A DNA stretch of 64,000 nt from Thermofilaceae archaeon (GCA_038861545.1 JAWCCZ010000001.1:288001-352000); one strand, 5' to 3'. Shown: positions 1 to 64,000, counted from the first letter of the stretch. The notes: generated from the sequence alone by a model not told the origin. A program made the numbers and translations.

Positions 1-1151
<1,151 letters not shown>

Positions 1152-1172
1152 TTAGCTTTACCAACCACATCG

Positions 1173-2207
1173 ATGTCATTAAGGGTGCTCACCTACGTAG
1201 ATGTGTTAAAGATTGCAAATCAAGTTGGGCTCTTTAAATTCACAGACGAATTGATATTAAGAGTTGAGGAGGCATTTAAGAATTGGCACAGCTTTAAGAT
1301 GGTGCCGCGAGTTAGTTTTCACTACTCACACGGTGTAATGGAGGCAATGCCAATCAGCGACGATAAATATTATACTGTAAAAATAGTAAACGGGCATCCC
1401 GGAAACCCAAGTAAAAATCTTCTCACTGTAGTAGCTGTGGGGCTTTTAGCTGACGTTGAAACCGGGTATCCATTAATGTTCTGCGACGCCACTCTCTTAA
1501 CGGCTTTTAGGACTGCTGCAACTAGCGCGGTTGCTACCAAATATTTGGCAAGGCCGAACAGCAAATCTCTCGGGATAATAGGTACGGGCTCACAAGCGGA
1601 GTTCCAATGCGTAGCTATCAGCAGAGTTATACCTATTAACGAAGTCGTATTCTATGACGTGGACCAGCTAGCTATGGATAAATTCGAGAAAAATGTTCAA
1701 CATACTGGTTTGGAAATCCACCGCGCTTCAAGTGCAAGAATGGTCGCTTCATTAGCTGACATCCTAATTACAGCTACAGCTGTAAGAGGAAAGCACAAGG
1801 TGGTTAGTAGGGAGGATATAAAACCTGGCACACATATAAACGCGATTGGTGGAGACGCGCCTGGAAAAACAGAACTTGATCCACGCATATTATTTGATGC
1901 GAAAGTTGTCGTAGAGTATATGGAGCAAGCCATAACCGAGGGAGAAGTCCAAAACATTACTGCCGATAAGGTTTACGCCGAGCTATGGGAGATAGTAACT
2001 GGAGTAAAGAATGGTAGGATAAACGAGCAGGAGATCACAGTCTTCGACTCCGTAGGGATAGCATTAGAGGATTGGGCTGCGCTAACCTACATTTACGAAA
2101 AAGCTCAGGAACTCGACTCAGGTACCAATGTTAGACTTCTTCCCAAAGTATTGAACCCAAAGGATCTATTTTCACTTTTAAGTTCTTCGACTAATGTCGG
2201 ATGGTAA
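1173..2207 (+). CDS. Ornithine cyclodeaminase (OCD/mu-crystallin family)
   Basis: EAMPISD..KIVNGHP, RTAATSAVA, GIIGTGSQA, HINAIGGDAPGKTELD, FDSVGIALED and C-terminal NPKDLF. These look more OCD-like than archaeal AlaDH-like. Confidence 0.85.
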   Translation: MSLRVLTYVDVLKIANQVGLFKFTDELILRVEEAFKNWHSFKMVPRVSFHYSHGVMEAMPISDDKYYTVKIVNGHPGNPSKNLLTVVAVGLLADVETGYPLMFCDATLLTAFRTAATSAVATKYLARPNSKSLGIIGTGSQAEFQCVAISRVIPINEVVFYDVDQLAMDKFEKNVQHTGLEIHRASSARMVASLADILITATAVRGKHKVVSREDIKPGTHINAIGGDAPGKTELDPRILFDAKVVVEYMEQAITEGEVQNITADKVYAELWEIVTGVKNGRINEQEITVFDSVGIALEDWAALTYIYEKAQELDSGTNVRLLPKVLNPKDLFSLLSSSTNVGW

Positions 2208-2901
2208 AACATTTTTAGATCCCTGGACGGCGGTGCGCGTGGATAGCATTTCAATTAGCGAGCTTGCTAACGCTGGAGTACTTTTTATATGGGTAGTATT
2301 TGTGGTAACCTTGCTCACTAAGAAACTATACGATTTTATGAAATCACGGAGTTTACCACATAACATCATTATATACTATAATAGGAAGATTATTCATGCC
2401 TTAACTGGAGGAGTGGTGGCGATACTTGTACCCTTCATGTTCTCCTCTCCATGGCTTCCTTTCGGTTTTGCAATGTTATTAGCTGTCTTCACATATTTTC
2501 CTCATAAAACAGGAAAGCTGTTCTATTGGTTCCAAGACCCTGAAAACATATATGAAGTTCACTTCTGCATCATGTGGGGTTTTAGTATACTGGCTAGCTG
2601 GCTATTTTTCGGGGACATGAAGTTTGCTATCGTTCCTACTGCTTTCATGTCATTCGGAGACGGTATAACGGGAGTGGTTAGGAACCTCATTTACCGGAGG
2701 CGTACTAAAGCATGGGCTGGAAATTTGGCTATGGCTTTAGTATGTGTACCCACAGGTTATGCAATCGCCGGGGTTTGGGGAGGCCTAGCCGGTATAGTAT
2801 CAAGTGTAATCGAGCACTTCGAGTTCAAGCCACTTGACGACAACATAACAGTCCCGCTTTCCGCCCTTTTAGTGCTTCTCGCTGGGAGAGCAGCCGGTTA
2901 A
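2194..2901 (+). CDS. Dolichol/phytol kinase-like membrane protein (CTP-dependent isoprenol kinase family)
   Basis: Multi-TM protein with RKIIH, SFGDG, KAWAG and DDNITVP motifs. Confidence 0.8.
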   Translation: MSDGKTFLDPWTAVRVDSISISELANAGVLFIWVVFVVTLLTKKLYDFMKSRSLPHNIIIYYNRKIIHALTGGVVAILVPFMFSSPWLPFGFAMLLAVFTYFPHKTGKLFYWFQDPENIYEVHFCIMWGFSILASWLFFGDMKFAIVPTAFMSFGDGITGVVRNLIYRRRTKAWAGNLAMALVCVPTGYAIAGVWGGLAGIVSSVIEHFEFKPLDDNITVPLSALLVLLAGRAAG

Positions 2902-5042
2902 ACATGAGAAGAGGTACAAGTTGAGCCTATACTTCTTGTTTCCCTAGTATCTAGATAGACTTTTACGTCAATGGCGACTACTCCTTTCTCGTAAACGAAT
3001 AGAGGGTTTACATCTATTTCAGAGATTTCCTCGAAGGACTCCATTAAACCAGCAACTCCTAGTATAGATCTCTTAACTGCTTCTATGTCTAAGGGTTTTC
3101 CTCGATAACCTTTTAGTAAAGAACCAACTTTTGTTTCCGCGATCATCTCTTCTAAATCTTCTTCTGTTAAAGGTGCTATTTTAATGGAAATATCATTGAT
3201 TAATTCTACCATGAGACCCCCCCATCCGAAAGCAATCATAGGTCCGAAGACAGGATCGCGACGACAACCCAAAAATACTTCCACCCCTTTCGGCATCATT
3301 TTCCTGACGGAAACTCCGTTAATCCTAATATTCGGAAAAGCAGCTTTTACGTTATTAAGTATTTTTGTATATGCTTCTTCCACATCTTTATCTGAGTCTA
3401 AGTTCAGGATGATTCCACCAACTTCAGTTTTATGAGCTATATCGGGGGTCTCTACCGCTAGTGCTACAGGGTATCCAAGCTCGCGTGCGGCAGCAACAGC
3501 TTCCTCTTTACATGTTGCTAACCGCGCTTTAATAGTAGCTACCCCATAAGCTTCTGCTACTTTAAATGCCTCTATAGGGGTAAGCATTGTGTACCCCCTA
3601 ATTAATGCCTCCCTAATTATGTCCTTCACAACTTCGCTTTCACCAATTATTTGTAGCTGCTTTCCTGGTTTTCTTCTGCCCTTGTAATAAGCGTATACTG
3701 CAGCTAGAGAGTGAGCCGCCTCTTCCGGTGATTCATAGCTCGGTATACCTGCTGAAATGAGCTTCCTTAAAATAACCCGGCTTTCTTCTCCACCCGTTAC
3801 TGAGACCACAAGTGGTTTTTTTAATCCAACTTCAGATACAGCTTTTAAAATAGCTTCTCCAATTTCGTTGGGCGTAGGGATTGCACCCTGACCTGCCCAT
3901 AGGAGTACTGCATCAATGTATTCGCTCTTTAGTAACGTTACCAAAGCTCCCTTAAGGTTACTAGCTGTCATCATACCGGTAAGATCAACTGGGTTTCGAA
4001 CGCTGCCGAACGGAGGCATAAATTTACTGAGCTCTTCGGCAAGATCAGGTGTAATATTAGCTAGCTTGATCCCCCATTCGCTTAGTGTATCCGAAGCCAG
4101 CACTCCTGCTCCGCCTCCATGAGTTAAAATAACTGTATTACTCCCTTTGGGTTCAGGGGATAAAGCAAGTGCTAAGGCCCAATTAAAGAGCTCCCTGAAA
4201 TTTAACGGTCTTAGGGCACGTGCCTGCCTGAACGCTGCCTCATATGCTTCATCAGAACCGGCAAGCGAGCCAGTGTGTGATTTTATAGCTTCAGCTGCAT
4301 CAGGACTTCTACCAGCTTTAAGAATCAACACTGGTTTTTCTGGTGTAGTCTTAGCTAGTTCGTCCAGGAATCTTCTTCCTTCTCCCTTACTGAGACCTTC
4401 AATATACATGGCAATCACTCTCGTGCCGGGATCATTTCTAAAGAAGTTCAAGAAATCACTTTCACCGATATCTGCTCGATTACCTATACTCACAAGGCTG
4501 GAAAAGCCTATACCTCTTTCACGAGTCCACCATATGAGTGAGGTGATCAATGCACCGCTTTGTGAGAGGAAAGCAATTGAACCTGGGAGAGGCGCCGCGT
4601 CAATAAAACTATAGTTTACCTTAGCTAAAATATTCCAAACTCCTACTATGTTTGGCCCTAATAATCTAAAACCATACCTTCGCGCTATCTCCACCAGTTT
4701 TACCTCTAGATCAGTTTCCCCCACCTCCTTAAAACCGGAAGAAATTACCGCTACCCCCCTTACACTTTTCTTCCCACATTCCTCGAGTATGAAGGGAACC
4801 GATTTCGCTGGTACAGCTACAACCGCGAGGTCAACTTGCTCGGGCACGTCGAGCACACTAGTATAACATTTCAAATTCAAGATTTCAGTTGCATTTGGGT
4901 TGACTGGGAAAACCCTACTTACAGGAAAACCTGATTGAATAATGTTTCGCAGTATTCTATACCCAATTTTTATAGGGTCACGCGAGGCTCCTATCACAGC
5001 TATGGTTCTCGGGCGTAGGAAAACTTCTGTGCCGGTTGTCAC
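2898..5042 (-). CDS. Acetate/acyl-CoA ligase (ADP-forming), alpha-beta fusion
   Basis: CoA-binding IAVIGAS, GPN, SQSG, catalytic SHTGSLAG, NPVD; ATP-grasp beta part with AHKTEVGG, DPVFGP and DVNP. Confidence 0.92.
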   Translation of the reverse strand: MTTGTEVFLRPRTIAVIGASRDPIKIGYRILRNIIQSGFPVSRVFPVNPNATEILNLKCYTSVLDVPEQVDLAVVAVPAKSVPFILEECGKKSVRGVAVISSGFKEVGETDLEVKLVEIARRYGFRLLGPNIVGVWNILAKVNYSFIDAAPLPGSIAFLSQSGALITSLIWWTRERGIGFSSLVSIGNRADIGESDFLNFFRNDPGTRVIAMYIEGLSKGEGRRFLDELAKTTPEKPVLILKAGRSPDAAEAIKSHTGSLAGSDEAYEAAFRQARALRPLNFRELFNWALALALSPEPKGSNTVILTHGGGAGVLASDTLSEWGIKLANITPDLAEELSKFMPPFGSVRNPVDLTGMMTASNLKGALVTLLKSEYIDAVLLWAGQGAIPTPNEIGEAILKAVSEVGLKKPLVVSVTGGEESRVILRKLISAGIPSYESPEEAAHSLAAVYAYYKGRRKPGKQLQIIGESEVVKDIIREALIRGYTMLTPIEAFKVAEAYGVATIKARLATCKEEAVAAARELGYPVALAVETPDIAHKTEVGGIILNLDSDKDVEEAYTKILNNVKAAFPNIRINGVSVRKMMPKGVEVFLGCRRDPVFGPMIAFGWGGLMVELINDISIKIAPLTEEDLEEMIAETKVGSLLKGYRGKPLDIEAVKRSILGVAGLMESFEEISEIDVNPLFVYEKGVVAIDVKVYLDTRETRSIGSTCTSSHV

Positions 5043-5101
5043 ATTTAAGCTCTACTAGAAAAGTACTTATTAAAGTTTATTTAATTACGCACGGTGGTGC
5101 T
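5043..5101. promoter_or_regulatory. Compact divergent promoter region between the ACD gene and the oxidoreductase operon
   Basis: 59-bp gap with back-to-back TATA-like elements (TTTATTTA on +, TTTAATAA on -) and SD-like GGTGGTG before the GTG at 5102. Confidence 0.5.
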
Positions 5102-5641
5102 GTGCTCTACGAAGTCTGTTTTAATGCTCGAGGTGGTCAGGGGGCAGTAATTGCAGCTAGGTTGCTGGTGCATGCGGCATGCCTCTCCGGGCTATGGGGA
5201 CAGGCTTTTCCTTTATTTGGAGGGGAGAGAAGGGGTGCACCGGTTTTCTCTTATGCTAGGATCTCGGACAAGCCCATCAGGCTTAGAAGCCAGATTCGTG
5301 AGCCTAATGCCCTCTTAGTATTTGACCGCTCCTTAATGGAAGGCAGCATTAAAGTCAAGGAGAATGGAGTAGTGCTGGTAAATTCTCCTTCTAGACCGCA
5401 AGTTGGTCACGCTAAAGTGTACTGGCTTGACGCAACTTCGATTGCGAAAAAGCACAACCTAGTTATCGCCGGCTGGCCAGCTGTGAACAGCGCTATGCTA
5501 GGAGCGTTTGCAAAGGTAACTGGCATAGTGGCGATTAATGACTTGGTTAAAGCCATTAAGTCCGTATGGACGGGTACCCTAGGCGATTTAAACGCTAGAG
5601 CTGCAGAAGAAGCTTATAGAGGGGTGTTAAACAATGCATGA
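5102..5641 (+). CDS. porG: 2-oxoacid:ferredoxin oxidoreductase, gamma subunit
   Basis: RGGQG, FGGERRGAPV, NSAMLGA. Start moved to GTG 5102 because the ORF-track start at 5036 overlaps the divergent gene. Confidence 0.88.
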   Translation: MLYEVCFNARGGQGAVIAARLLVHAACLSGLWGQAFPLFGGERRGAPVFSYARISDKPIRLRSQIREPNALLVFDRSLMEGSIKVKENGVVLVNSPSRPQVGHAKVYWLDATSIAKKHNLVIAGWPAVNSAMLGAFAKVTGIVAINDLVKAIKSVWTGTLGDLNARAAEEAYRGVLNNA

Positions 5642-5897
5642 GGGTCCAATTACTGCTATTGCATGCCCCGCTAAGGGCTCAGCTGGCAAAACCGGCTTGT
5701 GGAGGACAGAGAGGCCAGTTATAGACCGGTCAAAATGCTTGAAATGCCTGGTATGCTGGCTTTACTGCCCGGAAGCGGCGATCATCAGAGATGGAGACGA
5801 TAGCGTAGAGGTAGATTACGAATATTGTAAGGGATGTGGAATTTGTGCTAACGAGTGTCCCGTTAAGTGTATCACAATGGTACCGGAGGTGGTTTAG
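5634..5897 (+). CDS. porD: 2-oxoacid:ferredoxin oxidoreductase, delta subunit (2x[4Fe-4S])
   Basis: KTGLWRTERP, CLKCLVCWLYCP, YCKGCGICANECP. Confidence 0.92.
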   Translation: MHEGPITAIACPAKGSAGKTGLWRTERPVIDRSKCLKCLVCWLYCPEAAIIRDGDDSVEVDYEYCKGCGICANECPVKCITMVPEVV

Positions 5898-7091
5898 ATG
5901 CATAGGGCAGTGATTTCAGGTAACGAGGCCGTAGCTTTAGGGGTTAAGCTGGCTAAAGTAAAGGTAGTTGCCGCTTATCCGATAACTCCGCAGACAACCA
6001 TAGTGGAGAAGATAGCCGAGTATGTTGAAAGCGGTGAGTTGAGAGCTAAGTTAGTTAACGTCGAATCTGAGCATAGCGCAATGGCGGCTTGCATCGGCGC
6101 AGCCGCCGGAGGTGCGAGAGTTTTCACGGCTACCTCTGCACAAGGGTTGCTTTATATGAGCGAAATGGTTTTCTGGGCTGGTGGAGCTCGGTTACCTGTA
6201 GTTATGGCTGTTGTCACTAGAGCAATCGCACCTCCTTGGAGCATCTGGTGCGATCATAATGACGCGCTATCTCAAAGGGATTCAGGTTGGGTACAACTTT
6301 GGGTGGAAAACGCTCAGGAGGCTCTGGATACCGTGATCCAGGCCTACAGGATCGCGGAAGAGGAACAGATTATGTTGCCAGTCATGGTTTGTCTCGACGG
6401 CTTCTTAGTTTCACATTCTTATGAACCAGTAGAGATACCAAGCCAGCAACTAGTCGATTCCTTCTTACCAGAGAAGACTCCAGCACCCTATTGGATTGAT
6501 ACAACGAACCCTAGGTCTTATGGAACGATCGCGAACCCTGAAGCCTACATGGAGTTTAGGTACAAGTTACAAGAAGCAATGGAGCGAGCAAAGAGAGTGG
6601 TGAGGGAAGTAGACGAAGATTGGGGGAAGCTAACTGGTAGGAGCTATGGTGGATTAGTTGACCCATATCTTTGTGATGACGCCGATGTTGTAGCTGTGGT
6701 AATCGGCTCTTGGGCAGGCGATGCCAAGGAAGCGGCTGATATAATGAGAAGCCACGGAGTTAAAGCAGGCGTATTGAGATTGAGATCCATAAGACCATTT
6801 CCAGCAGAAGATTTAGTGAAAACATTGGAAGGCGTGAATGCTGTAGCAGTTGTGGATCGCAGTCTTTCGCCTGGGCTTCCAAGCATCCTGCTCTCTGAGG
6901 TAAAAGCCGTGTTGTACGATTACGGAACGAGGCCATACATAAGGGGCTTCATAGCTGGGCTTGGGGGAAAAGATGTTACGCCGCAGGATTTCGTAAAAAT
7001 CTTCGAGAAAACTCTGGAAGGGTTAAAGGAAGAAGAAACAGGTAAAGTAGAATGGATTGGGTTGAAAGGTGGTGGTAGTGGTCACCGTTAA
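5898..7091 (+). CDS. porA: 2-oxoacid:ferredoxin oxidoreductase, alpha subunit
   Basis: YPITPQT, VESEHSA, TATSAQGL, GLGGKD. Confidence 0.92.
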   Translation: MHRAVISGNEAVALGVKLAKVKVVAAYPITPQTTIVEKIAEYVESGELRAKLVNVESEHSAMAACIGAAAGGARVFTATSAQGLLYMSEMVFWAGGARLPVVMAVVTRAIAPPWSIWCDHNDALSQRDSGWVQLWVENAQEALDTVIQAYRIAEEEQIMLPVMVCLDGFLVSHSYEPVEIPSQQLVDSFLPEKTPAPYWIDTTNPRSYGTIANPEAYMEFRYKLQEAMERAKRVVREVDEDWGKLTGRSYGGLVDPYLCDDADVVAVVIGSWAGDAKEAADIMRSHGVKAGVLRLRSIRPFPAEDLVKTLEGVNAVAVVDRSLSPGLPSILLSEVKAVLYDYGTRPYIRGFIAGLGGKDVTPQDFVKIFEKTLEGLKEEETGKVEWIGLKGGGSGHR

Positions 7092-7986
7092 GGAATTGGA
7101 TCGAAAAGAGTATTGGTTACCTGGGCACTCAGCCTGTTCTGGTTGTCCAGCTTCACTGGGTCTTCGAATGCTAGGCAAAGCTCTTAAAGGTAATTTTATA
7201 CTGGTGGTGCCAGCTTGTTGCACCACAGTAATTCAGGGGGCTTATCCCCATACCCCCTCTTATGCCCCTTTACTCAACATAGCTTTCGCTGCAACAGCGG
7301 CTGCCGCTTCCGGGTTAAAGGCTGCTTTAGAGTTGAGGGGTATAAACGTGCCTGTAGTTGCATGGGCAGGCGATGGAGGAACCGTTGACATAGGACTGCA
7401 ATCTCTAAGTGGTGCAGCTGAGAGAAACGAGGATATTTTATACGTATGCTATGACAATGAGGCCTACCAAAATACCGGTATTCAACGGAGTGGAGCGACG
7501 CCATATGGAGCATGGACAACGACAACTCCATTGGGTAAAAGGGAGAAAAGGAAAGACGCTCCGTGGATTGTCGCCGCACATAGGGTACCTTATATCGCTA
7601 CAGCCTCTATTGCATACCCACTGGATTTTATTGAAAAAATTCAAAAGGCTGTAGCAAAGAAAGGGTTCAAGTATATACATTTACACGCTCCATGCCCTAC
7701 TGGATGGAGGTTTCCCCCAAGCAAGACAATTGAAGTTGGCAGACTGGCCGTTGAAACAGGTATGTGGATTCTGTACGAGATAGAGGACAGCGTCTTTAAG
7801 CTTACTGGTAGGAGTAAACCCCTCCTCAATCCCTTAAAAAGAAAACCAGTTGAAGAGTATTTGAAGTTACAGGGAAGGTTTACCCACTTATTAAAGCCTG
7901 AGAGCCAAGAGGCGTTGAAATTACTAAAATTACAGATAGAGGAGAGCTGGAGTGAAATAAATAAACTTGTAAGGAGTCAACTATAA
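7069..7986 (+). CDS. porB: 2-oxoacid:ferredoxin oxidoreductase, beta subunit (TPP-binding)
   Basis: GHSACSGC, GDGGTVDIG, YDNEAYQNTGIQ, PCPTGW. Substrate specificity (POR/VOR type) cannot be determined. Confidence 0.92.
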   Translation: MVVVVTVKELDRKEYWLPGHSACSGCPASLGLRMLGKALKGNFILVVPACCTTVIQGAYPHTPSYAPLLNIAFAATAAAASGLKAALELRGINVPVVAWAGDGGTVDIGLQSLSGAAERNEDILYVCYDNEAYQNTGIQRSGATPYGAWTTTTPLGKREKRKDAPWIVAAHRVPYIATASIAYPLDFIEKIQKAVAKKGFKYIHLHAPCPTGWRFPPSKTIEVGRLAVETGMWILYEIEDSVFKLTGRSKPLLNPLKRKPVEEYLKLQGRFTHLLKPESQEALKLLKLQIEESWSEINKLVRSQL

Positions 7987-7999
7987 AGTTACGAAAATT

Positions 8000-9193
8000 T
8001 CACATATGCTCTTTAATCATCCTAGCTAGGCGGGCGACCCCCTCCTTCATGGAATCCAAAGGTGGATAAGAGAAACTTAACCGAGCTGTGTTATAACCAG
8101 ATCCGTCGATATGGAAAGAAGTGCCGGGAACATAAGCTACCTTGTACTTTTCTAGCGCAAGCGGTAGAAGAGCATCAAGGTTCACTCGAGAAGGTGCAGT
8201 CAACCACACAAACATGCCGCCTCTCGGCCGTGTCCATTGTGCACTCTCAGGCATGTGCTCGCTCAAAGCCTCCAGCATTACATCACGTCTTCTCCTATAA
8301 ATTTCCTTTATACGGGGTAGCTGTTTCTCGATTAAACTTTTCCGCAGGGCTTCAAGCAACACATACTGGCATAGTGTTGGCGACTGAAGCGTAACCGCCT
8401 GCTTAGCCACAGCAAGGGCGTTAATAAGTGCTTCATCAGCGATAACCCACCCCAGTCTAAGGCCAGGCGCCAGTAACTTGCTAACAGTAGATACATATAT
8501 GACTTTCCCACCATCGTCCATAGATTTCAACGAAGGGGGTTCTCCCCCCTCGAAAGTAAAGTAACTGTATGGGTCATCTTCAACTACTAGGGTATCATAT
8601 TCCTCGGCTAGCTCCAGCAATAATTTCCGTCTCTCAAATGACTGTGTCGAACCTGTCGGATTATGGCAAGTGGGAATAGTATATATGAACTTCACTCTAG
8701 TACCTCTTCTTTTAGCTTCTTTTAAAACTCGTTCAACGGCTTCAACATTAACACCATTTTCATCCATAGATGCCCCCTCTATACGCGGCTCGTATACTAC
8801 AAATGCTTGAAGAGCCCCCAAATATGTAGGGTTCTCTGTTAGGATCCAGTCTCCCCTATCGATCAAAACGCGCCCTAAAAGATCCAAAGCTTCTTGGCTG
8901 CCCGAGGTTATCAAAAGATTCTCAGAGCTTGCTTTTAAACCTCTTTTACGCATAAAGTCAGCTAGCTCTTTTCTCAGTTCATCAATACCTTCAGTCGGAG
9001 CATACTGCAATGCCACTGCAGCTTTCATAGAAAGAACTTCTCTCAAGATATCCTGTATCTCGTTAACTGGGAAACTGGCTGGGTCGGGAATTCCCCCGCC
9101 AAGCGAAATAACGTCACGTCCAATCCATTTTAGAAGGGCCCTTACTTGAGAGGCTTTCATTAACTGTGTCCTAGCCGAAAGGAATTTTTCCAC
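8000..9193 (-). CDS. PLP-dependent aminotransferase class I/II (aromatic/2-aminoadipate type)
   Basis: ISLGGGIPD, NPTG, EDDPY, SKLLAPGLRLGW (PLP lysine), GGMFVW. Confidence 0.9.
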   Translation of the reverse strand: MEKFLSARTQLMKASQVRALLKWIGRDVISLGGGIPDPASFPVNEIQDILREVLSMKAAVALQYAPTEGIDELRKELADFMRKRGLKASSENLLITSGSQEALDLLGRVLIDRGDWILTENPTYLGALQAFVVYEPRIEGASMDENGVNVEAVERVLKEAKRRGTRVKFIYTIPTCHNPTGSTQSFERRKLLLELAEEYDTLVVEDDPYSYFTFEGGEPPSLKSMDDGGKVIYVSTVSKLLAPGLRLGWVIADEALINALAVAKQAVTLQSPTLCQYVLLEALRKSLIEKQLPRIKEIYRRRRDVMLEALSEHMPESAQWTRPRGGMFVWLTAPSRVNLDALLPLALEKYKVAYVPGTSFHIDGSGYNTARLSFSYPPLDSMKEGVARLARMIKEHM

Positions 9194-9344
9194 AGACCCC
9201 CTTGTAAAATGTAAAAAAGGTATCTTATAAAAATGCTTAGAAAGTTTTATTTATATAAGTTTCAAGCAAGGTTCACATAAGCTAAAACTCAACATATTTT
9301 AGGTAAGGAAAGATCAATAGCCGCCTAAAAATAATCTATAAACT

Positions 9345-11441
9345 TTAAAGGTTAAGACCCGAAACTAAAGTAAAAACTAGATAGCTGGCTATTAGTGATG
9401 ATAAAAGTGACCACGCTGTAACAGAAACAGTGTATCTAAGGCTCCCAGTTTCCTTGTATACAGTCTCAATAGTAGCTATACAAGGCATATATGTGGTGTA
9501 AAGTGTGAGTAAGGACAGAGCTTGAGCACTAGTTAACTGAAGAGACTTAAGTGCATTTATAGGGTCAGTCTTCGCGATTACCGATATAGAAAGTATTGTA
9601 GCTTCTTTGGCTATAAGTCCAGCTACGAGTGAGAAGCCGATGAGCGTTGCTTTCTCTCCTGTAATCCCAATGAAAGTTAATAGGGGTGATAGAGTATCGC
9701 CGACTGCTACCGCAAAACCGCTTAACTCAGATGTTAATGTCCATATAGCTAAGCTTAACCCGAAAATCACGATCCCAGCTCTTTTCAAGTAGTGTTCCGT
9801 ATAATCCCAAGCTATCCACCATAAAACTCTGAAAGAGGGGAAGTGAATTGGAGGTAATTCTATTAAAAGCTCCGGCAGGTCTCTTATACCGTAAAATCTC
9901 CTAGTAATCCTTGAAGTAAAGGCGAAGAGCATAAAAGCACTTGTATAGGAGATCAGCAACGCGGTAGCAGATACAAAAGGAGATGGAAAATAAGCGGAAA
10001 TAAATGCTACGATGATGGCTAATCGTGCTTGGCAGGGTATGAACGGAACCGAAAACATGAGCTGTTTCCTTTCCACCTCATCGGGTGTCGCCCGAGATGC
10101 CATCACAGCTGGGACATTGCATCCTAAACTGATTAAGAGAGGGTACACTGCTCGACCAGACAACCCTAGCCGCTGGAAGAAGCGGTGAAGCGAAGCTGCT
10201 ATGTATGGTCCTACACCACCATCCTCAAGCAGGGATAGCATGAGCAAGGCTGTGAAAATTAAAGGTAAAAAAGTGAGAACTAATCCCACTCCTTGAAGTA
10301 TTCCATCAGCAATTATACTTTTTACGAGAATAGGCAGAGAACTCCCTCTTACTAACATAGATATGTTATTAAAAACGCTTGAAATGAGACCAGCTAAGGT
10401 AAGACCCTCCAATAATTCGGCTACATCAGCCGCACCAATTGCTTTTAGGATAAAGGTTAGAGGAAAGCCAGTGTTTAGTGTGAAAATTGTTAAGTAGAGA
10501 GATAAGAGTATAAGTAATGAAACTGCTGCTCCAACTCGAGATAATAATATTTTTTCAAAGGCCCCAATATCTTCACGAAGTCGTTTTCTAACCATTGCGA
10601 TTTTACAAAGTCTATCTACAAAACAGAACCTGTACTGGATTTCTAGCTCATCAACCTCCCTACCGGTAGATTGTATAATTAAATTCCTTAACTCTTTAGC
10701 TTTCTGTATTATCTTCTCTTCTCCAACAGATTGTATTAGTGTTGAGATGTGTTCGTCGCCTTCAAGCAATTTCAACGCTACCCACCTAAGTGGAGCTTTA
10801 AAGGGTAAGTTTACGCTAGCCAATCTTTTTTCTAGTTCTTTGATATGGTTCTCGAGATAACCGTATTCTATTTTAAGAAAATTCCCAGTATTCTCCTTTA
10901 AAATTTGAAGAAGCTTGGTGATTAATTCTTCAATCCCCTCTCCTGTCACTGATGAAACAGGAACAACAGGTACACCAAGCTCGCTTTCAAGTTTACTAAC
11001 ATTTACATGAACTCCGTATTTATGGGCAATATCCCACTTGGTTAATGCTATGAGAGCTCGCCCTGTTAGCTCGAGAGCGTGGACTGCTAAGTACAGCGTA
11101 CGTTCAAGAGCCAGCGAGTCTACAAGAATTAGTAGAGCATCCCACTGACCTGTTATCAGGAAATCTCTTGCAACTTTTTCTTCTGCGCTGGTTCCTGCTA
11201 ACGAATAAATTCCTGGTAGATCAATTAAAACTATTTCTTTATCACCTACTCGAATTAGACCCTCTTTTCGCTCAACCGTAGTCCCTGGCCAGTTAGCAAT
11301 GTGAGCAATTTCCTTAGTTAAAACAGTAAATAGTGTTGATTTACCAACATTAGGGTTCCCAACGACAGCCACTTTAAAGGGGCGTGAACTCACCCCTCCA
11401 GAACATGTCGGTTCATTCGCTGTATTGAACTTCTTTTTCAT
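9345..11441 (-). CDS. feoB: Ferrous iron transporter FeoB
   Basis: GNPNVGKS, NWPGTTVE, DLPGIYSL; membrane part with GCNVPA, PCQAR and PCIAT. The true start may be GTG at 11393 (GGAGG upstream). Confidence 0.93.
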   Translation of the reverse strand: MKKKFNTANEPTCSGGVSSRPFKVAVVGNPNVGKSTLFTVLTKEIAHIANWPGTTVERKEGLIRVGDKEIVLIDLPGIYSLAGTSAEEKVARDFLITGQWDALLILVDSLALERTLYLAVHALELTGRALIALTKWDIAHKYGVHVNVSKLESELGVPVVPVSSVTGEGIEELITKLLQILKENTGNFLKIEYGYLENHIKELEKRLASVNLPFKAPLRWVALKLLEGDEHISTLIQSVGEEKIIQKAKELRNLIIQSTGREVDELEIQYRFCFVDRLCKIAMVRKRLREDIGAFEKILLSRVGAAVSLLILLSLYLTIFTLNTGFPLTFILKAIGAADVAELLEGLTLAGLISSVFNNISMLVRGSSLPILVKSIIADGILQGVGLVLTFLPLIFTALLMLSLLEDGGVGPYIAASLHRFFQRLGLSGRAVYPLLISLGCNVPAVMASRATPDEVERKQLMFSVPFIPCQARLAIIVAFISAYFPSPFVSATALLISYTSAFMLFAFTSRITRRFYGIRDLPELLIELPPIHFPSFRVLWWIAWDYTEHYLKRAGIVIFGLSLAIWTLTSELSGFAVAVGDTLSPLLTFIGITGEKATLIGFSLVAGLIAKEATILSISVIAKTDPINALKSLQLTSAQALSLLTLYTTYMPCIATIETVYKETGSLRYTVSVTAWSLLSSLIASYLVFTLVSGLNL

Positions 11442-11673
11442 TTTCTTCCCTTGGCTTAACTAATACTTTAACAGCTAAACCACGACCTAGTGCAGCTGTA
11501 ACTCCTCTAACCTTTACAACTACGGGTCCAGAGAAACCATTGATAAGCACTTCGACTTCAGATCCAGGGGAGAGCCCCATTTCAAGCAGTCTTTTCTTAG
11601 CGCCTAATCCACCAGTAACCTCTACCACAAGTACTTTACTCCCAGCAGGGACATCAGCTAAGGATCGAATCAT
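11413..11673 (-). CDS. feoA: Ferrous iron transport protein FeoA
   Basis: RLLEMGLSPG..GPVVV..ALGRGLA; lies upstream of feoB. Confidence 0.9.
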   Translation of the reverse strand: MIRSLADVPAGSKVLVVEVTGGLGAKKRLLEMGLSPGSEVEVLINGFSGPVVVKVRGVTAALGRGLAVKVLVKPREENEKEVQYSE

Positions 11674-12287
11674 TTTACCACTTTTTTCACATAAATCAGC
11701 CTTGCGATGTTTAGGGGGATACGAAGTACCCGAGTACTCACATTCACAATTACATCGCTTCCATCAAATCCAGAAACTTCGGTTAGGTCTCCCGCTTTCA
11801 AGGCTAACTTACGTCCCCAGTCAACAAGCTCACTGATTTCACCTATTCTCACGATAGTATAGGTACCTTTTCCAGCGTTGCTTAATGGTACAGCGGGTTC
11901 TGTGACGCGTGTAGGCACTGGATTACCGTGGGGGCAATGAGATGGTTTCCCCAAGTAATCGTCCAGAAGCTCAGCGAAATGGTCAACATGTTCAAGCTCG
12001 TGAGCTAAATTATGTGCTTCCCATAAGTCAACCTTCAGAACATCAGTGAGAAATCTCTCAACAACTCTATGATTGTATATGACTCTTACGGCCTTTTCGA
12101 TGCCTTTCTGAGTCAGTAAATATATAGGACCTCTTTTAATTATATAACCCTCTTGTTCAAGTTTTGATAGTATGCGGGTAGCCGTTGAAGCTTTTACACC
12201 TAAATTCTCGGCGACAAAGCTAAGCCTAGCCTCTATTCCAGCCTCGTTCAACCTGTATACAACAGCTAAGTAATCCTCGCTTCTCAT
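11670..12287 (-). CDS. DtxR/MntR-family metal-dependent transcriptional regulator
   Basis: EDYL, HTH, HRVVERFL, AHELEH, CPHGNP and a FeoA-like C-terminal domain. Confidence 0.9.
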   Translation of the reverse strand: MRSEDYLAVVYRLNEAGIEARLSFVAENLGVKASTATRILSKLEQEGYIIKRGPIYLLTQKGIEKAVRVIYNHRVVERFLTDVLKVDLWEAHNLAHELEHVDHFAELLDDYLGKPSHCPHGNPVPTRVTEPAVPLSNAGKGTYTIVRIGEISELVDWGRKLALKAGDLTEVSGFDGSDVIVNVSTRVLRIPLNIARLIYVKKVVK

Positions 12288-12302
12288 CTAAACCTCAAAA
12301 CA

Positions 12303-12330
12303 AAAAAATTAGGCATATACATAAATTTTT
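12303..12330. promoter_or_regulatory. Imperfect palindrome overlapping the TATA box of the dtxR-feoAB operon (candidate DtxR operator)
   Basis: AAAAAATTAGG-CATATA-CATAAATTTTT; arms match 9/11 and contain a TTAGG half-site like DtxR boxes. Confidence 0.5.
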
Positions 12331-12345
12331 TGATTAGTCTAAAAT

Positions 12346-13173
12346 TCACTTATTAAAAGCATACACGAAGGCTTGGCCGAATGTTTGCTCCGGGAAATAG
12401 ATAACCGTGTGGTAACCTCGTCGCTCAAGCTCTTCGGCAATTTCGCTTGGCTTAACGATCGGTAAATGCGCTTCTATAACAATTCTCCGCACTTTTTCCG
12501 GTTCTATGCTCCGAGACCCACTGATAAGCTCGAGCTCCGCCCCCTCAACATCTATTTTCAGAAGGTCAACATAACTTAGTGATATGAGAAGCGAATCGAG
12601 TGGAAATGCCCGCACGTAAATTCGGTGTAAAACCCCACCCATTAACTCAGCATAATCCCTACGTGTACTTGCATTAATCGGGCTATGAGGTTGGAAAAGA
12701 ACAAGCTCTTCCCAATTCACCCAAGCACATCCTTTAAGCAACCTAACATTGCTAAGATTGTTCTCAGCCACATTAAGCTTCAGAAGCTTGAAATTCTCTG
12801 GAAATGCTTCAACCGCTATTACACGCCCCATAGGCCCAACAAGTTTAGCGCTCCTTAACGTATAAAGCCCAATGAAAGCTCCTAGATCCACAACGCTCCA
12901 GCTAGCTTTAGGCCTAAAATCGGCTATAATTTCATAGTCTCGATAGTAAAACACATGGAGTATATTCCTTAGTACAGTTTCTAGGAGGCCGAGCGTAGAA
13001 TAAATGGCTAGCCCATTTTTAAAGTGCAGCCTTACAAGTAGGCGCGGGGCTAATTTTCCTATGTAGCTTAACGTGGCTAGCATCACTAAATTATCCGAAA
13101 GACAATTCATTTTCGTAGCACTGATAAGCTCGCTGAACATAACAATACGATGTGCGGTGTAGTTTTTAACCAA
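12346..13173 (-). CDS. FkbM-family SAM-dependent methyltransferase
   Basis: VVDLGAFIG, VIAVEA, LLKIDVEGAE. Start uncertain. Confidence 0.85.
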   Translation of the reverse strand: MVKNYTAHRIVMFSELISATKMNCLSDNLVMLATLSYIGKLAPRLLVRLHFKNGLAIYSTLGLLETVLRNILHVFYYRDYEIIADFRPKASWSVVDLGAFIGLYTLRSAKLVGPMGRVIAVEAFPENFKLLKLNVAENNLSNVRLLKGCAWVNWEELVLFQPHSPINASTRRDYAELMGGVLHRIYVRAFPLDSLLISLSYVDLLKIDVEGAELELISGSRSIEPEKVRRIVIEAHLPIVKPSEIAEELERRGYHTVIYFPEQTFGQAFVYAFNK

Positions 13174-13308
13174 TTCTCTTAGGAAGAGAGTTTACAAGCA
13201 ATACCAGCCATATAGGGGCTTTTGAATAGTCTAGTCATAACGCTACTAAGTCGATGTACACTAAACCGGTAGGAATTCTTTTTATCTCCGCCTCTATCAC
13301 TATGTTTA

Positions 13309-13368
13309 GGGGAGTGATGACTGAACTCTCATCTGAAGTTATGATTGAGTTTCTGGTCGCTGACCTCT
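13309..13368 (+). ncRNA. Probable C/D-box guide sRNA
   Basis: Intergenic. Box C GTGATGA (13314-20), 12-nt guide, D' CTGA (13333-36), C'-like ATGATTG (13341-47), 12-nt guide, D CTGA (13360-63). A TTTTTA element lies about 28 nt upstream. Confidence 0.65.
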
Positions 13369-13555
13369 CTTAAATTTCGTTAGCATAGCTTTCTTACACA
13401 TAATCTAGGTTTCGCTTAGCTATATTCTCAGGACTCTAAAGTTTCGATTAACTTTAGTAAAAATAAGGTTAATCTTAGAAGAAATATAGCTTTTTTGGTT
13501 ACTTAGAATACCGATAAACTAATTTACCAATGTTTTAGAAAGACTATGTAAACCT

Positions 13556-14197
13556 ATGCCTGGTTTGAAACTCCATAACGGTGATACGGTAGTTTTTGCC
13601 GGCGATAGTATCACGGATTGCGGGAGAATGCAGAATCCGCCTTTAGGATACGGTTACGTTTACATTTTTAACAATTTAATCTTAGCTAAGCACCCGGGCA
13701 TTAAGGTAAACGTTGTAAACGCAGGCGTTAGCGGGGATACAGTTATCGAGCTAAAGAGCAGGTGGGAAGATGATGTATTAAGTTTCAGCCCAGATTGGAT
13801 TTCTATACTTATAGGGATTAACGATATACATCGCATGCTTTCAGGTCAGCAAGGATATGACGCTGAGAACTATTATAGAAACTACAGGGATATCCTAACT
13901 TTAACTAAAAAGAAATGCGAAAGTGTGAAATTCATACTTTTAACACCTTTTTATGTAAGTAAGGCAGCAACGGAGAATACTCACCGGAAGCGGGTCCTCG
14001 AAACTATTCCAAAATACATAGAGAAGGTGAAACAACTAAGTGAAGAATTCTCGGCAATTTTTATAGATCTTCACGCAATGTTTCAATCGATGCTAATATA
14101 TCGTGAGCCTGTAGTGTACGCGCCCGAAGCTGTACACCCAAATTTTGCGGGGCACACAGCTATTGCGCTTGCAATACTAAACGTGCTTGAAAGCTAA
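13556..14197 (+). CDS. SGNH/GDSL hydrolase (acetylxylan/sugar esterase-like)
   Basis: GDSIT, NAGVSG, GIND, EAVHP. Confidence 0.9.
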   Translation: MPGLKLHNGDTVVFAGDSITDCGRMQNPPLGYGYVYIFNNLILAKHPGIKVNVVNAGVSGDTVIELKSRWEDDVLSFSPDWISILIGINDIHRMLSGQQGYDAENYYRNYRDILTLTKKKCESVKFILLTPFYVSKAATENTHRKRVLETIPKYIEKVKQLSEEFSAIFIDLHAMFQSMLIYREPVVYAPEAVHPNFAGHTAIALAILNVLES

Positions 14198-14220
14198 AAA
14201 TAAATCTGTAGAAAAACTTT

Positions 14221-15054
14221 CTATTTTTCTAAGGCAATTGAAGCTAAAACCCATAGCTCCATTAGTCCGTAGGCTTCGATTATGTTTTTTGCAGTGTATT
14301 TCACCACTAAAGGTAATAATCTCCTAACTCCAGGGGTGAGACACGCTACATCAGCGTAAGCTGTAGAGCAAAAAGTGATGCGCAGTTCGACGGGTTCATT
14401 TACAACGAGTTTTTTCGTCTCACCAGCCTTGAACTTTTGCACAGCCTCTGCTGCACCATTTTTTAGCATGGCAACCGTTTTTTCCAAACTTGGACTACGA
14501 GCAGAGTACCTGCCGAGGCTCTTCTTCAAAGGCACTTTAACAACCCAAGGAGCGTACCTGTTAACATCGCTTTCCAGCAATGCCTCATCCCCAGCTACAA
14601 GTATTACCGGTTTGCCGTAATGTCCTGCTACGTATGCATTTAAAAGAAATTCGCTAGCTTCAACTCCATTAATGCTCACGCTTCTGATTACCCTTCCACT
14701 GTAGGTATGATCAAACGTTGCCTCTTGTGTACCAGCTTTCGCGTGATAGCCAAGGAATAGCACAGCATCTGCCTCTTCAACAGCAGTCACCATGCTGATG
14801 GGTCGGGGAAACCCTCTAATCACTTCTACATATACAGGAAATTTCTCCACATCTAGGTTAACCATACCCCCATGACTGTCGGCAACTATTACTTCAGCGA
14901 AACCCTGCCGGTGTAGTTCCTCAACTACTGTAGTGACAAGTGAAGTGGTTATTCTTCGAGATTCTTCAAACAAAGGCCTTCCAGGGGATAAGTGATCCCT
15001 AGATACGATGAAAGGCATTCCCTCTACATCCACAGAGATATATGCTTTCATCAC
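14221..15054 (-). CDS. D-aminopeptidase, peptidase family M55 (DppA-like)
   Basis: YISVDVEG, VADSHG, GYHA, DHTYS, VAGD. Confidence 0.9.
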   Translation of the reverse strand: MMKAYISVDVEGMPFIVSRDHLSPGRPLFEESRRITTSLVTTVVEELHRQGFAEVIVADSHGGMVNLDVEKFPVYVEVIRGFPRPISMVTAVEEADAVLFLGYHAKAGTQEATFDHTYSGRVIRSVSINGVEASEFLLNAYVAGHYGKPVILVAGDEALLESDVNRYAPWVVKVPLKKSLGRYSARSPSLEKTVAMLKNGAAEAVQKFKAGETKKLVVNEPVELRITFCSTAYADVACLTPGVRRLLPLVVKYTAKNIIEAYGLMELWVLASIALEK

Positions 15055-15110
15055 TGTCTTGATATCCGGACGGCAAAAAGTATTTGTGTCAACAATGTTT
15101 ACATAAATGT

Positions 15111-16136
15111 ATGAAAAAGTTAGTAATAGCAGTAATTACGATGCTGTTTATATCAAATATAGCTATTTCTCAGACTCCTACACCTCTGTCTATTAATTTT
15201 GACAGGGACTTTAAACTGGTCATGGCTTATCCTATAGAGATAAAATACGGTAGCAGGGTAAGAGTAGTCCTGGACTTAACAGCTTTGCGAGATGCATTCG
15301 TGAATACTCTATACGTCAAGTTCGTCTTAGTGCATGAAAACGGAGCCGTCACTCTCTTCGAGAGGAGTCTCTTAGGGCCTAAGGATTTCACACAAGGCGA
15401 GCAATACCACACTTCTATAGAGTTCCAAGCCGCTATACCTACGCCTCAGCCTCCTAAGGATCCTTTCATTGAACTCACTGTAAAAATGAATTATACCGTG
15501 GACTCTACTGAGAAATTTTACGAGTATAGAGCCTCGATCTCCCTTGTGCATCGTTTAACCTACGCGGAGCTGAGTGATCAGCTAGCTAAAGCTCAGGAGA
15601 AGGCAGAGCTAGCCGACAAGCTGGCTGTTGAGCTAAACAACTTGAAGTTAAAACTGGCTAACGAGAGCGGGAGGGCAAGCGCTCTTAGCAATGTAGTGAA
15701 TGACCTGATGGCTGAGCATAAAGCCCTAATCAATAGAATTAGCGAACTAACTGGGCGAATTGGTGCAATGGAAAACGAGAATTCGGCACTTAAGGCGGAG
15801 TTAGAGTCTTTAGAGAAGGAATTAGATAGGCTGAAGTCAGAAAACGCCGCACTAAGAGAAGAAAGAAGCGGGTTATCCTCAAGATTGACAAATATAGAAG
15901 ATCTTTATTCGCTGGCAACTAAAGAGTTATCAAACTTAAAGAAAGAGTATGACAAAGTTTTAGCAGAGTCTAACAACCTTAAGATCGGTTTAGCTGTAAC
16001 GCTCACTGCTTTTGCTGCAACACTTATAACCATAATCCTGCGTAAAAGAGGTTTTAACACTAGCGGAAAACTGTTCCCACTTCCTCCACCGCCGGACAGT
16101 GTTAAAACCTCAAGTTTCATAGTGAATAACGCTTAA
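15111..16136 (+). CDS. Hypothetical surface protein: signal peptide, beta-rich domain, long coiled coil, C-terminal TM anchor
   Basis: MKKLVIAVITML signal, heptad-rich central region, TM segment IGLAVTLTAFAATLITIIL-RKR and Pro-rich tail. Confidence 0.7.
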   Translation: MKKLVIAVITMLFISNIAISQTPTPLSINFDRDFKLVMAYPIEIKYGSRVRVVLDLTALRDAFVNTLYVKFVLVHENGAVTLFERSLLGPKDFTQGEQYHTSIEFQAAIPTPQPPKDPFIELTVKMNYTVDSTEKFYEYRASISLVHRLTYAELSDQLAKAQEKAELADKLAVELNNLKLKLANESGRASALSNVVNDLMAEHKALINRISELTGRIGAMENENSALKAELESLEKELDRLKSENAALREERSGLSSRLTNIEDLYSLATKELSNLKKEYDKVLAESNNLKIGLAVTLTAFAATLITIILRKRGFNTSGKLFPLPPPPDSVKTSSFIVNNA

Positions 16137-16177
16137 CAGAGTTCGAAAGTATTAAATAACATGAAAGTCAAAGGGTT

Positions 16178-16945
16178 GTGCTAGGCTATCTGTTGTTAGG
16201 CCTGCTTCAAGGCATCTGCGAATGGCTTCCCATCTCTAGTAAAACCGTCCTTTTTCTTGCATCATCCTTCTTACTTGGGAGGGATTTTGCTGAATCTTAT
16301 GATTTAGCTTTAGCTCTACAGGCTGGCACTATTGCCTCAGCTGTTTTATACTTCCGGAATAATTGGATGAATATGCTCCGAGATAAAAGGATTCTAATTT
16401 TCCTAGCTTTATCTACGCTGCTTACAGGGGTTATCGGGGTCCCCCTATATCTCTTCGCTAGAGAAGCTTTAGAGGGCACAATTCATCAAGTGTTCCCCAC
16501 ATTATTTATAGCGATTCTGCTGATGGCCCAGTCGCTCATAAGCCGTTTAAGTAAGGCAGGTACAAGGCATGTCGAAGATATAAAGGCCTTAGATTCTATT
16601 CTATTCGGAATCATACAAGGAATGGCCAGCTTGCCTGGAATCAGTAGGTCCGGCTCTACTGTTACTCTTCTCCTATACTTAGGTTTTGCCCCTTATGACG
16701 CGTTGAGCCTGAGTTTCGCGGCATCTATACCCGCAAGCGCAGGAGCGCTTATTACGGTACTCCTATTTAATAGAGGGATATTTTTCGAGGATTTAACTAA
16801 ATTACTTGCGGCTTTCGCTATTGCTGCAGTTACCGGCTACTTTTGCATTAAAGGTTTAATTAGGATCGCGACTAGGCACGGACCGGTTTTTTCAGGGTTT
16901 ATGGCTATTATCGCATTATTTGCAGTCTTTCTATCTTTTGTATGA
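16178..16945 (+). CDS. uppP: Undecaprenyl-diphosphate phosphatase (BacA/UppP family)
   Basis: QGICEWLPISS and PGISRSG motifs. Confidence 0.9.
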   Translation: MLGYLLLGLLQGICEWLPISSKTVLFLASSFLLGRDFAESYDLALALQAGTIASAVLYFRNNWMNMLRDKRILIFLALSTLLTGVIGVPLYLFAREALEGTIHQVFPTLFIAILLMAQSLISRLSKAGTRHVEDIKALDSILFGIIQGMASLPGISRSGSTVTLLLYLGFAPYDALSLSFAASIPASAGALITVLLFNRGIFFEDLTKLLAAFAIAAVTGYFCIKGLIRIATRHGPVFSGFMAIIALFAVFLSFV

Positions 16946-18712
16946 ACTTAGCAGCGTGAGTAAGTGTGGCAGATCTGTGTGTTGTATTGCTGGAAAACCA
17001 AGCCTGAGAGCTTTTACCTGAGCGTAAACGTTGTTAGTAACAAGCACTGGCAAGCGGCCCGAACGTTTAGCACAGACAGCATTTCTCAGGTTGTCTTCAA
17101 CTACAATGGCTCCTTCTTTACATATATTTAAAAACATAGCTTCTTTGTAAGGGCCAACGTCGTCATCACGCCCAATTATATGTTCGCACAGCTTAGTAAA
17201 CCCAGTTTTCCGCAGGATTTCTTTAGCTGAACGTGAGGTTTGAAGCGTTGCCACTTTAATTTCCAAAGGCAGGTTATTGAAAACCGAAGGCTTCACTAAA
17301 GGCTTTGCCGCCTTAATCGCTTTAAGCTCGTTTTCCTCCACTACAGATGATGCAACTTCATATTTCTCTTTGTCGGTGATCCATAATCTCCTCAGCGCTT
17401 CTGTAACCCCCTCCCAGGGTTTTGCAAGATTTTTCTTCTGAAGAATTGCTCTAACAGTCCTCCAATCTACAGGCAAGCTCACAAGTGTACCGTCTAAATC
17501 GAATACTATTTCCCTCACTCCTGCTCTCATAGCTGAGTGAGCCCACCACCGCAGTTTATTTATGTCGCTAACGATGCTACTAATCCAACTCTTTTTCTCG
17601 CGCTGTAGCCGTTTAAGCGCCCATATGAACTGGGCTGTTACTCTGACTGTGTCGGAGAGGTCAACGTCACAGTATCCTCTGTGTGCAACTCCGGTAAGCA
17701 TGTGACCCCATACACTGGGTATTTTAGCAAGGTATCTTATGCCATCCAGGACCCAGTAGTATTTACCATTGCGGACCCTCAAGCCTGCCGCTGCCTTCTT
17801 CGCCGACTCTACTCCCTCCATGTAAGCTTTGGCTAGTATAGCAGGAAAATGATAGCCGAGAGAGACTGGTAAATCTAAGCTTCCCCAAAACTTTGGATTT
17901 AGCTCCACTACGAAGTATTCTCCTGTATCTGCAACAAACCTCGTTTCCACCATTATAGGGCCACTCCATTTTAACAGTTTCACTATTCCACGACCCAGCT
18001 TGAATAACCTCGGATCTAATACAGGGCCTTTCGCGGAGAGGCTTGCCCCACCAGCTGGGTCGTACTCAGTAATTCTTTCATGTGTAAACTCAAGGATAGA
18101 CTCACCATTAAACGCGACCGCGTAATATCCCCTGCCAATACCTGGTATGTACTCTTGAACTAAGCACGGAGCTCTTTCAGTAGCTCTCCTAGTAGCTAAT
18201 TCCATGGTAGGAAAGTACTCTGGCTTCGCGGCATCTCCTAAACCTTTTACGACCAATGGAGGCTCCAGATCTACGAGCTTGGCAATATCATTAGATCGCG
18301 CCACTGTTATCTGCTTAGGTGTCTTACCTAATTCCCTTAAAAGGTCAGGTAATTTCTCTTTATTAGAGGCGAGTTCAATCGATTCGAAACGTGGTGCTAC
18401 AAGCGTTACCTCAGTTTTTTCGAAAAGGTTTTTCCATTTCGCAAACGTAAGTACATCTATAAAATCGACAGGGATCACGAGGTCTGCCTCCCATTCTTTA
18501 GCAATTTTCGCAATAGTATTAGCCCAAGGGAGCCCACTTCGAGGATTCTTAACTACAGTTTTCTTCTCGAAAAACTTGGAGAAAACATTTGGGTGGATTG
18601 AGTGCGCCACCCCATAAACTGAAAACCCATGATTCCTTAGGGACGACGAAAGTGGTAAAGCTTTCCTAGAGGCTATGGAAGCTAGAAGTACTTTGCTCAT
18701 GCTCCTACCCAT
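16931..18712 (-). CDS. ATP-grasp carboxylate-amine ligase fused to a C-terminal HAD-like domain
   Basis: LVQEYIPG, MVETR, VELNPKFWGS; C-terminal FDLDGTL and VEDN HAD motifs. Confidence 0.78.
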   Translation of the reverse strand: MGRSMSKVLLASIASRKALPLSSSLRNHGFSVYGVAHSIHPNVFSKFFEKKTVVKNPRSGLPWANTIAKIAKEWEADLVIPVDFIDVLTFAKWKNLFEKTEVTLVAPRFESIELASNKEKLPDLLRELGKTPKQITVARSNDIAKLVDLEPPLVVKGLGDAAKPEYFPTMELATRRATERAPCLVQEYIPGIGRGYYAVAFNGESILEFTHERITEYDPAGGASLSAKGPVLDPRLFKLGRGIVKLLKWSGPIMVETRFVADTGEYFVVELNPKFWGSLDLPVSLGYHFPAILAKAYMEGVESAKKAAAGLRVRNGKYYWVLDGIRYLAKIPSVWGHMLTGVAHRGYCDVDLSDTVRVTAQFIWALKRLQREKKSWISSIVSDINKLRWWAHSAMRAGVREIVFDLDGTLVSLPVDWRTVRAILQKKNLAKPWEGVTEALRRLWITDKEKYEVASSVVEENELKAIKAAKPLVKPSVFNNLPLEIKVATLQTSRSAKEILRKTGFTKLCEHIIGRDDDVGPYKEAMFLNICKEGAIVVEDNLRNAVCAKRSGRLPVLVTNNVYAQVKALRLGFPAIQHTDLPHLLTLLSSYKR

Positions 18713-19766
18713 AAAGGCTAAGCCAGTGTTCGCATATGCTCAAACAGTTCGTCAGCCACGCTCCCCTACTTTTGAAAAATGATAACATTTTTCTATACAT
18801 CCTGCTCCATTCTCCGTAAAGAAGCTCACTGAAAGTATTGTTATGCCATAAAATTGTCAAGACGCCTCCGATTTTTTCGACAGTAGCTGCTAGCTTTTTT
18901 ATCAAATCGAACGCCTCTTGTGGTTGTACATGCATGTAACCCCAAAACGTGGTATCCATAATAGCCAGTGGGATTTCCAGTATAGCAATCTCTCCATCAT
19001 CAACAACTGGTTTAAACGGATAACACATTCCATTCCTAAATCCCGGTGAATCGGGGAACGCCAGTGTAGTGTCGTATTTAAAACCAGCTGCTTCTACAGC
19101 AAGCCACGTCGAGGGGTAGGTAAATCTCAGGTAATGCATACGCACACCAGCTACCTTGTAGCCCTCTAACATGCTTTCAAGGATTGCTTTCTCCTTTGCC
19201 AGGACTTCGGGTTTATCATGGGAGAGGTATCCGCCATGTAGTCCGACCTCCCACCCCTCGCGGATTATCTTGCCTAGTTCACCTGCTAGGAACTCTAAAT
19301 CATAGTATTCCTCGTATCGTTCCTCCAATAATTCTCTGGGTGTTGCTTTCACCAAAAAGCTTGAGGTAGCTGAAAATTCCTCCTCGATTTTAACGATTTC
19401 TCTAAGAGAGTAAGGATTGTACAAACGCCATTTACTAGCGGTACCAAGCTTCCAGAGCAACATTATGCTCAGGTTATGCTTACTGCGAGCTGACTCTAAT
19501 GCTTTTTTAACATGCCTTGAAGGCGGATATGCCCAATCTACATCGTGAGTTAAGCACACGGCAAAGCGCTTCCCCCCTGGCCACGTTATTTGGAAACCCT
19601 TCTCGTAAAGGTTTTCGGAAACAGTAGGAACTAAATGGTTTCCGTTGACGCTTTTTGCCAGTACTCGACCATGTTCATCCCTAGGTACTCCGATTTCTCT
19701 CTGTAGACTGAAAATCCTCCAACTTTCGCTGTCTAAATTGCTCCTATTGAGCGACACTTTTCTCAT
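18705..19766 (-). CDS. Polysaccharide deacetylase-family protein
   Basis: LTHDVD, EVGLHG, RMHYL, YDTT..GFRNG, EIPL.IMD, LWHN. Confidence 0.85.
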   Translation of the reverse strand: MRKVSLNRSNLDSESWRIFSLQREIGVPRDEHGRVLAKSVNGNHLVPTVSENLYEKGFQITWPGGKRFAVCLTHDVDWAYPPSRHVKKALESARSKHNLSIMLLWKLGTASKWRLYNPYSLREIVKIEEEFSATSSFLVKATPRELLEERYEEYYDLEFLAGELGKIIREGWEVGLHGGYLSHDKPEVLAKEKAILESMLEGYKVAGVRMHYLRFTYPSTWLAVEAAGFKYDTTLAFPDSPGFRNGMCYPFKPVVDDGEIAILEIPLAIMDTTFWGYMHVQPQEAFDLIKKLAATVEKIGGVLTILWHNNTFSELLYGEWSRMYRKMLSFFKSRGAWLTNCLSICEHWLSLYG

Positions 19767-19785
19767 ACACTATTTTTGAACATAT

Positions 19786-20736
19786 TTATGTTTCTAAAGT
19801 ATCAGCATTTCGAATCTCTACATCGGTCCCTAGCCAGTAAACATACTTGAAATTCTTCCAATTTAATGCAGCTGCCGAAACACTATCCTTTGAAGCTACA
19901 ACTATGCCAAGCGAATATTTCTCCCCGTCCAGCCTTGCCACCTCGGCAGCCGCCTCAATTACTGAGTTAGCAGCCTTAGAGGTATCGTAACCTTGCGATA
20001 GCAGCATTACAGCTTTAAACGCAGCAACTGTTCTCATGGCTACTTCTCCAACGCCTGTGCAAATAGCTGCGCCGTACCTGCTGTCAGAGTAGAATCCAGC
20101 TCCAACTACTGCAGAATCAGCTACTCTTCCTGGGAATTTAAAGGCGATCCCACTTGTTGATGCGCCGGCAGCGACATTTCCCTGCCGATCCATTGCTATG
20201 ACGCCTATCGTATCGTGCCAGATTCGCGAAGCTAAGCGGAATATTTTGTCATAGTAGGTAAAGAGTTGCGCGGAGCCTTCAACTATTTTCTTTTCCAATT
20301 CTCTTTTCCTCTGAAAGGCTTCGGGCGATAATTGAGGCGTTTCAACCAGTTCTAACCCAAGGTGCTCCGCCAGTTTCACAGCGGGTTCGCCTACTATAAG
20401 CGAGTGCGGAAGTAATTCAAGGCATTTCCTGGCTAGGCTGATCGGATGCTTAACGCGCTTTACAGCTGCAACCCCGCAAGCCCTTAAAGTATACCCGTCC
20501 ATTATTCCGGCGTCAAGTGTGACTTCTCCAATCCAATCAGGCCAGCCGCTTAAGCCAACGCTTCTTTCATTGGGATCGTTCTCAACCGCAGCTATGCCGC
20601 GCTCAACTGCATCAACTGCTGTTCCTCCCCTTAGAAGAACTTCTACGGCTGTTTGAACCGCCTTAACCCCGGAATCGTGGTACGATGCTGCTAGCACTGC
20701 TGCGGTACCGAAAAGCCGGGTAAAAAAACTTAACAT
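19786..20736 (-). CDS. Glycosylasparaginase / isoaspartyl peptidase (Ntn-hydrolase, asparaginase_2)
   Basis: SVG, LDAGIMDG, autocleavage site HD|TIG, ASTSG, GRVADS, TGVGE. Confidence 0.87.
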   Translation of the reverse strand: MLSFFTRLFGTAAVLAASYHDSGVKAVQTAVEVLLRGGTAVDAVERGIAAVENDPNERSVGLSGWPDWIGEVTLDAGIMDGYTLRACGVAAVKRVKHPISLARKCLELLPHSLIVGEPAVKLAEHLGLELVETPQLSPEAFQRKRELEKKIVEGSAQLFTYYDKIFRLASRIWHDTIGVIAMDRQGNVAAGASTSGIAFKFPGRVADSAVVGAGFYSDSRYGAAICTGVGEVAMRTVAAFKAVMLLSQGYDTSKAANSVIEAAAEVARLDGEKYSLGIVVASKDSVSAAALNWKNFKYVYWLGTDVEIRNADTLET

Positions 20737-20785
20737 GCGGAAAACTTTTAAGTTACTAAGTTACTAATGTAAATGAGCTGAAATT

Positions 20786-21160
20786 ATGAAGGAGCACCCA
20801 ATTGGATGGCCGCGTGAACACCTACCACACCACTGGTGTGGCCCTCCTCACAAGCCTCCCCATTTCAGAGGCCTTCTTCACCTAGCGATTTTAAAGTCCC
20901 TTAAAGATGGACCAGTGCACGGAGCTGAGGTTCAAAGGATAATTAGAGAGAGGTATGGAGTGGAAGCCCCTCCACCAGCTGTTTACGGCTTATTGAGAAG
21001 GCTGGAGGAACAGGGATTCGTTATCTCCACATGGGAAACCGCTGAAAGCGGGCCCGCTCGCAGGGTTTACAGGATAACTGAAGAGGGGTTAATGTATCTT
21101 GAGCACTCCTTTGAACATATGAAAAAACTGAAAGATCTCCTCGATAAACTGATTGAATAA
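20786..21160 (+). CDS. PadR-family transcriptional regulator with a His/Pro-rich N-terminus
   Basis: VYGLLRRLEEQG..W...SGPARRVYRITEEG. Confidence 0.88.
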   Translation: MKEHPIGWPREHLPHHWCGPPHKPPHFRGLLHLAILKSLKDGPVHGAEVQRIIRERYGVEAPPPAVYGLLRRLEEQGFVISTWETAESGPARRVYRITEEGLMYLEHSFEHMKKLKDLLDKLIE

Positions 21161-21188
21161 ATAAGAGTACAATATTTTTTTATATTTT

Positions 21189-23453
21189 TCAAGGAATCGA
21201 TACTATCTCATACCATATGGTTTCAAAATCTGAAACCACTCTAAAGACCTTATATTCACCATCCGTCGAGACCGGCACTTTGGCTCGTCTATTACCATTA
21301 TTATCTAAGGCCCAGACCTCTATGTTTTTCGAGGTTTTTATTTTTAAGGTAGCGTTTAATCCCTCAATTATAGTTGGGCCTTCCCCCCAGTCGCCTACCT
21401 GCCCCCACTGGAAAGGGCATACAATTTTCTTCCCTTTAGCATCTCCTAACGCCTTCATGCGAGTTGAGCCCACAGCAATTATTTTCTTCGTATCGTAATC
21501 CCTGATTCTAATCCCAATATTAGTAGTATAGCCAGTGGTTATCAATAACATAGTATTCCAGTAGTCAAAGGTTTCATTTTGTTTCGTGACAAGTGATACT
21601 ATGCCCCAACCGTTAAGCACCGTATTATCTACCTCTAAGATTAAGTTTTTGAAATTAAACCTTTTACCCCCGATGAATCCAACAAGGGCTAAAGTTCTAT
21701 CAGTTTTGACAACAAGGATCCCCTCGTTCCTTCTCGAGGTATCCCAGGCAATTTGTCCCGTGTCAGAGTTGTATACACCCGATTTAATCTCTTCTGGGAG
21801 AGTTACGGTATCCGGAGTCTTTATCTCCTCGCCGGGGGGTGTGTAAGTCGCTACTGCTACTTTATGGATTAAAGATGCCTCAGCCGGAATACCCACGTCA
21901 AGTCCATCTGCATAGTTGTACTCTTTCAGAAAGCGCCTTTCCACGTAATCTGGCAGATCCGCTACTACGTAAGTCTTAGCAGGCTCTACGTCGCCACGAA
22001 CGAACACCATGTAAGCTGGAATCATCAACGCCATCTTAGCGGGGTTTTGATCAATGTCGAAGAACCCCCTCAGCCTCTTTGAATCCCAGTCGCCGAGACT
22101 CCCATATGCAAAGAAAATTATGCCATCCCAGTCTTGAAGCGCGGCATACGTTGCGAGTATTAAGGTTCCTTCAGGACCGTACATGTTGGGATTTGGATGA
22201 TCATACTCGCTAACCACGAACGGCTTCCCGTAAACTCTGTAACTGGCTAAGCTGATAATCGTGCTTTTCAGCGGGTTGTTAACCATTGGTTCATTGAGAA
22301 CGTACCAGTTCTGCGGATCCCAAGGAGCTCCCGGGAATTCTGGATGTTGCCAATAGGCGTGAGCATCAATTGCGTCGAAGCGTGACTGTATGTTTAAAGG
22401 GCTGAAAACTGCTGTACTACCAACTATAATTCCTTTATAACCGATTTCCTGTCTTAAGAAATTGTAAAGTTCTGTGTAAGTCTCTACTTCAAGCTGGTAC
22501 ACGAAGTCTAACCATGCCTCTCTAACGAAATCGGGCGCTTCCCAGTACATTTTACTGGTTAAGGCAGGAGCTCTAGCACTAACAATACCCCACTTCCTTG
22601 TGAATTCTTCTATGGAGCCATACCTAGATTGTAGATATGAGTTCCACAAGTTTTCCAGCTTTGTCTTGTAATGATCCGGAAGTCTGCTAACTAGGTCGGT
22701 TAGCATATACCAGAACCATGATCCCATTTCGTTAACAATTTCTACAAAGGCTACTTGAGGATCATCAAAATACCTCATACCAGTGTATGGATTTTCATGT
22801 GTCAAGAGCTGGTACACAAACTCCTTATAAAGTGCCCTGATCTGGGGATCGATAAACATAAGCGCATGCTGATCTTTATTGTCAATGTTCTCAATTTCTG
22901 CGGGTAACCCGTCAGCAGCTTTGAACCTCCGGTTAACTAGTAAGTTTATATTAACGTAGATCCCATGATCTCTGAGCTTAGCCACAAAATAATCAAATCT
23001 ATCAAGTGCTTCTGAGTTAAGGTGCCTAGTAGTTTCAGCGCTGTATCCTCCGAAGATATTAATTGATTCCCACGAAGCGTCAATTCCATGCAGCCTAACC
23101 AGGTTAACTCCCAGCTTAGCTAGTCTTCCTGCGATCTTACTTGCATCTTGTTTTTGGGGGAAGCAGGCTCCACCGCCTATGTTCACCCCGAAGAACTTAA
23201 TTCTATGTCCATTCACATAGAAGTGTCCATCATTACCGACTTGCACTCTTTCAATAGTTTTATTCCACTCGGAAGCCCAATATTTTACGCTTGTTGCAGT
23301 TTCAGCTGAATCGTCCCAAGGAATATAAAATTCAAATAAATTGAATATATCAGGTGGAGTTTTCTGCTTGGAACCCAAGAAGTTCGTAATCAATAAAACC
23401 ACTCCAACTGCAACTACAGTGAAAATCACAGCAAATTTACGCTTACCGCTCAC
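21189..23453 (-). CDS. Membrane-anchored clan GH-A glycoside hydrolase (GH148/GH5-like beta-glucanase candidate)
   Basis: N-terminal TM; GHFYVNG.RIKFFGVN, GVNLVRLH, LTHENPYTG, EIVNE (acid/base), DAHAYWQHP, KPFVVSEY (nucleophile), LQDWDG. Confidence 0.72.
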   Translation of the reverse strand: MSGKRKFAVIFTVVAVGVVLLITNFLGSKQKTPPDIFNLFEFYIPWDDSAETATSVKYWASEWNKTIERVQVGNDGHFYVNGHRIKFFGVNIGGGACFPQKQDASKIAGRLAKLGVNLVRLHGIDASWESINIFGGYSAETTRHLNSEALDRFDYFVAKLRDHGIYVNINLLVNRRFKAADGLPAEIENIDNKDQHALMFIDPQIRALYKEFVYQLLTHENPYTGMRYFDDPQVAFVEIVNEMGSWFWYMLTDLVSRLPDHYKTKLENLWNSYLQSRYGSIEEFTRKWGIVSARAPALTSKMYWEAPDFVREAWLDFVYQLEVETYTELYNFLRQEIGYKGIIVGSTAVFSPLNIQSRFDAIDAHAYWQHPEFPGAPWDPQNWYVLNEPMVNNPLKSTIISLASYRVYGKPFVVSEYDHPNPNMYGPEGTLILATYAALQDWDGIIFFAYGSLGDWDSKRLRGFFDIDQNPAKMALMIPAYMVFVRGDVEPAKTYVVADLPDYVERRFLKEYNYADGLDVGIPAEASLIHKVAVATYTPPGEEIKTPDTVTLPEEIKSGVYNSDTGQIAWDTSRRNEGILVVKTDRTLALVGFIGGKRFNFKNLILEVDNTVLNGWGIVSLVTKQNETFDYWNTMLLITTGYTTNIGIRIRDYDTKKIIAVGSTRMKALGDAKGKKIVCPFQWGQVGDWGEGPTIIEGLNATLKIKTSKNIEVWALDNNGNRRAKVPVSTDGEYKVFRVVSDFETIWYEIVSIP

Positions 23454-23558
23454 GGATACTCATTGTCATCCTTACTATTATTAAGTATAACCTCCATCAG
23501 TTTTCTAAAATTCTTCTTTCATGAGGGCATAAAATAATCAAATTTCTGCTTAGCTGAA

Positions 23559-26456
23559 TTAACTAGAGGATAACATGCACCAGTCCAGTGTAACTTCTAG
23601 GTGTTTCCTCTCGAATTCTTTTTCTTTTAATCTGAATACCGTCGAGCGTGTCTCACCGGGACCCAATTCAATAGGATACATTTCGGTGGGAATTCCATCT
23701 AAACGAAGTATTACCTTTACTGTATCTGTCACTTCACCGATGTTCATTACTTCTACCCTTACAGTAACTTCGTTTCCCTGCCTTTCAAAGTCTATGCTTT
23801 TCAACTCAAACTTAGCCTCAAACCGTTTCTCCACGGTGAAAGTGCCCTTCAGCCTTATATCCTCAGACGATGAGCCCACCATCACAAGGAATTCGCCCGG
23901 TTCTACCACTCTCCTCATTCTTTCATTAAAGAAAGCCAGGTCATCTGGTTTCAACTGGAACATTATTCGCACATGCTCGCCCGGTTTTAGGTTTACACGC
24001 TTGAAGCCTTTCAGTTCCTTTATGGGTCTAGCAACGCTGGAGACGAGATCCCTGATGTACATTTGAACCACTTCGTCACTTTCGCGATCTCCAGCGTTGC
24101 TCACAGTAACCGCGACCTCGACTAGCTTGCCCCCCTCTATAACGTTAATGTTCAGATCACTATACTCGAATTTCGTATAGCTTAAACCATGGCCGAACGG
24201 GAAAAGCGGTGCCCCGGTCATATTTACATAATCGTATACTCTTCCCGAGGGTTTATAGTTATAATACAGGGGTAATTGTCCCTCATGATGAGGCCAAGTG
24301 AAAGGTAGTCGACCGGAGGGGCTGAAATTTCCAAATAGTATGTCAGCTATAGCTTTACCCCCTTCCTGGCCAGGGTACCAGGCTTGCAAAAATGCAGGGA
24401 CTCTGTAAATCCAATCGCCTACAACTGGGCTACCGCTAACTAATACAACAATGATATTTGTGTTTACTTCCAGTAATTTTTCGATCATCCGTTCCTGAGA
24501 CCTCGGCAATCTTAGGACAGCTCTATCCTTCTCTTCACCTTCAATTATATCAGCGAAAAAGATAACAGCATCGGCCTCTCTTGCTAGCTCTATAGCCTTC
24601 CGCATCTCTTCACAGTCAACAATATCCCAGCCAAGTCTAACACCAGCGTAACCCCTTGTTCTAACAAACTCCAATACGAAGCTCTGCTCCCCTTTAATTT
24701 CGGTTTCAACTATTTTGTAAGTGCTGATCCCCGTTGCATCTATTTCGGCTAGGATATGCGTGCCAAGTATAAGCCTAGCTTTACCGCCTGCGACACCTAG
24801 GCAGAACGCGTACCTGCCAGGCATCGGTGGAAGTAGTCGACCGGAGAATCTAACCGAATAGTTTTCATTTTTAATCAATTGGTGAGGCCTCCTATAACCC
24901 CATTCATACCTAAAACCGCCCCAATGCAGGCTAATTGTATCTACCACAGGTGAACCCTGAAAGTCCGGTGCATCGAAGATCTCAATGCGCACACCATCAC
25001 CCCTCATATCTTCAGGTGGGGCCAAATAGCCAAGCCTAAGGCCCGGGAGCCAGTTGTGAATGGCGCTCCAATAGTCTAATCCAATGGGACAAGCTTCAAC
25101 ATAGTTGACTTCAACCTGACAGCCTCTCAGCTCATCCCTGATAGCGTCCAGCGGTGTAATTGCTCTGCCGGGTTCCCCACTATACCCGCCCAGTTTAAGT
25201 TGCTTTGCCGCACCACCCACTACAAGTAGTTTCTTTAGCTTGCCTTTATTTAGTGGGAGAAGGTTGTGCTCGTTCTTAAGCAGAACTATAGCTTTCCTTG
25301 AAGCTTCAAGGGCTAGATACCTGTGCTCTTCACTGCCTATGATTCTCTTAGCCTCTCCTGGATCAACGAACGGGTTGTCAAAGAGACCTACTAGGAATTT
25401 CACCCTAAGGACTCTGCGAACGGCTTCATTGATTACCTCCATTGGGATTAAACCTTTTTTTATAGCCTTCAGAAGTTCCTCTCCAAAGATGTCGACGCTG
25501 GGTAGCTCAACCTCTAAACCAGCTTCCAGTGCCAGTTTAGCGGCGAGATCTCTTGTGTTCGCTAGCGAGTGCTGATAGATGATGCCGGATACCGAGCCAT
25601 AATCCGATACGACGAACCCCTCAAATCCCCATTCCTTCCTTAGTAGATCGGTAAGTAGCCATCTGTTACTACTGCATGCTATTCCGTCCAGCGAGTTATA
25701 GGCCGCCATAACCGAAAGAGCTCCTGCTCTGATGCAGGCGCGGAAGGGTGGCAGGAAAACTTCTCGGAGTATAAGCTCTGAAAAGTGTGCCTCGTGACTG
25801 TCCCTTCCCCCCTCTGCCTCAAAGTTTGCGACGAAGTGCTTTGGAGTTGCTACAATATATTCTTCGCGGAGGGCTCTGCAATAAGCCTCGCCCATTACTG
25901 AAGTCAAGTAAGGGTCCTCTCCATATGTCTCTTCTGTCCGACCGGCTCTAATGTCTCTAGCTAAGTTAACAACCGGAGAAAGGCACTGATGTATACCTCT
26001 TGCCCGGGTTTCTTTAGCCACCGCTTTTGCAACCCTGTATACTAGATCTGGATCCCAAGTGGCGGCGAGAGCTATCGCTTGGGGGAACTGTGTTGAATAC
26101 TTAGCTAAACAGCCGTGAAGGCATTCATCATGTATGAGGGCTGGTATGCCTAAACGTGTACCCTCAATAAGCTTGCGCTGAACTTCATTGGCCAGCTTGG
26201 CTCCCTCTTCAGGTGGCAAAGCTCGAAGGATGCATGAAAGGTTCCCCACTTCCTTAAACTCAAAACTTGACTGAAGTTGCGAAACCTTCTCCTCTAATGT
26301 CATTCTGTTTAGAAGGTCTTCTACTCTTTCTTCAATCGGTTTAGAGGGATCCTCGTATGGGTCTTTTACTCCATTTTTGTTAAAATCGATCCAGTTTTTA
26401 TTATATATCCCAATTTTCTCGGCGCCGGGAGGTAGGTAGAATTCTCTGTTACGCAT
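23559..26456 (-). CDS. GH3 beta-glucosidase/xylosidase with PA14 insertion, Fn3 domain and CARDB-like C-terminus
   Basis: RLGIP, ETYGEDP, KHF, VVSDY (nucleophile), LLKN, AWYPGQEGG, PFGHGLSYT, KELKGF. Confidence 0.93.
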   Translation of the reverse strand: MRNREFYLPPGAEKIGIYNKNWIDFNKNGVKDPYEDPSKPIEERVEDLLNRMTLEEKVSQLQSSFEFKEVGNLSCILRALPPEEGAKLANEVQRKLIEGTRLGIPALIHDECLHGCLAKYSTQFPQAIALAATWDPDLVYRVAKAVAKETRARGIHQCLSPVVNLARDIRAGRTEETYGEDPYLTSVMGEAYCRALREEYIVATPKHFVANFEAEGGRDSHEAHFSELILREVFLPPFRACIRAGALSVMAAYNSLDGIACSSNRWLLTDLLRKEWGFEGFVVSDYGSVSGIIYQHSLANTRDLAAKLALEAGLEVELPSVDIFGEELLKAIKKGLIPMEVINEAVRRVLRVKFLVGLFDNPFVDPGEAKRIIGSEEHRYLALEASRKAIVLLKNEHNLLPLNKGKLKKLLVVGGAAKQLKLGGYSGEPGRAITPLDAIRDELRGCQVEVNYVEACPIGLDYWSAIHNWLPGLRLGYLAPPEDMRGDGVRIEIFDAPDFQGSPVVDTISLHWGGFRYEWGYRRPHQLIKNENYSVRFSGRLLPPMPGRYAFCLGVAGGKARLILGTHILAEIDATGISTYKIVETEIKGEQSFVLEFVRTRGYAGVRLGWDIVDCEEMRKAIELAREADAVIFFADIIEGEEKDRAVLRLPRSQERMIEKLLEVNTNIIVVLVSGSPVVGDWIYRVPAFLQAWYPGQEGGKAIADILFGNFSPSGRLPFTWPHHEGQLPLYYNYKPSGRVYDYVNMTGAPLFPFGHGLSYTKFEYSDLNINVIEGGKLVEVAVTVSNAGDRESDEVVQMYIRDLVSSVARPIKELKGFKRVNLKPGEHVRIMFQLKPDDLAFFNERMRRVVEPGEFLVMVGSSSEDIRLKGTFTVEKRFEAKFELKSIDFERQGNEVTVRVEVMNIGEVTDTVKVILRLDGIPTEMYPIELGPGETRSTVFRLKEKEFERKHLEVTLDWCMLSSS

Positions 26457-26859
26457 ACTGTCAAGTGTATTAGACTTGTAAAAATAAGTTGCGCAAAAGA
26501 TGTGAATGTATTCATTAATGGATGTAGTACCTATGGAACAATCTTAAAATATGTAAATCTCTGACGATTAACCCAGCTTAAGCCTTTACCGATGTACCCA
26601 CAATAGTTTAATCAAGTATAATCTCATTTGGCTGAAAGGATAACCAAGTAGTTAACATTCTATTAAAATTTATTTTATTGAGGATTATAATTGCCACCTT
26701 ACAGTTATTTCTGTAGCCGGTTAGCATTATTGCTTTAGTGGTTATAGTCACCGAGTATGAAAGGTCAACCTATCCAGTATATTCCCTAACATTGCAGGCA
26801 TAAGGGCGGCAGAACATATTCCGAGCACGTAGGCTAGCGTAAGATTGGTTTATGCGTAT

Positions 26860-27453
26860 GTTAATGATGAACTAAAATATGGTGAATATTCTCCAATGAG
26901 TTACATAGGTATATTAGGACACTAGAACGCTCTCTCGATTTGATTGAGAGAGTATATCCTCTGCTGGAGGAAGGAAAAAGGTAGGACTAGATACCTGGTG
27001 AAGGACAACTTTTTCAGGTTTTGGGTCAAATTTGTAAGACCTAGTTTTAACCTATTACAACTCGGTGAAGTGAAAAAAAGGTATCTAGAGGCTTTACAGA
27101 AATGCTGGACAAATATGTCTCCTTAATCTTCGAAATACAGCATTGGAGCATTTTGCCTGTCGAGTCCCAGCAACAAGAGTTGACAGGTGGTGTGGGGGAG
27201 AAGTAAGGGTCGACGGCGTGACTGTAAATGAGAAAAATCGAAAAGTTTTCCTTTGGAGGCTAAATAGTCAAAGAAGCTGGTAGATAGGTCTGTCCCGCGG
27301 GAGCTTGAAAGGAAGGCGGACGAATTCTAGTAGAGAAGAGGAGATCGTGAGGAAGTGAACTACTTATACTAGAGAAGCGGCTTCACAATCGAGCCTGAGG
27401 AGGAGGTTATACTCGTGAACTTAAGCGACATTTGCGCTGAAACATGCAACTAA
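26860..27453 (+). pseudogene. Decayed 3' part of an archaeal ATPase-wHTH-DUF234 nuclease-fold gene
   Basis: Fragments in shifting frames: YIRTLERSLDLIERVYP / YLVKDNFFRFWVKFV / RVDRWCGGEVRVDGV / EAK*S / Y*RSGF, with stops and frameshifts. Confidence 0.72.
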
Positions 27454-27495
27454 AGTTACGTTAGGGTAATTAAAGGCTATTCCTACTATAAACAC

Positions 27496-28980
27496 ATGAA
27501 CATAGCGTTAATATTCGATTGCGGTTCAACTAACCTGAGAGTAGCAGCGATTAACGAGCAAGGCGAAATTGTGGCTCAGGCTAATACCTCGAATTTTCCA
27601 GTACCGCAACCGGGTCACGTAGAATGGCTCACCTGGGATATTGACGGGATATGGGTTAAGCTTTGCAGGCTTTCAAAACAAGTTGTAAACCATTTAGAAA
27701 GAGCTAAAATTGAAGCAGTGGCTGTCACCACATGGGGAGCAGATGGGGCCTTGGTCAAACGGGATGGCTGTCTAGCTTATCCAGCTATCTCATGGCAGTG
27801 TCAGCGGACAAGAGAGGTAGTGCCGAAAGTGCTAGAATTAATAAGCCCCAGGGAAATCTTCCGGATCACTGGCTATCAAGCGATATATTTCAACACACTT
27901 TTCAAACTCTACTGGATCAAAAAGAATGCCCCTGAAGCTTTTAGAGAAGCTTACACATGGTTAATGATGCCAGGTCTCATAGTTCACAGGCTCTGCAGTG
28001 AGTTTCACGTAGATCCAACAAGTGCATCAACAACAATGTCAATGGACCTAGGCAAGCGTGACTGGAGTTCCGAAATGCTTGCATTGGCGGGGCTTGAGCC
28101 CAGCTTCTTCCCCGAGTGGGTTGAGCCAGGGGAAATCATAGGCTTCGTAAATGAGGATGCCTCGAAGTTAACCGGGATTCCCAACGGTGTGCCAGTTGTT
28201 GCTGCTGGTCATGACACGCAGTTCGCTATCTTAGCTGCCGGCGCCGGTGAGAGAGAAGCAATTCTATCAAGTGGAACGTGGGAAATCCTAGCTCTACGCT
28301 CGAATAGCTACGATCCAAACGAGAAAGCTTTAGAGCTAGGCATGATCATTGAAGCTGATGCAGAGCGAGGTAAATGGAACCCCCAGCTACTGATGATCGC
28401 TTCAGCTGTAATCGAATGGTTAAAAAACCTTGTTTACCCAGAGTTGGGGCCAAGCGAGTACACAGCTATGGTTAATGAGGCGAGAAAGGTCGAACCGGGT
28501 TCCGGAGGTCTTATCCTTATACCAAGCTTTGTACCTGACTCAGGACCTTTAAGCAAATATGGCATGAAAGGGGCAATACTAGGGCTTCAGCTTAGCTCTA
28601 GCAGAGGCCAGCTCTACAGGGCAGCTATGGAAGGTCTTTCGATACAACTGAGGTTAGCATTGGAATCTCTTGAGCAAGCTTTTAGCTTCAAAGCTAAAGG
28701 GGTAAGGGTGGTGGGTGGGGGATCGAAAAATGATCTATGGAATCAGATTAGAGCTGATGTGCTGGGGTTACCGGTTTCAGTGCCGCGTTTCAGTGAGGCT
28801 ACAATTCTAGGTGCAGCTGTTGTAGCCTTTAGGGGCACGGGAGTTTACAAAAGCTTTGAGGAAGGTCTTAGAGCAATAAGTGGGGAAACTCGCGTTTTCA
28901 AGCCGGAGAGTAACGAAATCTATGACTCAATTTATAGGCGCTTCTTGACAACTCTCGAGACTTTCTCTAAGCTATCTTAA
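27496..28980 (+). CDS. FGGY carbohydrate kinase, L-fuculokinase-like
   Basis: FDCGSTNLR, TTWGADG, ISWQC.RT, FNTLFKL, GHDTQFA, LSSGTWEIL, GGGSKN. These match FucK-type signatures. Confidence 0.82.
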   Translation: MNIALIFDCGSTNLRVAAINEQGEIVAQANTSNFPVPQPGHVEWLTWDIDGIWVKLCRLSKQVVNHLERAKIEAVAVTTWGADGALVKRDGCLAYPAISWQCQRTREVVPKVLELISPREIFRITGYQAIYFNTLFKLYWIKKNAPEAFREAYTWLMMPGLIVHRLCSEFHVDPTSASTTMSMDLGKRDWSSEMLALAGLEPSFFPEWVEPGEIIGFVNEDASKLTGIPNGVPVVAAGHDTQFAILAAGAGEREAILSSGTWEILALRSNSYDPNEKALELGMIIEADAERGKWNPQLLMIASAVIEWLKNLVYPELGPSEYTAMVNEARKVEPGSGGLILIPSFVPDSGPLSKYGMKGAILGLQLSSSRGQLYRAAMEGLSIQLRLALESLEQAFSFKAKGVRVVGGGSKNDLWNQIRADVLGLPVSVPRFSEATILGAAVVAFRGTGVYKSFEEGLRAISGETRVFKPESNEIYDSIYRRFLTTLETFSKLS

Positions 28981-29300
28981 ACTGATATACATAACTTCTT
29001 TTCACACAGTTTAGAACCGCTTTCAGAGCTTAGCGTAGCCAACATTATACAGCTATCAGTCTCGGCGTTTTCAACTATGTTATTATGCTATTTCTCTAAT
29101 GTGATGGATGTAAATCCTCTATTTTCGCAAACTCACACAGCTACGTACTTTAAAAGGTTGGAGGGGTAATTCCGGCGAAGCTACCCAAGCAGCATCGGAA
29201 ATAATTTCATGGTTACCCTTTAACGAAACTTAACCATAGTCTTGGGAGTTTAAAATCCATAACACACTTATACCATTCGGGCGTAGTAGCCCGGGGGGTT

Positions 29301-29801
29301 ATGCCTAAACAGGTTTTGATAGCGTATTATAGTTGGTCCGGGAATACGCGTAGGCTCGCTCAAACTATACACAAGATCATTGGGGGTAAGCTTTTCGAAG
29401 TTGAACCGGCTACACCCTACCCAAGCTCATATAATGCAACTGTTGAGCAGGCGAGAAGGGAAATTCAGTCAGGCTATAGGCCTCAACTGAAGGCTAAGCT
29501 CGCGAGCATCGAGCCTTATAGTGTAGTATTCATCGGATCACCTAACTGGTGGGGGACTATAGCTCCCCCCATCGCGGCATTTCTCTCCGAGTATGACCTC
29601 TCGGGAAAGGTTGTAATTCCTTTTTTCACCCACGGTGGAGGTGGGATGCAGAATATGCTCACCGATTTGAAGAAACTTTGCCTTAACTCAAGGGTTCTCG
29701 AACCTTTTCTCGTACAAGGAAGCAGAGTCGGCGCAGCCGAGAAATCTGTCAGCGAATGGCTTCATAGAATTAAAGTAAGCGAGTTGGTTAGCAGCCCGTA
29801 G
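29301..29801 (+). CDS. Flavodoxin
   Basis: YYSWSGNT, GSPNWWGT, FFTHGGGG. Confidence 0.88.
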   Translation: MPKQVLIAYYSWSGNTRRLAQTIHKIIGGKLFEVEPATPYPSSYNATVEQARREIQSGYRPQLKAKLASIEPYSVVFIGSPNWWGTIAPPIAAFLSEYDLSGKVVIPFFTHGGGGMQNMLTDLKKLCLNSRVLEPFLVQGSRVGAAEKSVSEWLHRIKVSELVSSP

Positions 29802-29812
29802 TAGGTAGCGGC

Positions 29813-30242
29813 GTGAGCGAAGAGGAGAGTTAGCAGAGTTTGCTTCACTTCCTGCGACTCGCTGTTGCTGCCTAACATTCTCAGGAACTTTGCTGGGAAA
29901 GTATATGCTTACTTACTCATCCAACCAGTAATCTCGCCAAGCTGTGATGTAACTCATGTAGCGCTCGCACTGGGTTCCCGCATCTATTGGCATAGGCACC
30001 CAACCCCTCAACGGCTCGTGGTTACAAGTGGTCAAGGGTGGTATCAGAAAAAGGGCTAGGAGCCTAAAGAGATGTACCCCGATGGCGCGGTCATAATCCC
30101 ACCCAACACAAAGCATTGGCACGGCGCGATAAGGGATAAGTGGCTTTAGTTGCTTTTCAATTCTACCGTATGTGGATAGGGTACTATCCCCGCCGAATGG
30201 TTCAAGCCTGTTCCAGAAGAATACTACGGTAAGCTTCCTTAA
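29813..30242 (+). pseudogene. Cupin-domain pseudogene
   Basis: NFAGKVY..WHRHP..Q.LVVTSG.GWYQ then TAG, then VIIPPNTKHWHGA and EWFKPVPEEYY; internal stops and frameshifts. Confidence 0.75.
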
Positions 30243-30326
30243 CTGAGACTTAAGGGCAACTTAATTTGTCAGTAGCACAAGACGTTACAAATCAACGTAA
30301 ATAGTTAGGTCCAACTTAAACAGTCC

Positions 30327-31184
30327 ATGCCTAGATTGAAAGCTTGGGAAGGTTACAACCTGCATTCGACCCTAGCCCCCTCCTTCGTTAGGGCTTTATT
30401 CGAAAGAAAGGGTGATAGCTACGTAAAAATCGCTGGTCGAAGTAAAGGCGCGGTCATGTACCAAGAAGGAAGGTACGTAGTCGGTAAAATGTGTAGCGTG
30501 GAGGAGCTTAACTATTGGAGTGGGTTATGGTTAAGCCGGCAGTTAGTCGAGGAAAAAGCCCCCCTGTTGGCAGACATGCATAGAGATCTCGGGCTCTCTA
30601 TTAGCCCGTACGATAAGCATCTGATTTTCATCGCAGTATTCCTCAGCAGAGCTACTTCTTGGGAGATAAACGTGCTTAGATGGTGCAGAGCTATATTCGC
30701 GAGAACTGATAATCCGGAGGAGCTTCTCCAGCTAGACTTCAGTCAGCTTGGCAAAAGTTTCCAGTTGCGTCAGCTCCATGAAGCGTTAAATGAATATGCC
30801 ACCGTAGCATGTATAAGCGATGCAGGAGAGCTAAGGGCGAGGCTTCTTGGAATCAAGTATGTAGGGCCAAAGCTCGCCGACGCTTACCTACTTTTCTCTG
30901 GTATTGATACAAGTGCCGCACCAGTGGATCGTCACGTCCTAAGAATGGCGGCAAGACTCGGGCTCTCAAGTGTGCCACCAAAGAAGGAGTTATGCACCCG
31001 CTGCTCCTGTACTAAGTGTCCAGTTTCGGGGAGCTGTCTCAGGTTTCAGTTAACCAAGCTATATGGCTCTGCAGCTGGATGGGTTCAAACAGCTTTCTAC
31101 GTGCATGATACAATGTTCTGCGCAAGGAAGGCTTGTGGTCCATGTATCCTATTTAAAGTCTGTAAGTATACCTCGCTTAGATAA
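30327..31184 (+). CDS. HhH-GPD family DNA glycosylase-like protein
   Basis: LLGIKYVGPKLAD (HhH), APVDRHV and Cys-rich clusters. Confidence 0.72.
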   Translation: MPRLKAWEGYNLHSTLAPSFVRALFERKGDSYVKIAGRSKGAVMYQEGRYVVGKMCSVEELNYWSGLWLSRQLVEEKAPLLADMHRDLGLSISPYDKHLIFIAVFLSRATSWEINVLRWCRAIFARTDNPEELLQLDFSQLGKSFQLRQLHEALNEYATVACISDAGELRARLLGIKYVGPKLADAYLLFSGIDTSAAPVDRHVLRMAARLGLSSVPPKKELCTRCSCTKCPVSGSCLRFQLTKLYGSAAGWVQTAFYVHDTMFCARKACGPCILFKVCKYTSLR

Positions 31185-31185
31185 T

Positions 31186-31236
31186 GGGTGATTAACTACG
31201 AGCGCTCTGATCTAATGCGGGTTCCCTTACACCCGG
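31186..31236 (+). ncRNA. Possible degenerate C/D-box sRNA
   Basis: GTGATTA, 12-nt guide, CTGA, 4-nt spacer, weak C' (ATGCGGG), 11-nt guide, weak D (CCGG). Spacing is nearly identical to the 13.3-kb candidate. Confidence 0.28.
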
Positions 31237-31424
31237 CAACTACCCCCAGTTTCTTATCGCAAGCCGTAGGCTATGTGCTTTTAGTTAGGGGGTCATATCA
31301 GCAACATCAAGTCGTTTAACTCTATCAGTGGATTCCCCCTATAGTTTAGCGTTGAGCTACACGATACAACGGGCTCGCATAGAATTCCTACTCGCCAGTT
31401 CATAGCTTTCACTCTAACAGGAAA

Positions 31425-32276
31425 TTGAGTAGCCAGAGTTTAGGAAAAGAGGAGGTTTATCTAGTATCGAATTCATTTTCCATACCTATGTGCCCAACTG
31501 GGCATGTAGAGCAAAGCGGGGAAGGTTACGATCCTGTAGAGCTTGTAGAAGGTTTGAGGAGGGTGGTATGTCACGGCCTTAAAAGGAAGTACTATAGGTT
31601 CCGCGGCGGCCGATGGTACGGCGGTATTGCTACAGCCGACTGTATAGGCTGTAATCTTCGCTGCGTGTTCTGCTGGGGTTGGTCTGCCCGAGACGCTCCT
31701 GGGGAAGTGGGTAGGTTCTACAGTCCCAAAGAAGTTTTCGAGAACCTTAAACGCATAGCTGAGCGCAGAGGCTATAGCAGAGTGAGGATCAGCGGTAATG
31801 AGCCTACGCTATACTGGGAACACTTACTGAAGGTTATCGAGTTAATCGATGAGGCTAAACTGATGTTTATCCTGGAGACTAATGGGATTCTAATAGGCGG
31901 TAACAAAAGCTACGCAAGGGATCTCTCCGAGTTTTCTAGCGTCCACGTAAGAGTATCGATAAAGGGAACCAGTTCGGAGGAGTTTCACCTCCTTACTGGA
32001 GCAAAACCGGAAGCTTTCGAGCTGCAGCTGAAAGCCTTAGAAAACCTTCTCGATTATGGCGTGTCCGCTCATCCAGCAGTAATGCTGTCTTTTTCGAAAG
32101 CTAGAGACGTTGAACGTCTGAAGGAGAGACTCGCAGATATAGACGAAGTCCTAATCTCGGAGTTCGAGGAAGAGTACGTATTCCTATACCCGCATGTAGT
32201 TAGACAGCTAAGGAAGGCGGGAGTTTGGCCTAAAGTAGCCTATTACCCGGAAAACATTCCCGAAGAGCTAGTGTAA
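31425..32276 (+). CDS. Radical SAM protein (uncharacterised archaeal family)
   Basis: GCNLRCVFC (CxxxCxxC), RISGNEP, LETNG. The start is probably about 31488. Confidence 0.85.
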   Translation: MSSQSLGKEEVYLVSNSFSIPMCPTGHVEQSGEGYDPVELVEGLRRVVCHGLKRKYYRFRGGRWYGGIATADCIGCNLRCVFCWGWSARDAPGEVGRFYSPKEVFENLKRIAERRGYSRVRISGNEPTLYWEHLLKVIELIDEAKLMFILETNGILIGGNKSYARDLSEFSSVHVRVSIKGTSSEEFHLLTGAKPEAFELQLKALENLLDYGVSAHPAVMLSFSKARDVERLKERLADIDEVLISEFEEEYVFLYPHVVRQLRKAGVWPKVAYYPENIPEELV

Positions 32277-32296
32277 GAAATCTCTAGGAAGGAAAA

Positions 32297-33964
32297 TCAG
32301 TAAAGCCTGCCTGTCTTCCTTCCTAGTTCTAGAATTGAAGCCGAGCTGAAGAACCGTGAGTACACTCTGGCTAGGTTAGCGGGTTTACGCTCGCTCAGCC
32401 AGAGATCCGCATAGAGGCTAGCCAGACCTATGAAATCAGCTGTTGTGGCTTTCCCCTCAACCTTCCTTAACCCTATCTCAAGGCAACGGCGGATGAATCC
32501 CAAGTCAGGCGGCAGGTTGATGCCGCGAGCCTGCTCAAGCGCTTTTTCCCATTCGTTGAAGATTCCAAGATTTTTAATCTCTTCACTCGGCGAGAACAAC
32601 ACTCTCTTGATATAATTAGCTACGGATCCCTTCCCGAATGCCTTTCTAACTTCTAACACCTCCCTCGGCTCACCACTGAGTGCCAGCCACTTTTCCTCCC
32701 AACTCCCTTCACCTTCTGCGTACTCCATTGAAGCTAATATCAGCGGGAAGAGGAATGAGTAGAGGCATTCTTCACCGTCGTCGCCCCAGGCAGTTACCAT
32801 AAAGCCTTTAACCTCTTCTTCCCTAGCAGCTGCAAGGAAGTTACGGACGTTAGTTAAAGCCGTGTCGAAATCGGGGTAATATTTGTTCCAATTCCATAGA
32901 CCTGGGCAAGCGATTTGCTCGTACCCTTTCTCTTTGAATAATCTTAGCCTTTCCTTAAAGTACTCGACTGTGCCAGCGGTGTAATCCCAATTTGAAATCA
33001 ACGCGTCCTTCCATGCTCGGTTCTCAAGAATTTCTTTCCATAGGCTGCTCTCCTCTTCTCTCAAATACATGCCGGCGATCATGTCTCCCCATATTAGTGG
33101 AATTTTCTCTTTTTCCCGAACCATCTGGATAAGCTTTGAGTGGTGGTCAGCGTAGAGGCGCGGGCCCTCGAATTTCAGCGTTTTGTCAAGGCTCCTACCT
33201 CTCCCTAAAGCCCAGGTCTCATCTCCTCCTATGTGGACGTACTTTGACTCGGTTTTCTCCAAAGCTTCCGCTAGCAGGTCCTCTGCAAACCTCCTAGCTT
33301 CCGGATCACTTGCGTTAAGGCAGCCCTCTTCTGCCCTATGCCACTCGCTGAACCGCCAGTATTTAGGCAGAGTAAGTATCCATTCCATGTGTCCACAAAG
33401 CTCAAGTGAGGGGAAGACCTCGATGCCCAGTTTCTTCCCGTACTCCGTAATCTCTTTCCACTCTTCGTTAGTATATCTACCCCTTTTAGCTCCGATGTCG
33501 GGGTACTTGTCCCAGGGGAATAGATCCTCAACGTATATTGCAAAGTAATTATACTTAAGAAGGAAAAGCCAGCGTAGAAGTTTTTTCAGTTCCTCAACTG
33601 TAGCTACACCGCCCCGGGCAACATCTAAGTGAAAACCCCTAAAACCGAAGCGGAGTCTCTCATTCACTTCAACATCCGGGATATGACGGCAACCGCCCTG
33701 TAGAACAAGCTGAATTAATGATGCCTGCCAAACGGCTGCATCCCCCCATGCTTCAACATACCCTTTTCTTACGTTAATTCCACACCCTTTTCTTTCAATA
33801 ACTTTAACTTCCCATGAACCGCTTGGGATTTTGAATTCCTTTAACAAAAAGTCATCTATGTTGGAGAATCCATCGAATTCAAGCCATTTACCTCTAAACT
33901 CCAACTTTACCGGTTCGGGCACTATAACCGGCTTCATCATCTTAATTACGGCAGGGTCGTACAA
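32297..33964 (-). CDS. GH20 beta-N-acetylhexosaminidase
   Basis: RGFHLDVARG, GHME, HIGGDE, WGDM, TAWGDDG. Confidence 0.88.
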   Translation of the reverse strand: MYDPAVIKMMKPVIVPEPVKLEFRGKWLEFDGFSNIDDFLLKEFKIPSGSWEVKVIERKGCGINVRKGYVEAWGDAAVWQASLIQLVLQGGCRHIPDVEVNERLRFGFRGFHLDVARGGVATVEELKKLLRWLFLLKYNYFAIYVEDLFPWDKYPDIGAKRGRYTNEEWKEITEYGKKLGIEVFPSLELCGHMEWILTLPKYWRFSEWHRAEEGCLNASDPEARRFAEDLLAEALEKTESKYVHIGGDETWALGRGRSLDKTLKFEGPRLYADHHSKLIQMVREKEKIPLIWGDMIAGMYLREEESSLWKEILENRAWKDALISNWDYTAGTVEYFKERLRLFKEKGYEQIACPGLWNWNKYYPDFDTALTNVRNFLAAAREEEVKGFMVTAWGDDGEECLYSFLFPLILASMEYAEGEGSWEEKWLALSGEPREVLEVRKAFGKGSVANYIKRVLFSPSEEIKNLGIFNEWEKALEQARGINLPPDLGFIRRCLEIGLRKVEGKATTADFIGLASLYADLWLSERKPANLARVYSRFFSSASILELGRKTGRLY

Positions 33965-34035
33965 AACTATTACCTTTATTCCATAGATTCAGCGCTTTAC
34001 TGCAGCAATCTTATAAGGACGGTACAACAGATTTC

Positions 34036-35493
34036 GTGATGCACCAGATAGTTAGTAGGCGCTGTTCAACTTCGGTTATGATTGCCGTGTTTACGTTAAC
34101 AAGCTTGCTTGCACTACCTTTCACCCTAATGCTTCCTGCAACCGCTCAACCTACGAGGTACACTTACTATGGAAAAGTACCTGAACGTTTATGGAGTTAC
34201 GCCTATACAACAAGCGGCGGTTGGCAGCTCCTCAACGGTCCCGCCTCGTTTTTCTTGCTAGCCATCGGTGCGATCGAACCGGATACGAGCATAGAAGTTA
34301 TGGATCTTAAGACAAAGCAAAGAGTTTTCCAGTACTCATTTAAAGAGTTCGAGAAGCAATACGTGATTTTAAGCAATGGCACGCTTTTCAAAGTTTCATC
34401 TAATAAACCGGTTAGCATGCTACTACTCAACCTTCAAAATCCACCCAATGCGACTACAGGCCCAGTTCCCCATGCGTTCTATCCAGCCGTCGACGGCTCA
34501 TATGTAGGTAAACACTTCGTCCTCCTCGTATCCTCGGATTTAAACCCATGGTACACAATTTTCGCGCTGGAAGATTCGGAAGTAACAGTAGCTAGAGAAG
34601 ACGGAAGCGATAAACAGACGTTCAAGTTGAAAGCAAATGAGTACAAGCGTATTCTACTCCGCTCCTGGTATATGTACGAGGTAACCTCCACGGGCTACAT
34701 CATGGTACAGTGTGGCGACCCGCACGGTTACTGGGATCCGCATGATAGCTATGCGATGCCGTCAGCTAACGGCGGCTTTCTTGGAACAGATTTCTTCTCA
34801 TACTCTGCTATGCAATGGGATCCCATGGAAGATGTAGGTTTCCGGGTATTCGCCTTAGAACCAACTAAAGTAACGGTATATGATTTGGAGAAGAAGACTG
34901 TGCTAATGGAGTTTGAAATGGACGCCTTCAACACCCACAGGTTCCAAGCCACAACCCAAGCAGTAAGAGTGAGCAGTAGCAAACCGGTTCAAGTTATGCT
35001 AATCCACGACGGTGACACGACCAAAATGGCCGGAAGGCAGGCTAACAGGGAGAACGCTTACGGCGCTGGCATAGTCATCTACAGTGTACCAGCAGGGCGA
35101 AAATCTGCAGCTTATCTACCGGTTAATTCCACGGGCGAAATTATAATTTATGCTTCCGAGGAGACTATCCTAACGATAGACGAAATCACGACGGTTAAAC
35201 TGAAGCCCGATGAATTCTACGTCTTGACACAGCCGGGCTTGCACAGCATATTTACTGATAAAAACGTTATAGTGCAAGTCAACCACTGGCCGAAATACCC
35301 GGAGTTCCAAGGGTTATGGGTTTCGGGAACTGTGATACCGGCGATTGAAACAGCGGGCTTGGTCAGCGAAATAGAGTTAAAGGAAATAGCAGGCTTCGCC
35401 ATCGATATAGAGTTAATCGCTGCTGTAGTCGCCATATTAGGCGCAATAGCTGGGTTACTGCTTATTAGGAGAAGGAAAAGCAAAGCTGTTTAA
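34036..35493 (+). CDS. Surface protein with IgGFc-binding-like beta repeats and a C-terminal TM anchor
   Basis: Signal peptide; four repeats of the form A.E.(T/S).V.V...(V/I)xSxKPV; TM followed by RRRK. Confidence 0.6.
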   Translation: MMHQIVSRRCSTSVMIAVFTLTSLLALPFTLMLPATAQPTRYTYYGKVPERLWSYAYTTSGGWQLLNGPASFFLLAIGAIEPDTSIEVMDLKTKQRVFQYSFKEFEKQYVILSNGTLFKVSSNKPVSMLLLNLQNPPNATTGPVPHAFYPAVDGSYVGKHFVLLVSSDLNPWYTIFALEDSEVTVAREDGSDKQTFKLKANEYKRILLRSWYMYEVTSTGYIMVQCGDPHGYWDPHDSYAMPSANGGFLGTDFFSYSAMQWDPMEDVGFRVFALEPTKVTVYDLEKKTVLMEFEMDAFNTHRFQATTQAVRVSSSKPVQVMLIHDGDTTKMAGRQANRENAYGAGIVIYSVPAGRKSAAYLPVNSTGEIIIYASEETILTIDEITTVKLKPDEFYVLTQPGLHSIFTDKNVIVQVNHWPKYPEFQGLWVSGTVIPAIETAGLVSEIELKEIAGFAIDIELIAAVVAILGAIAGLLLIRRRKSKAV

Positions 35494-35534
35494 TTTTCAG
35501 GTGGATATTTAATTAAAATTTCGGTACTATTTTC

Positions 35535-36203
35535 TTATATTTTAGCAGTAGCCCAGAGAATACCGCCGATGAGATGTTTCTGGAACCACTCTTGCCTCCA
35601 GAGCCATGTAAAGTGCCCGAAAGCTGTGTAGAAAACCCTACCGCTCCCATAATTATGGCACCAGGCCAGTGCGTAATCGTTGTCAGGGCGTGTACCCTTA
35701 CTTAGATCTACGGAGGAGTTATCAAGGCTAACCAACACGTGGGTGCGCTCTCTACTCCATTCCTTGAAAGTGTAGACTTCCTCAAGAACCTCGAAGCTAG
35801 ATGGTAAGTGCCTCGTGGAAGGATGGCTTGGGTCCTCCACTTTAATTTTGACAGGTTGGGTCCATGGGTGGGCTAGGAAGTAACCTCCAATCATCTCACC
35901 GTACTCTTTAAAATTATAAAAAGTATCGGCAGCGTTGTGTACGCCAATGAAAGCCCCCCCGTTCTTAACATAGTCGATCAAGGCCAGCTTCTGCTCTTCA
36001 GCCAGCGGTAACTCGCCGCTGGTAAGGAAGATTAAAGCAGCGTAGTCTTCGAGTTTCTGGGGATCGAAATCCGAGGGCTCTTCGGTCGCTAACGCTTCAA
36101 ATTCACGGCTTCTTTCTCCCAACTTGACGAGGATTTCGATAGCTGTTGGTATATAACTGTGCCGGAAACCCGCTGAGTACACGAAAATCAATACTCTTTT
36201 CAT
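35535..36203 (-). CDS. ThuA-domain protein (trehalose utilisation / class I GATase-like fold)
   Basis: GFRH.YIP, GGAFIGVH.A.D, GGYF..HP, EEVY, GRVFYTAFGH. Confidence 0.88.
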   Translation of the reverse strand: MKRVLIFVYSAGFRHSYIPTAIEILVKLGERSREFEALATEEPSDFDPQKLEDYAALIFLTSGELPLAEEQKLALIDYVKNGGAFIGVHNAADTFYNFKEYGEMIGGYFLAHPWTQPVKIKVEDPSHPSTRHLPSSFEVLEEVYTFKEWSRERTHVLVSLDNSSVDLSKGTRPDNDYALAWCHNYGSGRVFYTAFGHFTWLWRQEWFQKHLIGGILWATAKI

Positions 36204-36237
36204 GCTTCTTTTGGGATTCCGTTCAGGTATAAATCAG

Positions 36238-36801
36238 TTATCCGAGGGGCTTCTTCAGCTCATATGCTTTCCAACCAAGTTTTTCCCTGAATCTATTAAT
36301 CAGCTGGATGGACTTCTCCTTCTCCTCCTTAGGCATCTTGCTTGACTTCAGTACGCCCATGAATAAGGCGTAAAGCCTAGAGTTAATCGTGGCTTTAGAG
36401 ATGCCGTAACCCAGATCTTCCTCAAGCTCCTTAAGTATATCAGCAACCTCATCCGAGTTCGTTAACCCCTTCGACCCTATATCCTTCACCTCTCTGCCCA
36501 AGTAAAGGTACCCTTTCTCGATAACTACGGCTTTCCCGTCTTCAAAAGTAATCCTACTTTTTGCGACTCTGTCATAAAAGGCCCAAGACTCGTACGCCTG
36601 AGGCGCCATTTCTTTTAGCTTAGCAAGTACAATACGTCGGATCTCGTCAGTCGATATACATTCAAATGCTCTTTGCTCGACTTCTTTCGCTATTTCCTGA
36701 GAGATTTCAGGAGGAGCACCCGCGTTCAAGCACGACTCGTAGATCTTTTGAGGATTAAAGTCCTCAACCGCGCCGGACCTTTTCCTTACTTTTCTACTCA
36801 C
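36238..36801 (-). CDS. ATP-cone domain protein with an unknown C-terminal domain
   Basis: VRKRSGAVEDFNPQKI...ISTDEIR ATP-cone signature. Confidence 0.8.
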   Translation of the reverse strand: MSRKVRKRSGAVEDFNPQKIYESCLNAGAPPEISQEIAKEVEQRAFECISTDEIRRIVLAKLKEMAPQAYESWAFYDRVAKSRITFEDGKAVVIEKGYLYLGREVKDIGSKGLTNSDEVADILKELEEDLGYGISKATINSRLYALFMGVLKSSKMPKEEKEKSIQLINRFREKLGWKAYELKKPLG

Positions 36802-36831
36802 ATGTATCCGACCTATACTTTCGAATAAATG

Positions 36832-37566
36832 TTATGCAGAGAGGCATTCGTAGACTTTATCCTCAAGCGATTGGAACTGCGACGATCGCCTATCCCGTGG
36901 TCGCGGGATCTGAACTTCAATTATCCTAGCTATTTTAGCCGGTCGCGGTGTCAATATAACAAGCTTATCCGCCATGAATATCGCCTCATCTACACTATGA
37001 GTGACCATGATTACCGCTTTTACGGTGGTTACTCCGAGAGACCATAGGTCTAAAACCTCGGATCTTAGCGATTCAGCAGTTAATGGATCAAGGTTTGAGA
37101 ACGGTTCGTCCATCAACAGTATCGCTGGTTCAATTGCTAAAGCCCTGGCAATATTTACTCTCTGCCTCATTCCGCCGCTGAGCTCCCTTGGATAAAAATC
37201 CTCAAACCCCTGAAGGCCAACGAGCGCCAGGTACTTGCGGGCTTTCTCCCTTGCCTCATTCCATTTAATCCCGCTAGCCCTTAACGGTAAGGCAACATTA
37301 TCTAGTATGGTAGTCCAGGGAAGTAGAGTGGGGAATTGAAACACAAAACCGACTTTCATGTTTTTCTCATGAAGCACTACTTTCCCACTATCAGGTTTCT
37401 CGACGCCGGCTATTATCCTCAAAAGGGTAGTTTTACCACAACCCGAGGGTCCAAGGATTGCAATAAATTCGCTCTCAATGTCTAAGCTTACACCGTCGAG
37501 GACTCTGACCTGCCTGCTATCCTCTTGGAAAGTTTTAACCACCTCTACCAGTGAGAGCAAAGGCAT
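36832..37566 (-). CDS. ABC transporter ATP-binding protein (NitT/TauT type)
   Basis: GPSGCGKT, LSGGMRQR, LLMDEPF, VTHS.DEA. Start set at ATG 37566. Confidence 0.92.
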   Translation of the reverse strand: MPLLSLVEVVKTFQEDSRQVRVLDGVSLDIESEFIAILGPSGCGKTTLLRIIAGVEKPDSGKVVLHEKNMKVGFVFQFPTLLPWTTILDNVALPLRASGIKWNEAREKARKYLALVGLQGFEDFYPRELSGGMRQRVNIARALAIEPAILLMDEPFSNLDPLTAESLRSEVLDLWSLGVTTVKAVIMVTHSVDEAIFMADKLVILTPRPAKIARIIEVQIPRPRDRRSSQFQSLEDKVYECLSA

Positions 37567-37567
37567 G

Positions 37568-39091
37568 TTACTCACCTCCACCGTATCTCTTTTCAACGTA
37601 CTGGAAAAACCTTGCCCAAATGGTCTTATTGATAACTACTATCAGCAAAGACATTGTAAGAGCATTAAGCAGTAAACCTTCAATATCTCCTCTTGCTACC
37701 TGCTTATTGAGCAGGGATCCCGCACCTCCAAGGTCAATCCTAACGTGGTCTAATTCTGCATACTCGGCCACAATTATAGAGTTCCACGCGCCACCCCAGG
37801 TGCTTAAAGCTCCAGCAGCCAGCGAGGGTAGTATCGAGGGTAGGAACATCGAGTGCACGTACAAGAGACCTCGAAGGTCGTATATGTCAGCCATTTCTTC
37901 AAGGTCCCTGCGTATACCACCCAGCCCGTAAATTAAAACGTTAAAGTAAAGGTACCACAGAGAACCCTGCAGCATTACCACTGTGGCCACAACGTATGGT
38001 CCAAGAGCATGACTTATCGCAATAGCCGATAAGAGCGGCCACCATATTACCGCCGGTATAGAAGCTAGTATTTCCCCTATTAGAACGATACCTTTTCCAG
38101 CTACAACGTGCCTGTGAGAAACGTAGGCTAACGCGACGACTAGGATGAAACTTAACAGAAGGATGAACGTCACGCGTAGAGTGCTCACAGGTAAAACACC
38201 CAGTATAGCGATCGCGTTTGAGGTTAATTTATCGAGTGTGAGAAGCTTAACAGAAGCCGCGCGAGCTAGCAGCGTTATTGCCATGATAAAAAAAGTAATC
38301 GCTGCGAGCGCCTTAGCCGCCGTTTTAGGCATCCGAATGTATTTTTCGATACTCAGAGTTAGATCTTCTAACTTCATCCATAACCTGTTAACTACGTAGG
38401 TAGCGATTGAGTAAGTAGCAAGAATTCCAGGAAGTTGCCGTTTCGAAGCTACGGTATAAGCGGGATTCCAGATGAGGAAGTAGGTTGCACTAATCACGAG
38501 TAGCAACGCAGCTACACCTGAATAAAAGCTAGCATAATCGCCCGCCTCGTACATTTCGATAACGAAGGTCCCTAGACCTTTAAGCCTGTATTCAGCAGTG
38601 CCGAGGGATATCAGTTCCGAGGACGTAAGGAAAAACCAACCATTAGACCAAGATACAAGGCTGTTAGCCACAAGCGCGTTACTTGCAGCCGGAACGTATA
38701 TATGGAAAAACCTTGCAGAAGCACGGAACCTGAATACATCAGCTAAATCGAAAAAAGTGGGATTCATAGTTTTAACTGACGTGTAGACCCCAAATATCAT
38801 ATTCCAGAGGAGGCTGGTCATAATGAGGAAAATAGCCGCCACTTCGGGTCCGATACTGCCGGGGAACATGGTGACGAAGAAGGAGAGAGCCGCCGGGAAA
38901 AAGCCCAGGATAGGTATCGATTGGAGGATATCCAGAACCGGTAGTAGAAAGTGTTCGAGCAACTTACTCCTAGCCATAGCCACACCGATGAGCAAAGCTA
39001 CTACAAGCGATGCGACATAAGCAGTGAACATCCTAGCTATGCTTGCCGCAGCGCATTCTAAAAGATAGAAAATAGGGATCATAGCAACCAC
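37568..39091 (-). CDS. ABC transporter permease with duplicated BPD_transp_1 domains (NitT/TauT type)
   Basis: PVLDILQSIPILGF, WNM.FG, SWSNGWFFL..SE, WGGAWN.II.AE. Confidence 0.88.
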   Translation of the reverse strand: MVAMIPIFYLLECAAASIARMFTAYVASLVVALLIGVAMARSKLLEHFLLPVLDILQSIPILGFFPAALSFFVTMFPGSIGPEVAAIFLIMTSLLWNMIFGVYTSVKTMNPTFFDLADVFRFRASARFFHIYVPAASNALVANSLVSWSNGWFFLTSSELISLGTAEYRLKGLGTFVIEMYEAGDYASFYSGVAALLLVISATYFLIWNPAYTVASKRQLPGILATYSIATYVVNRLWMKLEDLTLSIEKYIRMPKTAAKALAAITFFIMAITLLARAASVKLLTLDKLTSNAIAILGVLPVSTLRVTFILLLSFILVVALAYVSHRHVVAGKGIVLIGEILASIPAVIWWPLLSAIAISHALGPYVVATVVMLQGSLWYLYFNVLIYGLGGIRRDLEEMADIYDLRGLLYVHSMFLPSILPSLAAGALSTWGGAWNSIIVAEYAELDHVRIDLGGAGSLLNKQVARGDIEGLLLNALTMSLLIVVINKTIWARFFQYVEKRYGGGE

Positions 39092-39147
39092 CGCTAGCCC
39101 CTACCAGAAAACCTTAAGAATATTGCTACTTAATACTACAAAATAGG

Positions 39148-39654
39148 GTGAGAGGTAAGTTGGACCAAAGCGATGATAGTAGGAAGCGGCTCATCCTTCC
39201 ACCTGATGTAACGGTTGATCACGTGCTGGGTCTCGTAGAGCTGCTAAATAGCCTAGGTAATAAAACAGACTCGATGTACATTGGCGATGCGATAAACGAG
39301 AACATAGGTATACTGCCTCATGCGATCGACGTAGCGGAAGTGTTAGGCCTGGTTGAGTCACGCGGAGGCGACTTGACATTAACGGAGCTTGGCAGACGTG
39401 TAGTCAAAGGAAACCCTAAAGCCGTGAAAAACCTTTTGAAGAAAGAAGTTCGGAAACTCGAACCCATCGCCGAGCTTATGTCTAGGTTAAAGGAAAGCGG
39501 TAAAATTACTGTGGAGGAATTCGACGAGCTGATTATGAAACACTATCCCGGCAACTTCGAGATGGCTAAGCATAACGTGCTCCAGTGGGGGGCTTTCCTA
39601 AACCTCTTTAAAATGAGCGAAGACGACACGGAGATAGTCCTTCTATACAAGTAA
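39148..39654 (+). CDS. Stand-alone AAA-associated (AAA_assoc_C-like) domain protein
   Basis: LP.V....VLGLVELL, AE.LGL....GD..LT..G, ..WG. This resembles the C-terminal extension of NitT/TauT ATPases. Confidence 0.65.
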   Translation: MRGKLDQSDDSRKRLILPPDVTVDHVLGLVELLNSLGNKTDSMYIGDAINENIGILPHAIDVAEVLGLVESRGGDLTLTELGRRVVKGNPKAVKNLLKKEVRKLEPIAELMSRLKESGKITVEEFDELIMKHYPGNFEMAKHNVLQWGAFLNLFKMSEDDTEIVLLYK

Positions 39655-39674
39655 CTGTTTAGCTACACGATTAA

Positions 39675-39724
39675 CTAGCTAATAGCTAGCATAACATGCA
39701 GCTGAGGTATACTATTCAGCTGCA
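39675..39724. other. Two tandem inverted repeats (possible terminator or RNA stems)
   Basis: CTAGCT-AAT-AGCTAG and TGCAGCTGA-N10-TCAGCTGCA just downstream of the 39148 gene. Confidence 0.4.
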
Positions 39725-40007
39725 GCGAAGTTCTAATAACGCACCAGTATTGTAGGATTGCTCCTGTACATCAAAAATTGCTTTATAATATTCTTAGGTT
39801 ATTTTTATCTTGAACTAAGAAACTAAGCATAATTTCAGAAATAATATAATTACTTTCATTTTAACAAGGGATTTGTAGTCTTTACGAACGCTGAAAAGTT
39901 AAAGGAAAACTGGTTATGGCGGATTAAACTAAAAAGTGTTATAATGCTCAAGTAATGGGTAAGAAAAACCTTTATATAAAGTAGCCTAGACTAAAAAAGA
40001 GGAGGGA

Positions 40008-40397
40008 ATGCTGAGTGAAACAGGTATTGAAGAAGAATTGGCTAAATTATTCACATCCTTAGGCTATTCATTTACAAAAGAAGGAGTTTCGGAGGGTGCG
40101 AGCGGATACAAGCACCTTTTTGATTTCCTGTTGCAGAAAGGAAACCAAACAATATATCTCGACTTTGCTTCCGATGTTTCCTCGCTGATAGCTTCTCTCG
40201 CCAAGTCCATCGATATAAAAGGTAACAAAATTATAATAGCTGTCAAGAAGCATGAGGCTCTTACGGAGTTTCTTCTAGTTACTAGAAAAGCTGAACTATT
40301 AACTTCTCAACCCAAGATAAGAGAGCCGATTGTAATCATGTACGAAAACGCAGATGAACTACTAAATAAGCTAAGGTTTTTACTGAGTCAGTTATAG
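40008..40397 (+). CDS. Small hypothetical protein, PD-(D/E)XK/restriction-endonuclease-like fold
   Basis: EGASGYKHLFDF motif; clear TATA (TTTATATA) and GAGGAGG upstream. Confidence 0.55.
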   Translation: MLSETGIEEELAKLFTSLGYSFTKEGVSEGASGYKHLFDFLLQKGNQTIYLDFASDVSSLIASLAKSIDIKGNKIIIAVKKHEALTEFLLVTRKAELLTSQPKIREPIVIMYENADELLNKLRFLLSQL

Positions 40398-40970
40398 GAA
40401 AGCATTAAATAGGGAGAGTAGGCCTAAAGCTATGAATACTACGCCTGCCGCGCCTTCTATTTTATAGGCTGGCAAACTCCTTTTCAGGATTGTTCCTAGG
40501 TAAGTTGCCGTACCCATAAGCATCACTGCAGCTAATACTACTCCCACCACCACTTCTAGTAAAGCCCCTGTCGAAGTAGCTACAGCTAAAGTCGCTAGGT
40601 TTGTCTTGTCCCCTAGCTCTAGAAGGAATATTGTTGAAAAAGTACTTAAGAAACCGCCTTTGCTGCAACCTCTCCATCGTTCTCCACGCTTAACTAGCGT
40701 GGCGACCCCGGCAGCCAGAAAAATTACTCCCGCCAGCAACGCCGCGACTCGTGGTTGGAAGTACTCGTAGATTAAAATTCCAGCGGGGATCGCTAGCAGA
40801 TTTGCGAGCATGAAGCCTAACATACTTCCAATGAAGCAGTGGATAAAGTTGTTCTTTGTGGAAAGCGCCAATGTGGCCACCTGTGTTTTATCTCCAAGCT
40901 CTGCAATAAGCAAGGTGACAAAGGTCGTCAGTGTCGCTGCAACGTCGAATTCCATCGCGGCAGTTTGCAT
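40392..40970 (-). CDS. TMEM165/GDT1 (UPF0016) Ca/Mn transporter
   Basis: Two ELGDKT motifs. Start trimmed because the ORF-track start abuts the divergent gene. Confidence 0.9.
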   Translation of the reverse strand: MQTAAMEFDVAATLTTFVTLLIAELGDKTQVATLALSTKNNFIHCFIGSMLGFMLANLLAIPAGILIYEYFQPRVAALLAGVIFLAAGVATLVKRGERWRGCSKGGFLSTFSTIFLLELGDKTNLATLAVATSTGALLEVVVGVVLAAVMLMGTATYLGTILKRSLPAYKIEGAAGVVFIALGLLSLFNAFL

Positions 40971-41015
40971 GCTAGCCCTTAAATACCTCACCTCTATAAC
41001 CAGCCGGGGAACCAA

Positions 41016-41774
41016 ATGAAAATAGGGCTTCAGCTTTTCTCAATTCGCGAAGCGTGTGCGCGCGACCTTCCCGGGACCCTTGAAGCCGTGGCTGAAATGG
41101 GTTACGAGGGAGTAGAGTTCGCCGGCTATTACGGAAGAAGCGCTTCAGAACTCCGCGAGCTTCTTGATAAATTCGGATTGGAGCCGGCAGGTACCCATAT
41201 AGGCATCGATGTCCTTAAGGACGAGAAACTCGATGAAACACTCAAGTTTCACAGTGAACTGGGTTTAAAATACCTTATCGTCCCGTGGATGCCGGAGGAT
41301 ATGCGCAACAGCAGGAATGCGTGGCTTAAGTCCGCTCGTTTCTTCAACCTAGTTTCAGGGCGGATTAAGAAGGAAGGCTTCCTTATCGGGTACCACAATC
41401 ACACAGAAGAATTTAAGCGATATGACGGTGAAACCGGATGGGAAATATTTGCCAAGGCAACTGTACCGGACGTTGTTTTACAGCTAGATGTTGGGAACGC
41501 AATGCATGGCGGGGCCTCTATGGATGATGTGTTGGGGTATATCAGAAGGTTCCCAGGGCGCAGCGGTACGATACACCTAAAGGAATTTTCTCGGAAAGAC
41601 CCTCAAGCGATACTTGGAGAGGGGGAGGTTCGTTGGAGGGACTTGCTTGAGGCATGCGTTAAGATAGGAGGTACAGAGTGGTTCATCGTTGAGCAAGAGA
41701 GCTACAAGTACCCTCCTCTAGAGTGTGTAAAGTTATGCTTGAGGAATCTCAAGCAGATACTAGAAACCCTTTAA
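41016..41774 (+). CDS. Sugar phosphate isomerase/epimerase (xylose-isomerase-like TIM barrel)
   Basis: GLQLFS, GYEGVEFAG, YHNH..EF, QLDVG, HLKE, VEQE. Confidence 0.87.
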   Translation: MKIGLQLFSIREACARDLPGTLEAVAEMGYEGVEFAGYYGRSASELRELLDKFGLEPAGTHIGIDVLKDEKLDETLKFHSELGLKYLIVPWMPEDMRNSRNAWLKSARFFNLVSGRIKKEGFLIGYHNHTEEFKRYDGETGWEIFAKATVPDVVLQLDVGNAMHGGASMDDVLGYIRRFPGRSGTIHLKEFSRKDPQAILGEGEVRWRDLLEACVKIGGTEWFIVEQESYKYPPLECVKLCLRNLKQILETL

Positions 41775-41805
41775 GGGTAAGCTTTTTTCGTTTTAAATAA
41801 GCTAG

Positions 41806-42096
41806 ATGGACGATATGCCGAGCATGGTTCGAGCTCACTTATTTATCAAAGGTTTTGTTCAAGGTGTCGGTTTCAGATGGTGGATGCAGAGCAATGCTAG
41901 ACGTCTTGGGGTTCGCGGGTGGGTTCGCAACTTATCGGATGGCCGTGTCGAAGCTGTGCTAGAAGGTTCCGAAGACAAAGTAAAGGAGCTAATAGCTCTG
42001 GTTCACCGGGGTCCTTCAAACGCGTACGTCGAAAACGTTGAGGTATTATGGGAGGAATATAGAGATGAGTTTAACGACTTTAGTATTCACTGGTGA
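41806..42096 (+). CDS. acyP: Acylphosphatase
   Basis: VQGVGFR and GWVRN.SDGRVE. Confidence 0.93.
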
Positions 42097-42127
42097 TGAG
42101 AAGCGGCTTTGAGGTGGTTTCACGATA

Positions 42128-44173
42128 CTATAACGATTTTGACCGGGCGCAACTGATACGCCTTAAAACTATTGTGGATAGCACGGCAACTAATACAAAT
42201 AGTAAACTAACGACTAAGAGCGACTTTCGCTGAGATTCCACTTTAACAGTAACCTTGGTGCTAGACGGCAAGTAAAGATTACTACCGTTGTAGATTACCC
42301 AGATCGTCCAGTTGCCCTCTTCAAGTCGAAGTTTCGAGCTGAAGTAGCCATTGACGTCTGTCATTGCCGAAGTTTCTATGCTATTGAAGGATTCTGCAGT
42401 AATAGTTACCGTGGCGTTCGCTATCCGTGGTTCCAAGACTCCGGATATGGTCAGTGTATTGTCCGCGATACCGTAATCTACAGTCAACTTAGTAGGGATG
42501 CGAACAACAATCTTCGAGTTAACGTGCGCGCTATCGTAAGCCTCTGAGCCTTGCCAAAAGGCATCTAGTTTGTATTCACCGGGTTCCACTGCAGGGAGTT
42601 CGGCGTAAAGATACCCCTTGCTTGCTGGAAGAGTTAAAGCTTTTACTGTGCCATTGGGCAATGAAAGTAGAAGGGAGAAAGTAGTATTTAACGGGGGGTT
42701 TAACTGCGCCTGTATTAAGAGTGAAGAGTTGCCTGCTGTTGCGTTGAGTACTATTGAGCTCGGTAATTTCTCTACATAAACCGTAAATTCCCGTGAACAA
42801 GGCATGTATTCCGGTAAACCTGGGAATGTTACGTTAAATGTCCAGGTGCCTGCTTCATAGAAAGTAATTGAAAAGTTCCATTTCCCTGCAAGATCCGTTT
42901 TCACTACCTCAGTTATTTCGTGCCCACTAGGGCTTCTGACCTCGATTAAGAGAGTAGTATTCGAGGGAGATGGTTCCAGCAATCCATTAACCTCTATGTT
43001 CTCAAACGCCTTAGCTTTACTTGGGTATTCAATCTTTAGGCTTGTCCGCTTAACCCATGGCAAAGGTAACGGCTGGAAGAACCCGGTTACCCTCTTTAGG
43101 CTATCTCCCTTGCGCACAACAGCGTACTGAGTATAAAAGAAAAGCGGGGACGATAGAGACTCCGCGTACACCGCTCGCGATTCGCCGATATAATCCGTAT
43201 GGCAAATGTTTCCTATTCTTATAGTTGCTGTGGTGCGCCATTTCCAATGGTCTGACGTAGCCGAAGTGGCGATCGCATTGAGGGGGTTTTCCTTGCCCAG
43301 GTTATAGGTCAAATCTACGGGTAACCATCCCCAAGGTGGTACATAAACTTCAGCCCACCCATGCCCGTAATCTATGCCCAGGAAGCTCCAATAAAAGTGT
43401 GATCCAGGGGCCCAGCTTACTCTTTCGTTTCTGTAATTGAAATCCGTGATTAAGGCGATTTTTAGGTAAGAGGGAATTCCAAGTGAGCGCAGCATCAATA
43501 TTAGTAGGTTAGCCTGGTCGTCGCAGTCGCCTTCTCCTCTACCTTCGCTGATAAGAGCGGGCGGCAGCGTTTCATTCGGGTAACGTGGGGGTCCGGTTCC
43601 GTACTCCACTTTTTTCCACAACCATTCAGTTAATCGGGTGACAATTGCCAGAACATTTATTTCTTCCCCGGCAATCTCACGCGCCACCTCGGCTAGATAC
43701 GCCATGTTAACTTGGTCGTAACGCCAAGAGCCTTCCGCTTTCGTGTACAGTTTTAGCTCTGGCGGTATATGGCTTACGAACCCTGATAATTCGAAGCTGA
43801 GTTCCGGAGCCCTAAACCTTTCCACGTAAACTTCTGAAACAGCCGTAATTTCGAGTGTTCCCTTAGCGGGTAGGGACCGAGGGCATTGAACTTCGAGGTA
43901 CCTTGTGCCACAGTCGCCATCTGTGACGCGAGTACGGCAGTAAGCCTCAACTCCGTTTAGCTTCACAGTTACGTTGATCAACCTTGAGCGTTGATACGTG
44001 TCATTAAGAGGCAAGTCGAGGAGAAGGGGTTTAAGAGGATAAGGGTTTGTAGAGTTATTTACAACTGTTAAGCGAACCCAAAAATACACTTGAACGTTCT
44101 GAGGCTCTCCTAACGTTATGGTGGGATGTGCTAGAGTAAGCGTAAAAAGTAATACCAAAATTACCTTTCTCAA
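42128..44173 (-). CDS. Surface transglutaminase-like protease with Ig-like repeats and a C-terminal TM
   Basis: Signal peptide; GDCDD, HGWAEVY..GWLPVD triad; three Ig-like repeats. Confidence 0.82.
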   Translation of the reverse strand: MRKVILVLLFTLTLAHPTITLGEPQNVQVYFWVRLTVVNNSTNPYPLKPLLLDLPLNDTYQRSRLINVTVKLNGVEAYCRTRVTDGDCGTRYLEVQCPRSLPAKGTLEITAVSEVYVERFRAPELSFELSGFVSHIPPELKLYTKAEGSWRYDQVNMAYLAEVAREIAGEEINVLAIVTRLTEWLWKKVEYGTGPPRYPNETLPPALISEGRGEGDCDDQANLLILMLRSLGIPSYLKIALITDFNYRNERVSWAPGSHFYWSFLGIDYGHGWAEVYVPPWGWLPVDLTYNLGKENPLNAIATSATSDHWKWRTTATIRIGNICHTDYIGESRAVYAESLSSPLFFYTQYAVVRKGDSLKRVTGFFQPLPLPWVKRTSLKIEYPSKAKAFENIEVNGLLEPSPSNTTLLIEVRSPSGHEITEVVKTDLAGKWNFSITFYEAGTWTFNVTFPGLPEYMPCSREFTVYVEKLPSSIVLNATAGNSSLLIQAQLNPPLNTTFSLLLSLPNGTVKALTLPASKGYLYAELPAVEPGEYKLDAFWQGSEAYDSAHVNSKIVVRIPTKLTVDYGIADNTLTISGVLEPRIANATVTITAESFNSIETSAMTDVNGYFSSKLRLEEGNWTIWVIYNGSNLYLPSSTKVTVKVESQRKSLLVVSLLFVLVAVLSTIVLRRISCARSKSL

Positions 44174-44181
44174 TTAACCAC

Positions 44182-44871
44182 CTAAGCTGGGTAAGTTAAC
44201 GACTCTCCAGGTTTGAGCGTTACTACCTTTGTTGAGGTAAGTGTTTCAACCAGTTTCCTAAATTCCTCTGGATCAGCTCTTATTAGAGGGAAAGTGTTAT
44301 AATGCATAGGGATTGCAATTTTCGGCCTTAGCAGCTGAACAGCTTTTACCGCCTCCTTAACCCCCATGGTGAAATGACCGCCGATGGGAAGTAGCGCAAC
44401 GTCAGGCGAATAAAGCTCGCCGATTAGGGCCATGTCACCGAATAGCCCCGTATCGCCTGAGTGATATATTCTTGCCTCAGAGCCGCCGATCACTACACCA
44501 GTCGGTATTCCGCTTAAGCTGCTATGCACAGCCGGGGTTAGTGCAATGAAAAGATCATCCACTGATAGAGCTCCTCCAACGTTGCCGCCTATTGCCTCAA
44601 CCCCCTGAGTCCTTAGTCGATCAGCTAACTCGTATACGCCGACTATCACCCCCCTCGTTAGGTTGGAGAGCTCGATAGCGTTGCCTAGATGATCACCATG
44701 GTCATGTGTGATAACTATGTAGTTAATTTTAACGCCGCAGTAATCGGTTACCTTAACCGGGCTAAAGGGGTTCTCTAACCATGGATCAATAAGGACTCTT
44801 TTCTCTTCTGAATCGAGACCGATCAACTTTATGTCAAATGCCCCATGCCCGAGGTACTTAATTACCGCCAC
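44182..44871 (-). CDS. Metal-dependent hydrolase, metallo-beta-lactamase fold (UPF0173)
   Basis: THDHGDH, AVHSS, YHSGDT, PIGG.FTM, PMHYNTF. Confidence 0.9.
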   Translation of the reverse strand: MAVIKYLGHGAFDIKLIGLDSEEKRVLIDPWLENPFSPVKVTDYCGVKINYIVITHDHGDHLGNAIELSNLTRGVIVGVYELADRLRTQGVEAIGGNVGGALSVDDLFIALTPAVHSSLSGIPTGVVIGGSEARIYHSGDTGLFGDMALIGELYSPDVALLPIGGHFTMGVKEAVKAVQLLRPKIAIPMHYNTFPLIRADPEEFRKLVETLTSTKVVTLKPGESLTYPA

Positions 44872-44878
44872 TCCTCTT

Positions 44879-45421
44879 TTAATCTCCAGTGCGATATAAG
44901 TGCTTCCTTACCCATGAACGCTTGCCCGGAGTTACCGCGTACTTCTCTAAGGTTTCAGGGTGCTCCCTAATGAAAGCAAAGTAGGCTTGTCTACTTAGCG
45001 AGTCGGCTTCTTTGTTCCCCGAACGAGGCACCCACTCAAACCGCACATTTCTGAATCGGTTGATTAAGGTTACCGTGCGATGATAAAGAGGGGCTATACG
45101 CTGACTGTGGACAGAGTATTCCCCCTTAAGCTGACTGATCGTCAACTGGCTGTCGCCCCTTACAACCAGTTCCTCGTCAGAATAACCGTTCTCGAGTAAC
45201 CACTCAAGAGCCTTGATAAGAGCCATGTACTCAGCAACGTTATTCGTAACGTCATCGCCTAGGTAGCCTGCCCCAACAAACCCTCCTTCAGAATGCATTA
45301 AGCTGTCGCCTCTGTAGATTGTGAAGCCGTAAGTTGCAATGCCACCAGGGTTCACAGGCTCGCAAAGGCCGTCAAAATAGACGATAATTTTTACAGGGTT
45401 CCTTTCTACTTTTAAGGCCAT
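44879..45421 (-). CDS. rnhA: Ribonuclease HI (archaeal type 1)
   Basis: YFDG.CEP.NPG, TNNVAEY, GDSQL, WVPR..NKEAD.L. Confidence 0.9.
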   Translation of the reverse strand: MALKVERNPVKIIVYFDGLCEPVNPGGIATYGFTIYRGDSLMHSEGGFVGAGYLGDDVTNNVAEYMALIKALEWLLENGYSDEELVVRGDSQLTISQLKGEYSVHSQRIAPLYHRTVTLINRFRNVRFEWVPRSGNKEADSLSRQAYFAFIREHPETLEKYAVTPGKRSWVRKHLYRTGD

Positions 45422-45647
45422 CTTCTTTCATCCTATCGTGTAGGTGCACTACTATAACAAATCTTCTCTCCCCTAATTCTTCACCTAAAAATACGCTAAG
45501 CTGCCTCGAGCTACTAGCTACAATTATCAGTACCCTTAAATTGTAAGCAACTCTGATCGGAGAGGTTTCACGAAGAGTTAACGGTTGAATCAGTAGCAAT
45601 GCAACTTAAAGGTAGGATATTTTAACAAGTTTTTGCCTCGTAACTAG

Positions 45648-46568
45648 CTACTCTAGTATCACGGCGTCATCGGGTTCACCGTCCCCGTCCGAGTCAACTC
45701 CTTCAACTACGTGCGCTATTGTCCTGCGATCGGACGAGTTTGGCTTGGAGAGATCCGATCCTCGCTTAAACAGGGCGGATACTGCTGCTTTAGTCCCCGA
45801 GAGGTGCAACCCAGCTATCAATAATATTCGTCCAGTGCCAAGAGGGTTTTCTAAAAGCTCTATTACCGCGCAGTTTTCATCACCGTACTCCCTTTTCGAG
45901 AGCATGGAAACAATGAGATTTCCTCGAGATAGGTCGAAACGTATCGGGAGTTTATCGTTTACGCTTGCAGTCACCATGTTCACAGCTGGTCCCCCGAGGA
46001 GAAGAAGGTTGGCATTAGTTAAGTCTACATTGTGATCGGTATCGAGTACTACGTTAAGACGAGCTTTGGAGCCATACGCCGCACCGATAAGGTAGGCTAT
46101 GTGTGCAGCTAAGTGGTGGTCCCTTCCCCGGCTCCGGAACGGGCCATGAGGTTCAGGGCTACTTAAAACCATATAGACTGGTTTATCTTCCTTGAAAAGC
46201 TCCGCGATGAGTTGCGGGAGAACAGTAAGGTGCTCGCCTACCCCATGCTCGCGGAAAATAACAGCAAATCCCTCGGCCGCGAGCTCGTATTTGACCGCAA
46301 GCGCACCTCGCTTGCGGTCAATTCCAATTTCTTTTACAAGACCGGTTTTCTTTAAACGTGACATGTGGTAGTAGACCAACTGTTCATTAACTTTCAATGT
46401 CTTCGCGAGCTCTAATGGATACTGTGGCCCCTCTGCGAGTGCCCGCAGCAGCTTCAAACGAAGAGGATGCGCAATGGCTTTCATCACGTTTGAGTCTTTT
46501 ATCTCCTTTACGTATCCTTTTAGCCTGCCGCTATCCGTTTCTATTAGGGCGTATACACTGTTCTCCAT
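45648..46568 (-). CDS. ArsR-like wHTH regulator fused to an S-layer-C-like domain
   Basis: AHPLRLKLL..L, VYYH..L..GL; NLLLLGGPAVN, IAG...GT.AA; C-terminal GVDSDGDG. Confidence 0.72.
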   Translation of the reverse strand: MENSVYALIETDSGRLKGYVKEIKDSNVMKAIAHPLRLKLLRALAEGPQYPLELAKTLKVNEQLVYYHMSRLKKTGLVKEIGIDRKRGALAVKYELAAEGFAVIFREHGVGEHLTVLPQLIAELFKEDKPVYMVLSSPEPHGPFRSRGRDHHLAAHIAYLIGAAYGSKARLNVVLDTDHNVDLTNANLLLLGGPAVNMVTASVNDKLPIRFDLSRGNLIVSMLSKREYGDENCAVIELLENPLGTGRILLIAGLHLSGTKAAVSALFKRGSDLSKPNSSDRRTIAHVVEGVDSDGDGEPDDAVILE

Positions 46569-46694
46569 TGCAAAACCTCTTAAATTATTAAAAATAAGCT
46601 TTTCCCTTAATCATGTTAAAACGCTTACTTTATTTAATATTTTTTCAACTAAAAAGAAAGAAAAGTTAATTATACAGTATCTAGTCTGGCTCTT

Positions 46695-48005
46695 ATGCGA
46701 GTAGCTGTATTCGAAGACTCAGCAGCTTTAAATCTAATTCCTCTTACGTATACAAAGGCAATTTACGACTTGCTAGTAGGTTGCCGCACGCTTCTAGAGA
46801 GAGCATCCCTCGAATTTGGTCGCGTAGACTACGTTTTCGTTAGAAGCTACTTAGCCGGATTCTATGCTAAAGAACGAGGTTTGCCTACTAACCCCCGGGA
46901 AACGGATGATGATTTACTGCTAATCAATCCCCGGTATATCGTTAACCAGCCGGTAGTAGGTTTATTGAAAGCGAAGGTCAAAGAGGGTAGGCCCTTTATG
47001 CTTCTTCACGGTGATGATGTAGTTGGTGCTTTACTCCCTGAGCGCTCAGCTATGGAGTTATTAAATTCATATTCATACTCTGAAGAATTGGAGCATTTCC
47101 TTAAAAACTTAGAACTTAAATTCTACACTCTTAGCTTAGAGAGCGGTGAAGGAGTAGAAAACCTTTGGGATTTGATCGAGTGGAACGAGAAACTACTTAG
47201 CGCCGATCTTTTAGATCGCTGTGGAAGGCTAGAGGGTGATATTAGTGATAAAGCCGTAATTTTAGGCGATAAAATTTCTATCATGGAAGGCGCTGAAATA
47301 GGACCCTATGCGGTGATAGACTGTAGGAAGGGGCCTGTGTTTATCGATAAGAGAGCCGTAGTGAACTCTTTCTCCTACATTGAAGGGCCCTCACACATTG
47401 GCAAGGACACAGTGGTTATGCCTGGAGCTAAGTTGCGCGGAGGCATAGTAATCGGCCCTGTATGCCGAGTAGGCGGGGAAATCGAAGCAGCGGTTTTTCA
47501 CGGGTACAGTAACAAATACCATGATGGTTTCATTGGTCATGCATATGTTGGGGAGTGGGTAAATCTTGGAGCCCTAACTACTAACAGTGATCTTAAAAAT
47601 ACCTATGGCACGGTCAGAGTAAACACAGTCCGCGGAAGGGAAGATACGTGTAGGATGAAGGTAGGGGCTTTCATTGGGGATATGGCTAAAACCAGCATTG
47701 GCACTTTCATCTACACAGGCAAGCGTATAGGAGTAGCCTCGCACTCACATGGCTTAGTAGTAGAGGATGTGCCGTCCTTTACCATCTATGCGAAACAATT
47801 TGGGTGTGAGCTGCTTGAGCTAGAGCTTGAGTCGGCTATAAGAACCCAGAAAAGGATGATGGCTAGACGTGGGATACCTATGAGTGAAGCTATGGAACGC
47901 TTAATCCGGGATGTTTTTCGAATCACAGTTGAAGAAAGGCAAAAAGCCGGCGTGAAGCAGGGGCCGCTCAACTTAACACTTTCCCCCTTTTTGCAAGCCC
48001 GCTAG
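46695..48005 (+). CDS. GlmU-like putative sugar nucleotidyltransferase with a left-handed beta-helix
   Basis: FED....L.PLT.T...DL..G, hexapeptide repeats, NKYHDGFIGH.YVGEWVNLGA.T.NSDLKNTYG. Confidence 0.82.
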   Translation: MRVAVFEDSAALNLIPLTYTKAIYDLLVGCRTLLERASLEFGRVDYVFVRSYLAGFYAKERGLPTNPRETDDDLLLINPRYIVNQPVVGLLKAKVKEGRPFMLLHGDDVVGALLPERSAMELLNSYSYSEELEHFLKNLELKFYTLSLESGEGVENLWDLIEWNEKLLSADLLDRCGRLEGDISDKAVILGDKISIMEGAEIGPYAVIDCRKGPVFIDKRAVVNSFSYIEGPSHIGKDTVVMPGAKLRGGIVIGPVCRVGGEIEAAVFHGYSNKYHDGFIGHAYVGEWVNLGALTTNSDLKNTYGTVRVNTVRGREDTCRMKVGAFIGDMAKTSIGTFIYTGKRIGVASHSHGLVVEDVPSFTIYAKQFGCELLELELESAIRTQKRMMARRGIPMSEAMERLIRDVFRITVEERQKAGVKQGPLNLTLSPFLQAR

Positions 48006-48081
48006 CTTGGCAAGTAGTCAGTTCAGTGCTATGTGCCCAGCAATGCGAAAAAATTTTTTGAGTCGGTTGTAGACTCTTGTC

Positions 48082-48957
48082 ATGGTCCCCACATTCATTT
48101 TAGTTGTAACGTTGATAGCACTGCTCCATATATTCAAGGATGGAGGGTTTGGAGAGGAGTCAAAGTTGCAGTTGCTGCTTCACACCTTCTACGCCAGGAT
48201 TGAACCCGGGGTAGTATGGTTTACCGATAAACTGTTGCGATCTAGGTTGCTATCCGAAACTAAGCCTGGCAGATTAATTTTAAAGTTTATTGCTAAGATT
48301 CTGTGGTTCCTGCCTCATGGGGTAGTTATAGACCATGATGCAGTACTTAGGCTGATTGATAGTCTTCCAGAAGATTCGCATATCGCAATAGGCCCTTGTC
48401 TTTGTAAAATCGGAGCTGGAACCAGAGAAGAACCGTTTAACACGGATATGGTGATAATGTACGGTGCTAAAGCATACAAACTTGCGCATCCCAACGAGTA
48501 TAGGTATATATCGAAGGATGAGGCAAAAAATCTCTTAAGGAAATTCAGGGATCATAACTTAGTCCACGAGGTATACGCATGCTTTGAAGCTAGATCCTGG
48601 GCGTTTGTCATTTGCAACTGTGATGTACGTTACTGTGTCCCAACTCGAAGCCAACTCGTAGTAAAGGAAGGTGTATACCCTGGGCCGCTCGTAGCTGAGG
48701 TAAGAACGGAGAAGTGCGCCGGTCTCGAAAGCTGTGGGGCTTGCTTAAAAGTGTGCCCGTTTAAAGCCGTAGCTACAACTGGCGGGGGGAGATCCTCTGT
48801 AGACTTAACCAAGTGTATGGGTTGCGGAATATGCGTTTATCGGTGCCCTCAAGGTGCGAGGAGGTTAAAGCCAAGGGTGAGATACAATCCTCGCTTCCTC
48901 CCGATTCATTTTACACACCCTGAACTCGCCGAACATTTAAATCTCGAAAATGAGTAA
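48082..48957 (+). CDS. Membrane-anchored 4Fe-4S-binding protein
   Basis: N-terminal TM, CLC and CNC...C motifs, two ferredoxin-type Cys motifs. Confidence 0.75.
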   Translation: MVPTFILVVTLIALLHIFKDGGFGEESKLQLLLHTFYARIEPGVVWFTDKLLRSRLLSETKPGRLILKFIAKILWFLPHGVVIDHDAVLRLIDSLPEDSHIAIGPCLCKIGAGTREEPFNTDMVIMYGAKAYKLAHPNEYRYISKDEAKNLLRKFRDHNLVHEVYACFEARSWAFVICNCDVRYCVPTRSQLVVKEGVYPGPLVAEVRTEKCAGLESCGACLKVCPFKAVATTGGGRSSVDLTKCMGCGICVYRCPQGARRLKPRVRYNPRFLPIHFTHPELAEHLNLENE

Positions 48958-48958
48958 A

Positions 48959-50089
48959 CTACGATCCAATTTTCTTAAACCTGGCTAAACTCAGCCTGCG
49001 TTCCCTCTTTCTCTCTTTTGTTTTTGTGAATCTCTTGTAAGCCGCATCTACAGCTTCGATAGCCGCTTCAACTGGATTCCAAGCTTCAGCCGATGCAGAA
49101 TGCACTCCCACGTCCAGCTTTATTGCCGCGTGAGCCTCGTAGCGGGCTCGTTCGCCTTTCCTTCTGGTTTTTAGCACAACGCTCATTTCTATAAGGCGTC
49201 CCCTTTCAGATACTAGCTTAGCAGTTTCGAAACATTTCATATGAATCAAGCGTTGCGATACGAAGTCCAGCTCGCTTAGGCCTTCCAGGCGGAGTGGGAT
49301 AGCGGCTTCCTCGACTGCCGGTAAGAGCCGGCGGAGAAGTAGGTATGGCGAGATTACGCCCAGAACTTTACCTGCGTTATCAACTACAATGGCCCCCTCG
49401 GCTAGATCATGTACCGTCGGCACGCTTTCGGGGTGGATTATTCGGCTGTATTCGATAACTAGCTTCTTAACAGGTTGCTCAAGGAAATATTCGACGTCTC
49501 CTTTAATCTCTCCAATTTTATCCCTTTTAAGAGGAGTCACGTACAGGTACCGCACTAAGTCGTAGGCTCGAACAACTCCTTCTAAACTTTTTTCGCCGGC
49601 AACGGGGACGAGCCTCAATCCCACGTTCACGGTTAATTTCCGAGCTTTCTCTATAGGATCCTCGGGGCGCAGAGGCTCAAGCGGGTACATGATCAAACCC
49701 GCTGGAGCGTTCGCGTTTACCCCCATTGCTAAGATGAGTTTCCTAGCAGACACCACTCCCTCCACAGTTCCGTCTTTCACGAAAGCTAGCCCGGGAAAAC
49801 CAGTCCTAACGAAGGCCCGAGCTATGCTTATGAGGTCCGTTGCATCTTCGATAACCGGCGCTTTCTCAACAACGTTTCGAATTTTCGTCGAGCTTGGAGC
49901 GCGTTTTCGAAGCAGAGAAAAGATGGAAACTAGACCAGTGTATTTTCCCTCGTTGCTGACCACAGGTAAAGCGGGTACTTCCATCTCCCACATCTTTTCG
50001 GCGGCCAGCGATATTGTATCGTTTAATCTAAGAGGTTGGACGGGTACTATGAGGTCAAGTCTAGAAGCCTTACCCAAATTCATAAACAT
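48959..50089 (-). CDS. CBS-domain protein with a C-terminal HPF/RaiA-like domain (ribosome hibernation factor candidate)
   Basis: Four CBS repeats, then IPLRLEG..helix..MSVVLK..RYEAHAAI..HSASAEAWNPVEAAIEAV...K-rich tail. Confidence 0.7.
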   Translation of the reverse strand: MFMNLGKASRLDLIVPVQPLRLNDTISLAAEKMWEMEVPALPVVSNEGKYTGLVSIFSLLRKRAPSSTKIRNVVEKAPVIEDATDLISIARAFVRTGFPGLAFVKDGTVEGVVSARKLILAMGVNANAPAGLIMYPLEPLRPEDPIEKARKLTVNVGLRLVPVAGEKSLEGVVRAYDLVRYLYVTPLKRDKIGEIKGDVEYFLEQPVKKLVIEYSRIIHPESVPTVHDLAEGAIVVDNAGKVLGVISPYLLLRRLLPAVEEAAIPLRLEGLSELDFVSQRLIHMKCFETAKLVSERGRLIEMSVVLKTRRKGERARYEAHAAIKLDVGVHSASAEAWNPVEAAIEAVDAAYKRFTKTKERKRERRLSLARFKKIGS

Positions 50090-50142
50090 GTATACGCCGT
50101 AAAAGAAGTATAAAAGGTATACGTAAGTCGTCTAGCGAGAGC

Positions 50143-51492
50143 CTACTTATAATGCACTTTCATTTCGGCATGGTAAGGCAGGTCAAGTATCTTCTTCACC
50201 AGCTCCTCCGCCTGCTCTTGGGAACGTGTCCAAGGGTCCATCATAACGAGCTCTACCAGCTTGCTACGATCTCCGGCCTCGTAAGCTTCTAGCTCCGTTT
50301 CCACTGGAGCTACACGGTCCCTTAACGCATAAGCCAAAACCCTTTTCGGTAAAGAGCCAGCTTGAATTCCATGGATTCCTCTGCCATCTACAAGGGCGGG
50401 AACTTCTACCTCGAAGTTCGAAGGTATCGTAGATACGAGGTTTCCCTTATTCATAATATTTACCTGGAAAACCCGCGGTACATCACATGCAATGGATTCG
50501 ATGAGCTGAACCACATCTTCATTCGATCTCTCGTGCCCGAATTTCTCAAAAACCGAAGACGACGGCTTTCTAGCGAATGCGATTAAGTCATCTACTCTAG
50601 CCTTTAACCAAGAGAAGTATCCCTCCCACCAGCTTCTAGGGTCTTCTCTCCATCTACTCTCTGTCTCATCATCCACGTGGTACCACCAGGGCCAAGCTCC
50701 TCCTCCTGGGGTGCAGGTATCCCCTAGCGGGAAGGCGCCGAACCTCTTATACAAGTCAACAGCTTTTGGCCCGGCTAAGTCGCTTGGCGGGCACGTCCTC
50801 CAGTACTCATCAGCTCCCCTCTCAATCCACGTATCGAGGATCGGGAAAGCGTTCTCGTCACCGTAACGAAACTCTACGAGCCAGATAAAGTGGTTGAGAC
50901 CGGGTGCGGAAAAACCGATTTTTTCTTTCTCCAAGTGAAGAATGCCAGCGAGATGGTAGACAGCTCTGTAGCCATGGCACAAGCCCACGATCCTCGCTTC
51001 GGGGTACTTCCTCCCCAGGTACGTTATGCCTGCGAGAACAGGGTTAGAGAGTTGAACATACCACGCGTCAGGGCATATGTCGAGAATATCCTCCATTATA
51101 GACTCGAATAGTTTAAACTGGTAGAAGTTGATCCAGAAAGCCTCGTCATGCATTATGTGAAAGCTACCACCGAATCTGTAACCCAGGCTCAAAGCTATGC
51201 TCCATCCCTCTCTGAGTCGATCGTGGCCGGCGGCTAGAGCTGTATTAATAACAAAGTCAGCATCTTCCAGCGCCTTCTTTCGATCGGTTGTTTTTTCGAT
51301 TATTAGCTTTGCATCGGTCTCCTTTGCAAACAGATTCAGCAACGAGTATACCGCGTTAAGGCGCTCCACGTTGACGTCCATCAAAGTCAGCGTAGCACCG
51401 TAAAGGTTTGGCGTTAAGACAAGGTCTTTAATCAAGTTTAGTGAAAAGACCGCGCTCCCCGCTCCTATGACGCTTATTTTAAAACTGATCAC
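50143..51492 (-). CDS. GH4 NAD-dependent alpha-glycosidase
   Basis: IGAGSAVF, SNP, GLCHG, GLNHFIW, VEVP. Confidence 0.9.
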   Translation of the reverse strand: MISFKISVIGAGSAVFSLNLIKDLVLTPNLYGATLTLMDVNVERLNAVYSLLNLFAKETDAKLIIEKTTDRKKALEDADFVINTALAAGHDRLREGWSIALSLGYRFGGSFHIMHDEAFWINFYQFKLFESIMEDILDICPDAWYVQLSNPVLAGITYLGRKYPEARIVGLCHGYRAVYHLAGILHLEKEKIGFSAPGLNHFIWLVEFRYGDENAFPILDTWIERGADEYWRTCPPSDLAGPKAVDLYKRFGAFPLGDTCTPGGGAWPWWYHVDDETESRWREDPRSWWEGYFSWLKARVDDLIAFARKPSSSVFEKFGHERSNEDVVQLIESIACDVPRVFQVNIMNKGNLVSTIPSNFEVEVPALVDGRGIHGIQAGSLPKRVLAYALRDRVAPVETELEAYEAGDRSKLVELVMMDPWTRSQEQAEELVKKILDLPYHAEMKVHYK

Positions 51493-51542
51493 GCCTGCTA
51501 GGCCTCGGGAAGTAGATAAACCTGGTTGCCGGAAAACCTTAA

Positions 51543-52625
51543 TTGGTGTTGCTTGATACGCTCCGCTGTATGCGACTATTACTCACGCTATCGTTCGCTA
51601 CATCCTTGCTTCAGGCCTTAACCATGCCCACGCTAGCTCTTTATGCATACTCGCTTGGTTTCAGTGAAGCTGAGGTCGGAGCTATTGCTGGAGTTTCTTC
51701 ACTAGTGTACGTTGCGGCTACGTTTTCTGCAGCCCCTCTGGTTCGCAAGCTTAGCACGCGGGGAGCGGTCACTGTAGCTCTGCTTTCCCTTTGCATTGGT
51801 TATCTATCGCATCCAATGTCGAGAAATTTCCTTAACCTTTTAGCGGCAGCTAGTGTAGTTTTTGCCGGTTTTGGGCTTTTATGGCCCAGCATAGAAGTCG
51901 CTGTGGCTGCAAGCGGTGGGAACGCGTCTAACTTCTCATTTTCGTGGAGTAGCGGTAGCTTAGTTGGGACAGCGTTAGTCTCACCTTTCGCCGAGCTTGG
52001 AGCTCTGAGGTTATACGTAATCTACGCCGTTCTCTCTTCATCCCTTTTATTAGGAGTGAAGCGTTTTCCCCTAGGGGAAGGCAAATATGGCTACGGCGCC
52101 TCAAAGCCTGCATTGGAGCTCTTGGGCGCATGGCTGCTATGTGTAAGCTACGCCTCCTCCTCTGCAGGTTTCTTAACCTTCTACCCGGTGCTGGTGGAGA
52201 GGAACGGGCTTCCTCGAAGCAATATCTCGCTGATACTCTTTTCTATGATCGCGGCTAGAACTGCGGGCTTTTACTTTTACGAGCGTTTCCCATCGATAGT
52301 TAAGTCTGCACATGCAAGCATGCCGCTTCTGTTAACACCCTTAGCTGTACCCTTATCCGATAGCTCACTATTCCACGTTGTTGTAGCAGTTCTCGCCGGT
52401 GTTGGGCAGAGTCTCGTGTACTCCTCAGCTCTTACAACGATTTTCAAGGCAGGTGGGGTAGCTTCTCACACCGCCGCTTTCGAAGCTTCAATAGGGTTAG
52501 GCTACGTTGTAGGTCCAATCGTGGGAGGCGTCAGTGGAGTGGCAGGGCTGGAGCCTATACCGGCCACGGCGTTGCTGGCTTCCGTACTAGCTGTAGCAGC
52601 TGGCTTGAGGGAGACGGCGAAATAA
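51543..52625 (+). CDS. MFS transporter
   Basis: About 12 TM segments; FEASIGLGYVVGP..GG. Confidence 0.75.
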   Translation: MVLLDTLRCMRLLLTLSFATSLLQALTMPTLALYAYSLGFSEAEVGAIAGVSSLVYVAATFSAAPLVRKLSTRGAVTVALLSLCIGYLSHPMSRNFLNLLAAASVVFAGFGLLWPSIEVAVAASGGNASNFSFSWSSGSLVGTALVSPFAELGALRLYVIYAVLSSSLLLGVKRFPLGEGKYGYGASKPALELLGAWLLCVSYASSSAGFLTFYPVLVERNGLPRSNISLILFSMIAARTAGFYFYERFPSIVKSAHASMPLLLTPLAVPLSDSSLFHVVVAVLAGVGQSLVYSSALTTIFKAGGVASHTAAFEASIGLGYVVGPIVGGVSGVAGLEPIPATALLASVLAVAAGLRETAK

Positions 52626-52651
52626 TTCGAGAAAACAAGCATACATCGATC

Positions 52652-53158
52652 CTACCTCTTCCACTGCTTCATGAGCCCGATAATAAAAAGCACTAAAGCG
52701 GCGAGCAGTGAATACTCGACTTGAATGTAGGACCGTAAGGTAAAGTAAAGCATGCCAGCCCCCAACAAAGCGAAACCCAGAGCCAGGAGTTTCTCCATTA
52801 ACGTGTGAACCACAGTTGTGAAAGCTGCGCTAGTGAGCACGAGGACTTCCCAGTTGCTTGAAATAAATCCTAACTCAAGGGCAAGGTCGGATAACCATAA
52901 TCCAGCGAGTAGTGCTGCCACTAGCTTAAATGCAGAGAACCCCGTAGCAAAACCCGCAGCGAAACCCAGCAGGAAGAGGCCCAGCGAACCTATAGAAGCT
53001 TTCACTAGAGAGCCACTGTGGATGGCCAGCGCGTACCCCAAAGCTAGCCCAAAGGTTATAGATGCAGTGATTCTAGCGAATTTCGCGCCCCATAAAGCTA
53101 TGATGATACCCGCCATACCTAGGAATATTGATCCAATGAATCCTAGCTCGAAATTCAT
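52652..53158 (-). CDS. Hypothetical multi-pass membrane protein (DUF4203-like)
   Basis: Highly hydrophobic with Gly-rich TM helices. Confidence 0.55.
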   Translation of the reverse strand: MNFELGFIGSIFLGMAGIIIALWGAKFARITASITFGLALGYALAIHSGSLVKASIGSLGLFLLGFAAGFATGFSAFKLVAALLAGLWLSDLALELGFISSNWEVLVLTSAAFTTVVHTLMEKLLALGFALLGAGMLYFTLRSYIQVEYSLLAALVLFIIGLMKQWKR

Positions 53159-53250
53159 GCTACTGCAGCTCTTTAAGGGTTATAAAAAACGTGTTTAGCG
53201 TCCTATGAACGAGCCTCCTAAACCTTTAAATCTTAAGGTGAATTTCCCCT

Positions 53251-53478
53251 ATGCCTGGCTCTGAAAGGTTTTTTATAGAACGCAGGGACCCACAGGGTTT
53301 TTACATAGTAATCGCTAAAAAGGAGGCACTAGATACCCTAGCAGAGTTCGAAGGAGTGATAGTCGAGGAAATTGGAGATGCTGTAGCTTTGAAAACAAAG
53401 TCGCGTAGAACAGCCTTCAAACTCAGCATTTTCCTTTCCTCTAAAGGGCTTTTAGTTAAGTCCTCGAGGTCGAAGTAA
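53251..53478 (+). CDS. Small hypothetical protein
   Basis: ATG ORF with a TATA element and GGTGA upstream; plausible composition. Confidence 0.55.
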   Translation: MPGSERFFIERRDPQGFYIVIAKKEALDTLAEFEGVIVEEIGDAVALKTKSRRTAFKLSIFLSSKGLLVKSSRSK

Positions 53479-53548
53479 AGCTTTTGAATAAGGTACACAC
53501 GCTGTGTGAATACTTTATATATTGTGGATAAGAGCTGTAGGAGGACAT

Positions 53549-54970
53549 ATGGTGAAATTTGAAATCTTAACACGGGATGAAATTGATCTAATTCATGAAT
53601 CAACCGTGAATGTTTTAGAGCGGGTTGGAGTCAAGGTTTTCGAGCCCGGTGCGCTAAAGCTGCTGGGGGAAGCTGGCGCAGAAGTTAACCAGAAGGAGAT
53701 GAAGGCTAAGATTCCAGAAGAGTTGCTTAAGGAATGCTTGAAGAAAGCGCCTAGGAGGTTTTCACTGTACAGTAGGAAAAGTGGCTATAAACTGGATCTA
53801 GAGGATGGGCGTACGTATTTTTCGACTCAGGGAACAGCGGTTTTCATTATCGATGCAATAACTGGAGAAAGGCGCCCTTCTACCTTGAAGGACGTGGAAA
53901 AATTTTACAAACTCGCTGATGCTTTACCAAACGTACATCACGCTACGCTAGTCGTACACCCAACTGATATACCGGAGCACGTTGCTCACGCGTACGCTCT
54001 CAGCATTGCTTTCAGAAATACAACGAAGACCGTAGACGCGTACGTAAGCGATAAACGAACAGCACTGGATACAGTGAAAATAGCTTCAGTAGTTTCTGGC
54101 GACAAAGAGAAACTGAGCAGGGAGCCTCTACTGCTGATGTTCTACAACCCGGTAAGCCCACTTCAGCATTCTAAAGGGTTGCTGGAAGCGCTGCAGGTTT
54201 TCGCTCAGTACCGTCAGCCCGTGATCATTGCACCCGAATGCCTATCGGGGGCCACCGCTCCGGTTACACTGGCTGGGCTATTAGTTCAGCAGAACGCCGA
54301 GGTCTTAAGCGGTATCGTCATCGCTGAGCTTTATCGTCCAGGAGCACCAGTACTCTACGGAACTGTTTCGACGGTTATGGACATGAGAACGGGCAATATC
54401 GCTCTTGGTGCTATTGAAGGTGGGCTGATTAACACGGCTACAGCTCAGCTAGCGAGGTTTTACGGTATCCCCTGCAGGGGCTACGGGGGTACTACTGAAG
54501 CTAAAGCGGCGAATATTCAAGCTGGTTTTGAAAAAGCTTTTACGCTCCTTATGGCTGCGATGTCGGGCGTAAACTTCATTTACGACGCTGTAGGCTCTCT
54601 AGATTCAACGCTGGCAGCCAGCTACGAGCAAGCGGTCATCGACGACGAGCTATGCGGTATCGTATCCAGAGCTTTGAACGGCATCAGCGTCGATGAGGAG
54701 ACACTAGCTGTTGAAGTAATCGAGAAAGTTGGTTCCGAGGGAAATTACCTGCGCGAATTGCATACCGTGCAGAATCTGCGTAAAGAGCATTACATCCCCG
54801 CTTTACTGTTCAGGCAGAAATGGGGGGCTTGGGCTGCTTCAAAGGACATCTTAAATCAAGCTAGAGAGAAAGCCGAGAGAATTCTCCGGGAGCATCAACC
54901 CGAATCCCTTGACCGGGACGTTGAAGCGGAGCTTATGTCAACTGTGAAAGAGATCGTAAAAACCGCGTAG
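53549..54970 (+). CDS. Trimethylamine methyltransferase (MttB) superfamily protein, non-pyrrolysine
   Basis: IHES...LE.VG, RRPST..D, SPLQH, GATAPVTLAG, NAEVL.G, PGAPV.YG, DMRTG, EAK...QAG.E. No in-frame amber codon. AGGAGG precedes ATG 53549. Confidence 0.9.
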   Translation: MVKFEILTRDEIDLIHESTVNVLERVGVKVFEPGALKLLGEAGAEVNQKEMKAKIPEELLKECLKKAPRRFSLYSRKSGYKLDLEDGRTYFSTQGTAVFIIDAITGERRPSTLKDVEKFYKLADALPNVHHATLVVHPTDIPEHVAHAYALSIAFRNTTKTVDAYVSDKRTALDTVKIASVVSGDKEKLSREPLLLMFYNPVSPLQHSKGLLEALQVFAQYRQPVIIAPECLSGATAPVTLAGLLVQQNAEVLSGIVIAELYRPGAPVLYGTVSTVMDMRTGNIALGAIEGGLINTATAQLARFYGIPCRGYGGTTEAKAANIQAGFEKAFTLLMAAMSGVNFIYDAVGSLDSTLAASYEQAVIDDELCGIVSRALNGISVDEETLAVEVIEKVGSEGNYLRELHTVQNLRKEHYIPALLFRQKWGAWAASKDILNQAREKAERILREHQPESLDRDVEAELMSTVKEIVKTA

Positions 54971-55122
54971 GGTGGTTTTCATAACCGGTACAGGCTTACT
55001 CAGAGTTTATACCTCTGAAAGTTTATTTATATAATAGCTTACTCGGATAAAAATTTTTAATTAAAAGTCTCGGTTCAGTGAAAAAAGTATATAAGCGGGG
55101 AGGGGTATTACCCCTGTGACAG

Positions 55123-56760
55123 GTGGGTATAAAAAACTCGGATGAGGACTCGCATACCGTAGCTAGAAGCGGCGTTTTCCTGAGAGAAGCTACAGGCCTT
55201 GTGAGAGAGGCTAACTGGGCTGATATCCTGATCTTCGCCTCTCTGAACATCAGTTGGGGGTTAAGCGCGTGGTGGTACTTCCTATGGGGTCCCTACTTTG
55301 CTCCCGGAGGCAACCTTCATCTAGGCATTTTGCTTGTGCTTGTCCCGATGCTTTTCGGAGCGCTCGCTTGGGCTTTCCTAGTAACGATAGCTCCAAGAAG
55401 CGGAGGAGAGTACGTATTCGTCAGCAGGATCTTGCATCCGCTTTTAGGTTTCCTCTCCAGCTTTGGGTGGATTATAGCCAACTTCGTGTGGATTGCCGTG
55501 CTTTCGGCGTACGTAGCTGACCCAGCTCTTTCCATCACTTTTTCACTAGTCGGCTGGAGCGGGGCAGCGGAGTTTGTTTCCTCGCAGGTTGGAATATTTG
55601 TTGTCGGCGCGGCGGTCATAGCAGTATCCGCGATCGTAGCTATACTCGGCTTCAAAGCGTTCCGCGTTTTTCAAGCGGTTTGCTTTACGCTGGGTTTAAC
55701 TATGTTTGCCCTAGTTTGGTTCTTTCTGCTAACTGCAACGCGAGAGAACTTTATAGTGGCTTGGAACAGCATAAGCTCTCTATACGGCTCTGCCGACTAC
55801 CACACTATTGTAGCTGAGTCCCTGAACTACATAAGAAGCACGTACGGGATCGAGACGGAATACTCATGGGACCTGGCTAAAGCTATGCCCCTTATGCCGG
55901 TTGCAGCATGGGGCCTTATCTACCCCTATCTCGCCGCATACATTGCAGGCGAGACTCGGGATGTCCAGAAAAGCATGACCCTAGGCTTACCCGGAGGCCT
56001 AGTGCTCTGCGCGCTATCGTGGTGGATAACTGGCGCACTCCTGGAAAGGGTCGTGGGTTACGAGTTTCTGCTTGCAACGGCCTATGCCTACGGGGATGGC
56101 TTAGAGCTCTACACGCTGCCGTTTCCGCCCTCCTTCCATACTTTCGCTGGGATCCTAGCCCCTACCTGGGCTCGATGGCTTATAGGAATCGGTTTCGTAG
56201 CATGGACGTTCTATTACGCGCTCTACTCGATCATGCCGATGAGCAGGATTTTCCTCGTATGGGCTTTCGATAGGCTTGCACCCGAATTCCTTGGCGATGT
56301 CAGCGATCGTTTTCATGCACCAGTAAAGTCCATAATGCTTGTTTCAATACTGGGTTTCGCCGCCCTAGCCTTCTACGCCTGGAATCCTACGTACCTGGCT
56401 AGTTTCACAGCTATGATACCTCAAATCTCCACTACGTTCATGTTTACCGCAATTTCAGCTATAGTGGTGCCTTTCAGAGCTAGGATGAAACCTGTTTACG
56501 AAGGCGCCCCCGTTTCAAAATATAAAATAGGCCGTTTACCCTTTATCACGGTGTGCGGAGTAATTTACGCTGCGCTACTCGCTGCTCTGCTTTACTACTA
56601 CTTCACGATAGAGGGTCTAGGCGCGCTTCACATACCATCGATAATGGCGCTTCTAACCGCTTACCTTGTCGGAATAATATACTTTTACGCCGTAAAGTGG
56701 TATAGGAGAAGACAGGGCATCGATATAGATGTAGCATTTAGGGAGCTCCCGCCCGAGTAA
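55123..56760 (+). CDS. APC-superfamily amino acid/amine permease
   Basis: FLREATGLVRE, PRSGGEYVFVSR, YIAGE, SR....WAFDRL.P, C-terminal FRELPPE. Confidence 0.9.
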   Translation: MGIKNSDEDSHTVARSGVFLREATGLVREANWADILIFASLNISWGLSAWWYFLWGPYFAPGGNLHLGILLVLVPMLFGALAWAFLVTIAPRSGGEYVFVSRILHPLLGFLSSFGWIIANFVWIAVLSAYVADPALSITFSLVGWSGAAEFVSSQVGIFVVGAAVIAVSAIVAILGFKAFRVFQAVCFTLGLTMFALVWFFLLTATRENFIVAWNSISSLYGSADYHTIVAESLNYIRSTYGIETEYSWDLAKAMPLMPVAAWGLIYPYLAAYIAGETRDVQKSMTLGLPGGLVLCALSWWITGALLERVVGYEFLLATAYAYGDGLELYTLPFPPSFHTFAGILAPTWARWLIGIGFVAWTFYYALYSIMPMSRIFLVWAFDRLAPEFLGDVSDRFHAPVKSIMLVSILGFAALAFYAWNPTYLASFTAMIPQISTTFMFTAISAIVVPFRARMKPVYEGAPVSKYKIGRLPFITVCGVIYAALLAALLYYYFTIEGLGALHIPSIMALLTAYLVGIIYFYAVKWYRRRQGIDIDVAFRELPPE

Positions 56761-56774
56761 GCCGAGTAAGGTGG

Positions 56775-57728
56775 GTTAAAACGCGGATACGAATTTTTTA
56801 CGCTTCAGATATTCACGGAAGCGAGGTATGCTTTAGGAAATTCATAAACGCGGCCAAAGCGTATAAAGTCGATGTTTTAATCTTAGGTGGTGACATAACA
56901 GGTAAAGTCTTAGTCCCTATAATTGAAAAAGGCGGCAAATACTTTGCCGAGCTCGGAGGAAAGAAGTGGGAAGCGGCAAGCCAGGCCGAGCTGAATACGC
57001 TGATTAGGTCTATCAGAGACAGTGGTTTTTATACTGTAGTTTTAACTGAGGATGAATTCTTGAAGATTAAAGATAATCCCCAGCTAGTGGACAACCTCTT
57101 TAACGAAATAATGGTTAAAACTGTATCCAGCTGGATTAAATTAGCCGATGAGCGGCTCGATGGAAGCAACATAGAATGCTATTTGATGCCAGGTAACGAC
57201 GACAGAGTAACAATAGACGACGCCTTTAAATGTTCCGCCAGGGTAGTAAATCCTGATTGTAAGGTATTGGAAATTAAGGGAGGGTTGAAGCTGGTAAGCC
57301 TTGGCTTATCGAATCCAACGCCATGGCGGACTTCGAGAGAGTACCCCGAGGAAGTGATTTACGAAAAGCTTAACAGGCTTATAAGGTCCGCCGAGGACCC
57401 TGATATTACTCTGTTAAACGTTCATGTTCCACCCTACGGAACACCCATAGATTTAGCCCCTCTACTCGACCACACGCTACGGCCCGTAACTAGAGGCGGG
57501 CAGGCAGAGATGGTGCACGTCGGCAGCATCTCGGTAAGAAAAATCATCGAAGAATTCCAGCCGCTTACTAGCTTACATGGACATATCCACGAATCGCGAG
57601 GGGTTATAAGAATTGGTAAAACCCAATGCTTTAATCCTGGCAGCGACTATAGCTCGGGTGCCCTAAGAGGGGTTTTACTAGAAGTTGAGCGTGGGAAAGT
57701 AAAAAATTATATGTTCACGTATGGGTGA
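56775..57728 (+). CDS. Icc-related calcineurin-like metallophosphoesterase (no canonical start codon)
   Basis: The frame is open upstream of the ORF-track start at 57060: RIFYASDIHGSE, GGDITGK, then PGNDD, HVPP, HGHIHE and NPGS. No ATG/GTG/TTG occurs in frame before motif I. Confidence 0.85.
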   Translation, partial: VKTRIRIFYASDIHGSEVCFRKFINAAKAYKVDVLILGGDITGKVLVPIIEKGGKYFAELGGKKWEAASQAELNTLIRSIRDSGFYTVVLTEDEFLKIKDNPQLVDNLFNEIMVKTVSSWIKLADERLDGSNIECYLMPGNDDRVTIDDAFKCSARVVNPDCKVLEIKGGLKLVSLGLSNPTPWRTSREYPEEVIYEKLNRLIRSAEDPDITLLNVHVPPYGTPIDLAPLLDHTLRPVTRGGQAEMVHVGSISVRKIIEEFQPLTSLHGHIHESRGVIRIGKTQCFNPGSDYSSGALRGVLLEVERGKVKNYMFTYG

Positions 57729-58792
57729 CGAGGTTGGATAAAGTAAAGCTCTACGAAGGGAGGGATGGAACACCTTATGAAGTAGCTCTTCCGCTTACGT
57801 CGACGCTAGATTTATCCATAGCTGTCAGCGACCTGGGCTTACCCGGCTACATAGACTTAGCCAATCCAGCTGTGCGAAGGGCTATTGCAGCACTATGGGC
57901 TGCGCAACGAGCTCCGGTTTTAGACCTTAAAATCGGTGATAAACAGCCGAAGAAGGCGCTTAGTCCTCTCCTTTTTGGAGGTGTAGCTGTAAAGCTGCAC
58001 TGCCCTTCGGCTAACAAGCCTAACCACCCGCTGAACAGGTGCGTAAAAGACATAGATTTCGCTGTACCTAAGTCTCAAGGAGCATTATTCGCAAAGCTTT
58101 TAACCAGCTTAAGCGGAGCTTTCGGATCCTACTACACGTTTTTTATAACGCCGAGCGATAAAATGTTTAACGCATTGAGAGGCGGAAGAAGGTATCGAGT
58201 TAGATCCATCTACGAAACCCTCGAAAACGGAATAGGCATTAACATAATCGACGTTTTCTGCGATGAATTACCCTTCAGGCATACGATTAAGCTTAGAAAA
58301 GACTTATTCGAACTATCTAGGGCTAACGTATACACGATTGGTCTCGAAAGCCTTCTACTTTCTAAATGTCAGTTCATCTTCGGCTTACCGCACGAAAGGA
58401 TAACTGAGCTAGAGGTAGCCGGTCAAAGCTTCAGGTTGCTGCCCTACAAGCACTTAAGGGGGTTAGTAGCCGTAGGCATGGAACTGAAGGATGTAAAAGA
58501 CGTGGCGGCACTACTGCTAGACCACGAGATAGGGGAAGGGCCTGATCAGATAAACCTAAAAGCGGTAAAGCGGGTCTTGGAGAAAGATAAGGGTTTCGCA
58601 CTCACCGTAGAGTTAAACCTCAGGAACCTAGTAGATAGGATAGATATTCTAGTCCATGAAGGGCTCAGTAAATCTGAAGTCGGTAAAATCACCGATACGG
58701 CTAACGAACTATTGAAAACGCTACCCACAATCGATAAGCAATGGGATAAACCTTGGTGGAACCTTTATGTTGAGACACCTAAGGTAACGTAG
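57725..58792 (+). CDS. Uncharacterised Pol-beta-superfamily nucleotidyltransferase-like protein
   Basis: LFGGVAV...KDIDF, IDVF, LLLSK.Q, KD..D...LL.DH; overlaps the phosphoesterase stop codon (GTGA). Confidence 0.68.
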   Translation: MTRLDKVKLYEGRDGTPYEVALPLTSTLDLSIAVSDLGLPGYIDLANPAVRRAIAALWAAQRAPVLDLKIGDKQPKKALSPLLFGGVAVKLHCPSANKPNHPLNRCVKDIDFAVPKSQGALFAKLLTSLSGAFGSYYTFFITPSDKMFNALRGGRRYRVRSIYETLENGIGINIIDVFCDELPFRHTIKLRKDLFELSRANVYTIGLESLLLSKCQFIFGLPHERITELEVAGQSFRLLPYKHLRGLVAVGMELKDVKDVAALLLDHEIGEGPDQINLKAVKRVLEKDKGFALTVELNLRNLVDRIDILVHEGLSKSEVGKITDTANELLKTLPTIDKQWDKPWWNLYVETPKVT

Positions 58793-58928
58793 CCACTTGA
58801 AATTAAGAAAATATTCTTTAGGTTATTATTAAATGCTTAATCAGTATCTTCGGCTATAGGGTGAAGCTCCATGCTTGTGACTGCTGGATAAATTGACTCA
58901 GCATCACTGGGTGCAACTCCACAGCCAG

Positions 58929-59360
58929 TTAGGCTTGCGGCTCTATATATATTCTCTCAAGGCAACCATCGCTATAGGGTCTTATGTGGTTATAGTCTCT
59001 TTCAAACACAAGCCTACCATCAATCCGTTTGAGCACATACCTGCACACGTTTTCGGATACGAGTCTGCACACGTACCTCGTATCCATCTTGAGGGCTTGC
59101 GTAAGCCGTAGTATTGGGCACGGGTTCCGCGAAATAGTAATAAGCTCTGAGTCGTTAAGCTTGATAATCTCAACGTATTCAGGTTTCAGCACTAGGAAGT
59201 CTATGTAGAAGAGTTTGTAAAGGTCACGCAGAGATTCAATCTTCCTCGGCTTCAAAAGCCACAGAAACCCGTATAGGTAGAACACAGCTAAACCGATCAG
59301 TAGCGGAATATGTTTTACTAACCATGAGAACCTTGCTCCAAACTCTGAGACACCGCACAC
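58929..59360 (-). CDS. Hypothetical protein with a conserved-looking CP...C motif (ATC-hydrolase/V4R-like)
   Basis: NPCPIL...VCR...VC...CLE; one hydrophobic segment. Confidence 0.5.
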   Translation of the reverse strand: MCGVSEFGARFSWLVKHIPLLIGLAVFYLYGFLWLLKPRKIESLRDLYKLFYIDFLVLKPEYVEIIKLNDSELITISRNPCPILRLTQALKMDTRYVCRLVSENVCRYVLKRIDGRLVFERDYNHIRPYSDGCLERIYIEPQA

Positions 59361-59839
59361 ATAATACCCAAACTGAGAAGCTTTAATGCATTATGTAGCA
59401 ACCAAGAGCGAAGCGCACGCTCACGCAGTCACAGGACATGAGTACAAAACAATACGAATTCTTTGCTGAACTCTCTTATCAGCTTTAATCTCATAATGAT
59501 GAGACTGACCCTTGTAACTCATTTTACTTAAACCTAGAAAGCTAGCCCATAAGTTCTATTCATCAATTGAAAGGGGAATGACAGTTATTTCATCCCAGTT
59601 TCCTTAACATGTAGGCTTTTCAAGTAAAAGATATTTATCCCAAGAAACTAATATTTATTCCTTCTAAGTTTGCGAACTAGTTTCTCAGGCTGAAATCAGA
59701 TTCACTAAAACTCATTAGTCAATTGAAACCATAGGAGCCGTGCCGAAGAAGATCGCCACTATGGCAACCGTGTAGATCCGCTTAGCTTAGACGGGCTTGA
59801 ACCAAAAAGTTTAAACAGTGCGCAATTATTACTATAATA

Positions 59840-60160
59840 ATGTACCTTAAGACAGCGGTACTTCTCATTATCGGCTGGCTGGTGTCAGGATTCGCTGTAT
59901 GGTTAGCCCTAAAAGTGTTTCCTGGCAAGCAGAAACGTGAAAGTTTCTGTGGAGCCCTGTTAACAGCGCTGATCGGCGCGATTATATTTGGAGCGTTCGC
60001 AGTCGTCGGGATCCCCCTGGGAACATTTATTGCGCTCATCCTTTGGCTCTTCGCACTGAAGAAAATTCAGAACGTGGGCTGGCTAGGTGCCGCCCTCTTA
60101 GCGTTTCTGATTTACATTATTAACGCGCTGCTCAACCTTTTTCTGCCCTCAATACTCTAG
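59840..60160 (+). CDS. Small four-TM membrane protein
   Basis: Hydrophobic ORF with a GWLGA motif and a TATA element upstream. Confidence 0.7.
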   Translation: MYLKTAVLLIIGWLVSGFAVWLALKVFPGKQKRESFCGALLTALIGAIIFGAFAVVGIPLGTFIALILWLFALKKIQNVGWLGAALLAFLIYIINALLNLFLPSIL

Positions 60161-60838
60161 CTGTTAAGCCTGACTAAAATCTCGGCCGCGTCGACCTAAC
60201 TATTGGGATAGCGAGCACTGTGAGTAGGAACAAAAGATTCTTGACAAGACTAGAATCATGCTTCTCTAGTACATAGTCGCTCAAGCCAAGAACATGTGGG
60301 CTGCAATAGTGTCAACGCAATGCCAGCAAGCTTAGGAACGACTCCGTAAATTGTATGATGTAGACGAGAGGGTTTAATGAGAAAAACTCATAAAAAATTG
60401 CTTTTGAGTAGTACGCCATAATAGCCATGTTTCTCAACTTGAAAATAGGACAAACGCCGTGAGGGGTAAGCGTTTGATATAATGCGAAGAATAGGTACTG
60501 GCTTTAAGGAGGCAAAAGGAGTTCAAAGGATAGTACCCCATCAACGAGGCGGCTTCTCTTCGAGAAGGAGAAACATGAGGCCTACAGTCCCTCGCTACGT
60601 AAGCGATAACGAGAGTAATCCCATACGCGAGAGCGACGAGTATCTCACAATACGGATGCCGAAGTCAAGCAATAGGACGCTTCAGAGCTATTTCTCGTTT
60701 CTAGATTTACTATTATATTACTCAAAAGTTTCCAATGTAAATAATAATAGAACAATCCTCTATCTATATTAGGAAATAATTTTCCAAGAGAGGGATAGAT
60801 ATTAACCATAATGCGAAGGGGATTTCATAACATTTGAC

Positions 60839-60990
60839 ATTTATTCATACCTATGCGATTTGGGGTTCAAAAGATCAGAACACCATCTTCTTCACATGGA
60901 GCGTCAGCACTTAAAGGCTTCTTCACCGATCTGGTAGTACGGCCTACATCATTCAATAGTTATAGATCTACAGTGCTATTTATTCATACC
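60839..60990 (+). repeat. 13-bp direct repeat ATTTATTCATACC (two copies) upstream of the GH94 gene
   Basis: Copies at 60839-60851 and 60978-60990, each followed by GCG(A/T)TTTGGG. Confidence 0.55.
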
Positions 60991-61070
60991 GGCGTTTTGG
61001 GAGAACCGGGTTTGTAATTGACACGCGCGTTCACAGCTGCAAACTTTATTAACATTACTTTCTATTATGA

Positions 61071-63548
61071 ATGAAGATCATGCAGTACGGCTATTTTGAT
61101 GATCAGGCGCGTGAGTACGTGATAACGAGGCCGGATATCCCGACGCCTTGGATAAACTATTTGGGTCAGGAGAATTACTTCGCCATGATTTCCAATACTG
61201 CGGGTGGGTACAGCTTCTACAGAGATGCGAGGTATAGGCGCATCACCCGTTATCGTTACAACTCTGTTCCAGCGGATCAGCCGGGGAGATACGTATACAT
61301 GAGGGACGCTGAAACTGGGGAGTACTGGTCTCCTACTTGGCAGCCAGTAAAGCGTACTTTGGATTCATATGAGTGCAGGCACGGTTTAGGGTACTCGAAA
61401 ATAAGTTCAACTTTTCGAGGCATTGAATCGCAAATAACGTATTTCGTACCGCTTAAACAGACGCTAGAGGTTTGGCGACTTAAAGTGGTAAATAAGAGGA
61501 GTAGGCCAGCGGAACTTCAGCTGTTCTCGTATGTGGAATTCTGCTTATGGGACGCCTTAGATGACATGACCAACTTTCAAAGGAATTTTAGCATAGGCGA
61601 AGTTGAAGTAGAGGGTAACGTTATATACCACAAGACGGGTTATAGGGAGCGCCGAAATCATTTCGCTTTCTTCGCTTGCTCAGAGGATTTGGCGGGTTTC
61701 GATACATCCCGAGAGGCTTTCCTCGGACCCTACAGGGGTTTAGAAAACCCAATAGTTGTAGAGGAGGGTAAACCTAGAAACTCTATCGCTCATGGCTGGG
61801 CAGTTATTGGCTCTCACCATTTAACGCTTCAACTCGACTCAGACGAATCGCGTGAGGTGGTGTTCCTTCTCGGTTACGCGGAGAACCCTCCCGGTGAGAA
61901 GTTCGCTGTGCCTAACGTAGTAAATAAGACACATGTAAAAAGGGTGATCAGCGAGTTCCTACAGCTGAGCAGGTTAAATGAAGCTTTAAAAGAGCTGAAT
62001 CAATTTTGGGATAGTCTTCTCTCGAGTATCCAGGTGGATACTCCGGATGTCCACGTTGACAGGATGGTGAACATTTGGAACCAGTACCAGTGCATGGCGA
62101 CGTTTAACTTATCTCGAAGCGCTTCGCTGTACGAGTCGGGCATATCTAGGGGTATAGGTTTTAGGGATTCCAATCAGGATATTCTCGGTTTTGTTCACAT
62201 GATTCCGGATAGAGCACGAGAGCGCATACTGGATCTCGCAGCCACGCAATTACCAGACGGTGGCGCCTACCACCAGTATCAACCCCTTACCAAAAGGGGT
62301 AATAGGGAGATCGGCAGCGGGTTTAACGACGATCCCCTGTGGCTGGTCTTATCTGTAGCAGTCTACATAAAGGAAACGGGCGATTTTTCGATCCTAGATG
62401 AAAAAGTTGTTTACGATAACACTCCCGGTACCGAGCAACCCCTTTACGAGCATCTGGAGAGAGCTTTCAAGTACATTCTTAGCCGGTTGGGACCGCATGG
62501 TTTACCTCTAATAGGTCACGCCGACTGGAACGATTGCCTAAACCTTAACTGCATGTCTACCGTCCCCGAAGAATCTTTCCAAACGGCTCCTGATAGAACC
62601 GACGGTAGAACAGCTGAATCTGTTTTCATCGCGGGACTGTTTACTCTAACTGCTAAAGAGATGGCTAGCATCGCTGAGCGTGTGGGTAAAACTGACGATG
62701 CTGAAAAATACCGCAGGCTAGCCGATGAGATGGCGAAAAGGGTTCTAGAGCACGGCTGGGATGGCGAATGGTTTTTACGCGCTTACGACGCTTTTGGGAA
62801 CAAGGTGGGCTCGAAGGAGTGCGAGGAAGGTCGCATTTACATTGAACCTCAAGGAATTTGCATAATGGCTGGGATAGGCCTAGAAGATGGGAGGGCTATT
62901 AAGGCACTGGATTCGGTGAGAAAGTACCTTGCAACACCTCACGGCATAGTTCTACACCAACCAGCCTATACTCGATATTATGTGCACTTAGGGGAGATCT
63001 CAAGCTATCCGCCTGGATATAAGGAAAATGCGAGTGTATTCTGCCACACGAACCCTTGGATAATGATCGCAGAAACCATTGTTGGGCGCGGTGACTATGC
63101 ATTCGACTACTATAAAAGGATATGCCCCTCAGTGAGGGAAGCGATAAGCCATATTCACCGGTGTGAGCCCTACGTTTACGCGCAAATGATAGCAGGACCC
63201 GACGCACCAACTTATGGTGAGGCTAAAAACTCTTGGTTAACCGGGACCGCTGCCTGGAACTTTGTAGCTGCCACTCAATGGATCCTCGGGATAAGACCGG
63301 GTTACGACGGGTTGGTGGTCGACCCTTGCATACCGAAGGAATGGTCTGGGTTCAAAGTAACACGCGTCTTTCGAGGAGCGAAGTACATTATAGAGGTTAG
63401 GAACGATGAGCACGTAAACCATGGAGTTAAGCAGGTGTTCGTGGATGGGAGGCCGATCGAAGGTAACGTGCTACCCGTTTTTAGCGATGAGGCTACGCAC
63501 CATGTATTAGTGTTAATGGGGCAAACAGCAAAGACTATGTGTAAATAA
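61071..63548 (+). CDS. GH94 cellobiose phosphorylase
   Basis: [69 protein letters not shown]. Confidence 0.9.
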
Positions 63549-63663
63549 TTAGTAAGAGCGGAATTCCATCAGACTATTAATTTTCATCATTTTTTCAGAT
63601 AAGAAATCTTTTCTCCTGGTCTTGCTGTAGAAAAACTTTAATGCATGTTTTTCAATAATCCCT

Positions 63664-64000
63664 ATGTCAGTTGAAGCGTACAACGGCTTAGTTCGGCTGC
63701 GCACTGCCGCGGCCTTGAGCGTTATAGCTTCGCTTTTCGGGCTGTTGTCTCAAGCTGTCGGGTTTTCTTTATCAGGGTCAGCAGCGCTCGGAGAATTGTT
63801 TCCAGCGGTTGCTATGCTTATGGCAGTAGGAGTTTTAATGATTATTTTAGGTATTGCTACATGGGTTCTAAAAGTGATGGGTTGGGGTAGCTTATGTAAG
63901 GCTCGGTTGCGAAAGTTTTACTGTCTAACAAGGCTTATCGTGCTTGGAGCCCCTATTGTCGGTGTGATTCTCATCATAGCTGGAGTTTTAACCACATTTA
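63664..64000 (+). CDS. Membrane protein (DUF973-like), truncated by the window end
   Basis: ATG at 63664 after a TATA element; MSVEAYNGLVRLRTAAALSVI... hydrophobic and open to the window end. Confidence 0.6.
   Translation, partial: MSVEAYNGLVRLRTAAALSVIASLFGLLSQAVGFSLSGSAALGELFPAVAMLMAVGVLMIILGIATWVLKVMGWGSLCKARLRKFYCLTRLIVLGAPIVGVILIIAGVLTTF

Follow-up and report, generated by a model that had tools for sequence, protein, structure and literature searches.

The window, as we call the whole 64,000-nucleotide stretch of DNA analysed here, comes from a Thermofilaceae archaeon. It carries three co-oriented genes, in the order permease, metallophosphoesterase (MPE) and nucleotidyltransferase (NT), downstream of a methyltransferase gene and a promoter-like element:

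53522–54970, plus strand: MttB methyltransferase, non-pyrrolysine family (PF06253, E 1.2e-116; frame uninterrupted)
55081–55094, plus strand: promoter-like element, a BRE-like A-rich run followed by TATATAA (direct sequence reading)
55097–55114, no strand assigned: inverted repeat of a G-run and a C-run (GGGG..GGGG TATTA CCCC), between the TATA element and the start codon
55123–56760, plus strand: APC-superfamily permease (PF00324 and PF13520 above cut-offs)
56787–57728, plus strand: MPE with a cap insertion (PF00149; ATA start or sequence error)
57725–58792, plus strand: Pol-beta-fold NT, long form (AF2 model and motifs; alternative start TTG 57734)

The three co-oriented open frames reported in the initial annotation were borne out by the sequence, as were the TATA element, which it had placed near 55082 and which we found at 55081–55094, and the 4-bp overlap between the MPE and NT genes (GTGA, in which the NT start GTG at 57725 overlaps the MPE stop at 57726–57728). 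The TATATAA element lies approximately 32 nt 5′ of the permease start codon and has a TATA-like counterpart at the matching position in five orthologous loci. G-runs followed by C-runs are also found at the matching position in four loci (L007, L008, L010 and L011), where the flanking sequence has diverged; the 55097–55114 repeat could be an operator or a 5′ hairpin. The NT frame extends from GTG 57725 to TAG 58792, and the 352-aa length of the database copy indicates that gene callers start it at TTG 57734, 5 nt past the MPE stop. A 143-aa frame downstream of NT gave no Pfam matches.

The gap of about 15 bp proposed earlier between the permease and MPE genes did not hold. The MPE frame is open from 56742 to 57728, but its first ATG, GTG or TTG codon is TTG 57060, which lies 3′ of motifs I and II. 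The GTG at 56771 is out of the MPE frame (GTG GGT TAA), because the window contains one extra G in this region (GGG) in comparison to its closest relative (GG). Where the orthologs carry GTG or ATG, the window has ATA, at 56787, 26 nt past the permease stop. Either the non-canonical ATA serves as the MPE start codon, or there is a sequence error in this region. Since a canonical start codon is missing, the window copy of MPE might be poorly expressed. We judged it unsupported that translation from GTG 56771 enters the MPE frame by programmed frameshifting, because the frame of this GTG stops after two codons and there is no recognisable slippery site. The lack of a canonical start codon had been missed by the initial annotation, as had the size of the module at the level of the family.

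The permease (GTG 55123 to TAA 56760, 545 aa) belongs to the APC superfamily: it matched PF00324 (54.8 bits) and PF13520 (48 bits) over its whole length (residues 45–530), both above the cut-offs. The sole match in a PDB sequence search was the plant cationic amino-acid transporter CAT4 (E 2e-6). The permeases of the module constitute a distinct family within the superfamily, with a cytoplasmic C-terminal tail, ..G-I-D-x4-[FY]-x-E-[IL]-P-P-[EA], that is kept in 80 aligned members, including both linked and unlinked copies. The aromatic residue of the tail is Phe in the window permease and Tyr elsewhere, and outside the general APC motifs the family lacks an invariant Ser, Thr or Tyr. The Thermofilaceae permease and that of the Bathyarchaeia module are reciprocal best hits, and we therefore rejected the possibility that Thermofilaceae had, by chance, recruited a different transporter linked to MttB. 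Prediction of a permease–MPE complex from paired 46-row alignments gave no answer (score 0.00), which neither supports nor opposes binding.

MPE scored 30.5 bits against PF00149 (cut-off 21.5), and its motifs, numbered from the ATA codon, are DxH (D8, H10), GD (G35, D36), GNDD (136–139), H213 and HGHIH (264–268). The Pfam match and the five metal motifs assign it to the calcineurin-like metallophosphoesterases. The metal motifs, described earlier as intact, are all present, and DxH, GD, GN, H and GHxH are invariant in 46 MPE homologs. Motif III is GNDD, with the invariant D138 replacing the usual His, and motif II is GDxTGK. PPP-type Ser/Thr phosphatases are characterized by GDxHG, GDxVDRG, GNHE and a phosphate-binding His and Arg, whereas MPE has GNDD in place of motif III and a Lys at the Arg position of motif II, and is thus not of this type. 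According to the literature on these enzymes, the motif III His is required for monoesterase and cyclic phosphodiesterase activity but is dispensable for diesterase activity. In the AF2 model of MPE (pLDDT 95.3), the closest structures according to Foldseek are aq_1956 (2yvt, E 1.7e-12) and TT1561 (1uf3), within a range of about 1e-12 to 1e-10, and the fold also matches Mre11, LpxH and others. A PDB sequence search with the protein returned 0 matches, and a search with the profile returned only aq_1956 (E 1e-3).

Sequence searches with NT yielded no Pfam match (E up to 1) and no NCBIfam match (the other two proteins likewise had no specific NCBIfam match), and the only match of the NT profile in the PDB was a chance one to a designed helical protein. 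The AF2 model (pLDDT 93.2) has the core alpha-beta-alpha-beta-alpha-beta fold of the Pol-beta nucleotidyltransferase superfamily. The top eight VIA matches are all NTase-fold proteins (Z 7.3–10.5). Matches with Z from 10.5 to 8.0 comprise 5uvd, ANT(2'') (10.3), TglT (10.0), MenT1 (9.7), JHP933 (8.9) and MenT4; LnuA has a Z of 7.8, and Foldseek places JHP933 and MenT3 at the top. Rel and small alarmone synthetases can likewise be aligned with the NT core (Z 5.7–6.2), whereas CD-NTase/cGAS-like proteins (OAS2, cGLR, CdnB and cGAS) reach only Z 4.5–5.0, well below the ANT/MenT type. The best matches are Pol-beta NTases that move an NMP onto a hydroxyl, and the substrates of the closest ones are small molecules or tRNA, not proteins. 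The Pol-beta signature (hG[GS], [DE]h[DE]h and a third carboxylate) is present as F84-G85-G86, D109-I-D111-F and D176, all invariant in 35 NT homologs, together with R105, K214, Q216, K255, D256 and D259. The catalytic signature noted earlier (GG, DID and a later acid) is therefore correct, and the NTase fold at 57725, on which that reading had been made to depend, is present in the model with its catalytic residues intact.

NT resembles the AbiEii family in its motifs. AbiEii motifs I–IV are hGG, an Arg within the DhD motif, a hydrophobic-flanked Lys and +DxxD (PMC3985639); NT has all four in the same order, as invariant G85 G86, R105-x3-D109-x-D111, L-S-K214-x-Q and K255-D256-x-x-D259, while the Arg of KLxAaxxR, seven residues past the Lys, is absent. 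Despite this resemblance, AbiEii membership was rejected by HMM and profile comparison. PF08843 (AbiEii/DUF1814) did not match NT in the Pfam search (E up to 1), and hhalign against 12 archaeal AbiEii proteins gave a probability of 0.6% for A1, against 12% for A3, the short relatives. MenT/AbiEii-type toxins carry a Ser/Thr auto-phosphorylation site after hGG (PMC11375011), whereas in the NT homologs the residues after GG are [VAMG]-A, never Ser/Thr (GG-x-A is invariant). The genes next to NT are those of MPE and the permease, and not AbiEi/COG5340 or MenA. A defence or toxin–antitoxin reading was rejected, as NT had no PADLOC match and the only match obtained was to a generic MPE segment. The nearest Pfam family is PF14907 (NTP_transf_5), matched by 14 of 24 short NT relatives with a best score of 28.6 bits; all matches are below the gathering score of 31.2 bits, so membership is not established, and the window NT had no match. 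The paralog NT2 scored 13.2 bits, and ESM Atlas neighbours of NT are likewise labelled PF14907. NT can be described as the long form of a superfamily near PF14907, with an added N-terminal hairpin domain. Little was found in the neighbourhoods of three short NT relatives, except that one of them sits one gene from an MPE ortholog.

The trio is one copy of a widespread uncharacterised archaeal module. Its conservation, which the initial annotation had proposed to check by a neighbourhood survey, was evident from shuffled gene orders, matching presence and absence, and gene fusions. Of 46 loci centred on NT and flanked by at least 5 kb each way, 42 contain the permease, 38 contain MPE and 37 contain both. 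Among 20 loci centred on MPE, taken from genomes that lack the long NT, the permease adjoins MPE in approximately 17 and a short NT does so in 12. By manual tally, 73 of the 100 best MPE matches lie within 5 kb of a scored permease, against a chance expectation of about 2%. Gene order differs between Thermofilaceae, Bathyarchaeia and Nitrososphaeria. Some genomes carry 3–5 complete modules (one has three within 19 kb), and the identity of NT and MPE across modules is 40–65%. In a sample of 401 Thermoproteota genomes, MPE was present in 81, all of which also have the permease and 80 of which have a member of the NT superfamily; MPE and NT were discordant in only 4 of the 401. Natural NT–MPE fusions of about 580 aa form at least 17 protein clusters, and one of them (P0242) has a 4-bp overlap with a permease gene; two MPE–permease fusions (P0241 and P0259) were also found. 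The fused form occurs in some bacteria, including a MAG labelled Planctomycetota. One genome (G118) has a single MPE, a single NT and at least three unlinked permeases, and in soil ammonia-oxidiser-like genomes NT–permease and MPE–permease pairs occur separately. Carriers include Bathyarchaeia, ammonia-oxidiser-like genomes and the cultured Caldivirga and Infirmifilum. AbiEii proper was found in different families of the phylum, and not in any of the sampled genomes of the module-carrying families f1, f7, f14, f26, f29 and f30. With the queries used, a second NT paralog and a 300-aa membrane protein were not found in the window's genome (92% complete). Literature searches for PF14907 and for this combination of gene types found no published description, in agreement with the earlier statement that no function of the trio is characterised.

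The variable genes inside the modules encode organic-nitrogen catabolic enzymes: arginase-family and ADI-family proteins, class III and IV aminotransferases, an amidohydrolase, a formamidase and MttB. Their substrates (guanidino compounds, amides, amines and quaternary amines) are chemically unrelated and unphosphorylated, with no phosphate in common. Every Thermofilaceae copy of the module has MttB as its upstream neighbour. The order MttB, permease, MPE, NT, all on the plus strand, is found in L007, L008, L010 and L012, L001 has the same four genes but with MttB inverted, and the modules of L104 and L105 also contain an MttB gene within them. Elsewhere, the window's genome encodes a second MttB and one B12-binding protein. 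MttB is probably the substrate-specific catabolic gene of the window copy, and its position next to the module suggests that the cargo of the window permease is a methylated amine. NT and MPE, on the other hand, look like generic partners of the permease family.

We tentatively propose, at somewhat under an even chance, that NT and MPE are an opposing pair, one for nucleotidyl transfer and one for diester hydrolysis, that gates APC permeases for organic nitrogen compounds. NT would use an NTP to nucleotidylate a hydroxyl on a target that all these permeases share, either the permease or something bound to it, with the conserved C-terminal ..EIPPE tail as a possible docking site. MPE, as it lacks the His needed by monoesterases and cyclic phosphodiesterases, would re-cleave the resulting non-cyclic phosphodiester. 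The pair would switch uptake on and off according to the cellular state, following the logic of GlnD/PII/AmtB or GlnE with other parts. The narrower version, in which the APC permeases themselves or a factor docked on the EIPPE tail are reversibly nucleotidylated, is possible but doubtful. The initial annotation had offered either nutrient-gated reversible nucleotidylation or signalling, or the processing of a phosphorylated or nucleotidylated amine. The conserved trio and the NTase fold on which it built were upheld, whereas the mechanism (nucleotidyl transfer, its target and nutrient gating) is something we infer. The evidence leans to a regulatory writer/eraser, because the embedded enzymes act on unrelated, unphosphorylated nitrogen compounds, because in some genomes a single NT and a single MPE accompany at least three unlinked permeases, and because NT and MPE are fused in many proteins. 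Against the proposal stand the missing invariant Ser, Thr or Tyr in the permease family beyond the general APC motifs, and the small-molecule or tRNA substrates of the closest NTase structures. From genome comparisons by themselves, a covalent switch, a diffusible signal and a shared metabolic step cannot be told apart.

An unlikely alternative is that the enzymes are metabolic: the permease would import a compound that NT nucleotidylates, for activation or trapping, and MPE hydrolyses, or MPE would first strip a phosphoester group and NT then activate the product. The small-molecule NTases ANT(2'') and LnuA are among the best structural matches of NT, the modules sit within catabolic gene clusters, and fusion is also possible between enzymes that catalyse successive steps of a pathway. 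However, a shared substrate is difficult to reconcile with NT and MPE that remain 40–65% identical across modules with such different embedded enzymes, or with a single pair serving several unlinked permeases, and writing and then erasing on one small molecule would be a futile cycle. A single pair for many permeases fits a diffusible messenger, made by NT and degraded by MPE, with the permeases as effectors, similar to c-di-AMP control of osmolyte or potassium uptake or to Rel/SpoT. Synthase–hydrolase fusions are typical of messenger systems, and the NT core does align with alarmone synthetases and CD-NTases. We nevertheless consider this rather improbable: the likeness to messenger synthases is much weaker than that to the ANT/MenT type, genomes with 3–5 complete modules would suffer cross-talk, MPE lacks the His tied to cyclic-nucleotide hydrolysis, and a Pfam search revealed no nucleotide-binding domain of known type on the permease.

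The structural proximity of NT to TglT/MenT3, MenT1, MenT4 and JHP933, together with the AbiEii motif order, raises the idea of RNA modification or of a toxin–antitoxin or defence pair, in which NT would extend tRNA 3′ ends, MPE would heal RNA ends or counteract NT, and the permease would be linked only via amino-acid supply. RNA ends are healed by MPE domains in Pnkp. This reading is very unlikely, given the failed HMM and profile comparisons, the separate distribution of AbiEii, the absence of the phospho-site and of a PADLOC match for NT, and neighbours among which we saw none that is antitoxin-like; moreover, the module is located on the chromosome and is present or absent together with the permease. 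Finally, adjacency could be mere synteny inherited among related genomes, as Bathyarchaeia that are close relatives of one another account for many of the 80 loci, and related genomes are non-independent samples. We give this hardly any credence, since the genes remain clustered in several orders and strand arrangements in different classes, show matching presence and absence within patchy families, and are fused even in the MAG labelled Planctomycetota.

Approximately one in five sampled Thermoproteota genomes carries the module, often in several copies, next to genes for arginine- or guanidine-type compounds, amides, amines and methylated amines. To our knowledge, organic-nitrogen uptake and its regulation in these abundant archaea have been little described. 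An enzyme pair that tracks a permease family so strictly, even in fused form, points to a mechanism of control or coupling without a described counterpart. If the narrower version is true, secondary transporters would be subject to a type of post-translational regulation for which there is as yet no description, and the pair would control the uptake of organic nitrogen in Thermofilaceae, Bathyarchaeia, relatives of ammonia-oxidising archaea and, in the form of fused enzymes, some bacteria. The module also provides a first functional context for the orphan NTase superfamily near PF14907 and for PF14582-like phosphoesterases, whose crystal structures have, as far as we know, been without a function for about 20 years.

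Several known systems can be compared with the module. The closest folds to MPE, aq_1956 and TT1561 (PF14582), are themselves uncharacterised, and in the diesterase-only enzymes YfcE and MJ0936 the motif III His is replaced, as it is in the window MPE, which differs in its cap insertion of approximately 90 residues and in the Asp at the His position. PF14907, the nearest Pfam family to NT, likewise consists of uncharacterised nucleotidyltransferases. ANT(2'')-Ia and LnuA, which both transfer an NMP to a hydroxyl, share with NT the NTase core and a helical C-terminal domain (Z 10.3 and 7.8), but their identity to NT is 13–15%, NT is about twice as long, and its context is not antibiotic resistance. 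AbiEii/MenT proteins (PF08843) are among the best structural matches (Z 8–10) and have hGG, Rx3DxD, Lys and +DxxD in the shared order; NT differs in a GG–DxD spacer of 22 residues instead of about 15, an extra N-terminal domain, the lack of an HMM or profile match, an antitoxin gene and the Ser/Thr phospho-site, and a disjoint distribution across genomes. In Rel/SpoT and GGDEF-EAL bifunctional enzymes, synthase-like and hydrolase domains are fused or adjacent, as are NT and MPE, although the structural similarity is weak (Z ~6) and the hydrolase family is different. With GlnD and GlnE, NT shares homology no further than the fold; the eraser there is an HD domain or a second NTase domain rather than an MPE, and the module has no PII protein and an APC permease in place of Amt. 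In GlnD/PII (GlnK)/AmtB and GlnE/glutamine synthetase, a Pol-beta NTase writes and a hydrolytic activity removes, both activities often reside in a single polypeptide, and the result is control over nitrogen uptake or assimilation; this is the logic that we propose for NT and MPE.

The candidate operon starts 152 bp downstream of a gene for an MttB-family methyltransferase, and its three frames are co-oriented. The features of the locus are as follows:

53522-54970, + strand: MttB-family methyltransferase gene (PF06253, E 1e-116)
55097-55114: G-run/C-run inverted repeat, located after the TATA element and before the start codon of the permease, at the same place in the orthologous loci L007, L008, L010 and L011
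55123-56760, + strand: gene 1, permease of the APC superfamily (PF00324, 54.8 bits; PF13520, 48 bits)
Gene 2, + strand: MPE, a calcineurin-type metallophosphoesterase (PF00149, 30.5 bits against a cut-off of 21.5)
57725-58792, + strand: gene 3, the nucleotidyltransferase NT, without a Pfam or NCBIfam match

The nearest relatives of these genes come from MAGs labelled Thermofilaceae (82% identity for NT), which makes a Thermofilaceae archaeon the most likely source of the window, and the names these proteins carry in the source are generic. The catalytic motifs listed in the initial annotation are all there and are conserved in the homolog alignments. The TATA element that it described was located as an A-rich run followed by TATATAA (55081-55094), and its layout is shared with the orthologous loci, where a TATA-like element, the inverted repeat and the permease start follow one another in the same order. 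The inverted repeat is kept in the orthologs despite diverged flanks and could act as an operator or form a hairpin at the 5' end. The implied start of MPE, however, did not hold, because no ATG, GTG or TTG occurs in frame before the first two catalytic motifs. The window has ATA (56787) in the start region, whereas five orthologs have GTG or ATG, and one extra G compared with the nearest relative puts an upstream GTG (56771) out of the MPE frame. This anomaly (56765-56790) is due either to initiation at a near-cognate codon or to an error in the assembled sequence (homopolymer). The start of NT may be GTG 57725, which gives a 4-bp overlap, or TTG 57734, favored by gene callers.

An AlphaFold model of NT, built from an alignment of 35 sequences, reached a mean pLDDT of 93.2. 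The exhaustive structural search with this model returned solely Pol-beta-fold nucleotidyltransferases (NTases) at the top ranks: a fungal NTase-like antigen (Z 10.5), ANT(2'') (10.3), TglT/MenT3 (10.0), MenT1 (9.7), JHP933 (8.9), MenT4 (8.0) and LnuA (7.8). Foldseek placed JHP933 and MenT3 first, with a borderline E of ~1e-3. In the 35-sequence alignment hGG (85-86), R105-x3-D109-x-D111, D176, K214-x-Q216 and K255-D256-x-x-D259 are invariant. The proposal that the third protein is an NTase is thus borne out by both the modeled fold and the invariant catalytic residues. A profile search of 1.84 billion proteins yielded 805 matches, of which ~60 were close representatives; the rest are mostly 250-270 aa long and match PF14907 below threshold, and neighbours in the ESM Atlas carry the PF14907 label too. 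On the strength of these sub-threshold matches, the window NT is classed as a long form, with an added N-terminal domain, within an orphan superfamily of NTases that lies near PF14907. A literature search found no description of the module and no function for PF14907.

To follow the trio in other genomes, we gathered 80 loci selected on NT similarity only, ran the three trio proteins against them and clustered their open frames; linkage was counted in the 46 loci whose NT gene has 5 kb or more of flank on each side. The permease was present in 42/46 and MPE in 38/46, and both were found in 37/46, so that the trio is indeed conserved beyond the window. Two further genes recurred: one for a membrane protein of 300 aa with two helices and no Pfam family (36/46), and one for a second, shorter NT paralog, NT2 (30/46; hhalign probability to the NT family 97.8%). 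With the queries used, neither was found in the window's genome. The order is MttB+ PERM+ MPE+ NT+ in Thermofilaceae and NT+ MEM- PERM- MPE+ NT2+ in Bathyarchaeia (PERM, permease; MEM, the 300-aa protein), and still other orders occur in lineages beyond these two. Module permeases are only 25-28% identical between classes, yet they are reciprocal best hits. Of 20 loci centred on MPE in genomes lacking a long NT, ~17 have the permease as a neighbour and 12 a short NT.

Individual loci showed further features. The five-gene Bathyarchaeia module is exemplified by L002, where the two added genes lie at 7110-8036 (-) and 10866-11795 (+), and ~40 Bathyarchaeia loci are alike. L107 (genome G381, contig 7, 36000-55000) packs three complete permease-MPE-NT modules into 19 kb; a formamidase gene accompanies one of the three. 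MPE copies reach five in other genomes. In the related contig L001 the module permease is broken into three frames (3338-4978), and a gene coding for a Cas12f1/TnpB-like protein splits a class III aminotransferase gene (11017-12733). In L060, L063 and L064, from Marsarchaeota and Thermoprotei MAGs, genes for a MoxR-like AAA ATPase, a CoxE-like VWA protein and an NTPase (DUF84) stand 3' of the long NT in place of the permease and MPE.

We also searched 401 sampled genomes of the phylum with each profile; since related genomes are non-independent samples, no P-value is given. Full-length MPE was detected in 81/401 genomes, the permease family in 88, including 81/81 of those with MPE, and the NT superfamily in 83, of which 80 have MPE. 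Counts per family were near-identical for the three profiles, patchy families included (f1, 6/12 for all three; f22, 5/25; f21, 2/17; f29, 13/15; f26, 13-14/24). At least 73 of the 100 best MPE matches have a scored permease no more than 5 kb away (chance ~2%; coordinates tallied by hand), a lower bound because scoring was limited to three permeases per genome. Of the short NT matches, about two thirds lie within ~3.5 kb of an MPE. Some genomes have one MPE and one NT against three or more family permeases that are unlinked, and genomes resembling soil ammonia oxidisers have separately placed NT-permease and MPE-permease pairs. Carriers in culture include Caldivirga maquilingensis (MPE ABW01670.1) and Infirmifilum sp. 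NZ.

A search for longer MPE relatives revealed gene fusions. At least 17 clusters (~580 aa; among them P0242 and P0244-P0258; a fusion gene lies at L140 6001-7746) join a short NT at the N-terminus (HMM score 160-325 bits) to an MPE at the C-terminus (317-445 bits). One originates from a MAG with a Planctomycetota label, which places the NT-MPE pair also outside archaea. The gene for fusion P0242 shares 4 bp with a permease gene, and genes of the glutamine-synthetase-like and AllG types come after it; for P0248, the permease is 3.7 kb away. Two MPE-permease fusions (860 and 874 aa) were found as well, both of them singletons in which record errors are possible.

The variable genes inside the modules all encode enzymes of organic-nitrogen catabolism: arginase-family hydrolases, ADI/amidinotransferase-family enzymes, class III and class IV aminotransferases, an amidohydrolase with a xanthine-dehydrogenase-like subunit, formamidase, and MttB methyltransferases (in the window lineage and one unrelated lineage). 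Because the MttB neighbour is conserved, the cargo of the window permease is probably a methylated amine, with glycine betaine, choline and trimethylamine among the candidates. The window genome encodes two non-pyrrolysine MttB homologs (window 53522-54970; contig 1, 467762-469132), and the sole gene for a B12-binding (corrinoid) protein found there (contig 4, 100759-101097) is unlinked to either. Every aligned member of the permease family, linked or unlinked, ends in the tail ..G-[IL]-D-x4-[FY]-x-E-I-P-P-[EA], which contains no invariant hydroxyl residue. Given the unrelated substrates, the unlinked permeases, the separate pairs and the shared tail, NT and MPE resemble general-purpose partners of this family of permeases, not single-substrate enzymes.

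The MPE model (pLDDT 95.3) is closest to aq_1956 and TT1561, both uncharacterised, and motif III of the enzyme reads GNDD. Mutants of CthPnkp and lambda phosphatase show that the motif III His and the motif II Arg are required for monoesterase and cyclic phosphodiesterase activity, and both residues are dispensable for diesterase activity; MJ0936, with Asn at the His position, and YfcE, with Cys, are diesterase-only, and YfcE cuts the aryl ester of thymidine 5'-monophosphate (PMC2190708). By analogy, this MPE more probably hydrolyses non-cyclic phosphodiesters, which is what taking a nucleotidyl group off a hydroxyl would require.

Several explanations of the module were weighed. That the genes are merely syntenic is extremely improbable, and their repeated joint presence and absence inside families is hard to explain without joint function. 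An RNA modification or toxin system of the MenT kind would fit the structural matches, and the motifs I-IV of AbiEii occur in the same order as the invariant residues of NT (PMC3985639). However, NT had no AbiEii HMM match, the profile-profile probability was just 0.6-12%, the Ser/Thr auto-phosphorylated in MenT toxins is missing (PMC11375011), no antitoxin was seen among the neighbours and PADLOC gave no match for NT. Across the phylum genomes sampled, AbiEii proper was found in other families; in six families that carry the module, none of the genomes sampled had it. We consider such a system very unlikely. A new nucleotide messenger is improbable, and processing or trapping of the substrate is unlikely: the substrates of the embedded enzymes share neither a phosphate nor a common handle, and NT and MPE are conserved across modules regardless.

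Our tentative preference is a pair that writes and removes a nucleotidyl mark. NT would move NMP from an NTP onto a target common to the permease family, MPE would take it off the same target, and the pair would thereby gate organic-nitrogen uptake. Against such a switch speak two facts: the NTases nearest in structure have small molecules or tRNA as substrates, and no hydroxyl residue is invariant in the permease tail. The parts of the module come from superfamilies already described, and analogues of the proposed logic are known; transporter-directed nucleotidylation, if real, would nevertheless be a new regulatory system. GlnD/PII/AmtB and GlnE follow the same logic as that proposed here, whereas in the module the eraser would be MPE, PII is absent and the partner is an APC permease.
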